Part shown: one piece after another, positions 1 to 40,737 of the stretch
Numbering within the stretch: position 1 is the stretch's first letter
How the letters are laid out: every line of letters begins with the position of its first letter
Origin: Fusobacteriaceae bacterium
Lineage (GTDB): Bacteria; Fusobacteriota; Fusobacteriia; Fusobacteriales; Fusobacteriaceae
Direction: 5' to 3'
Assembly (NCBI GenBank): GCA_016938425.1
Contig: JAFGUR010000083.1
Coordinates: 1-40,737, forward strand
DNA: 40,737 nucleotides
The notes under the pieces: model-generated
Told to the model about the DNA's origin: nothing
What the model saw: the letters and a program-made list of their open reading frames with translations, nothing else
Databases searched by the model: none
Program-made: the position numbers and the translations under genes

Positions 1-80
1 GTCTCATTATAACCAATAAAAATCTTATTTGTATTATTTTTAACTATGTACATATATTTTTTTAGTTTTGCAACTAACTA
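1..80 (-). mobile_element. Family-A MITE-like repeat, copy A1 (cut off by the window start)
   Basis: nt 2-80 align nearly base for base with nt 5779-5857 in the same orientation, and as reverse complement with the left end of the 14241-14590 copy. It ends in the family terminal repeat AGTTTTGCAACTAACTA (64-80). Confidence 0.7.
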
Positions 81-230
81 AATTATATTTGTATTATATC
101 ATTTTTTATACTTTTAAACAGAATTTTTTTTACCTCAATTTTCATAGTTTTTTCAATGAATTTACACTTCTTTTATATTTTATTTACACTAAAAAGCTAA
201 TATAAAATAAACGAAAAAGGAGATATTTTA

Positions 231-1625
231 ATGAAAAAAATAATTTTTATCATACTTATTGCTTTAACTATTTTTACATCATGTACAAATCAGAAAAAAA
301 CGGGTGTTGCAGCCTTTGAAACTAAAGATAAGCACTTTACTTTCCTAAGTAGTAAGAGTCCTTATCCTTATGAAGTTACAGATTATAGCTCACCTCCAAA
401 AAACTACAATTTGGTATTTATAAACTATGTGGGAAGACATGGTTCTAGACATCTTTCTAGTTCAAAATATGATAAAACGCTTTTCGAACTTCTTTCCATT
501 GCAGAAAAAGATGGTGAAATAACTAATTTAGGAAAAGAGCTAAAAGATGAAATTAGCAAATTAATGAAAGTAGAAGAAGGTAACTATGGACTTCTTACTA
601 TTAAAGGAAAAAAAGAATTAGAGAATATAGGTAGAAGAACTGCTATAAATAATAAAAAATTATTTTCTTATAAATCAGAAGTTATAGCTTATGCAACATA
701 TTCTGATAGAGCCAAAGAAAGCAGAGACGAATTTCTAAAAGGACTTAAAAAAGAAATAAATTCAGTATCCATAACATCGAATTTTTATGAAGAATTTAAA
801 GATCCTTATTTAAGACCCTATGATATAGCTGAAAGATACATTGATTTTGAAGAAAATGGGGAATGGAATTCAATATTTAATGAATATACAAAAAGAGAAA
901 TAGGTAAAAAATTTGATAAAGAAATCCTTTTAAAATTAGTATCAGAAAGATTCTATGATAGATTAGAAAAGGGAGAATTTAAATTAAAAGATGAAAATGG
1001 GAAAGTAAAGTTAAAAAATCCTACAGAAGCTGTTTCTAATTTATATAATCTTTATATAATTTCAGCTGCTTTGAAAGAAGAGGGATTATTTGAATTTAAA
1101 AAATATTTTACAAACGAGCAATTAGCTTGGTATGAAAGTATCATAAGCATTGAAGATTACTTGCAAAAGGGGCCTTCTATAACTAGCCTACCTACAGATA
1201 TTATAGCACCATTAGTTAAAAATATGATAAATAGCACAGAAAATGGCTTAAAAAATCCTAACCTTGCAGGAATATTTAATTTTGCTCATGCAGAAACTAT
1301 AATACCTCTAGTATCATTCCTTGAAATAAGTACATATAATGAAAGTTCTAATAACCCAACTGAAATACTAAAAAATTGGGATGCTTCTACTGTAACTCCT
1401 ATGGCTGCAAATATTCAATGGTTAATTTATTCAAATGGAAAAGATTTATTAGTTAAAATGCTTCAGAATGAAAAAGAAGTTGCTTTCCCAATAAAAACAA
1501 ATTTCTATCCATACTATAAGTGGGAAGATGTAAAAAAATATTATCAAGATAAAATTGAAAAAATAGGTTTTTCTAATGACAATAATTTAGAAAATGATAT
1601 AAAAAATTTAAAGGAAAATTTCTAA
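231..1625 (+). CDS. Histidine acid phosphatase, MINPP/phytase-like lipoprotein
   Basis: Signal peptide with lipobox (LTIFTS/C). Branch-2 histidine phosphatase motif RHGSRH (nt 435-452). C-terminal HAE triad within FAHAETIIPL (nt 1287-1295). RBS AAGGAG lies upstream of the ATG. Confidence 0.7.
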   Translation: MKKIIFIILIALTIFTSCTNQKKTGVAAFETKDKHFTFLSSKSPYPYEVTDYSSPPKNYNLVFINYVGRHGSRHLSSSKYDKTLFELLSIAEKDGEITNLGKELKDEISKLMKVEEGNYGLLTIKGKKELENIGRRTAINNKKLFSYKSEVIAYATYSDRAKESRDEFLKGLKKEINSVSITSNFYEEFKDPYLRPYDIAERYIDFEENGEWNSIFNEYTKREIGKKFDKEILLKLVSERFYDRLEKGEFKLKDENGKVKLKNPTEAVSNLYNLYIISAALKEEGLFEFKKYFTNEQLAWYESIISIEDYLQKGPSITSLPTDIIAPLVKNMINSTENGLKNPNLAGIFNFAHAETIIPLVSFLEISTYNESSNNPTEILKNWDASTVTPMAANIQWLIYSNGKDLLVKMLQNEKEVAFPIKTNFYPYYKWEDVKKYYQDKIEKIGFSNDNNLENDIKNLKENF

Positions 1626-1642
1626 ATAATTTATATAACAAT

Positions 1643-1669
1643 AAAAAGTAGCATTAGCTACTTTTTATT
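1643..1669. terminator. Bidirectional intrinsic terminator between convergent genes
   Basis: Hairpin AAAAAGTAGC-atta-GCTACTTTTT, with A-run and T-run arms usable on either strand. Confidence 0.6.
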
Positions 1670-1701
1670 GTTTAACTTTTATATTTGAATAAATGAATTT
1701 T

Positions 1702-2358
1702 TTAAAAATACTGAACAGCTATTAAATTATCAGCATCTTTTTTATCTAACTCTATTTCTTTCTCTGAAATAGCTAGCAATATAGTATTATTTCCTTTTTT
1801 TAATGTTTTAACAATAGTTCCTATTCTAATGTTTTCATTAAAGAAAAAATCCTTAAGACCTCTTGAACCTAAAATATCAGTAATTTTCAATTCTATATTT
1901 TCAGAAAAATCATATATTTTTTGTGACTGTGAAAGATTTAAAGTCTCTGAAAGATTGATATGAAGCTTTTCAAAAATTCCTATAAAGCTTTCTAGTTCAT
2001 CTAAGTTTAAATCTTTTGTTATTAAATTTATTATCTTTTTATGAAATTTTCTATGATTTTCTAAAGCTAAAAATCCTTTTTTAGTAAGAGATACAAAAAC
2101 TTTCCTTCTATCTTCTTGACTTCTCTCCCTTTTTACAAAGTTTTTTTTCACAAGATTTTCTATTGCTACAGTTGCTGTCCCCATTGTAATTGCTAAATCA
2201 TCAGCAAGTTCATTCATAGAAAGGAGTCTTTCACCAAGCACATTTATTGTGTGATATTCATTGAGTGTCAAACACTTAATATCTCTTTTAAGTTCTAATT
2301 CTTCTATTTGATGAAAACTTTTATAAAAATCTTCTATCATTAAATTTATATCATTCAT
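1702..2358 (-). CDS. MarR-family winged-helix regulator with C-terminal FeoA/SH3-like domain
   Basis: The N-terminal half reads as a MarR wHTH (LSMNELADDLAITMGTATVAIENLVKKNFVKRERSQEDRRKVFVSLTKKG). The C-terminal ~75 aa (LKITDILGSRGLKDFF..IRIGTIVKTL..) resembles FeoA/DtxR SH3-like domains. Confidence 0.55.
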   Translation of the reverse strand: MNDINLMIEDFYKSFHQIEELELKRDIKCLTLNEYHTINVLGERLLSMNELADDLAITMGTATVAIENLVKKNFVKRERSQEDRRKVFVSLTKKGFLALENHRKFHKKIINLITKDLNLDELESFIGIFEKLHINLSETLNLSQSQKIYDFSENIELKITDILGSRGLKDFFFNENIRIGTIVKTLKKGNNTILLAISEKEIELDKKDADNLIAVQYF

Positions 2359-2383
2359 ACATTTACTCCCTTAAAGTGAGTTT

Positions 2384-3205
2384 TTAAATATTAATTGTAG
2401 TTTTCTCAATTACTCTTTTTACTATATTTCTAAATTTATCTTTTACTAAACTTTCCTCTGTTTCAAAGAAAAGAGATTTTCCAGTATCTCCTGCGTTAGC
2501 AAGTTTTGGTTCCATTGGAATTTTGTCTAAAAGTTCAATATTAAAATCTGATATAGTTTTCTCTACTGCACCTGTATTAAATATTTGAATTGTTTCATTA
2601 CAACATGGGCAAATAAAACCACTCATGTTTTCTACAAGACCAAGAACAGGAACATTTATTAGTTTTGAAAATTCAATAGATTTTCTTACATCTAATACTG
2701 CAACATCTTGAGGAGTTGAAACTATTATAGCTCCATCTACATCGCCTATACTTTGAGCAATAGTAAGTTGTTCATCTCCTGTTCCAGGTGGTAAATCAAC
2801 AATTAAATAATCTAATTCTCCCCAATCTACATTTGACAAAATTTCTCTTATAGCACTCGATTTTGCTGGTCCTCGAAAAACTATAGGTTTATCTGAATTA
2901 TCCATATAAAAACTAAGAGAAACTGCTGATAAAGTTGAGCTTATTTCATAAGGTTTTCTAATATCTGCTATTTTTGCTCCTTCTACCCCTAACATTAAAG
3001 GAACATTTGGTCCATGAATATCAGCGTCTAATATCCCTACTTTTTTCCCTTCTAATGACAATCCTACAGCAAGATTAACAGAGACAGTTGACTTTCCTAC
3101 TCCACCTTTTCCACTCATGACCATAATTTTATTTTTTACTTTTATCATTTTATCTTGAATTTTTTGTGCTTCTTCTTGCATTTTCTGTTGTATTTTTGCA
3201 TCCAT
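2384..3205 (-). CDS. Mrp/NBP35 (ApbC-like) Fe-S cluster carrier P-loop ATPase
   Basis: Deviant Walker A GKGGVGKST, Walker B LIVDLPPGTGD and the CPCC cysteine pair (FICPCCNE) typical of Mrp/NBP35. Confidence 0.8.
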   Translation of the reverse strand: MDAKIQQKMQEEAQKIQDKMIKVKNKIMVMSGKGGVGKSTVSVNLAVGLSLEGKKVGILDADIHGPNVPLMLGVEGAKIADIRKPYEISSTLSAVSLSFYMDNSDKPIVFRGPAKSSAIREILSNVDWGELDYLIVDLPPGTGDEQLTIAQSIGDVDGAIIVSTPQDVAVLDVRKSIEFSKLINVPVLGLVENMSGFICPCCNETIQIFNTGAVEKTISDFNIELLDKIPMEPKLANAGDTGKSLFFETEESLVKDKFRNIVKRVIEKTTINI

Positions 3206-3209
3206 TATA

Positions 3210-4016
3210 TTAATTTCCTCCTAATTCTACTATATCTCCGCCAAAAAAATATTCCATAGTATGTAACTCTTTACTTATATTAGTATTATCAAAAGTACAA
3301 TGATTTACGAAGGCTCTCTTTACTCCTAAGCTTTCTAATTTATAATTTAATTTTATAAGCTCTTTATAAGTTTTATTTCTAAAATGAAGCCCTCCAAATA
3401 AAAAAAATCTTTCCCAAAGATAATTTTTTTCATGAAGTTCATTTACTATGTTAATTATACCTCTATGAGAACAACCAGTAACAAGAATATCATATGATTT
3501 TTCTTTTATTATCATGTAAATTTCATCCTTAGACATATCAGGTGAATATTCATCTACAATTTTTACATAATGATTTTTTTCTCTTGTCTCTTCATAATCT
3601 CTAAGATTTCCAATAATTATAATATCTTCATCTAAATTATAACTTTCTTCAATAAATTCAAATCTATTCAAATCTAATTCATTCTTAGAAAGCCCTATAA
3701 ATTTCATTTGACCTGTTCGTTTACTAAATTTTTCTATAAAAATTTCTTTATGAACTATTACCTTAGCTTTACTATTAATTTTTAAAAATTCTTTCAATCC
3801 ACCTGTATGATCATTGTGACCATGACTTAAAATTACATAATCAATATCTTTAAGATTTATATTTAATTCTTTTGCATTTTGAAAGAGAGCTTCTCCCATT
3901 CCCGTATCAAATAGAATCTTTTTATTGTTCTTTTCTATATAAAAACTTAAACCATGCTCATCTTTCAAATTTTCATTTATACTAAAATTATTCACCAGAC
4001 ATGTTATTTTCATCAT
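3210..4016 (-). CDS. MBL-fold metallo-hydrolase (COG1237-like)
   Basis: Metallo-beta-lactamase motif HGHNDHTGG. Start moved from the track GTG (4028) to the ATG at 4016, which follows GAGGT with 5-nt spacing. The gene overlaps the end of the upstream DUF134 gene. Confidence 0.65.
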   Translation of the reverse strand: MMKITCLVNNFSINENLKDEHGLSFYIEKNNKKILFDTGMGEALFQNAKELNINLKDIDYVILSHGHNDHTGGLKEFLKINSKAKVIVHKEIFIEKFSKRTGQMKFIGLSKNELDLNRFEFIEESYNLDEDIIIIGNLRDYEETREKNHYVKIVDEYSPDMSKDEIYMIIKEKSYDILVTGCSHRGIINIVNELHEKNYLWERFFLFGGLHFRNKTYKELIKLNYKLESLGVKRAFVNHCTFDNTNISKELHTMEYFFGGDIVELGGN

Positions 4017-4371
4017 TTTTAACCTCACATTTTGGACAAAATTTTCTATTTTTCTTACATCTTGAACAAGGTTTATTAAGTATTGTTACGTCCCCACCCT
4101 CAATAATAATGGCTTTTCCAGTAATGATAGCTTCCGAAACCTTTTTCCTTGCACTTTTTACTATATTTCCAAAAGTTTGTCTTGAAACATTCATTTTTTC
4201 AGCAGCATCCTCTTGGTATAATTCTTCAAAGTCAGCAAGCCTAAGAGCTTCATACTCATCTAAAGTAAGTATTATTCTTTTAAGTTTATCCATAGGAAAT
4301 CCTACAGGTTTAAAAGCTAAATGATTTGGCATTTCAGTTATTATTCTACATTTTACTGGTCTTGGCATCAA
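3988..4371 (-). CDS. DUF134 (UPF0251) small DNA-binding protein with C-terminal Cys motif
   Basis: Characteristic N-terminus MPRPVKCR. HTH-like segment (EDAAEKMNVSRQTFGNIVKSARKKV). C-terminal CSRC..CPKC. Confidence 0.7.
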   Translation of the reverse strand: MMPRPVKCRIITEMPNHLAFKPVGFPMDKLKRIILTLDEYEALRLADFEELYQEDAAEKMNVSRQTFGNIVKSARKKVSEAIITGKAIIIEGGDVTILNKPCSRCKKNRKFCPKCEVKNDENNMSGE

Positions 4372-4387
4372 TTCTCCTAAAAATTAT

Positions 4388-5068
4388 TTATCTTATTTCT
4401 ATACTTACTCCATTTTTTATCAAAATATCTTTAAATTTTTCCAATATTGGAAGAGAATAAATCTCCTGACTTCCAAATTCTACAGGCTTATATTCTTGTA
4501 GAAATACTTTATCTATTCCTTCAAGTATTTTTGCTATAGACTCCATATCTTCCTCTTTAATATAAGGTGGATACATTGTTATTCTTATTTCATAAGGAAT
4601 CTTTGTGTTTTTTAATATATTTAAACTTTCTTTAATAATTTCATCAGAAAAGTTTAAGTATTTTTTATAATTTGTTGTTTTAAAATCCATGGCTATATAA
4701 TCAAATTCATTGGCATAATCCCTTAAAAAATTTGGATTAGAACCATTTGTATCTAGTTTTATTAAAAAATCATTCCCAAGTTCTGATTTTATTTTCCTTA
4801 CTAAACTTATAAGTTTTTCTCCCCATATAGTAGCTTCTCCACCAGTTATACAGAGTCCTTCTATTATGTTTCTTCTACCTTTTAAAAAACTTATTAATTC
4901 ATCTTCGCTAATTGAAGGGACACTATCTTCTGGTTTTATTAAATCTCTATTATGACAATATTCACAATTAAAATTACACCCTCCCAGAAATATAGTCGAA
5001 ACTAATTTGCTTGGATAATCTACTGTCGAAGTTTTTACTAGTCCTAAAATTTTCAAGTTAATCACCAA
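4388..5068 (-). CDS. nrdG: Anaerobic ribonucleotide reductase activating protein (radical SAM)
   Basis: Radical-SAM cluster motif CNFNCEYCHN, GGE motif (ITGGEAT), ~226 aa size and proximity to nrdD. Another glycyl-radical activase cannot be excluded from sequence alone. Confidence 0.7.
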   Translation of the reverse strand: MVINLKILGLVKTSTVDYPSKLVSTIFLGGCNFNCEYCHNRDLIKPEDSVPSISEDELISFLKGRRNIIEGLCITGGEATIWGEKLISLVRKIKSELGNDFLIKLDTNGSNPNFLRDYANEFDYIAMDFKTTNYKKYLNFSDEIIKESLNILKNTKIPYEIRITMYPPYIKEEDMESIAKILEGIDKVFLQEYKPVEFGSQEIYSLPILEKFKDILIKNGVSIEIR

Positions 5069-5186
5069 TCCTTATTAAATTTAGTACCTGTCCAAAAAAA
5101 AGAACATTAAAATATATTTTTTAAACAACTAAAAAATAACTATTTAATAAGCTTAGTCAAAGTAAGAAGTTCTTACTTTGATTAAA

Positions 5187-5585
5187 TCATAATTCTTCTA
5201 TTTGTTTCTCAATTTGCATTACTGAATCTTGTATTACTTTTTTGCAGTCAATTTTATGAACTGTTTTCAATTCTTTACAATTCATAGAACAATTTTTTTC
5301 TTTAAAATCTGTTTCAAAAATTTTTATCTGTTTAAAAACTTTTCTCATGTTCTCTCTATCAGAAGCCTCTGAACTCCCAAGCTTTAAACTGAGAGCCATA
5401 ATAGCTCCTGTTACTGCTCCACAGGTTTCTCCAAGAAACATTCCTGTTCCAAGTCCCATAGATGCTTTTATCAAATCTTCTTCATTATCTGTCAATTTTA
5501 AATGTTCATTACAGGCTTTTAGCACAGATTGAGCACAATTAAAGCCATTTTCATAGTAATTTAATGCTTTATTTTCCAATTTCAT
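5187..5585 (-). CDS. C_GCAxxG_C_C family redox-active protein
   Basis: Family motifs GFNCAQSVL and ETCGAVTGA, plus two further Cys (CSMNC..C). Confidence 0.7.
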   Translation of the reverse strand: MKLENKALNYYENGFNCAQSVLKACNEHLKLTDNEEDLIKASMGLGTGMFLGETCGAVTGAIMALSLKLGSSEASDRENMRKVFKQIKIFETDFKEKNCSMNCKELKTVHKIDCKKVIQDSVMQIEKQIEEL

Positions 5586-5607
5586 TTCTCCCTTATTAAT
5601 TAATTCC

Positions 5608-5857
5608 TAGTTTGTTGCAAAACTCCAACACCTTTATTTTACTTATCATAAAAAACTACGTTTTTTATTGTAATCCCTCCACCTTCAGTGGGGAAAGATA
5701 GGGGAAGTCGGGGCGGAACCCATGGGAAGGAAGTATCCTCGCCACTCCATAATTCGACTAAAGACTTAAAAGTCTAAATCTCATTAAAACCAATAAAAAT
5801 CTTATTTATATTATTTTTAACTGTGTACATATATTTTTTTAGTTTTACAACTAGTTA
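5608..5857 (-). mobile_element. Family-A MITE-like element, copy A2 (complete)
   Basis: 250-bp non-coding element with terminal inverted repeats TAGTTTGTTGCAAAACT (5608-5624) and AGTTTTACAACTAGTTA (5841-5857). It is flanked by a perfect 10-bp direct duplication AATTAATTCC (5598-5607 and 5858-5867). It is homologous to 1-80 and, inverted, to 14241-14590. Confidence 0.85.
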
Positions 5858-5859
5858 AA

Positions 5860-6243
5860 TTAATTCCCGCAATTATGGTTATGACCGTGTTCGTGATCTT
5901 CCCCATGATGATGACTACAAGCAGAACCAGTTGACTCAAGATTTCCATTTAAATAAACTTTTAAATTTTCTTCTACACTTCCTCTTGCCCCAAGAATTAC
6001 TTCAATATTATTTTGTTTAAATATATCTATTGCCATACCACCCATACCACCTGTAATTATTGTATGAATTCCAAGTTGTCCTAAAAAGTTTGGAATTACT
6101 CCTGGAGCATGTGGAGGTGGAACAACAAATTCACTATTTACTATTTCTCCATTTTCTACGTTAAATATTACAAACTCTCTACAATGTCCAAAATGTTCTT
6201 CTACCGTTACTCTGTCATTAGTTGGAAATGCAATTTTTTTCAT
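5860..6243 (-). CDS. NifX/NifB-like (dinitrogenase FeMo-cofactor biosynthesis domain) protein with His-rich tail
   Basis: The N-terminal signature FPTNDRVTVEEHFGHCREFVIF and the GGMGGMA loop match the NifB/NifX/NafY-type domain. The C-terminal tail reads SHHHGEDHEHGHNHNCGN. Confidence 0.65.
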   Translation of the reverse strand: MKKIAFPTNDRVTVEEHFGHCREFVIFNVENGEIVNSEFVVPPPHAPGVIPNFLGQLGIHTIITGGMGGMAIDIFKQNNIEVILGARGSVEENLKVYLNGNLESTGSACSHHHGEDHEHGHNHNCGN

Positions 6244-6349
6244 TTTATCAATCTCCTTTTTTTATTTTAATTATCATATGCCAATTATATACCTGTAATT
6301 TTTTTTTGTCAAATGCTAATTATATTTTTTTGATTTCTTAAAATAAATC

Positions 6350-6371
6350 TAGGAGCCAAATAAGGCTCCTA
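6350..6371 (-). terminator. Putative intrinsic terminator of nrdD
   Basis: Hairpin TAGGAGCC-aaataa-GGCTCCTA about 20 nt downstream of the nrdD stop, followed on the minus strand by a T-rich tract. Confidence 0.5.
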
Positions 6372-6389
6372 CTTCAAAAAATTAATACA

Positions 6390-8708
6390 TCACATTGATA
6401 AAAACTTATATATTTCAGTTAATCCAGAATAAACCTTATGTCTATTTTCTTCATTAACAATAACAAGACTAGGTACAGAACGTATATTATATTTTAATGC
6501 ATGTTCGATATTGTCACTTGCATTTATAAAAGTAATATTTTCTTCATCTTTCAATAAATTTTTAGCTTCTGGGCACTTTGGACATGTTTCTGTAGTAAAA
6601 AGATATTTATATATAATTTCAGAATTTTTATTCTCTTCGCTGTCTTCTGAATATTTAGTATATTCTTTTCTCATCAAATACTCTGACTGTTTCCCATCAT
6701 TCCAATGCTTTATTGGTCTGTAATAACCTGTAATTCGACTGTATACCTCTGTTTCTTCTGAACAATGAGGGCAAACAAATTGTTCCCCTTCAAGGTATCC
6801 ATGAGTTTTACAAATAGAATAAGTTGGAGATATTGTAAAATATGGAACTCTAAAATTTGAAGCTATTGTTTTTACAAGTTTTGAACATGTTTCCCAATCT
6901 TTTATTTTTTCTCCTAAAAACCCATGAAATACGGTTCCGCCAGTAAATTTACTTTGAAGTTTTTCTTGAATTTCAAGGGCATCAAAAATATCATCTGTAT
7001 AATTTACAGGCAAATGACAAGAATTTGTATAAAAAGGTGACTCTCCATTTTTAGAAGCAAGTACAATCTCTTGATATTTTTCTTTATCCATTTTCGCAAG
7101 TCTATAGCTTGTACTTTCTGCAGGAGTTGCCTCTAAATTATATAAATTCCCTGTTTCTTCTTGAAAATCTGCTATTTTCTCTCTCATAAATTCCAATACT
7201 TTTTCTCCAAATAATCTTCCTCTTTCACTAATAAGACTACTTTTTATCCACGAAGCATTTAAAGAACATTCATTTAGCCCAATTAATCCTATTGTAGAAA
7301 AATGTGTATTAAAATTATTTAGATATCTCTTTGCATAAGGATATAATCCGTCATCCATAAACTTAGTTATTACTTTTCTTTTGATTTCTAATGAACGTTT
7401 TGCAATGTTCATAATATAAGAAAGTCTTTCAAAAAATTCTTCCTCATTTTCTGAAGTGAAAGAAATTCTAGGAAGATTTATTGTAACTACTCCAATTGAA
7501 CCAGTTTTTTCTCCACTTCCAAAAAGTCCTCCAGTTTTTTTCTTCAATTCTCTTTTGTCCAATTGAAGTCTACAACACATGGATCTTACATCTCCGGGAT
7601 TTAAATCTGATTTTATAAAATTTTGAAAATATGGAGTTCCATATTTTGATGTCATATCAAATAAAAGCTTTGCATTTTCACTATTCCAAACAAAATCCTC
7701 TGTTACATTATAAGTTGGTATTGGATATTGAAAACCTCTTCCGTTAGCGTCTCCTTCAAGCATTATTTCTATAAATGCTTTATTTATTATGTCCATTTCT
7801 TTTTGACAATCTTTATATTTAAAATCTACTTTTTTCCCACCGATAATCGCATATTCTTCTGATAAATCCTTTGGTACAGTCCAATCTAGAGTAATATTGG
7901 AAAAAGGAGCTTGAGTTCCCCACCTACTTGGAGTATTTACTCCATAAATAAAGGATTGTATACATTGTTTCACTTCTTTATATTCCATATTATCCTTTTT
8001 TATAAAAGGAGCTAAATATGTATCAAAGCTTGAAAAAGCTTGAGCTCCAGCAAATTCATTTTGCATTATTCCTAAAAAATTAACCATTTGATTGCATAAA
8101 GTCGATAAATGTTTTGCAGGGCTTGAAGTTATCTTCCCATTTACGCCTCCCAAACCTTCTTCTAAAAGCTCTCTTAAAGACCAACCTGCACAATAACCAG
8201 TTAACATTGATAAATCATGTAAATGAAAATCTCCATTTCTATGAGAATTTGCAATTTCTTCGTCATATATTTCTGACAACCAATAATTAGCAGAAATTGC
8301 TCCAGAATTATGTAATATAAGTCCTCCAATAGAATAGGTTACTGTAGAATTTTCTTTAACTCTCCAATCCTCTGTATTTATATAAGAATCTACTACTTTT
8401 GAGTAATCCAAAATGTTTTTCATATCTCTTAGTTTTTCTCTTTGCTTTCTGTATAAAATATATGCTTTGGCAACTTTGCTATACCCTACATCACTAAGAA
8501 CTTTTTCTACTGAATTCTGTATTTCTTCAATGTCAACTTTTCCGTGTATAATTTTCTCTTGAAAATCAGCAGTAACTCTCAAAGACAATATGTCTAGCAT
8601 GTCTTCAGAAAAACAAGTTTTCGTTGCATTAAATGCTTTTTCAATTGCTTTTTTTACTTTAAACACTTGAAAATCATCAATTTTCCCATTTCTTTTTACT
8701 ACTTTCAC
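6390..8708 (-). CDS. nrdD: Anaerobic (class III) ribonucleoside-triphosphate reductase with C-terminal thioredoxin-fold extension
   Basis: N-terminal ATP-cone (VVKRNGKIDDFQVFKVKKAIEKAF). Thiyl-loop CCRLQLD. Zn-ribbon CPHC. Glycyl-radical motif SRITGYY (nt 6720-6737). An extra ~73 aa tail carries CPKC (nt 6573-6584) and a cis-Pro-like SVPS. Confidence 0.92.
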   Translation of the reverse strand: MKVVKRNGKIDDFQVFKVKKAIEKAFNATKTCFSEDMLDILSLRVTADFQEKIIHGKVDIEEIQNSVEKVLSDVGYSKVAKAYILYRKQREKLRDMKNILDYSKVVDSYINTEDWRVKENSTVTYSIGGLILHNSGAISANYWLSEIYDEEIANSHRNGDFHLHDLSMLTGYCAGWSLRELLEEGLGGVNGKITSSPAKHLSTLCNQMVNFLGIMQNEFAGAQAFSSFDTYLAPFIKKDNMEYKEVKQCIQSFIYGVNTPSRWGTQAPFSNITLDWTVPKDLSEEYAIIGGKKVDFKYKDCQKEMDIINKAFIEIMLEGDANGRGFQYPIPTYNVTEDFVWNSENAKLLFDMTSKYGTPYFQNFIKSDLNPGDVRSMCCRLQLDKRELKKKTGGLFGSGEKTGSIGVVTINLPRISFTSENEEEFFERLSYIMNIAKRSLEIKRKVITKFMDDGLYPYAKRYLNNFNTHFSTIGLIGLNECSLNASWIKSSLISERGRLFGEKVLEFMREKIADFQEETGNLYNLEATPAESTSYRLAKMDKEKYQEIVLASKNGESPFYTNSCHLPVNYTDDIFDALEIQEKLQSKFTGGTVFHGFLGEKIKDWETCSKLVKTIASNFRVPYFTISPTYSICKTHGYLEGEQFVCPHCSEETEVYSRITGYYRPIKHWNDGKQSEYLMRKEYTKYSEDSEENKNSEIIYKYLFTTETCPKCPEAKNLLKDEENITFINASDNIEHALKYNIRSVPSLVIVNEENRHKVYSGLTEIYKFLSM

Positions 8709-8814
8709 TTAACAATCCCCCCATAAATAAAAAATTATTTTAGATAATTTACTTGTAGTTTTTTTATGTCTCTTATATAGGATACTCCTATTTTTTACAA
8801 AAATCAAATAAAAA

Positions 8815-8830
8815 ACACTATATATTGTAT
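8815..8830. promoter_or_regulatory. NrdR box 1
   Basis: ACACTATATATTGTAT matches the 16-bp NrdR palindrome consensus acaCwAtATaTwGtgt at 15 of 16 positions. It lies 107 nt upstream of the nrdD start. Confidence 0.7.
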
Positions 8831-8846
8831 ATTTTTCATTATTACA

Positions 8847-8862
8847 ACCCAATATGTAGTAT
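8847..8862. promoter_or_regulatory. NrdR box 2
   Basis: ACCCAATATGTAGTAT matches about 13 of 16 consensus positions. Centre-to-centre distance from box 1 is 32 bp (three helical turns), the usual tandem arrangement. Confidence 0.6.
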
Positions 8863-8948
8863 TTGTTAATGGTTGAGAGTATCTTAAAATAAGTTTAATT
8901 TTTTTGCTTTTACTTAGTAGTTTATGTTTTTTAAGATGGATATTTTAT

Positions 8949-8977
8949 TTGTAAATCTTTATTTAGTTGAGTATACT
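8949..8977 (+). promoter_or_regulatory. Sigma70-like promoter of the ATPase-HNH cassette
   Basis: TTGTAA (8949-8954), a 17-nt spacer, then TATACT (8972-8977), about 33 nt upstream of the ATG at 9011. AT-rich DNA gives many such matches by chance. Confidence 0.4.
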
Positions 8978-9010
8978 TAAAATTGAAAATTAAGTTTTTT
9001 GGAGGAAAAT

Positions 9011-10777
9011 ATGGAGTTACTTTATGTGTGGGTAGAAGAGTATGGGAATATTAGGAGACAGGGGTTTAACTTTAGTCCAAATTATGATATTAATTATGAC
9101 CCCGATACAAAAGAATTAAAATGTGAAAAAAAAGAAATGCAACAACCAAAATTATTTGGAGATAATATTTCCAATATTACTGCTATTGTTGGAAAAAATG
9201 GGAGTGGGAAGAGTACTTTGCTTCAAATTATTATGTTAATAAAAAAGGAGCAATCTATATATAAAAATATGTTTGCTTGCATTTTTAAAAATTATAAAGG
9301 GAAATTGTATTCCAGTAATAAGCAAATACTTACAGCAAATTTTTTAGAGTTAGAAGAAGAATCAAACTTTGAATTAATATATTACTACGATAATATCGAC
9401 GATTCCATAAAATACAATCAGTCATATAATGGGGAGGTTTTTTCTGATATATCTACGGGTTATTTGTTAAACCCCAAATCTTCTTCCATGGAAAGTTCGA
9501 ATAAATTGTTATACGATTATCATTTTGAAGAATTAAAAAAACAAGTTAATTTTTTTAAAGATAAACATAATGTATTGAAAAAATTGCCTTATAATAAATA
9601 TTTTGAATCTTTAAAATCAATAAAAACAATTAGAGTAGAAATATATCAATTTAGTGATATTAAAATGATAAAATACCATGAGAAAAATGTTGAAAAAATC
9701 ATAAAAAAAATAAATTTCAAGGAATTGAACAAAGAATCTTTTGCAGGGAAATTAGTAGAAGAATTATTAAAGAGATTAATATATGATTTATGTGGAGATG
9801 AAAGTTCACAAGAATTAATTAAAGATTTACTCGATGAAAAGAAAAAAGTAATAGGATTAAATTCATTTCTAGATATATTAAATGAAAAACAATTAGCAAC
9901 TACATTTATTAGTAATGATGAGAGTATTAAGATTATAAAAAAAATTTTGAAAAAAGAAAGTATATTTAAAGAAATTCATAGTATTCTTAATGATTCTATA
10001 GAAATAAATTTTTTAACAGACGGTGGAGAACCAACACAAAAATTTAATGATTTTATCAATGATTTTCAAAGAATACAATCTATATTTAAGTTTAGATGGA
10101 CAGTTTTACTAAGTTCCGGAGAATTAACATTATTAAAAATAATGGGAAGATTCCATTCTACGGGTGGAAACTATTTCTCACCATTAATTTTATTGGATGA
10201 ACCTGATACTACTCTTCATCCAGAATGGCAAAGAAATATGGTTGCATTTTTAAATTCTTATTTTTCAGAAATTTATTATAATTGTGCTGAGGAACGAAAT
10301 AAAAACATCCAAATAATCCTGACTTCCCACTCTCCCTTTATCGCAAGCGACTTACCGAGAGAAAATGTGATTATGCTTAATACTGATAAAGATGGAAATT
10401 GCGTTGTGAAGAATGACAAAGATATAAAAACTTTTGGAGCTAATATTTTTGATTTGTACACAGACGCTTTCTTTGTTGAATCTAGTTTTGGAGAGTTTGC
10501 AAAAGGGAAGATAAAAGATGTTGTAAAGGATTTGACTCTAAATGAAAAAGGAGAGTATAGTGATTTATCGAAAGAAAGAATTAAAGAAATTGAATATATT
10601 ATTAATTCTATTGGAGAAAAACTTGTAAGTGCTAAATTAAAAAAATTATATGAAGAATATAGAAATAATAAAAACAGTGAAGAGTATAAAAAAGAACAAT
10701 TAAAAATGTTACAAGAAAAACTTGGACTCTCTAATGAACAAATGATAAACATTATCAAAACTGGTGATTTACAATGA
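9011..10777 (+). CDS. ABC/SMC-type P-loop ATPase (AAA_15/AAA_21-like; Septu PtuA-like)
   Basis: Walker A GKNGSGKST (9191-9217). About 300 aa K/E/I-rich helical insertion. Signature-like LSSGE (10109-10123). Walker B LILLDEPD (10184-10207). H-loop TSHSP (10322-10336). Start placed at ATG 9011 after GGAGGA (9001-9006) rather than the track TTG at 8999. Confidence 0.75.
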   Translation: MELLYVWVEEYGNIRRQGFNFSPNYDINYDPDTKELKCEKKEMQQPKLFGDNISNITAIVGKNGSGKSTLLQIIMLIKKEQSIYKNMFACIFKNYKGKLYSSNKQILTANFLELEEESNFELIYYYDNIDDSIKYNQSYNGEVFSDISTGYLLNPKSSSMESSNKLLYDYHFEELKKQVNFFKDKHNVLKKLPYNKYFESLKSIKTIRVEIYQFSDIKMIKYHEKNVEKIIKKINFKELNKESFAGKLVEELLKRLIYDLCGDESSQELIKDLLDEKKKVIGLNSFLDILNEKQLATTFISNDESIKIIKKILKKESIFKEIHSILNDSIEINFLTDGGEPTQKFNDFINDFQRIQSIFKFRWTVLLSSGELTLLKIMGRFHSTGGNYFSPLILLDEPDTTLHPEWQRNMVAFLNSYFSEIYYNCAEERNKNIQIILTSHSPFIASDLPRENVIMLNTDKDGNCVVKNDKDIKTFGANIFDLYTDAFFVESSFGEFAKGKIKDVVKDLTLNEKGEYSDLSKERIKEIEYIINSIGEKLVSAKLKKLYEEYRNNKNSEEYKKEQLKMLQEKLGLSNEQMINIIKTGDLQ

Positions 10778-11811
10778 TTAAAATAGATACAAGTAAAATT
10801 AATAATTGGAAAGATATAAATAAAAAGCATAGTGAATGGTTTTTTGAAGAATTTAAAAGTAATTTTTTGGAACAATTAGGAAATTATAAAAATCTTGAGG
10901 AGAAAGAAAAATGGTTTTTATCCTCTTTGTTTGAAGTTTCAGAAAAAATGGATGAATCTAACATAGATTTATTCACTAAAGAAATCAAAATCTTTTCAGT
11001 TACTAAATTTGATAAGGTTAAACTGGAATTCTTAAAAACTGAATATCAGTCTTTAAGGGATGAAGCAAAAGAAGTTATAAAAAACTGTTTTAAATATGAT
11101 AAGAGATTTATTAATGATAATATTGAAAAATGGTGTAGAAATCTTTTCTTATATTTGGCAAATATAGTAGTATGTCCTTATTGTAATAGGCAATATATTA
11201 CTAAGTTTAATGAACAGGAGAAAGAAAAGAAGAGGTCAACAGCAGACCTTGACCACTTCTACCCACAAGCACAATATCCATATTTAGCGTTGTCTTTATA
11301 CAACTTTATTCCCAGTTGTCATACTTGTAATTCTACTATGAAAAATCAAGATAAAATTGGGATAGATACTCACATCTACCCATACACCGATTCTATGGAA
11401 GAAGATATAAAGTTTACTATAGAAACAGATAGTTTTATGGATAATGTTTTTACTAAAAACCAAAACTTAAATATTGATATAGATGTTATTAGTACAGGTG
11501 TAGAAAAAACTAAGAAAATTAAAAATAGCTTAGAAACTTTTAAACTAAAGGAAGTATATAAAAATTCCCACAGTAAATATGTAGGAGATTTAATACATAA
11601 TTTTCAAAAGTACCCAAAATCCTATACAAAAGCACTTGGAGAGATTTTCTTAGAAGAAAATAAGAATTCAAAGGAACACCAAGAAAAACTCCAAATCCTA
11701 AACGATAATTTCCAAGAAATTATCAAAAAACCCTATACGGACAAAATAGAAAAAGGCGAACCCCTCGCCAAACTCACAAAAGACATAATGGAAGAACTTG
11801 GAATCAAATAA
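10774..11811 (+). CDS. HNH endonuclease-domain protein (Septu PtuB-like)
   Basis: ATGA start/stop overlap with the ATPase gene. HNH core CPYC (11173-11184), DLDHFYP (D-H at 11251-11256), CHTCN (11317-11331). It is flanked by ~130 aa N-terminal and ~150 aa C-terminal regions with no motif I recognise. Confidence 0.7.
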   Translation: MIKIDTSKINNWKDINKKHSEWFFEEFKSNFLEQLGNYKNLEEKEKWFLSSLFEVSEKMDESNIDLFTKEIKIFSVTKFDKVKLEFLKTEYQSLRDEAKEVIKNCFKYDKRFINDNIEKWCRNLFLYLANIVVCPYCNRQYITKFNEQEKEKKRSTADLDHFYPQAQYPYLALSLYNFIPSCHTCNSTMKNQDKIGIDTHIYPYTDSMEEDIKFTIETDSFMDNVFTKNQNLNIDIDVISTGVEKTKKIKNSLETFKLKEVYKNSHSKYVGDLIHNFQKYPKSYTKALGEIFLEENKNSKEHQEKLQILNDNFQEIIKKPYTDKIEKGEPLAKLTKDIMEELGIK

Positions 11812-11815
11812 GCTC

Positions 11816-11853
11816 AAGAAGATTTTTAAAAAAATCTTCTTTTTTATTTTTTT
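11816..11853 (+). terminator. Intrinsic terminator of the ATPase-HNH cassette
   Basis: 12-bp stem AAGAAGATTTTT/AAAAATCTTCTT starting 5 nt after the stop codon, followed by a long T-run. Confidence 0.75.
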
Positions 11854-12085
11854 GAAAATAAAAAAATAAATAAAAGGAAATACCTTTATTTTTAGTAGAA
11901 CTCTTATGGAATTTATTTTATTTGAAAATTTCAACTTACTTAAAAAACCCTTCAAAAGTTTCAGACAATAGAACTACGATAAAATCTCTGTAGTTACTTT
12001 AGCTACTTTATAATAGAACTCTTACAACAAAATCTCTAAAATAACTACTAAACACATTATTAATTTTTAAGGAGATGATGATTTA

Positions 12086-12727
12086 GTGGAAAATGAATTA
12101 GCTGGAAAAAAAGTTGCCGTTCTTGTAGAGACAGAATATATTCATGACGAGATTACCTTTTATGAAAAATATTTTACTTCTCTAGGAGCTCAAGTTGACT
12201 TTATCACTTATCTATTTGGTAAACCTGAAAGAACTATAATATGTGATATTACTGACACAGAAAACCCTGCAGAACATATTCACACAATGAAAGTCTATAA
12301 AGATTTTGATGAGTCCAATCCTAATGATTATTCAATTGTTCTTGTTGGTGCCAATTATGTTGCTTGCCGACTTAGAGAAATTATGCCTATGGGTAGCTTG
12401 TCCAATGTTGATAAACTTAGAACTCCTCCTGCTGTTAGGTTTTTTGCAAGTGCAATGATGAACCCTAACATTGTAAAAGGCGCTTTATGCCACGGATTAT
12501 GGCTATTAACACCTGTTCCAGAGTTACTAAAAGGTAGAAGAGTTATTTGTCATACCGTTGTCTTAGCTGATATTTATAATGCTGGTGGTGTTTACGTTCC
12601 AGACCCTTCACATGTTGTAGTTGATGAAGATTTGGTCACAGCTCGTTCTGCTCAAGACTTAGAAATTTACGCAGAAAATATAATGAAAACATACAGAAAT
12701 CTTATTGAAAAAAAGGAGACTATATGA
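12086..12727 (+). CDS. DJ-1/PfpI family (class I glutamine amidotransferase-like) protein
   Basis: Nucleophile-elbow motif GALCHGLWLL, then LKGRRVICHT and VVVDEDLVTARSAQDL, typical of DJ-1/PfpI. GTG start 11 nt after AAGGAG (12069-12074). Confidence 0.6.
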   Translation: MENELAGKKVAVLVETEYIHDEITFYEKYFTSLGAQVDFITYLFGKPERTIICDITDTENPAEHIHTMKVYKDFDESNPNDYSIVLVGANYVACRLREIMPMGSLSNVDKLRTPPAVRFFASAMMNPNIVKGALCHGLWLLTPVPELLKGRRVICHTVVLADIYNAGGVYVPDPSHVVVDEDLVTARSAQDLEIYAENIMKTYRNLIEKKETI

Positions 12728-14202
12728 AATTAAATAAAAAAGCTTTGGACAATGCTAAATATTTTGATATTAAAAAATTAATTGATAATCATCCAGACCC
12801 AGAAAAATGGATTAAACATATAGATGAAGATTTAATGAAATATTGGATGACTGAAGAAGCAAAGGACTTTGATTTAAATTTATTTTCAACTTATAGAGCC
12901 AACAATGGAAAGAAAATTTCAAAAAATCCTAGTGAATATCCAAAAGAAATAGTTGAAGCTCTAAATAGTAATGATACTAAAGGTTTAATTGACCTTGATG
13001 AAAACTATATTAGATCTCATTCTCGCCAAACATTTGGTTATGGAATCGCATACAATATGACTGGAAAAACTGAATATCTTGAACTTTGCAAAAAAGGTGC
13101 TGAAGCTTTAATGCTTGCCTTTGATAAAGAAAATGGAATGTTTACAAAACAAAATAACATTAATGGTGAGTGGAGTGACCCAATTGATAAAAGAACTTCA
13201 CAAGATTTAGCTTATGGAGTAACTGGTATTGGAATGTATTACTATTTGACTCATGATGAAAAGGCTCTATTCAAATTGCTTCAAGCAAAAAATCATATTT
13301 TCAATCAATATTTATCATATGGTAGAGGATATTTTACTTGGTATCCTAAAACAAAAGATAATCAAACAGATGACCAAGTTGAAATTGTTGCTCAACTTGA
13401 CCAAATTTATGCATATATGATTTGGCTTACTCCTGCATTGCCAGAACCATATCAAACTGATTGGAAAAATTCTCTTAAAGAAATTGTAAATATAATAATT
13501 ACTAGATTCTATAGTGAAAGATATGGATTCTTCTGGGGAACAAATACAGATACTCAGTCTATGCAATTAGGAACTGACCATACAGATTTTGGGCATTCTA
13601 TAAAAACTATGTGGTTAATTTATGAAGTAGGACTTCTTACAAAAGAAATCGCTTTTGTCGATTTTGCTAGACCAAAAATTGATAAAATATTAAAGAAAGC
13701 CTATATAGAAGAAAATGGTTCGTGGGCAAGAAGATTTAGAGAAGATGGAACCCTAGATAGAGACAAAGAATGGTGGGGCCTTGCTGAATTAGACCAAGCT
13801 TGTGCGATACTTTCTCTAAATGACCCTTCTTATCTATCATATTTAAACAATACTTATGATTATTGGTTTAAACATATGATTGATAAAGAATATGGAGAAA
13901 TTTGGCATATGGTTTTATCAAAAGATGACATGCCAGATATAAAATATCCAAAAATCCATTCTTGGAAAAATTGCCTACATAGTACAGAACATGCTTTATT
14001 TGGTTATATAATAGCAAGTCAAATTAAAAATAAAGAATTTACTCTTTATTATGCTTTTAAATCAAAAGATGATGTTTGCTATAAAAGAGTAGCTCCATAT
14101 CTTTTCAGAGCAAATATAACTAAGGTAGAAGAAATAGAAAGTATTAAATTTATGGAAAATGGAAATAAAAAAATTGCTGTTTCTTATTATTCTTTGCATT
14201 AA
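12724..14202 (+). CDS. N-acylglucosamine 2-epimerase (AGE) superfamily, alpha/alpha-barrel sugar isomerase/epimerase-like
   Basis: ATGA overlap with the DJ-1-like gene. Repeated aromatic-rich helical hairpin pattern. C-terminal KIHSWKNCLHSTEHAL resembles the AGE-family WKgpYH..RA motif. Assignment is by motif memory only. Confidence 0.45.
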   Translation: MKLNKKALDNAKYFDIKKLIDNHPDPEKWIKHIDEDLMKYWMTEEAKDFDLNLFSTYRANNGKKISKNPSEYPKEIVEALNSNDTKGLIDLDENYIRSHSRQTFGYGIAYNMTGKTEYLELCKKGAEALMLAFDKENGMFTKQNNINGEWSDPIDKRTSQDLAYGVTGIGMYYYLTHDEKALFKLLQAKNHIFNQYLSYGRGYFTWYPKTKDNQTDDQVEIVAQLDQIYAYMIWLTPALPEPYQTDWKNSLKEIVNIIITRFYSERYGFFWGTNTDTQSMQLGTDHTDFGHSIKTMWLIYEVGLLTKEIAFVDFARPKIDKILKKAYIEENGSWARRFREDGTLDRDKEWWGLAELDQACAILSLNDPSYLSYLNNTYDYWFKHMIDKEYGEIWHMVLSKDDMPDIKYPKIHSWKNCLHSTEHALFGYIIASQIKNKEFTLYYAFKSKDDVCYKRVAPYLFRANITKVEEIESIKFMENGNKKIAVSYYSLH

Positions 14203-14240
14203 GGATTGATAAGTTAACTGTTATCTGTAAAACTCAAAAT

Positions 14241-14590
14241 TAGTTAGTTGCAAAACTAAAAAAATAATTGTACATAAGTATAAATAGAAAGTCTTGGTTT
14301 TAGAGGATTGGCGAGGAGTAATCCTTGCCATGGGCTTGGGTGCCGTCCTGAATCTCTCCTCTTTCCCTAATGCCGTCAACTTAAGAAAATTTTAAGTATA
14401 ATTTGCTTAAATTATAAGCTCTAATGAAGGTTAAAAAAGTTAAAGCTTCAAGTCTCCCCTTATGAGGGAGTTCTTTAGAATCACAAAATTGATGACATTG
14501 TATCTTTCTCCACTGGAGGTGGTGGAAATCTATAAAAACACAGTTTTTTATATAAAAATAATCAAGCCATTGGAGTTTTGCAACAAACTA
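14241..14590 (+). mobile_element. Family-A MITE-like element, copy A3, carrying a nested family-B MITE
   Basis: TIRs TAGTTAGTTGCAAAACT (14241-14257) and AGTTTTGCAACAAACTA (14574-14590), 16 of 17 complementary. Flanked by near-identical AACTCAAAAT (14231-14240) and AACTAAAAAT (14592-14601). The interior is collinear with the reverse complement of 5608-5857 except for a ~130-bp insertion. Confidence 0.85.
14370..14500. mobile_element. Family-B small palindromic MITE, copy B1 (nested in A3)
   Basis: Ends ATGCCGTCAACTT and AAATTGATGACAT(TG) are imperfect inverted repeats. The element is homologous to 24316-24414, absent from the otherwise collinear A2 copy, and flanked by TA on both sides. Confidence 0.7.
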
Positions 14591-14617
14591 AAACTAAAAA
14601 TATAAGGAGGTATTAAA

Positions 14618-15238
14618 ATGATTTTGTCTACAGAAGTTTTGTTAAAAAGTAATTTGGATAATTTTTTAGTTATTGGTGATGATACTGGATGGATTATTGA
14701 AGAAAACAATGTATCTACAGGATATCACTGGGAAATTCTTCCAGATAACTCCGGAACATATGAAATTATTGAAGATATTGCTCTTCTACCTGCAACTAGC
14801 TTACTTGGTGTCTCTGGTTATAAAATATGGAAAATTAAACCAATTAAAATAGGAACAGGAACTATTTTATTAAATAAATTTGCTCCTGGTAAAACAGATT
14901 CACCTTCCATTACAGATAGTTTCTCTATTATTGTTAGTGATAAAAAATCAAATAATTTAGAAATAGATAATGAATTAAATGCAACAGTAGGAGGATGGAG
15001 TTCTTTCCATGATTTAAGCTCTGAAGAAAAAGCTCTATTTGAAAAAGCTATGATTTCTCTAAAAGGAGTAGATTATGTTCCTTATTCTGTTTCTACACAA
15101 GTTGTAGCAGGAATTAATTATCGTTTTAAATGTACTGCAACAGTAGTATATCCAAATGCAAAACCTTATAAAGCTATTGTTCAAATTTATAAGCCTCTAA
15201 GTGGTGACCCAGTAATAACAGACATTCATAAATTTTAG
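14618..15238 (+). CDS. Two-domain cysteine-peptidase inhibitor: chagasin-like (I42) N-domain fused to stefin/cystatin-like (I25) C-domain
   Basis: N-domain carries the chagasin L2-type motif NVSTGYHW (14708-14731). C-domain carries the cystatin signature QVVAG (15098-15112), preceded by a GG (VGGW), and is collinear with stefin A (QVVAGINYRFK; IYKPLSGDPVIT). No signal peptide. Strong RBS AAGGAGG (14604-14610). Confidence 0.65.
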   Translation: MILSTEVLLKSNLDNFLVIGDDTGWIIEENNVSTGYHWEILPDNSGTYEIIEDIALLPATSLLGVSGYKIWKIKPIKIGTGTILLNKFAPGKTDSPSITDSFSIIVSDKKSNNLEIDNELNATVGGWSSFHDLSSEEKALFEKAMISLKGVDYVPYSVSTQVVAGINYRFKCTATVVYPNAKPYKAIVQIYKPLSGDPVITDIHKF

Positions 15239-15249
15239 TTTTTAAGGCA

Positions 15250-15288
15250 AAAGAGTTCAAATTTTAATAATTTGAGCTCTTTTTTTTA
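15250..15288 (+). terminator. Intrinsic terminator
   Basis: Hairpin AAGAGTTCAAA..TTTGAGCTCTT followed by TTTTTTT, 12 nt after the stop codon. Confidence 0.65.
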
Positions 15289-15462
15289 CTTAACAATGTT
15301 CTTTCTAAGTAAATAAAACTTCAAATTTTCTATAATGAATGACTCTTCATTTATTATAGGATTAATTATAGTTAATTATAATTATTTATTTCTATCCTAA
15401 CCTTGTAATCTTATATTAAACATGTTAAAATTAGTTCTAAAAAAATAAAAAGGAGTTAATTT

Positions 15463-16734
15463 ATGAAAAAATTTCTTTTAGTATCTATTATTGCTTCAAT
15501 TAATTTAATCGGTGCTACTATCGACCACATTATGAATTACACTGTAGAATATAATGCAAATCCTTCTTTACAAGGAGCTATTAGTGAAGAATCCTCTGTA
15601 AATTACAATCCAGCAGGATTAATGGAACTTGAAAATGGAACATACCTTAATGGAGGACTTCAAGTTGCAATAGGTCATCAATGGATGGAGTATAACAATG
15701 AAGAATATGGGGCTAACCATGTTTCACCAATTCCAAATTTGTCAGTTTATAAAAAAGATGACAAAAAAGCACTATATTGGACTCTCGGTGGAATTGCTGG
15801 GGGAGCAGAGTTAGATTATAAAGATGGAATTGCAACTTATGATGTTCTAGGTAATTCAAGTTATAGTTTCATAGGAACAGCTAGTGATGATAGCTGGGCA
15901 AAGGGAAGTAGTACATATTACCAAACAACTTTAGGAAGTGCTTTTAAACTTAATGATAAATTTTCTATGGCTATAGGTGGAAGAGCCGTTTATGCCATAA
16001 GAGATTTCCAAGGTGAGTTAGAAGTTGAAGGTGCTGGATTAGGTACTGGACAAACAGCAACTATTGACGCAGAGCGTAAAGCAACTGGATTTGGAGCTCA
16101 ATTAGGATTAAACTATAAAGCAACTGATAAATTAAATATAGGTTTAAGATATGATAGTAAAGTTAAGTTAAATTTTAAAACTAAATCTACAGAAAGTAAG
16201 ATTAATTTGACAGCTTTAAGCACTACATTTGGATATTCAAATCTTTATGGTGAGTATGCTGATGGTGCTAGTGGATATAGAGACTTACCTGCTATACTTG
16301 CACTAGGAATTCAATATGATTTAACTGATAAATATACTATTTATTCAGGTGCAAATTATTATTTTAATAAAGAAGCTAATATTGATGAAAAATTTGTAAC
16401 TGCTGATAAAACGATTGATAGTAGAAAATATAAAGATGGTTGGGAATTATCTATAGGAAATCAATATAAACTAACTGATAAATTTTCAATTCTTTCTGGT
16501 GTAAACTATGCAAAAACAGGAGCTTCTTCTGTAAATTATAGAGACTCTGAATATGCTATAAATTCTCTTATGATTGGATTAGGAGCAAAATACAAATATA
16601 ACGAAACTTTAGAATTTGTGGGAGCTCTTTCTCATTATTTTTATGAAAGTGATGAAGGGAAAACTCTTGGTAAAACTGTTAAGTATAATAAAGACATAAC
16701 TAACATTGGATTTGGACTTACAAAAAAAATATAA
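15463..16734 (+). CDS. FadL/OmpP1/TodX-family outer-membrane transport protein
   Basis: Signal peptide. N-terminal hatch motif NYNPAGL. Alternating beta-strand pattern rich in G/Y/N. About 420 aa. Confidence 0.7.
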   Translation: MKKFLLVSIIASINLIGATIDHIMNYTVEYNANPSLQGAISEESSVNYNPAGLMELENGTYLNGGLQVAIGHQWMEYNNEEYGANHVSPIPNLSVYKKDDKKALYWTLGGIAGGAELDYKDGIATYDVLGNSSYSFIGTASDDSWAKGSSTYYQTTLGSAFKLNDKFSMAIGGRAVYAIRDFQGELEVEGAGLGTGQTATIDAERKATGFGAQLGLNYKATDKLNIGLRYDSKVKLNFKTKSTESKINLTALSTTFGYSNLYGEYADGASGYRDLPAILALGIQYDLTDKYTIYSGANYYFNKEANIDEKFVTADKTIDSRKYKDGWELSIGNQYKLTDKFSILSGVNYAKTGASSVNYRDSEYAINSLMIGLGAKYKYNETLEFVGALSHYFYESDEGKTLGKTVKYNKDITNIGFGLTKKI

Positions 16735-16745
16735 ACTTATCATTT

Positions 16746-16776
16746 AGAGGCAATCATAAATTTGCCTCTTTTTTTA
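16746..16776 (+). terminator. Intrinsic terminator
   Basis: AGAGGCAA-tcataaat-TTGCCTCT followed by TTTTTTT. Confidence 0.7.
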
Positions 16777-16922
16777 TACTGATTGAAAACTATAATTTTT
16801 AAGCAGGCATAACAAGCATTATAAAATCTTCAAATTATTTAGATGTTTCATAAAAAAATTTAGACAAAGCAATATTCCTTATGTTATAATAATTAGGATA
16901 TTCTATATAATGGGGGAAGTTT

Positions 16923-19082
16923 ATGTTAGACTTAATTAAAATTGTTGCCGATGAATTACAACTTTCAAGAAGCAGCGTAGAAAACACCGTAAAATTATTA
17001 GATGAGGATGCAACGGTTCCTTTTATAGCGAGATATAGAAAAGAAGTTACTGGAAGTCTTGATGAAGAACAAATTAGAAACATTGATGACAAAATTAAAT
17101 ACCTTCGTAATCTTGAAAAAAGAAAAGAAGAAGTATTAAGACTTATTGAAGAACAAGGCAAACTTACAGAAGACCTTTCTAAGGCAATAAGTAAAGCAAT
17201 AAAATTACAAGAGGTAGAAGATTTATATTTACCATATAAAAAGAAAAAGAAAACAAAAGCTGATATTGCTAAAGAACAAGGCCTTGAGCCTTTAGCTAAT
17301 TTTGTCTTAACAGCCAAGAAGGTAGAAGACATAAATATCGAAGCTGAAAAATTCATTACTGAAGAAGTTTTAGATGTAGCTAGTGCTGTTGAAGGTGCTA
17401 AACTCATTTTAGCACAAAATCTTTCTGAGAATGCACAGTATAGAGAGAGTTTAAGAAATAGAATGTTAAAATATGGTATCATTACTGCCACTTTAATTGA
17501 AAAAAACAAATCTAATGACGAAAAACAAGTTTACAAAGATTACTATGCTCATGAGGAAAAAGTAAGTTTTATTGCTTCTCATAGAACTTTAGCACTAAAT
17601 AGAGGTGAAAAAGAAAATATTTTAAGAGTTGCAATAAAATTTGATGAAAAAACTAGAGAGTTTGTTAATATTGAAGGAATTAATATTTTTAAAAATCGTC
17701 AAATTGAAAATTTCTTAGGAGAAATTGTTATTGATTCTTTAGACAGATTAATTTTACCTTCAATTGAAAGAGAAGTTAGAAATATTTTAACTGAAAAAGC
17801 TGAAATAGATTCTACTAAAATCTTTAAAGAAAACTTAAAAAATTTATTAATGCAACCACCTTTAAAAGAAAAATCTATTTTAGGACTTGACCCTGGCTTT
17901 AGAACTGGTTGTAAAACTGTTGTTATTAACAAAAATGGGTTCTTTGAAATAGATGATGTTTTATATTTGGTAGAAGAAATGCATTCACCAAAACAAGTGG
18001 AAAATGCTAAAAATAAAATTTTATCATATATTGAAAAATATGATATTGATATAATTGCCATTGGAAATGGTACTGCCTCAAGAGAAACAGAAAGTTTTGT
18101 TGCAAAAGTTATAAAAGAAGCTAAAAAGAAAGTGTTCTATATTATTGTAAATGAAGCTGGAGCTTCTGTCTATAGTGCTTCTAAGCTTGCTGCAGAAGAA
18201 TTTCCAAATTTAGACGTTACTGCAAGAGGAGCTATTTCAATAGCTAGAAGAATTCAAGACCCTCTTGCTGAACTTGTTAAAATTGATCCAAAATCTATTG
18301 GTGTTGGAATGTATCAACATGATTTAAATCAAAAAAATCTTGAAGGTTCTCTTGGTGAAGTTATCGAATCCGTTGTTAATAATGTGGGAGTTAATGCAAA
18401 TACTGCTTCTTGGGCTTTATTATCTTATGTTTCAGGAATCAAGAAAAACATTGCTAAAAATATCGTTGACCATAGACAAGAAAATGGAAACTTTAAAAAT
18501 AGAAAACAACTCTTAAAAGTAAAAGGATTAGGAGAGAAAGCCTATACTTTAGCTGCTGGATTTATAGTTGTTCCTGATGGAGAAAATCCTTTAGATAATA
18601 CTATTATTCATCCAGAATCTTATGATATCGCTAAAAAAATGTTAGCAGAAACAAATTTAAGTCTTGAAGATTTAAATGATAGAAATAAAATTTCTGAAAA
18701 ATTAAAAAATTTAAATGTTGAAGAATTTGCTAAAAAAAATGGTTTTGGAAAAGAAACAACTATTGATATTTTTAATGCTTTATGTAAAGAAAGAAGAGAT
18801 CCCAGAGATAGTATTCCTACACCGATTTTAAAATCTGATATTTTAAAAATTGAGGATTTAAAAGAAGGAATGGAGCTTGAAGGTACTGTTAGAAATGTAA
18901 CAAATTTTGGGGCCTTTATTGACATTGGACTTAAAAATGATGCTTTACTTCATATTTCTGAATTTCCTACAAGAATTAATGATTTACTAAGTATTTTATC
19001 TGTTGGAGATATTATAAAAGTTAAAATTAAAGGAGTAGAACTAGAAAGAGGCAGAGTTTCATTAACAAAAAAGGGGTTATAA
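16923..19082 (+). CDS. tex: Tex-family transcription accessory protein (S1 RNA-binding)
   Basis: N-terminal Tex HTH (TVPFIARYRKEVTGSLDEEQI). YqgF/RuvC-like centre (LGLDPGFRTGCK). HhH region. C-terminal S1 domain (GTVRNVTNFGAFIDIG). Confidence 0.9.
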   Translation: MLDLIKIVADELQLSRSSVENTVKLLDEDATVPFIARYRKEVTGSLDEEQIRNIDDKIKYLRNLEKRKEEVLRLIEEQGKLTEDLSKAISKAIKLQEVEDLYLPYKKKKKTKADIAKEQGLEPLANFVLTAKKVEDINIEAEKFITEEVLDVASAVEGAKLILAQNLSENAQYRESLRNRMLKYGIITATLIEKNKSNDEKQVYKDYYAHEEKVSFIASHRTLALNRGEKENILRVAIKFDEKTREFVNIEGINIFKNRQIENFLGEIVIDSLDRLILPSIEREVRNILTEKAEIDSTKIFKENLKNLLMQPPLKEKSILGLDPGFRTGCKTVVINKNGFFEIDDVLYLVEEMHSPKQVENAKNKILSYIEKYDIDIIAIGNGTASRETESFVAKVIKEAKKKVFYIIVNEAGASVYSASKLAAEEFPNLDVTARGAISIARRIQDPLAELVKIDPKSIGVGMYQHDLNQKNLEGSLGEVIESVVNNVGVNANTASWALLSYVSGIKKNIAKNIVDHRQENGNFKNRKQLLKVKGLGEKAYTLAAGFIVVPDGENPLDNTIIHPESYDIAKKMLAETNLSLEDLNDRNKISEKLKNLNVEEFAKKNGFGKETTIDIFNALCKERRDPRDSIPTPILKSDILKIEDLKEGMELEGTVRNVTNFGAFIDIGLKNDALLHISEFPTRINDLLSILSVGDIIKVKIKGVELERGRVSLTKKGL

Positions 19083-19083
19083 T

Positions 19084-21498
19084 ATGAAATATGGCAAGAA
19101 TTCTATATTGCTAAAATCAATTTTTTATAATGATTTATCTATATTATTAAGCAGTTTTGTTGTGTTTCTAACTATTTCGTTCATCCTTTTTACTGGACAA
19201 AATGAAAAATTACCAGCTATTTTAGAAGATTCAAATAAAAAAATATTGGTTTCATATGACCATCTTTTAGAAAATATTCAAATGAATTTAAAAAATGTTG
19301 TTAGTGAAGATTTTATTGTAAGAAAGTTAGAAGTTATAGATTTAGCTGTTGTAGCAAATCCACAACAAACAATTGTTAATCAATCTACAGAAGAAATTTT
19401 TAAAAATATAAGTACTAATTCTGCTTTCTCTAAATACTTAGGTTCTGATATTATAGGCGTTTCTCTATTTAATAGTAATGGGGATAACTTAAATGAATAT
19501 TTCAATCCTCTTAAAAGCAAAAGTAATAATAATATTTATTCAGCCAGTAGAGATATTTTATTTTTTAAAAATTACTCTAAAAGCCATAAAAATTATAGTT
19601 ATCTTGACTATATTGAAGAAACTGATGAACTGGTTTTAAGAACATTTATAACTTTTGAAGATGAGTATAAATATATTAAGTATATTATGATTTCAACTAT
19701 TATTGATAATTCTTTCTTAGAGAAAATTAAAGAATATGTTAAACTAGATGAAGGAATTAAGCTTTTTTTACTTTATGACGGTGTATTCATCACTGGTGAG
19801 CTTAATATGCAAAAAGGAAAGAACTTCTTCTCAAGTCTTGGATTTGTTAATAATGATAAACCTATCTCTGAAGAAAGAATGATTCATGGTGATGTTTATT
19901 CTATATCTTATGCTCCTGTTAAAGATGGTCAAAATCAAACAATAGGACTAATTGGAGTTGCTATATCTAAATATTCTATTTTCCAATTTACCTTTATTGA
20001 ATATTTTATAGCTATTATTGTTATTTTATCTTTAATGGTTCTAATTTCTTATGTTTTTGGAAAAATATATGAGCGTCAATTTGCTCCTATTAAAGACATT
20101 AAAAATTGTTTAAAAGAAATCTCTCTTGGAAATTATGACACTAAATTAAAAGTGAAAGCTGAAGGAGAATTCCGAGAACTTGCAGATGTAACAAAATCTT
20201 TAATAAATCATCTAAACGCTACACAAATTATTTTGGATAAAGAAAATAAGAGGCTTAATGAACAAATCAAAAGAACTAGTATGATAGAAAAGTTACTTCT
20301 AAATATTCATAGTGAAGATAATATTGATAACATAATAAATTATATTTTAAGTGCTATTACTTCAGAATACGGTCTAAATTATGGTAGAGCTATCTATTTA
20401 GAATTTGATTATGAACAAGAAATCTTAAAAGGTAAATATTCCGCTACTAATACAAGATTTGTAAATAGTGAAAATGAATATTTTAAGTTTCATACAAGCT
20501 TAAAACTTCATTCAGAATCTCTTGATAAAGTTGTTAAATTAATTAAACTTGACTTAGATGATAACGTTATCGCTGAATCTTTTAAATCAAAAGAAATTGT
20601 ATTTCATAATGATAGAGGCTTCAAATTTAACTTAGGTAGTGATTTATTAACAAGTTTAGGTTTAAATAATTTTATATTATTTCCTATCTTTACTCAAAAT
20701 AAAAAATATGGAATAATGATTATTGACCAAAATATGAATCTTAAAGACTTTGGTTATGAAGATATAGAGTTATTAAATTTATTATCAATGAATATTTCTA
20801 TCCACTTTAAAAATAAAGAAACTGAAAAAGAAAGATTACATAGTGAAAAAGATACTACAATTTCTTATTTCAGTAGTAAAATTTTAAGAGAAATTCAAAC
20901 ACCTACTGAACTTATTAAAAATACGATAAAAGAGTTTAATGAGAACAAATATATTGATAGTGAAAAAATGATTAAAATTGATAATAGTATTACTAAAATT
21001 AGCCACTTAAGTACTGCTGTTCTTGAGTATGCTGATATAAATGTTTATAGTTTTGATAAAATAGATTTAAAAGAAGTAATTGATAAAAGTATTGAAAATA
21101 TTAAACCTTTACTTACTGATAAATTAATTGATTTATCAAAATTATACACTCATAAAAAACCTGTAATCGCTAACTTTAACAAAATGGAAATTGTTGTTAC
21201 AGAAATATTAAAAAATGCTATTGAAGCCATTGATAAAATTGGAGGTAGACTAAATATAGCTACTAAAAATAAATCTGGTGGTTTACAAATAAAAATAACT
21301 GACAATGGAATTGGTATTGATGAAAAGAATATGAAAAAAATATTTGACCCTTTCTTTAGCTCTAAAGGAGCTCCTGGCTTAGGACTATCCATTGCAAAAA
21401 AAATATTAAAAGAACATAGTGGCGAAATCAGTATAAAATCTGAATTAAATAAAGGAACTGAAGTTAGAATACTTTTAAACATATATGAGGAGGAATAA
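19084..21498 (+). CDS. Membrane sensor kinase-like protein (extracytoplasmic domain-HAMP-GAF-DHp-HATPase) with degenerate H-box
   Basis: Two TM segments bracket a ~270 aa outer domain. HAMP-like segment after TM2. N box (LKNAIEA), G1 (DNGIGI) and G2 ([12 protein letters not shown]) are present. At the H-box position the sequence reads [11 protein letters not shown] (20872-20904), with Arg where SHELRTP has His. Confidence 0.65.
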
Positions 21499-21499
21499 A

Positions 21500-24298
21500 A
21501 TGCAAGAAAAAGAGTTAGACTATGGAAAAACACTTAACCTTCCTAAAACTAGCTTTAACATGAAGGCTAATTTACCAAATAAAGAGCCTTTACTACTTAA
21601 AGAATGGAATGAAAAGAATATCTACAAAAAATCTTTAGAAGGCAAAACTAAAAAATTTATGTTACATGATGGCCCACCATATGCAAATGGAAATATTCAT
21701 ATTGGTCATGCTTTAAACAAGATTTTAAAAGATATTATTTTAAAATATAAAAGATTACAAGGCTTTGAAGCTCCATATATTCCAGGATGGGATACACATG
21801 GATTACCAATAGAATTAAAAGTTACAGAAGAATTAGGAGAAAAAGCTAAAACTATGTCTCCTTTAGAAATAAGACAAGAATGTACTAAATATGCTAAAAA
21901 ATGGGTTCAAAAACAAAAAGAGTCATTCATTAGACTAGGAATTTTAGGAGAATGGGATAATCCTTACTTAACTTTAAATCCAGAATATGAAGCAAAACAA
22001 CTTGAAGTATTTAAAGAATTATATTTAAACGGTTATATCTTTAAGGGTTTAAAACCAATTTATTGGTCACCAGTTACACAAACAGCCCTTGCAGAAGCTG
22101 AAATTGAATATAAAGATGTTGTTTCACCAAGTATTTATGTAAAAATGAATGTAAATCAAGATTTCTTAGAAAAATTAGGTGTAGAAGAAGCTGGTGTTAT
22201 AATTTGGACAACTACTCCTTGGACTTTACCTGCTAATATGGCAATTTGTTTAAACGCTGAATATCAATATGGTTTATACAAAACTTCAAAAGGTAATTTA
22301 TTATTGGCTAAAGAACTTGCTGAAAAAGCTTTTGCTGAAATGGGAATTACTGATATTGAATTGATTAAAGAATTTAAGGGAACTGAGTTAGAAAAATTAA
22401 CATATACTCATCCTTTCTTAGAAAGAACTGGATTTATTATTTTAGGTGACCATGTAACTTTAGACGCTGGTACAGGTTGCGTTCATACTGCTCCTGGTCA
22501 TGGACAAGAAGATTACGTTGTTGGAACAAAATATGGAATAGAAGTTGTTTGTCCTGTTGATAATCATGGTCATTTAACAACTGAAGCTGGAGAAAAATTT
22601 GCTGGTCTATTCTACAAAAAAGCTAACAAAGAAATTTGTGCTCATTTAGAAGAAACTGGACATTTGTTAAAATATAGTGAGTTTTCTCACTCTTATCCAC
22701 ATGATTGGAGATCAAAAACTCCAGTAATTTTTAGAGCTACAGAACAATGGTTTGTTAGAGTAGAAGGTTCTGACATTAGACAAAATGCTTTAAATGCTTT
22801 AAAAGAAGTTGAATTTGTTCCTGCATGGGGAATTAATAGAATTTCTAGCATGATAGAAAATAGACCTGACTGGTGTATTTCTAGGCAAAGAGCATGGGGA
22901 GTTCCTATTCCTATATTCTATAATAATCAAACTGGTCAAGAAATATTTGAAGCTGAAATTATTGATAAAGTAATCTCATTAGTAAAAGTTCAAGGTTCTG
23001 CAGCTTGGGTAAAATATTCTGCTGAAGAATTAATTGGTGAAGAACTTTTAGAAAAATATAATTTAAAAGGTATTGAACTTAGAAAAGAAACTAATATAAT
23101 GGATGTTTGGTTTGATTCTGGTGTTTCTCATAGAGGTGTTTTAGACACAAGAGAAGGATTATATAGACCTGCTGACTTATATTTAGAAGGTTCAGATCAA
23201 CATAGAGGATGGTTCCAAACTTCATTATTAACTTCTATTGGTAGTACAAAAGATGCACCTTATAAAAAAATCTTAACACATGGATTTGTTAACGATGGTG
23301 AAGGTAAGAAGATGTCTAAATCAATAGGAAATGTAGTTGCTCCAGAAGATGTTATTAAAACCTATGGTGCTGATATATTAAGACTTTGGTGTGCTTCTGT
23401 TGACTATAGAGATGACGTAAGAATCTCTGACTTGTTATTAAAACAAATGGCTGAAGCTTATAGAAGAATAAGAAATACAGCGAGATATATATTAGGAAAT
23501 ATCAGTGATTTTAATCCGTCTACAGATAAAGTTTCCTATGAAGATATGGCTGAAATTGACAAATGGGCTTTACATAAATTAGAAACTTTAAAGAAAAATG
23601 TAACTATCAACTATGATAAATACGAATTTTATAACTTATTCCATGAAATTCATTATTTTGCTGGAGTAGATATGTCTGCTTTCTATTTAGATATAATAAA
23701 AGATAGACTTTATACTGAAAAATTAGATTCCAAAGATAGAAGAGCTGCTCAAACTGTTATGTTTGAAGTATTAGTTTCATTAGTTAAAATGATTTCTCCT
23801 GTATTATCATTTACAGCAGAAGAAATATGGCAAGCTATGCCGGAAGTAGCTAAAGACGCTGATTCTATCCATTTAAGTAAATGGTATGAAGAAAATTCTA
23901 ACTATATCAATGATGAATTAGACCAAAAATGGGATAAAATAATTAAACTTAGAAAAGAAGTTAATAAAGTTTTAGAAAAAGGAAGACAAGGTGAAAATAA
24001 AATTATTGGTAACTCTTTAGACTCTGAAGTTACAATATTTAATTCTAACACTGAGTATTCAAGTTTATTAACAGAAACTGATTTATTAGAAACTATTTTC
24101 ATTGTTTCTAAATTAACAATTTCTGATTCAAAAGATGATTCATATAATTCTTGTGATGAAATAAATGATATCTTTATTAAAGTTACACATGCACCTGGAG
24201 AAAAATGTGAAAGATGTTGGAAATATTCTGAAAATTTAGGAACTCATACAGAACATCCTCATATTTGCCCAAGATGTACAGATGTTTTAACAAAATAA
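21500..24298 (+). CDS. ileS: Isoleucine--tRNA ligase
   Basis: HIGH motif ([14 protein letters not shown]), KMSKS ([10 protein letters not shown]), C-terminal zinc fingers (CERCWKY..CPRC). Start set at ATG 21500 after GAGGAGG (21487-21493); the track start 21485 would overlap the kinase gene. Confidence 0.95.
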
Positions 24299-24315
24299 AT
24301 AGAGTGACTTATGTA

Positions 24316-24414
24316 ATGTCGTCAACTTAAAAAATTTTAAAGCTTAAAACTTCAACTCTCCCCTAATAAGGGGAGAGTTAGGGGGTTTAATTAGATTTAC
24401 TAAGTTGATACCAT
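24316..24414. mobile_element. Family-B small palindromic MITE, copy B2
   Basis: Inverted ends ATGTCGTCAACTT and AAGTTGATACCAT, each flanked by TA. An internal 11-bp-stem GC-rich hairpin (24354-24379) has the core CTCTCCCCT-aata-AGGGGAGAG. Homologous to 14370-14500. Confidence 0.7.
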
Positions 24415-24447
24415 TAATAGCGCCATTCTTATAACATAGGAGATATC

Positions 24448-24918
24448 ATGATTTTTTATATTTTTATTGCTATTTTAATAATTATAGATCAAATTTCAAA
24501 ACAAATGATTCACTCTAATTTTGAACTTGGTCAGACATTACCAATAATTAATGATTTTTTTCATTTAACTTATGTGCAAAATAGAGGAGTTGCTTTTGGT
24601 ATTCTACAAAATAAAGCTATTTTTATTAATTTTATAAGTATTGGTGCTGTATTATCAATGATTTGGTATCTACATCTTAATTATAAAAAAATTTCAAAAT
24701 TAGAAGTAATAACTTGGACTTTAATTATAGCTGGAGCCTTAGGAAATATTCTTGATAGAATTTTTAGAGGTTATGTTGTAGATATGATTGATTTTAGAGG
24801 TATTTGGCAATATGTATTTAATCTTGCAGATGCATATATAAATATTGGTATATTTTTAATGATTATAAGTTCAATTTTAGATACTTTAGCAAAAAAAAGA
24901 GGAGGAAACACTAAATGA
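24448..24918 (+). CDS. lspA: Lipoprotein signal peptidase (signal peptidase II)
   Basis: Motifs VQNRGVAFG and FNLADAYI, four TM segments, and the classical position downstream of ileS. Confidence 0.9.
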
Positions 24919-25793
24919 CCTTTCAAGAAATGATACTTGCCCTTCAAGAATTTTGGAGTAAACAAGGTTGTGCAATAAGTAATCCATATGACATTGAAAC
25001 AGGTGCGGGAACATTTAACCCAAACACATTTTTAATGAGTTTAGGACCAGAGCCTTGGAATATAGCATATGTTGAGCCATCAAGAAGACCAAAAGATGGA
25101 AGATATGGTGAAAATCCTAATAGAGTTTATCAACATCATCAATTTCAAGTTATAATGAAACCATCTCCAGATAATATACAAGAACTTTACTTAGAAAGTT
25201 TAAGAATGTTAGGTATAGATCCTACTAAACATGACATAAGATTCGTCGAAGATGACTGGGAGTCACCAACTCTGGGAGCTTGGGGATTAGGTTGGGAAGT
25301 TTGGCTAGATGGTATGGAAGTTACTCAATTTACATATTTTCAACAAGTTGGAGGATTAGAGTTAGATGTTGTTCCAGTAGAAATTACATATGGACTTGAG
25401 AGATTAGCTATTTATATTCAAGGCAAAGAAAATGTTTACGATTTAGAATGGTCTCATGGAGTAAAATATGGAGATATGAGATTCCAAATGGAATATGAGT
25501 TTTCAAAATACTCTTTTGAAATTGCAGATAGAGATTCTCATTTCACTTGGTATGATATGTTTGAAAAGGAAGCTTTAAGAGCTTTAGATGCTAATTTAGT
25601 ATTCCCTGCATATGATTATGTATTGAAATGCTCACATATCTTTAACGTACTAGACGCAAGAGGTGCAATTTCAGTAACTGAAAGACAATCTTATATATTA
25701 AGAGTCAGAGACCTTGCTAAAAGATGTGCTGAAGTATTTGTAGAGAATAGAAGAAAACTTGGATTCCCATTACTTAAAAATAATGAAAAGTAG
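24915..25793 (+). CDS. glyQ: Glycine--tRNA ligase alpha subunit
   Basis: Highly conserved GlyQ sequence ([48 protein letters not shown]). Confidence 0.95.
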
Positions 25794-25803
25794 GAGGCTG
25801 TAA

Positions 25804-27870
25804 GTGAACATATTATTAGAAATTGGATTAGAAGAAATTCCTGCTAGATTTTTAAAACCTAGTTTAAATGATATAGAAACTTTTATAAGTAAAGAATTAA
25901 AAGAAAATAGAATTTCTTTTGGAGAAATAAAAACTATGGGTACTCCTAGAAGATTGGTTCTAGAAGTAAGTTCATTAGCTGATAAACAAGAAGATTTAAA
26001 TGAAATTAATATTGGACCATCAAAGTCAGTTGCTTTTAATGATGATGGGCAACCTACTAAAGCATGTTTAGGATTTGCAAAATCTCAAAATGTTGAGGTA
26101 GAAAATTTAGAAATTATTGACAATGGAAAAGGTGAATATATTGCTGTTAAAAAGTTTTTAACAGGAAAAAATACTGAAACTTTATTACCTGAAATTTTAA
26201 AAAACTTAATATTAAATCTTTCTTTCCCAAAATCAATGAAATGGGGAACTAAGAAATTTAGATTTGCAAGACCATTGAGATGGATTTTAGCTTTAGCTGA
26301 TACAAAAGTTATTTCTTTTGAAATTGAAGGGATTTCAAGTGGAAATTCTTCAAAAGGTCATAGATTCTTTGGAAATCCTGAATTTACAGTAGATTCTATT
26401 TCTGATTACTATGCAAAACTTAGAGAAAACTTTGTAATTGTGAATATTGATGAAAGAAGAAAAAGTATTGTTAAACAAATTAATGATAGATGTATTCAAA
26501 ATAACGAAAAAGTTCATATAGAAGACTGGTTATTAGATGAAGTGACTAACTTAGTTGAATATCCTTATCCATTAGTTGGAACATTTAATACTGAATTTTT
26601 AGAAGTCCCTCAAGAAGTTTTAATTATTTCAATGCAAGTCCATCAAAGATATTTCCCAATTTTAGATGAAAATGGAAAATTATTACCAAAATTTGTAGTA
26701 GTTAGAAATGGTATAGAAGATTCACCTTTTGTTGTAAAAGGTAATGAAACTGTAATTGGTGCTAGACTTAGTGACGCAAGATTCTTTTACAATGAAGACT
26801 TAAAGAAAAATCTTGAAGAATTTGTAGAAAGCTTGAAAACTGTTGTTTTCCAAAAAGATTTAGGAACAATTTATGCTAAAGTAGAGAGAACTAAAGAACT
26901 TGGAGAATTTATAGGTAAAAACATTGATGATAATAAAATTGATAATATTTTAAGAACAATACACCTTGCTAAAGCTGACTTAATGTCTAATATGATTGGG
27001 GAAAAAGAATTTACTAAATTACAAGGATTTATGGGACACCAATATGCCCTTGTTGCTGGTGAAGATAAAAACGTTGCTTTAGGTATTGAAGAGCATTATT
27101 TACCAAGATTCCAAGGTGATTCATTACCAACAACGCTTGAAGGTGCTATTGCAGGTATTGCTGATAAAGTTGATACTTTAGTAGGGTGTTTTGGAATTGG
27201 ATTAATTCCTAGTGGTTCAAAAGATCCATATGCTTTAAGAAGAGCAACTCAAGGTATTGTTAGTGTTATTTTAAATTCAAAATTAAATATTTCTTTAAAA
27301 GAAATTATTAACCTAAGTATTTCAATCTATGAAATTAAAGGAATTTTGAAAAATTCTAAAGAACAAGTATTCAAAGATGTTTACGAATTCTTTAAACAAA
27401 GAATTATTAATATTTTAACTGATAAAGGCTATAAAAAAGATATTGTTAATGCTGTTGTAAATATAGACTTTGATAATTTAGTTGAGGTAGAAGAAAAAAT
27501 TATTACTTTATCTAAAATAAGTTCATCTGATGAATTTATTGAAATAGTTAACCTTATTAAAAGAATTGAAAACATTGTTAAAGATTCAGAAAATTTAGAT
27601 ATAAATTATGATTTGTTAATTGAAAATAGTGAAAAGGAGTTATCAAAATTTGCTCGTGAATTTACTGAAAAATCAAATGAATTTTTACTAGAAAAAGATT
27701 TTGAAAAATATTTCCATCTTATTCTTTCTGGTAAAAACATAATTAATAATTTTTTTGATTCTGTAATGGTTATGGATAAAAATGAAGAAATAAAAAATAA
27801 CAGAATTGCTATTTTAAAATCATTAGACATACAGTTTAAAAAAGTAGCAGACATCAAGGAGATTGAGTAA
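25804..27870 (+). CDS. glyS: Glycine--tRNA ligase beta subunit
   Basis: GTG start after AGGAGG. N-terminus LLEIGLEEIPARF and the motif HQRYFP. 688 aa. Directly follows glyQ. Confidence 0.92.
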   Translation: MNILLEIGLEEIPARFLKPSLNDIETFISKELKENRISFGEIKTMGTPRRLVLEVSSLADKQEDLNEINIGPSKSVAFNDDGQPTKACLGFAKSQNVEVENLEIIDNGKGEYIAVKKFLTGKNTETLLPEILKNLILNLSFPKSMKWGTKKFRFARPLRWILALADTKVISFEIEGISSGNSSKGHRFFGNPEFTVDSISDYYAKLRENFVIVNIDERRKSIVKQINDRCIQNNEKVHIEDWLLDEVTNLVEYPYPLVGTFNTEFLEVPQEVLIISMQVHQRYFPILDENGKLLPKFVVVRNGIEDSPFVVKGNETVIGARLSDARFFYNEDLKKNLEEFVESLKTVVFQKDLGTIYAKVERTKELGEFIGKNIDDNKIDNILRTIHLAKADLMSNMIGEKEFTKLQGFMGHQYALVAGEDKNVALGIEEHYLPRFQGDSLPTTLEGAIAGIADKVDTLVGCFGIGLIPSGSKDPYALRRATQGIVSVILNSKLNISLKEIINLSISIYEIKGILKNSKEQVFKDVYEFFKQRIINILTDKGYKKDIVNAVVNIDFDNLVEVEEKIITLSKISSSDEFIEIVNLIKRIENIVKDSENLDINYDLLIENSEKELSKFAREFTEKSNEFLLEKDFEKYFHLILSGKNIINNFFDSVMVMDKNEEIKNNRIAILKSLDIQFKKVADIKEIE

Positions 27871-27874
27871 TTTA

Positions 27875-28114
27875 ATGGAAACTTTTAAAACTAGTGGTGT
27901 TTGTGCAAAAGAAATTATTTTTAGTATTGAAAATGGAATTATCAATAATGTTCAATTTATTGGTGGTTGCAATGGAAATTTAAAAGGAATTTCAAATTTA
28001 ATTAAAGGTTTAGATGTTCATACAGTTATTGAAAAACTGGAAGGTACTAAATGTGGTCCAAGAAATACTTCTTGTCCTGACCAACTTGCTAAAGCTTTAA
28101 AACAATACATTTAA
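27875..28114 (+). CDS. TSCPD-domain small protein (TIGR03905-like)
   Basis: Pattern FKTSGVCAKEI...GGCNGNLKG...GTKCGPRNTSCPDQLAKAL. ATG 27875 preferred over the track TTG 27863, which overlaps the glyS stop. Confidence 0.65.
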   Translation: METFKTSGVCAKEIIFSIENGIINNVQFIGGCNGNLKGISNLIKGLDVHTVIEKLEGTKCGPRNTSCPDQLAKALKQYI

Positions 28115-28140
28115 CAGAAGGTTTTACCTTCTGTTTTTTT
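28115..28140 (+). terminator. Intrinsic terminator
   Basis: CAGAAGG-tttta-CCTTCTG followed by TTTTTTT, immediately after the stop codon. Confidence 0.75.
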
Positions 28141-28150
28141 AAGGAGATAT

Positions 28151-28489
28151 ATGGTTATTCAGATTTTTGGTAAAAAAAGTTGTAATAATACTAAAAAAGC
28201 CGAAAGATTTTTTAAAGAAAGAAATATTAAATATCAATTTATTGATTTAAATAAATATCCTATTTCTAAAGGCGAACTTAAAGTAATTACAAATAAATTC
28301 TCTATTGATGATTTACTTGATGTAGAAGGCACTGAGTATAAGAAAAGAAATTTACAATATTTTGTATATGACACTCAAGAATTACTTGATGAAAATCCTT
28401 GTTTATACAAAACTCCAATTCTCAGATATAAAAATTCTGTAACATTAGGATATCATCCAGACATATGGCATGAATGGATTAAAAAATGA
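28151..28489 (+). CDS. ArsC/Spx-family thioredoxin-fold protein (YffB-like)
   Basis: N-terminal IQIFGKKSCNNTKKAERFFKERNIKYQFIDL is the ArsC-family beta-alpha-beta start with a single active-site Cys. 112 aa. Confidence 0.65.
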   Translation: MVIQIFGKKSCNNTKKAERFFKERNIKYQFIDLNKYPISKGELKVITNKFSIDDLLDVEGTEYKKRNLQYFVYDTQELLDENPCLYKTPILRYKNSVTLGYHPDIWHEWIKK

Positions 28490-28509
28490 GAATACTAAAA
28501 AGTATTCTC
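28488..28509. terminator. Bidirectional hairpin between convergent genes
   Basis: GAGAATACT-aaaa-AGTATTCTC spans the stop codons of both the ArsC-family gene and cheR. Confidence 0.5.
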
Positions 28510-29308
28510 ATTTCCTTCTATACACTGTTGGTTGAACATATTCTAACGAATGCTTTACATGACTTAAACTTTCAGAATGACCTATAAAAAGAAGTCCTCC
28601 ATGATTTAAATATTGATGAAATTTTCTTGCTAATTCTTCGTGAAAGTTATTGTCAAAATATATCATAACATTTCTACAAAAAATAATATCAAAAGTACTC
28701 TTAAATGGAAAATTTTCTTTCAAATTAAAGCTTCTAAAAGTAATAAGTTTCTTTATATCTTCTACTACTTCATATTCATCACCTTTTTTTATAAAATATT
28801 TTGATAAAAATATTGGTGGAACTTGGGTTTTTACTACAGATTTATACCTACCTTTCACAGCAATATTCAAAACCCTCTGGCTTATATCTGTTGCCAATAT
28901 TTTAATTGTAATTTGAGGAGGTAAATATTCTTTTAATATCATTGCTATTGTATAGGGTTCTTCTCCAGATGAACATGCTGAGCTCCAAACTCTTATTTCC
29001 TTATGAATGTCTATTCTTCTATTTTTTTTCATTATATCTACAATATTATCTCTTATAAAATTAAAATGATTAATTTCCCTAAAAAAATCTGTTTTATTTA
29101 TTGTAACTTCATTCAAAAGATCTGTTAACATTTTTTTGTCTTTTGCTAATTTTAGAAGGGTATAATACTCTTCTACAGAGTTTACTCCTGCACTCTTCAT
29201 CAACTTTGAAATTTTCATTTCAAATATATTCATTTTACTATTGGAAACTTTTATTCCAAAATTTTCATACACGAAATCAGCTAAAAGATAAAATTCTCTA
29301 TTTTTCAT
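28508..29308 (-). CDS. cheR: Chemotaxis protein methyltransferase CheR
   Basis: SAM-binding motif VWSSACSSGEEPYTIAM and the CRNVMIYFD motif. 266 aa. Confidence 0.88.
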   Translation of the reverse strand: MKNREFYLLADFVYENFGIKVSNSKMNIFEMKISKLMKSAGVNSVEEYYTLLKLAKDKKMLTDLLNEVTINKTDFFREINHFNFIRDNIVDIMKKNRRIDIHKEIRVWSSACSSGEEPYTIAMILKEYLPPQITIKILATDISQRVLNIAVKGRYKSVVKTQVPPIFLSKYFIKKGDEYEVVEDIKKLITFRSFNLKENFPFKSTFDIIFCRNVMIYFDNNFHEELARKFHQYLNHGGLLFIGHSESLSHVKHSLEYVQPTVYRRK

Positions 29309-29310
29309 CT

Positions 29311-31278
29311 TTAAAAATCCATGCTATCTTCGTTCAAAGGAATAATATTTTCAGGAGAAAACTCTTTTGAACTATTTTCTTTTTTCTTACTTTGTCTTAA
29401 GGAGGATGTTATTATTTTTTCATGCTTTACTGGTTTTATAGAACTTTTCATTGTGTGACTTATAGCTCCTTTTTCCCCATCAACCAAGACAACTAATCTA
29501 TCTACAATTTCCATTAAGCTCTCTGCTTGTGCACTAAGTTCTTCAGACGAAGAAGCACTTTCTTCTGCTCCACTTGCTATATTTTGAGTTACTTGTTCCA
29601 TCTGATTAACGGCTTTATTTATTTGGAATATTCCTTGTGATTGTTCTTGACTGGCAGTTGTTATTTCATCCATAATTTCATTTACTTTTTTAGATTGAAC
29701 TCTTATTTCATCTAAAGAATGAGCAACTTTTTCTGCTATTTCTGCTCCCTTATCTGCTCTAATTATACTTGTTTCTATCATTGCAGCAGTATCTTTTGCA
29801 GCTTGTGCAGACCTTTGAGCCAAATTTCTTACTTCTTCAGCAACAACTGCAAATCCCATTCCTGCTTCTCCAGCCCCTGCTGCCTCTACAGCAGCATTTA
29901 ACGCTAATATGTTAGTTTGGAATGCTATATCATCAATAACCTTAATAATCTTTGATATTTCTGAAGACGAAGCTTTAATTTCTTTCATAGCAATCATCAT
30001 TTCTTGCATTTCACTATTTCCTTTATCTGCTGAATCTCTCGCATTATTTGATAATAGTGATGCTTGTTTTGTATTTTCTGTATTTTGTTGTACCATTGAT
30101 GAAGTTTGATCAAGGGTAGAAGAAGTTTCTTCTATTGCTGCAGCTTGTTCACTACTTCCTTCAGCCAAACTTTGACTAGCATATGACAATTGTTCTGATG
30201 CTTGAAATACTTGTTCAGCTCCTGTCTTTAAGTTAGAAACAATCGCATTGATGGATGATGTAATAGATTTAATAATTGTACTAGATAAAACTACTCCTAA
30301 TATAAACGCAATAATCAAACCAATTATCATTATGAATGTTGAAAATGTAAGTGTTGTATTTGTAGCCTTTGCAATTCTTGAAGTATTACTTATTCCTAAT
30401 TCATTAATTTTAGTTAAATTTTCTACTAGTTCAATTGATCTTTGTGATCTTACTTTTTCCATATCTGTTCTACTTTTCCAAACTACTTGAAGCTCTGATA
30501 AATCCTTTTTATATTTTTCTCCCGAACTTATAATTAATTCTAGTTGATTCATATTTTCTTCTTTGGATGTCTTATTCTTCAACTCTGTAATTATAGAATC
30601 AATTTTATTAAAACTATTAATAGCACCATCTAAAATACTTACATCTCTTAGAGCTTGAGCACGATAATTTAAAATTCTTATATCTGATATTAAATTTACA
30701 ATTTCATTTATCTTATCAATTTTCTCTATTCTTCCCATAACTTCTGATTGATTTTTCCCATTTTTTACTTCTTCAGCAAGCTTTGATTCTTGGCTAGATA
30801 AATATTTATGAGAGTTTTCTAAAAATATTTCTGCTACACCTTTCATATCTTCTGTTAATGAATCAATTTTCTCATTCATTTCTTTTGTCTGTAAAACATA
30901 CTTATCATATTCATTGTAAGAATTTTCTACCTTAGACAAATACTCTTTAAGCTCAGGGATATTTTTCGTATCCTTTGAAAGCTCTTGAAATTTTAACAAT
31001 ATTGTTTTAAAGTTTTCTCCTTCTAGTTTATACTCATCATAGTAATTTCTTGTACCAACCAATCCAAAACTTCTACTACTTAATCTCATTGAGTTTATAG
31101 ATTCTGTTAAATTAGAAGCTAGCCCTACTGAAGGGGCATATTCTTTATCAAGTTTTTTTGCACTACTTCCAGACTTAGTCATTGACACCACAGAAATTAA
31201 ACCTAACAATAAAAAAATTCCTAGTATACTTGAAAAACCATAACTTATTTTTTTACTTAACTTCATTTTTTCAAACAT
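29311..31278 (-). CDS. Methyl-accepting chemotaxis protein
   Basis: N-terminal TM. About 280 aa helical sensor domain. Second TM. Conserved signalling hairpin IAFQTNILALNAAVEAAGAGEAGMGFAVVAEEVRNLAQRSA. Confidence 0.9.
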   Translation of the reverse strand: MFEKMKLSKKISYGFSSILGIFLLLGLISVVSMTKSGSSAKKLDKEYAPSVGLASNLTESINSMRLSSRSFGLVGTRNYYDEYKLEGENFKTILLKFQELSKDTKNIPELKEYLSKVENSYNEYDKYVLQTKEMNEKIDSLTEDMKGVAEIFLENSHKYLSSQESKLAEEVKNGKNQSEVMGRIEKIDKINEIVNLISDIRILNYRAQALRDVSILDGAINSFNKIDSIITELKNKTSKEENMNQLELIISSGEKYKKDLSELQVVWKSRTDMEKVRSQRSIELVENLTKINELGISNTSRIAKATNTTLTFSTFIMIIGLIIAFILGVVLSSTIIKSITSSINAIVSNLKTGAEQVFQASEQLSYASQSLAEGSSEQAAAIEETSSTLDQTSSMVQQNTENTKQASLLSNNARDSADKGNSEMQEMMIAMKEIKASSSEISKIIKVIDDIAFQTNILALNAAVEAAGAGEAGMGFAVVAEEVRNLAQRSAQAAKDTAAMIETSIIRADKGAEIAEKVAHSLDEIRVQSKKVNEIMDEITTASQEQSQGIFQINKAVNQMEQVTQNIASGAEESASSSEELSAQAESLMEIVDRLVVLVDGEKGAISHTMKSSIKPVKHEKIITSSLRQSKKKENSSKEFSPENIIPLNEDSMDF

Positions 31279-31754
31279 TATAAAACCCCCTGAACTTCTT
31301 CATTTTTTATTTCAATATTGTTCACGATTTTAGTAATATCAAGTAAAATAATAATTTTGCTCTTTGTTTTTGCTATTCCTTCAACAAAAAGATCTCCTAC
31401 TTTAGAATAATCGTCTTCAAAATCTTCTAATTCTGAAGACTTTATATCAGAAACTTCAGATACACTATCAACAACTATTCCAATTTTCTTTTTCCCTTTT
31501 TGTCCTTCTACCTCAACTATAATTATACAAGTTCTTTCGCTATATTCTTTTTCTTCCATTCCAAGCCGAAGTCTTAAATCCATTACTGTAATAATTTTAC
31601 CCCTTAAATTAATTACACCTTTCATATAATCAGGCATATTAGGCACTGGAGTAATGTTCATCATTGCATTAATTTCTTTAACTGATTTTATAGAAATTCC
31701 ATATATTTCTTTTTCTAATAAAAAAGTTAAATACTTCCCATCAATTTCTTTCAT
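31278..31754 (-). CDS. cheW: CheW-like coupling protein
   Basis: Single CheW domain (YLTFLLEKEIYGISI..VINLRGKIITVMDLR..). ATG 31754 after GGGAGG preferred over the track TTG 31769. The TAATG junction overlaps the MCP start by 1 nt. Confidence 0.85.
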   Translation of the reverse strand: MKEIDGKYLTFLLEKEIYGISIKSVKEINAMMNITPVPNMPDYMKGVINLRGKIITVMDLRLRLGMEEKEYSERTCIIIVEVEGQKGKKKIGIVVDSVSEVSDIKSSELEDFEDDYSKVGDLFVEGIAKTKSKIIILLDITKIVNNIEIKNEEVQGVL

Positions 31755-31769
31755 AAACCTACCTCCCAA

Positions 31770-32963
31770 TTAGAAGTTACAGTTGCTAATTTTATCTTTT
31801 GGTAATTTTATTATGAATTTTGTTTCATGATTTGTCTCTGAATAAACAGAAATTTTACCATTTAATTTTTCTATTTCACTTTTAACAACATCTAAACCTA
31901 TTCCTCTACCTGAAATCTTATTTGCCTTATCTAAAGTTGTAAAACCTGGCAAAAAAATAGCTTCCATAACCTTATCTCCTTCATATCTTAACCCTCTTTC
32001 TTTTATTTTTTTATTAATTCTCTCTATGTCAATTTCTTTTCCATTATTCTTTATTTCAAAATAAAAATAATTATCCTTTATTTCTGTAGAAATTGTTATA
32101 ACATTTTTTTTATCACTCTCTTTAAATCCATGAGTTAAAGCATTCCTTATTATTTGAGAAAATGGAATAAGTAATTTATTTTGAATATTTTTATCTACTA
32201 TTATCGTACTTCCTTTATAAATTATATTTGCCTCAATTCCTGTAACTCTCATATTATAATTTATAACTTTTTCCAATTTATCATATAAATTCCTAATTTC
32301 AGAAGCCCTATATTTCTCTATATACCCTTCTATAATTAACAAATTTTTTTCAAGTTCATTAATATAATTATTACTATTTTCTTTTTTATAGTTTTGAGAT
32401 AATTCCCTTATAGCTTCAATTCTACATGCTAAATCATCCAGTTTTTTTAAAGGAACTTTAATAAATTCTTCATTTGCCAATAATAAATCGTCTAAACTAT
32501 CAATTTTATCATATTTTTTAACTCCTAAATTTCTTAAATTTGTAAAATGTGTTTGTATCAGTTTTTTAAATTCTCCATCTTTTTCTAATGTTAAATCTTT
32601 ACATAATTCTTTTATAATTTCTACAGAATTAATCAAAACTTCAAAAATTATTATATCAATTTTCAAAATATTGTTTTCCAGTTTTGATAAAACAGTTTCT
32701 GATTCGTGTGCAATATTTTCAATTATTGATTGAGAAGCAAAACCTGCTATACCTTTAATACTATGAAAAGACCTATACAAATACTTTAATGTTTCATTAT
32801 CAAAATTTTTTTTCTCTAAACCTAATAATTTTTCTTCTAAATGATCTAAAATTTCTAGAACCTCTTCTTTAAATTCATTTAAATTTTCTAAATCTAATTC
32901 TTCTCCCTTATTATTATTATACTTACCGTTTATAATGTCACTAATTGTTTTATCCATTTTCAT
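31770..32963 (-). CDS. cheA: CheA-type histidine kinase lacking P2 and P5 domains
   Basis: HPt motif FHSIKG (His codon 32763-32765). P3-like IKVPLKKLDDL. HATPase boxes IIRNALTHGF and SGRGIGLDVVKSEIEKLNG. The protein ends about 15 aa after the ATP-binding domain (397 aa in total). Confidence 0.75.
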   Translation of the reverse strand: MKMDKTISDIINGKYNNNKGEELDLENLNEFKEEVLEILDHLEEKLLGLEKKNFDNETLKYLYRSFHSIKGIAGFASQSIIENIAHESETVLSKLENNILKIDIIIFEVLINSVEIIKELCKDLTLEKDGEFKKLIQTHFTNLRNLGVKKYDKIDSLDDLLLANEEFIKVPLKKLDDLACRIEAIRELSQNYKKENSNNYINELEKNLLIIEGYIEKYRASEIRNLYDKLEKVINYNMRVTGIEANIIYKGSTIIVDKNIQNKLLIPFSQIIRNALTHGFKESDKKNVITISTEIKDNYFYFEIKNNGKEIDIERINKKIKERGLRYEGDKVMEAIFLPGFTTLDKANKISGRGIGLDVVKSEIEKLNGKISVYSETNHETKFIIKLPKDKISNCNF

Positions 32964-33019
32964 TCTCCCTAAAATACAATCTCTAATCTTGTATACACCT
33001 TTTTTCTAATTTTCCTACA

Positions 33020-33052
33020 AAAAAAAATAAAAAGCTTGAAAAAATCAAGCTA
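33020..33052 (-). terminator. Intrinsic terminator of the MATE gene
   Basis: AGCTTGA-aaaaa-TCAAGCT followed on the minus strand by a long T-run. Confidence 0.6.
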
Positions 33053-33078
33053 TAATTTATTTTTACTATTTAATTTTA

Positions 33079-34449
33079 TTATTTATTAAGAGTTATATTG
33101 TTTATCCATTTTTTACTTTTTACTCTTCTTGTTCCTATAAATACCTTTATAAGTTCTTCACTTCCTGTTAATAAATAGACAATATTTATTGCTAAGCCCC
33201 ACTTTAACCCCCCAAAATATGCTAAAGGAATAGCAATAAGCCATAAAGCTCCTACATCCATAAAAAGAGAAAACTTTGTATCGCCTCCACCTCTAAGTAT
33301 ACCGACAACAATTGCAGAATTTATTGACTTAAGAGGTATTATAAATGCTAGAGACAATACTGTTAGTTTAGCCATTTTAAACGTCTCTGGACTTAAATCA
33401 TAGACTTTTAAAATTGGAACACTTAAAATTAAAACAATAACTCCTGCAATAATTCCTTGAAACATAGAAAATTTTTGTAATTTTACTCCGTACTCCACAG
33501 CCTTATCTTCTTCTCCTGCTCCAATTGTATTCCCTATAACCACACTAGTTGCACTGGCTAATCCAATAAAAGCAACAAATACAACTCTTTCTATACTAGA
33601 AACTACATTAATCGTTGCTACTGCACTTGTACTCATTCTTGCATAAATCATTGCATAAGAGTTAATTCCTAATGCCCAAATACTTTCGTTCAAAATAACA
33701 GGTAAACTAATATTAATATAATTTTTTATAAAATCAAAATGATATCCAAACATCTCATTTACTTTAGCAGCCACTGGTAATTTATTCATATATACATAAA
33801 AAATTACTACTAAAAATTCTACTAATCTAGCAAACACAGTTGCTATCGCTGCTCCTTCTACCCCATAAGCTTTAAATCCAAATTTCCCAAAAATTAGTGT
33901 ATAATTAAACATAACATTTATTAATAAACTTGCACATGAAGCATATAGAGAAATTTTTGTAACTCCTATGGCTCTAAGCTGTAAAACGTATACAAAACTA
34001 AAAGCCCATATTATATATGAAAACCCTATTAACTTCAAATATTTTGCACCCAATAAAATAACTGCACTATCTTTTGTATAGACCATCAAAAGTTCTTCTG
34101 AATAAAATCTAGCACCAATAAAGAATATACTTGAACATATTATTGATAAAACTAATGATAACCCCAAAACTTTTTTTATACTTTTAATATCATTATCTCC
34201 CCAATATTGAGCAGTTAATACCCCTGCTCCACTTGTTATTCCAAACATAAGTAAGTTTAATAAAAAGCTTATTTGATTTGATAATCCTACTGCTGCAAGA
34301 GATGTTTCACCCAATTTCCCAATCATAAATACATCTGCAAAATTAACCATTGAAAAAACAAAGTTTTGCAAGGCTATTGGAACACCAATTCCAATTATTT
34401 TTCTTATTAATTCCTTATCTTTTATCATAAAATCCCTCCAAAAATTCAA
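33079..34449 (-). CDS. MATE-family efflux transporter
   Basis: 456 aa with about 12 hydrophobic segments. N-terminal pattern IGIGVPIALQNFVFSMVNFADVFMIGKLGETSLAAVG is typical of MATE/NorM. Confidence 0.8.
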   Translation of the reverse strand: MNFWRDFMIKDKELIRKIIGIGVPIALQNFVFSMVNFADVFMIGKLGETSLAAVGLSNQISFLLNLLMFGITSGAGVLTAQYWGDNDIKSIKKVLGLSLVLSIICSSIFFIGARFYSEELLMVYTKDSAVILLGAKYLKLIGFSYIIWAFSFVYVLQLRAIGVTKISLYASCASLLINVMFNYTLIFGKFGFKAYGVEGAAIATVFARLVEFLVVIFYVYMNKLPVAAKVNEMFGYHFDFIKNYINISLPVILNESIWALGINSYAMIYARMSTSAVATINVVSSIERVVFVAFIGLASATSVVIGNTIGAGEEDKAVEYGVKLQKFSMFQGIIAGVIVLILSVPILKVYDLSPETFKMAKLTVLSLAFIIPLKSINSAIVVGILRGGGDTKFSLFMDVGALWLIAIPLAYFGGLKWGLAINIVYLLTGSEELIKVFIGTRRVKSKKWINNITLNK

Positions 34450-34896
34450 TCATTTCCCACAGCATTTCTTATATTTTTTACCACTTCCACAGGGACATGG
34501 TTCATTTGGTTTAATTTTAATCTGTTTAGGAAAATCTAAAACACCATAATAAAGCCATTTATCATTAATTTTTTTAAACTTTGATTTTTCTTTATGCTCA
34601 CAAATATACATATTCTCTCTGTAATATGCAATAAAGGTTACTGTTTCTTCTTTTTCTGAGTAATCTAATATTTTTAAATCAACCCATTCTACTTTTTTAT
34701 TTGAATTTTCTAAATCTTCTAAAGTAAAATTTCTAGTTTCTTCACAATGAGTATCATATAAATATTTATAATTATTAGTTTTAAATGCAAAATATCTAGA
34801 CTTCATAAGTTCTAAAGGGCTTGACGGGTTAGAGATTTCATTAAAAAATTCTTTAAATTTAGCTATACTCTCTTCATTTTCTATATAATTCTTCAT
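34450..34896 (-). CDS. SEC-C motif protein (YchJ/UPF0225-like)
   Basis: C-terminal CPCGSGKKYKKCCG SEC-C metal-binding motif follows an NTF2-like body. Confidence 0.65.
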   Translation of the reverse strand: MKNYIENEESIAKFKEFFNEISNPSSPLELMKSRYFAFKTNNYKYLYDTHCEETRNFTLEDLENSNKKVEWVDLKILDYSEKEETVTFIAYYRENMYICEHKEKSKFKKINDKWLYYGVLDFPKQIKIKPNEPCPCGSGKKYKKCCGK

Positions 34897-35068
34897 TTTT
34901 CACCTCTAAGTATTCTATCATTTTTAAATTACACTTACAAGAAATTTCATCTATAAAACTTATTTTACATTTATATAAATTATCGGACTTAAAAATAACT
35001 TTCAAATATCTAAAAATTTTGATAAAATAATCATGGTTTAAAAATATATCTTAGGAGGTATTTTAGGA

Positions 35069-36217
35069 ATGGGTAATCCTAAAAACAAAGTAATTGGTAT
35101 AGTCGGTGGTGGCCAATTAGGTCGTATGACTATTTTAGAAGCAAGGAAAATGGATATAGAAGTTATTGTTTTAACTCCTGAACATCCATCTCCAGCAAGT
35201 GACATTGCAGATCAGTATATAATTGGTTCTTTATATGATGAAAACAAAATTAAAGAATTAGCTGAGAAATGTGATATTTTGAGTTATGAAATTGAACATA
35301 TTAATGTAGATGTCCTTGAAGAAATTGAAAAATCTGGTAAAACTGTAAATCCATCATCTAAAGTATTAAGGGTTATACAAGACAAATCAAAACAAAAAGC
35401 ATTACTAGAAAAATTTGATTTACCGACTTCAAATTGGGACTATGTTAATGAAGATAATCTTGATGACTTAATTAAAAAATATGGCTTTCCAATCGTTCAA
35501 AAATCATGTACTGGTGGATATGATGGAAAAGGTGTTTTTATAATTAAAAGTGAAGATGACTTAAAACATATGTTAAAAGGAAAAACTTTTTTTGAAGAAT
35601 ATATTCCTTTTGAAAAAGAAATTGCTATGATGGTAGCAAGAAATAAAAAAGGTGAAATTAAAACTTATCCTCTTGTAGATATGGTTTTTGATAATACCAC
35701 TAATATGTGTGATATTACTGTTTGTCCTTCAACATCTTCTATAGAAATTCAAACTAAAGCTAAATTAATTGCAGAAAAAGCAATTGAGGCATTAGATGGT
35801 TACGGGATTTTCGGTGTAGAAATGTTTGTTACAAAAGAAAATGAAGTTTTAATTAATGAAATTGCTCCAAGACCACATAATTCTGGTCACTATACCATTG
35901 AAGGAACTTATACTTCACAATATGAGCAATACTTAAGAGCAATTATGAATTTACCTCTAGGTGAAACTACTTATTTAAAGCCTAATGTTATGATAAATTT
36001 ATTCGGAGAATCTGGGTATTCTGGAAAAACATTGGTAGAAGGATTTGACAAAGCTTTAGAAATTGCTGGTGTAAATATCCATCTTTATGGAAAAAAAGAA
36101 ACAAAACCAAATAGAAAAATGGGACATATAACTGTTTTAGATGATAATATAGAGATTGCATTAGAAAAAGCTAAAAAAGCTAAAAATCTTATAAAAATTA
36201 TTTCAGAAGAGGTGTAA
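35069..36217 (+). CDS. purK: N5-carboxyaminoimidazole ribonucleotide synthase
   Basis: ATP-grasp protein (IGIVGGGQLGRM, GYDGKGVF, NEIAPRPHNSGH) immediately upstream of purE. Confidence 0.88.
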   Translation: MGNPKNKVIGIVGGGQLGRMTILEARKMDIEVIVLTPEHPSPASDIADQYIIGSLYDENKIKELAEKCDILSYEIEHINVDVLEEIEKSGKTVNPSSKVLRVIQDKSKQKALLEKFDLPTSNWDYVNEDNLDDLIKKYGFPIVQKSCTGGYDGKGVFIIKSEDDLKHMLKGKTFFEEYIPFEKEIAMMVARNKKGEIKTYPLVDMVFDNTTNMCDITVCPSTSSIEIQTKAKLIAEKAIEALDGYGIFGVEMFVTKENEVLINEIAPRPHNSGHYTIEGTYTSQYEQYLRAIMNLPLGETTYLKPNVMINLFGESGYSGKTLVEGFDKALEIAGVNIHLYGKKETKPNRKMGHITVLDDNIEIALEKAKKAKNLIKIISEEV

Positions 36218-36220
36218 TTT

Positions 36221-36733
36221 ATGATTAAAGTTGGTATTATTATGGGAAGTGACTCGGATTTACCTGTAATGAAAGAGGCTGCTAAAATTTTGGAAGCTTT
36301 TAACATTGAATTTGAATTAACAATAGTTTCTGCTCATAGAACAGTAAAAAAGATGTATGACTACGCAACAAATGCTCATACAAAAGGAATTGAAGTTATT
36401 ATTGCTGGTGCTGGAGGCGCTGCACATTTACCTGGTATGGTTGCTGCTCTTACACATCTACCTGTTATTGGTGTTCCTGTAAAAAGCTCTAATTTAAACG
36501 GATTAGACTCCTTACTTTCTATTGTTCAAATGCCTGGTGGTGTTCCTGTAGCTACTGTAGCAATAAATAATGCTAAAAATGCAGGTATTTTGGCTACTAG
36601 TATTTTAAGCATTAAATATCCTGAAATTGCAGAAAAACTTATAAAATATAAAAATGACATGACTGAAGAAGTTGAAAATAAAGCTGTAAACTTAGAAAAC
36701 ATAGGTTACATAGATTATTTAAAAACTTTATAA
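36221..36733 (+). CDS. purE: N5-CAIR mutase (class I PurE)
   Basis: Motifs [18 protein letters not shown] and [13 protein letters not shown]. Confidence 0.92.
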
Positions 36734-36738
36734 TCATT

Positions 36739-36762
36739 AAGGAGCATAATGCTCCTTTTTTT
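36739..36762 (+). terminator. Intrinsic terminator after purE
   Basis: AAGGAGC-ataat-GCTCCTT followed by TTTTT. Confidence 0.75.
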
Positions 36763-36864
36763 ATTATAAATTTTGATGCAAACTACCTACCTTTTTAAAT
36801 CAGTATTTATTTTAATAATTATTATAATAACCGAGGTACTTTTTTACTCATTATAACTTTTTTA

Positions 36865-36893
36865 TTGAAATTTATCTTTATGTACTGTATACT
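36865..36893 (+). promoter_or_regulatory. Sigma70-like promoter of lepB
   Basis: TTGAAA (36865-36870), a 17-nt spacer, then TATACT (36888-36893), about 33 nt upstream of the ATG. Confidence 0.45.
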
Positions 36894-36926
36894 AACCATA
36901 GAATTAAATTTTAGGAGGATTTTTTA

Positions 36927-38075
36927 ATGAATAAAACACTAATGTACGGAATTTTTTATACTATAACCACAGTAATTTTAATTATATATTTTATAATAGA
37001 GAAAAAAATTGAAAAAACTAGAAAAGAACGTTCTATGAAAAAAATTGATAATTTTCTAACTAAACATGATTTATTTATGGGAACTGAAAGAGAACCTATT
37101 GTTAAAAGTTTAGATTTTATGATTTCTCTTGGTTGGGTGATAATTTTAGTATTATTCATACAAAAATTCTATATAGGAAACTTTACTGTTCCAACTGCTT
37201 CTATGGAGCCTACTGTAATTGTTGGTGAGCGTTTTTTTGGTAATATGGTAACTCCTAAATTTAAACTTCCTAAAAGAGAAAGTATTATAATTTTCCGTGA
37301 ACCCATTGAAAATAAGCTAAGATATACTAAAAGACTTGTAGGTTTACCAGGAGAAAAAATTAGTATTAATGACATTGGTCAGCTAGTAATCAATGGTGTT
37401 CCTAAAACTATAAAAGATAATCATTACACTCAAGAAGGGTTAATTGGTACTGATACTTGGACTATTCCTAAAAAAGGAGATAAGATTAAACTTTTAGATG
37501 CTACATTTCAAATTTTAAAAAATGAAATGTCTTTAGAACAACTTCAAAGTTATTTAAAATCAAATAATGGATTTACAGGTGATGGAGAAGGAATTAGTAT
37601 ACAAAAAATGAAATTTTCTATAAATGGCAAAGTTCAAACTAAAGGACTTGACTCATATGTTACAGACAATAACACTATGTTTAAATTACTTAATGGACAA
37701 ACTGTTAGTAATGATGGATATGAAATAAAAATACTTAGTGGAACTTTTTATGTTTCAAAAAATAATATAACTATTGATGAAATTAAAAAAGAAATGAGTT
37801 CAAATCCAAAGTTAGATTTTAGAATTACAACTGGGCATTTTTTATTAAATGCTAAAGATGCTACAGGACCAATATCAGATAAAGATATTTTAACAAAATT
37901 AATTAATGGACAAGAAGTAACTTTAGATAATAACTATATCATGGCTCTAGGTGACAATACTACAAATAGTTCTGACTCAAGATATTGGGGATTTGTAAAG
38001 GATGAAAGAATTTTAGGTACTTTACTATTTAGATATTGGCCTTTAAACAGAATTTCAACTATGACTGATAAATAA
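36927..38075 (+). CDS. lepB: Signal peptidase I
   Basis: Catalytic Ser box PTASMEPTV, then KRLVGLPGE, then GDNTTNSSDSRYWGFV. RBS AGGAGG upstream. A long insert lies between boxes D and E. Confidence 0.85.
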   Translation: MNKTLMYGIFYTITTVILIIYFIIEKKIEKTRKERSMKKIDNFLTKHDLFMGTEREPIVKSLDFMISLGWVIILVLFIQKFYIGNFTVPTASMEPTVIVGERFFGNMVTPKFKLPKRESIIIFREPIENKLRYTKRLVGLPGEKISINDIGQLVINGVPKTIKDNHYTQEGLIGTDTWTIPKKGDKIKLLDATFQILKNEMSLEQLQSYLKSNNGFTGDGEGISIQKMKFSINGKVQTKGLDSYVTDNNTMFKLLNGQTVSNDGYEIKILSGTFYVSKNNITIDEIKKEMSSNPKLDFRITTGHFLLNAKDATGPISDKDILTKLINGQEVTLDNNYIMALGDNTTNSSDSRYWGFVKDERILGTLLFRYWPLNRISTMTDK

Positions 38076-38160
38076 AATGCTTAAATTTATAAAAGAAGTG
38101 GCTCTGTCACATTTAATTTGTACTTATTATATTGATATTTATAGTTTTCTATAATAATAA

Positions 38161-38193
38161 AAAAAGTCAGAAGATTTAACTTCTGACTTTTTT
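38161..38193. terminator. Bidirectional intrinsic terminator
   Basis: AAAAGTCAGAAG-atttaa-CTTCTGACTTTT with A/T runs on both sides, between the convergent lepB and aroB-fusion genes. Confidence 0.7.
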
Positions 38194-38204
38194 ATTCTTA
38201 ATAA

Positions 38205-40163
38205 TTAATCTTCTATCATTATTCCATCTAAAATATCATTTTCTGATACTGTAAATTCATTTTTACTTAATAACTCCATTAAAAATTCTAAAATATAAGT
38301 TCCACCTATAATAAATTCTGCTCTTTTAGGATGTAATCCTATCATTTTTTTTCTTTCTTCTATTGACTTATCTTTGTAATTTTTTAGATTATTCGCTAAA
38401 TCCTCCTTAGTCACTATTATTTTGTGAACTAATTTACTATCATATTCTTTAATTTTATCTCTAACAGTTACTTGTGTTGTTGCAGTTCCAGCTACTGCAA
38501 CTAATTTATAATCTTTAATATTTAAATTTTTTAATTCTTTAAATTCATCAAGAACCCATTCTTTTGCAGGATCAAAATTAGTTATAAAATCATCATTTTC
38601 AAAGAATTTTTCTTTTATTCTTATGGCTCCGACATTAAAACTTTTAATATATTCTATTCCCTTAAAGTCTCCAACTATAACTTCTGTACTCCCTCCACCA
38701 ATATCAATTAAAATTATTTTATCTTTAATATCAAGAGTAGCTCCTTTAAAAGTATAGTTCCCTTCGTCCTGTCCACTTATGCAATCAATTTTAATATTGG
38801 CTTCTACCAAAGCTCTATTTATAAAATAATCTCTATTTTCTGCATCTCTAGTGGCTGATGTTGCCTTTACAACTATATTTGTAACACCCATTTGATCAGC
38901 TAAATTTTTATATTCTTTTAAAACTTTTATTGTTCTATTTATAGCTTCTTCTTTTAAAACTTTACTTTCATTTACCCCTTCACCTAAAGATACTATTTCC
39001 ATTCTTTTAAGATAAGGTACTTTCAAATTTCCATTTTTAACTTCTGCTATAAATAATCTACATGTATTTGTTCCCATATCAATCACAGCTTTTAAATTAT
39101 TTCCATCAATACTATCATAAAACTCTTTAATTTTTTCAATAGATACAGATTCTGTATGAGCCTTCCCTAACTCTTCTGAAAATACGAATTTCAATTTATT
39201 CTCTCTATTTTTTTTATCTCTTTTTAATACTTCTAACATTCTTTCAAAGTCAAATTTAGGTATGTCGTAAGATAATCCATACTTCTCAAAAAGTTCAGAG
39301 CATAAATCACAATATTCTTTTGAAGTAATTCCTAAAAATTCTGCCAATTTATTTGCAAAATTCATACCAATTACTACTCCTTCCCCATGAGTATATACTC
39401 TATAGTCTGTCAAACATTCTACAACATGTCCAAATGAATGACCATAATTTAATAAAGCTCTTATACCATTTTCTTTCTCATCTATACCTACAACTTTAGC
39501 CTTTAGTTCACATGCTTTTGTTATAACTTTTTTTACAACTTCTTCATCCAAACTTAAAAATTTCTGTGAATTAATATTTAAATATTCATAATACTCCATA
39601 TCAAAACATAATGCTATTTTAAGTGTTTCTGCTATACCTGTTTTTATTTCTCTATTACATAATGTTTTTAAAACTCTGTGATCAATGAAAACTAGCTTAG
39701 GCTGATAAAAAGCACCTATTAAATTTTTACCTTTATAATTTATTGCTACCTTGCCACCAACACTGGCATCTACTTGTGCTAATAAACTTGTTGGAATTTG
39801 TACAAAATCTATCCCACGCATATAAGTCGCTGCAATATAACCTGTTAAATCACAAACTACTCCTCCACCAAGAGATATTATTAAACTGTCCCTTGTAAAT
39901 TCCCACTCAATTAACTTATCATAAACTTCCAAAGCTGTATCAATATTTTTATATTCTTCTCCATCTTCAATCTCATAATAAAAAATATCTCTACTTTTTA
40001 AAGCAGTCTTTACTGTTTCACCATAAATTTTACCTACAGTCTTATTAGTAAGTATAAATATTTTAGAATATTTACCTATATAAGAATCAATATTTTCAAG
40101 TTTATCTCCTATTACAATGTTATAACTATTTTCTTTTAAATTAACAAATACCTTCTCTACCAT
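38205..40163 (-). CDS. aroB: Bifunctional fusion: 3-dehydroquinate synthase (N-terminal) plus Ppx/GppA-family phosphatase domain (C-terminal)
   Basis: N-terminal ~350 aa carry AroB motifs (LGGGVVCDLTGYIAATYMRGIDFVQIPTSLLAQVDASVGGK; LNYGHSFGH). From AVIDMGTNTCRLF (about nt 39090) onward the protein has an ASKHA Ppx/GppA fold (IDIGGGSTEV). ATG 40163 after AGGTGGAGG preferred over the track GTG 40175. Confidence 0.8.
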   Translation of the reverse strand: MVEKVFVNLKENSYNIVIGDKLENIDSYIGKYSKIFILTNKTVGKIYGETVKTALKSRDIFYYEIEDGEEYKNIDTALEVYDKLIEWEFTRDSLIISLGGGVVCDLTGYIAATYMRGIDFVQIPTSLLAQVDASVGGKVAINYKGKNLIGAFYQPKLVFIDHRVLKTLCNREIKTGIAETLKIALCFDMEYYEYLNINSQKFLSLDEEVVKKVITKACELKAKVVGIDEKENGIRALLNYGHSFGHVVECLTDYRVYTHGEGVVIGMNFANKLAEFLGITSKEYCDLCSELFEKYGLSYDIPKFDFERMLEVLKRDKKNRENKLKFVFSEELGKAHTESVSIEKIKEFYDSIDGNNLKAVIDMGTNTCRLFIAEVKNGNLKVPYLKRMEIVSLGEGVNESKVLKEEAINRTIKVLKEYKNLADQMGVTNIVVKATSATRDAENRDYFINRALVEANIKIDCISGQDEGNYTFKGATLDIKDKIILIDIGGGSTEVIVGDFKGIEYIKSFNVGAIRIKEKFFENDDFITNFDPAKEWVLDEFKELKNLNIKDYKLVAVAGTATTQVTVRDKIKEYDSKLVHKIIVTKEDLANNLKNYKDKSIEERKKMIGLHPKRAEFIIGGTYILEFLMELLSKNEFTVSENDILDGIMIED

Positions 40164-40215
40164 TGCTACCTCCACCTACTTAAAGTATTTTTTATTTTAC
40201 CAAATAATTTTATAT

Positions 40216-40731
40216 CTACGCTTTTTCTATATAAATTTTTTTTATATCTTCTGCAGTCTCATAAGGAACTTCATTTCCAACTCTAATTGTGTAATCAGCA
40301 GATTTTAAGTATTTTCCCATTCTACTACTTAAAACAGTATTTATCTTATTCCACAATTCGTCTCCCTCAAGCAAAGGTCGTCCTTTAGTATTTTGAAGTC
40401 TTTTATATAAATTTTTCTTATTAACATCTAGAAAAAATACTACACCATCTTTTTTCAAATTTTCTATATTAATTTCATTTAATATAATTCCACCACCAGT
40501 AGATATAATTGCATTATTCATTTTTGATAACTTCATTGCCATATCTTTTTCTAACTGACGAAAATAATCTTCTCCTCTTTCAGAAAATATATCTTGCACT
40601 TTTTTACCTTGTTCTTTTTCAATCTCTAAATCAGTATCAAAAAATTTCATTTCTAAGCTTTTAGACAGTATTTTCCCTACAGTACTCTTTCCACTCCCCA
40701 TAAAACCTATTAATATCAAATTAGATTTCAT
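40216..40731 (-). CDS. aroK: Shikimate kinase
   Basis: P-loop LIGFMGSGKSTVGK, then GGGIIL, then the RPLL lid. 171 aa. Confidence 0.9.
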   Translation of the reverse strand: MKSNLILIGFMGSGKSTVGKILSKSLEMKFFDTDLEIEKEQGKKVQDIFSERGEDYFRQLEKDMAMKLSKMNNAIISTGGGIILNEINIENLKKDGVVFFLDVNKKNLYKRLQNTKGRPLLEGDELWNKINTVLSSRMGKYLKSADYTIRVGNEVPYETAEDIKKIYIEKA

Positions 40732-40737
40732 TTTAAC

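Follow-up and report, generated by a model that had tools for sequence, protein, structure and literature searches.

What function is served by the two-gene cassette that lies beside nrdD in the Fusobacteriaceae contig analysed here, and does it belong to a known class of defence systems? The initial annotation had proposed a Septu-like candidate defence module, in which an ABC/SMC-type ATPase is coupled to an HNH nuclease. Most likely, the cassette is indeed a Septu-family abortive-infection or nuclease defence module; we assign a probability of about three in four to its being a stand-alone two-gene defence module of the Septu (PtuA/PtuB) superfamily within the PDC-M62 clade. The evidence comes from the whole 40.7-kb stretch of DNA (hereafter the window) and from homologous loci in other genomes.

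Gene structure and flanking signals

Gene A (9011–10777, plus strand) encodes a PtuA-like ABC/SMC-type ATPase of 588 aa, and gene B (10774–11811, plus strand) a PtuB-like HNH nuclease of 345 aa. According to the open reading frame (ORF) list and to direct reading of the sequence, the stop codon of A and the start codon of B overlap as ATGA at 10774–10777 (plus strand), exactly where the initial annotation had placed this signature of translational coupling. The same type of 4-nt overlap occurs in at least 11 homologous loci. Of the two starts listed for A (8999 and 9011), the ATG at 9011 is the likely one, because a GGAGG ribosome-binding site (9001–9005, plus strand) lies 5 nt ahead of it and homologues open with MELLY..W. 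The gene order also agrees with the earlier description of the surroundings: nrdD (6390–8708, minus strand) is divergent from the pair, and the genes downstream, which encode a DJ-1/PfpI protein, a GH47-like protein, a chagasin-like inhibitor and a FadL-type porin, are unrelated to it. The G+C content is slightly lower in the cassette (24–27%) than in its flanks (28–31%).

A sigma-70-type promoter had been claimed at 8949–8977 (plus strand). This candidate, TTGTAA-17-TATACT, matches 9 of 12 consensus positions, but promoter-like sites are not enriched in the region (18 found versus 23.4 ± 5.1 expected in shuffled sequences). Since such sites are no commoner than in shuffles, the match does not count as evidence for a promoter, and the claim lacks statistical support; the site is no more than a plausible promoter location in the 302-bp divergent intergenic region. 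Downstream of B, an intrinsic-terminator-like hairpin followed by a T run (11816–11853, plus strand) has a free energy of −11.3 kcal/mol (z = −2.93), and one of 200 shuffles folds equally well. A consensus terminator scan passed over this hairpin because its 11-bp, A+T-rich stem contains fewer than three G-C pairs. The previously reported terminator is thus plausible and moderately supported, although calling it "strong" was an overstatement.

The pair stands alone among housekeeping genes, outside any defence island in the window. The other 31 ORFs give no match to a PADLOC defence profile, no Rfam family matches in the window, and no mobile-element genes were found in its 40.7 kb. Likewise, no reverse transcriptase, ncRNA or methylase was found beside the pair, as the initial annotation had stated, and reverse transcriptase domains are absent among the called genes.

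Domains of the two proteins

The motifs reported earlier for both genes all translate in frame at their given coordinates. In A, the Walker A motif GKNGSGKST (9191–9217, plus strand) has G61, N63, G66 and K67 invariant among 88 homologues. In the same set, S368 of the ABC signature motif LSSGE (10109–10123, plus strand) is invariant, and conservation of G370 and E371 reaches at least 90%; the H-loop TSHSP (10322–10336, plus strand) has an invariant P442, with conservation of at least 90% for H440 and S441. The Walker B motif LILLDEPD (10184–10207, in frame) opens a longer stretch, LILLDEPDTTLHPEWQ (10184–10231, plus strand), that also holds an LHPxWQ motif and whose residues D396, E397, H403 and W406 are invariant (n = 88). 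This stretch aligns with LIDEIELHLHPKWQ of the retron Ec78 PtuA and with LIDEVDMFLHPAWQ of the Septu PtuA, and TSHSP aligns with TTHSP of PtuA; the motifs DE-x4-LHPxWQ and T(S/T)HSP are therefore common to A and PtuA.

Between Walker A and the signature motif lies a hypervariable, mostly helical insertion (residues ~81–360; 9251–10090, plus strand), with a mean identity to homologues of about 10%, versus 35–74% in the flanking ATPase parts. In the proteins P0122 and P0131, the N-terminal 75–77 aa reach 90–92% identity and the C-terminal part 44–57%, but the middle part has no BLAST similarity. The insertion is a candidate sensing or oligomerisation module. The C-terminal tail of A, formerly left unassigned, aligns with the C-terminal part of the Ec78 PtuA. 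It is a charged helical domain (residues ~495–588; 10493–10774, plus strand), with predicted helices at 495–508, 521–533, 537–554, 557–571 and 575–584 in the AlphaFold2 model (pLDDT 82.7, pTM 0.83 for A). The C-terminal helices of PtuA dock PtuB (PMC13376987), and by analogy this domain of A may be the docking site for B. In a related metagenome-assembled genome, residues 462–587 of A are 89% identical and B is 80–91% identical, versus 45–51% in the rest of A.

In Pfam, A matches AAA_21 (1.8e-19) and AAA_15 (1e-9), both above the cut-offs. In a Foldseek search of the PDB with the A model, PtuA chains occupy the first 28 places (E 7e-11 to 6e-7, probability 1.00), led by PtuA of retron I-A and of Septu and ranked ahead of SMC, Rad50 and AriA. 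The query-normalised TM-scores are low (0.22–0.30), probably owing to a differently placed insertion. The family profile of A points in the same direction, matching the solved PtuA chains of retron I-A (9kjx, 3.6e-22) and Septu (8ee4, 5e-18). Both the profile and the model also match Rad50 and SMC heads, as would be expected if A and B were a Rad50/SbcC/RecF-like ATPase and its nuclease with a housekeeping role in DNA repair or chromosome maintenance. However, PtuA chains rank above SMC and Rad50 in both kinds of search, and the internal domains are hypervariable, unlike those of core repair genes; we regard such a role as extremely unlikely.

Protein B begins with a helical domain (residues ~1–120; 10774–11133, plus strand) that varies in length and sequence. 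The AlphaFold model is well defined here (pLDDT ~90 over residues 11–100), and residues 21–100 are weakly conserved, with large insertions and deletions among homologues. This domain is absent from the solved PtuB-type chain 9n69_F and has neither a Pfam nor a Foldseek match. It is followed by an HNH (beta-beta-alpha-metal) core with two CxxC pairs, CPYC...DLDHFYP...CHTCN (11173–11331, plus strand, in frame), in which C134, C137, D160, H161, N177, C182, C185 and N186 are invariant among 69 homologues. The Pfam HNH model gives 18.2 bits, under its cut-off of 21.4; the B model is weak in the HNH core (pLDDT 33–47), and Foldseek returned no fold match for it. Near the C-terminus, B carries the family signature GEPLAKLTKDI (11755–11787, plus strand), most residues of which are invariant and the rest at least 90% conserved; a search with two peptide patterns, this signature being one, retrieved 42 loci. 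The family is large: a library of 1.84 billion representative proteins, built by clustering at 50% identity, contains 3851 that match B at E ≤ 1e-10. Among solved chains, its profile matches the HNH protein of retron I-A (9n69_F, 8e-4) in the HNH core only, over residues 37–93 of that 227-aa chain.

Across the family, the hypervariable parts are the insertion in A and the N-terminal domain in B; fixed are the ATPase motifs and C-terminal domain in A and, in B, the HNH core and the GEPLAKLTKDI tail. No catalytic or zinc-binding residue of the ATPase or the HNH nuclease varies (n = 88 for A, n = 69 for B), a degree of conservation beyond chance.

Relationship to known defence systems

The PADLOC profile PDC-M62A (PDLC04735) matches A with 5.4e-77 and 258 bits, residues 1–571 covering positions 1–620 of 633, and PDC-M62B (PDLC04743) matches B with 2.5e-60 and 203 bits, residues 1–344 covering positions 1–325 of 328. 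Judged by these end-to-end matches, and by a gene order and adjacency like those of the catalogued system (with a 4-nt overlap here), the pair belongs to the clade listed as PADLOC candidate system PDC-M62, as a distant member (258/203 bits) from a Fusobacteriaceae-like metagenome-assembled genome. Matches to the canonical Septu profiles are weaker and partial: PADLOC PtuA (PDLC00293) reaches 1.5e-26 on A, with a best stretch of only residues 367–583, and PADLOC PtuB 1.8e-7 on B. NCBIfam NF041760, an equivalog built for the retron Ec78 PtuA, gives A 45.5 bits versus a cut-off of 500, and TIGR02646 gives B 23.5 bits versus 52.15, so that B is not of the TIGR02646 type by this cut-off; homology of its HNH core to PtuB is still detectable in the PADLOC PtuB and 9n69_F matches. 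The initial annotation had left room for a divergent or undescribed subtype. By these profiles the subtype does diverge from canonical Septu, but it is already catalogued and hence not undescribed. Within the Bacillus cereus group, the calls for PDC-M62 and for Septu coincide (PMC11811056). The core reading as a Septu-like ATPase–HNH pair is upheld by the PADLOC matches of both proteins and, for A, by the solved PtuA chains and the fold search.

The stand-alone Septu of E. coli (8EE4, 8EE7, 8EEA) shares the order of ATPase followed by HNH gene, adjacent and co-directional, and likewise has no reverse transcriptase, msr/msd RNA or ncRNA. Protein A resembles its PtuA in the Walker A, signature, Walker B-LHPxWQ and THSP motifs and in the helical C-terminal domain, and its modelled fold is closest to PtuA. 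There are, however, clear differences. A is longer (588 versus 465 aa), with a larger, hypervariable insertion, and its signature motif ends in Glu (LSSGE). At the position corresponding to Ec78 Gln361, Septu PtuA has Leu (PMC12819146); on our reading of the alignment, that position is the last of this motif. PtuB proteins have about 220–250 aa with the HNH motif near the N-terminus, an architecture that B (345 aa) does not fit: its HNH core starts at residue 134, after the helical domain of ~120 aa, its C-terminus GEPLAKLTKDI is distinct, and similarity is confined to the HNH core. Moreover, both A and B fall far short of the curated NCBIfam cut-offs.

The PtuA/PtuB pairs of type I-A retrons (Ec78/Eco7, Ec83; 9N69, 9KJX, 9NNH) provide the best sequence-profile and fold matches for A, and the only solved match for B, 9n69_F, is a TIGR02646 family protein from such a system. 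A retron of this type was rejected, with no reverse transcriptase among the called genes and no msr/msd RNA or Rfam match in the window. The ABC ATPase heads of PARIS (AriA/AriB), Gabija (GajA), OLD and AbiL are also related to A, as seen in a profile match to AriA in the PDB search (6.5e-20) and in PADLOC matches to AriA, AbiLi and GajA. These systems were rejected as well: they rely on a TOPRIM-type nuclease partner or domain, whereas the present partner is HNH, and neither A nor B has a TOPRIM match.

Distribution and proposed mechanism

In 34 of 35 informative loci, B follows directly after A, and loci with this order are found in Fusobacteriota, Bacillota, Bacteroidota, Campylobacterota, Pseudomonas and Gastranaerophilales. 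Among the nearest neighbours of homologous pairs are genes of type I methyltransferases and their specificity subunits, of type IIG/DrmMI enzymes, and of McrBC, AbiEii and MADS. The pairing kept across phyla and the frequency of defence genes beside it, a co-occurrence that the initial annotation had proposed to check, support the reading as a candidate defence module.

Many of these neighbours are type I or type IIG restriction-modification genes, and one may ask whether the pair serves as an accessory to restriction-modification or BREX-type systems and works only with a methylase or restriction partner, and would be an orphan, possibly inactive, at this locus. PDC systems, which are untested candidates, were discovered inside systems of the BREX, DISARM and type I restriction-modification kinds (bioRxiv 10.1101/2024.01.29.577857), and the best NCBIfam match of A is TIGR04435, a restriction system-associated AAA ATPase (1.6e-21). 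This match, however, reaches 76.7 bits versus a cut-off of 300, and at many loci, the present one among them, restriction-modification genes are lacking in the vicinity; neighbours at these loci include purD and genes for IMPDH, ALAD and a tRNA synthetase. The share of Septu systems that lie within Hma systems is only 0.7% (bioRxiv 10.1101/2024.01.29.577857), and Septu thus occurs mostly outside such loci. We therefore consider an obligate accessory role unlikely.

Mobile copies of the pair occur on megaplasmids of the Bacillus cereus group and in a prophage-like region of Cetobacterium. The megaplasmid pairs score 629 and 362 bits on the PDC-M62A and PDC-M62B models and are clear homologues; B shares about 33% identity with the Bacillus B protein over residues 102–345. 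Such copies would suit a selfish, toxin-antitoxin-like addiction module, in which the ATPase keeps a toxic nuclease in check and the chief effect is stable maintenance of the carrier DNA (plasmid, prophage or island) and not host defence, and in retron Ec78 released PtuAB is toxic to the host (PMC12819146). The present pair, however, is chromosomal, among housekeeping genes and with no mobile-element genes in the window; furthermore, addiction and abortive-infection roles can coexist. Addiction as the main role appears quite improbable.

The pair is not universally present at its position: it is absent there in three relatives that keep nrdD, and relatives with 77–85% identical NrdD carry pgpH-ybeY-dgkA in its place. 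This absence in close relatives, the patchy occurrence across phyla and the plasmid and prophage-like copies speak further against the housekeeping repair role. As a point against the defence reading, a second species carries the pair at a syntenic place, where it looks vertically inherited. One could suppose a decaying or silent remnant whose ORFs look intact but whose expression or function is lost, in line with the lack of a statistically supported promoter, the isolation of the pair and contigs of relatives that end within gene A. Yet both ORFs are full length against the family profiles and keep every invariant catalytic residue, and ribosome-binding site, coupling overlap and terminator are all in place. 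Furthermore, in a species with a Tex protein about 83% identical, the identity of B is 84%, implying purifying selection; decay is thus very unlikely.

For the preferred reading, a Septu-type defence module, we infer an anti-phage function from homology to Septu and retron I-A PtuAB, from which complex formation, trigger and substrate are likewise extrapolated. From one transcript, A and B would be made by translational coupling. The ATPase would bind ATP and oligomerise via its heads and helical insertion, and its C-terminal helical domain would keep the nuclease B inactive. This assembly would be disturbed by a phage cue, possibly a phage protein or a drop in ATP, which the fast-evolving insertion of A probably senses, and the freed or activated A-B complex would then cut nucleic acid and halt phage replication at the expense of host growth (abortive infection). 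In the studied relatives, the targets are DNA, which is nicked, or host tRNA, for example tRNA-Tyr (PMC12819146, PMC13096335, PMC13376987).

As described here, the cassette adds one example from the Fusobacteriaceae lineage to a large, already catalogued family, and offers a compact, intact, stand-alone representative of a PADLOC candidate from an under-studied phylum. The map of its fixed and variable parts is useful for learning how Septu-type systems sense phage. More speculatively, and in our view doubtfully, the PDC-M62 clade could be a mechanistically distinct Septu branch built of exchangeable parts, in which a conserved effector module, the C-terminal domain of A plus B, may be recombined with divergent ATPase heads and insertions that set what is sensed. 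If so, specificity would evolve by domain swaps within gene A and not by point mutation, and target or trigger could depart from what is known for Septu, namely DNA nicking and cleavage of tRNA-Tyr. Some genomes carry another full-length ATPase gene after B (A-B-A'), an arrangement hinting at hetero-oligomeric sensors.

Gene layout and affiliation of the ATPase–HNH nuclease pair

The cassette beside nrdD consists of two plus-strand genes, A (588 aa, ending at 10777) and B (345 aa, 10774-11811). The called ORFs and the nucleotide sequence itself show that the stop codon of A and the start codon of B share an ATGA at 10774-10777, just as the initial annotation had described. Translation of A could begin at TTG 8999 or ATG 9011; the latter is more likely to be the start, because it is preceded by a GGAGG at 9001-9005 and homologues begin with MELLY..W. 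Every motif coordinate assigned earlier translates in frame to the peptide given for it, namely GKNGSGKST, LSSGE, LILLDEPD and TSHSP in A and CPYC...DLDHFYP...CHTCN in B. These motifs exceed chance, since the catalytic residues of A (G61, N63, G66, K67, S368, D396, E397, H403, W406, and P442) are invariant in an alignment of 88 homologues, as are the catalytic and zinc-binding residues of B (C134, C137, D160, H161, N177, C182, C185, and N186) among 69 homologues. The promoter proposed at 8949-8977 did not hold: it matches the consensus at 9 of 12 positions and is not above chance, with 18 such sites found vs. 23.4 expected in this A+T-rich region. The proposed terminator consists of an 11-bp A+T-rich hairpin followed by a T run (free energy -11.3 kcal/mol, z = -2.9).

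In PADLOC-DB, A and B matched PDC-M62A (5.4e-77) and PDC-M62B (2.5e-60) over their full lengths. Matches to PtuA of Septu (1.5e-26, confined to the C-terminal 40% of A), to PtuB (1.8e-7) and to PDC-M01 were all weaker. The authors of PADLOC proposed 145 PDC systems, all untested candidates, on the basis of genes lying within BREX, DISARM and type I restriction-modification loci (bioRxiv 10.1101/2024.01.29.577857). For 203 PDC-M62 calls in the Bacillus cereus group, Septu was called on the same genes, and DefenseFinder labels such systems Septu (PMC11811056). This overlap is indirect evidence that the experimentally validated Septu systems of Bacillus may belong to the PDC-M62 clade; plasmids of Bacillus mycoides KBAB4 were absent among the plasmid matches listed here. 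The cassette is therefore classified by sequence as a member of PDC-M62, a clade of the Septu superfamily.

The Pfam families of A are AAA_21 and AAA_15, and its score for the NCBIfam PtuA model (45.5 bits) lies far under the cut-off of 500. The top solved chains reached by the family profile of A were PtuA from retron I-A (9kjx, 3.6e-22) and from Septu (8ee4, 5e-18), followed by AriA, Rad50 and SMC. A and PtuA have Walker B-LHPxWQ and T(S/T)HSP in common, and the alignments extend into the C-terminal domain of PtuA. Moreover, AlphaFold2 modeled A with confidence (pLDDT 82.7, pTM 0.83), and the 28 best Foldseek matches of this model to PDB entries were PtuA chains throughout (E 7e-11 to 6e-7), with low global TM-scores. 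Together with the full-length PADLOC matches, the leading position of PtuA in both searches supports the earlier reading of the pair as a Septu-like ATPase and HNH nuclease.

B scores just under the Pfam HNH threshold and far under that of TIGR02646 in NCBIfam (23.5 bits, cut-off 52.15). A single-sequence search of PDB sequences gave no match for B, and its family profile reached the PtuB-type chain 9n69_F, the HNH protein of retron I-A, in the HNH core only (8e-4). The AlphaFold2 model of B has a mean pLDDT of 67, falling to 33-47 in the HNH core, and Foldseek returned only noise with it (E > 7); this model therefore adds no fold evidence for B or its N-terminal domain. The B family is large, with 3851 representatives of 50%-identity clusters at E <= 1e-10. 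Among phage records only one short match to the HNH core was found, and the PHROG matches were to families without known function or to generic HNH families.

The initial annotation had also left room for a divergent or undescribed subtype. The first part stands, as the cassette departs from canonical Septu in its longer nuclease with an N-terminal helical domain, in the larger, hypervariable insertion of its ATPase, and in scores under the curated cut-offs; the second does not, as such pairs are already catalogued as PDC-M62. A retron was ruled out because reverse transcriptase and ncRNA are both missing from the window, and PARIS, Gabija, OLD and AbiL because the cassette contains no TOPRIM domain.

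Mosaic structure and putative mechanism

A is not conserved evenly along its length: identity to homologues averages ~10% over residues 81-360, in contrast to the conserved stretches 1-80 and 361-500. Two homologues, P0122 and P0131, share 90-92% identity with A in its first 75-77 residues and 44-57% in its C-terminal 200-230, with no detectable similarity in the middle. In the locus L004 of a second species the break lies elsewhere, with 89% identity at residues 462-587 and only 45-51% at ~391-461; the B protein encoded there is 80-91% identical to that of the window. Within B, the stretch 21-100 differs among homologues in both sequence and length, and the HNH core and the C-terminal family signature GEPLAKLTKDI (11755-11787) are nearly invariant. 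From these sequence comparisons we infer two evolutionary modules, one comprising the nuclease and its putative docking domain, the C-terminal domain of A, and the other an exchangeable ATPase head with its insertion, which probably carries sensing or oligomerization surfaces.

In stand-alone Septu, an ATP-bound PtuA oligomer holds PtuB, DNA nicking drops with rising ATP, and the complex responds to phage proteins (PMC12819146). Since the pair in the window has every corresponding part of Septu and retron PtuAB, the same scheme can be proposed for it: A and B would be co-translated, an ATP-dependent A scaffold would sequester B, a phage trigger would release or activate the nuclease, and cleavage of nucleic acid would halt the infection. 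For the pair in the window, homology to these systems suggests each of these points: the formation of a complex, its trigger, its substrate, and the phenotype.

Distribution, neighbors and variants of the family

A comparative scan that sampled one genome per species retrieved 42 loci, which span Fusobacteriota, Clostridia and other Bacillota, Bacteroidota, Campylobacterota, Pseudomonas, and Gastranaerophilales; the closest named genome with the cassette is "Fusobacteriaceae bacterium Go_Inlet_bin_30". Where a full-length B and its upstream region were available (35 loci), an A homolog lay directly 5' of B in all but one (34/35), often with the 4-nt overlap kept. The initial annotation had proposed checking whether homologous pairs co-occur in defense islands of related genomes. 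The two nearest genes on each side of the pair were inspected at 37 loci (134 proteins). These neighbors included type I methyltransferases (at least 5 loci), specificity subunits (3), type IIG/DrmMI-like enzymes (3-4), McrBC (2), AbiEii (2), and MADS genes (3), and also ordinary metabolic genes. Homologous pairs are carried by megaplasmids of the Bacillus cereus group, with scores of 629 and 362 bits against the PDC-M62 models; one such pair adjoins a DUF4435 protein and another AAA protein. The closest homolog in the plasmid collection is a pair of Cetobacterium somerae (NZ_CP092520.1, record 693212-696273) in a prophage-like region of a 705-kb replicon. ParB and VRR-NUC genes border it at one end, and at the other end lie genes for a KAP-family P-loop NTPase and for phage terminase and head proteins.

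In six homologous loci the nuclease gene is followed by another ATPase gene of this family (L008 8482-10500; L011 11104-13089; L014 10798-12861; L016 10709-12634; L033 10726-12720; L034 10726-12726), and no second nuclease was detected in them. In the five that were scanned (all but L034) the additional ATPase is a full-length PDC-M62A match of up to 548 bits. This A-B-A' layout may represent a three-gene variant of the system. Two further loci, L015 and L025, contain tandem A-B pairs.

Plasmid matches from Klebsiella and E. coli, one of them with a fragmented ATPase, offered no clean canonical PtuB for profile-profile comparison. The other match is an unannotated family-like pair in E. coli strain H240 (NZ_OL790696.1, 3210-5675 of the retrieved locus), a record that is labeled plasmid yet measures 4.8 Mb. 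Its products are an ATPase of 506 aa and a protein of 310 aa that combines a helical N-terminal region with a CPYC...LDHF...CSSCN core. The pair has no GEPLAKLTKDI tail and may be a relative of the PDC-M01 type.

Position of the cassette in the window and its relatives

The genes flanking the cassette are housekeeping genes. On one side lies nrdD with its radical-SAM activase; the other carries genes for a DJ-1/PfpI protein, a GH47-like protein, a chagasin-type peptidase inhibitor and a FadL-type outer-membrane porin (together 12086-16734), as well as Tex, a GAF-histidine kinase, IleRS, GlyQS, chemotaxis genes, and others. PADLOC models had no match at E <= 1e-8 among the other 31 ORFs of the window, and an Rfam scan of the whole window for retron or other ncRNAs found no RNA family; the pair thus stands alone, in agreement with the earlier statement that it has no reverse transcriptase, ncRNA or DNA methylase partner, and no defense island surrounds it.

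Three assemblies of the same species contain the cassette, the window, L002 and L046, the last ~97% identical. In a second species (L003, L004), whose housekeeping genes are ~80% identical to those of the window, B and the 3' part of A are present, with 88.5% identity at the nucleotide level. An ORF of 189 aa, which in L004 gives a faint Y1 transposase signal, comes next in that species, and beyond it lie Tex, the GAF kinase and IleRS; the window's genes at 12086-16734, four in all, have no counterpart in this interval (compare L004 1854-2423). The segment adjoining the cassette is therefore variable.

For the initial annotation, a pair conserved at this position in all relatives would have spoken against a defense module. 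It is absent upstream of nrdD in three relatives with sufficient upstream sequence and NrdD 77-85% identical, where pgpH-like, ybeY and dgkA genes occupy this place co-directionally (L048 1294-4564, L049 139-1847, L051 1931-5233). This indicates a local rearrangement in the window lineage, by which nrdD was split from pgpH-ybeY-dgkA and is now divergent from the cassette. No A or B ORF was detectable in the 80 nrdD loci of that scan, L046 stopping 68 nt into A. With a G+C content slightly below that of its flanks and a patchy distribution across phyla, the evidence supports the cassette as an accessory element that one small lineage has kept stably.

In three independent cases, a contig of another assembly breaks off within A, L046 at window position 9078 and L004 and L003 at ~10000-10100, on either side of the hypervariable insertion. 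Strain-level diversity of the insertion could have broken these assemblies, or a repeat could have done so.

The cassette is flanked, where an insertion scar would be, by a direct repeat of 28 nt whose two copies (8941-8968 and 11914-11941) match imperfectly (79% identical, the first 11 nt fully so). As a match of two copies in A+T-rich DNA (the G+C content of the window is 27%), it is probably due to chance and was not counted as a scar.
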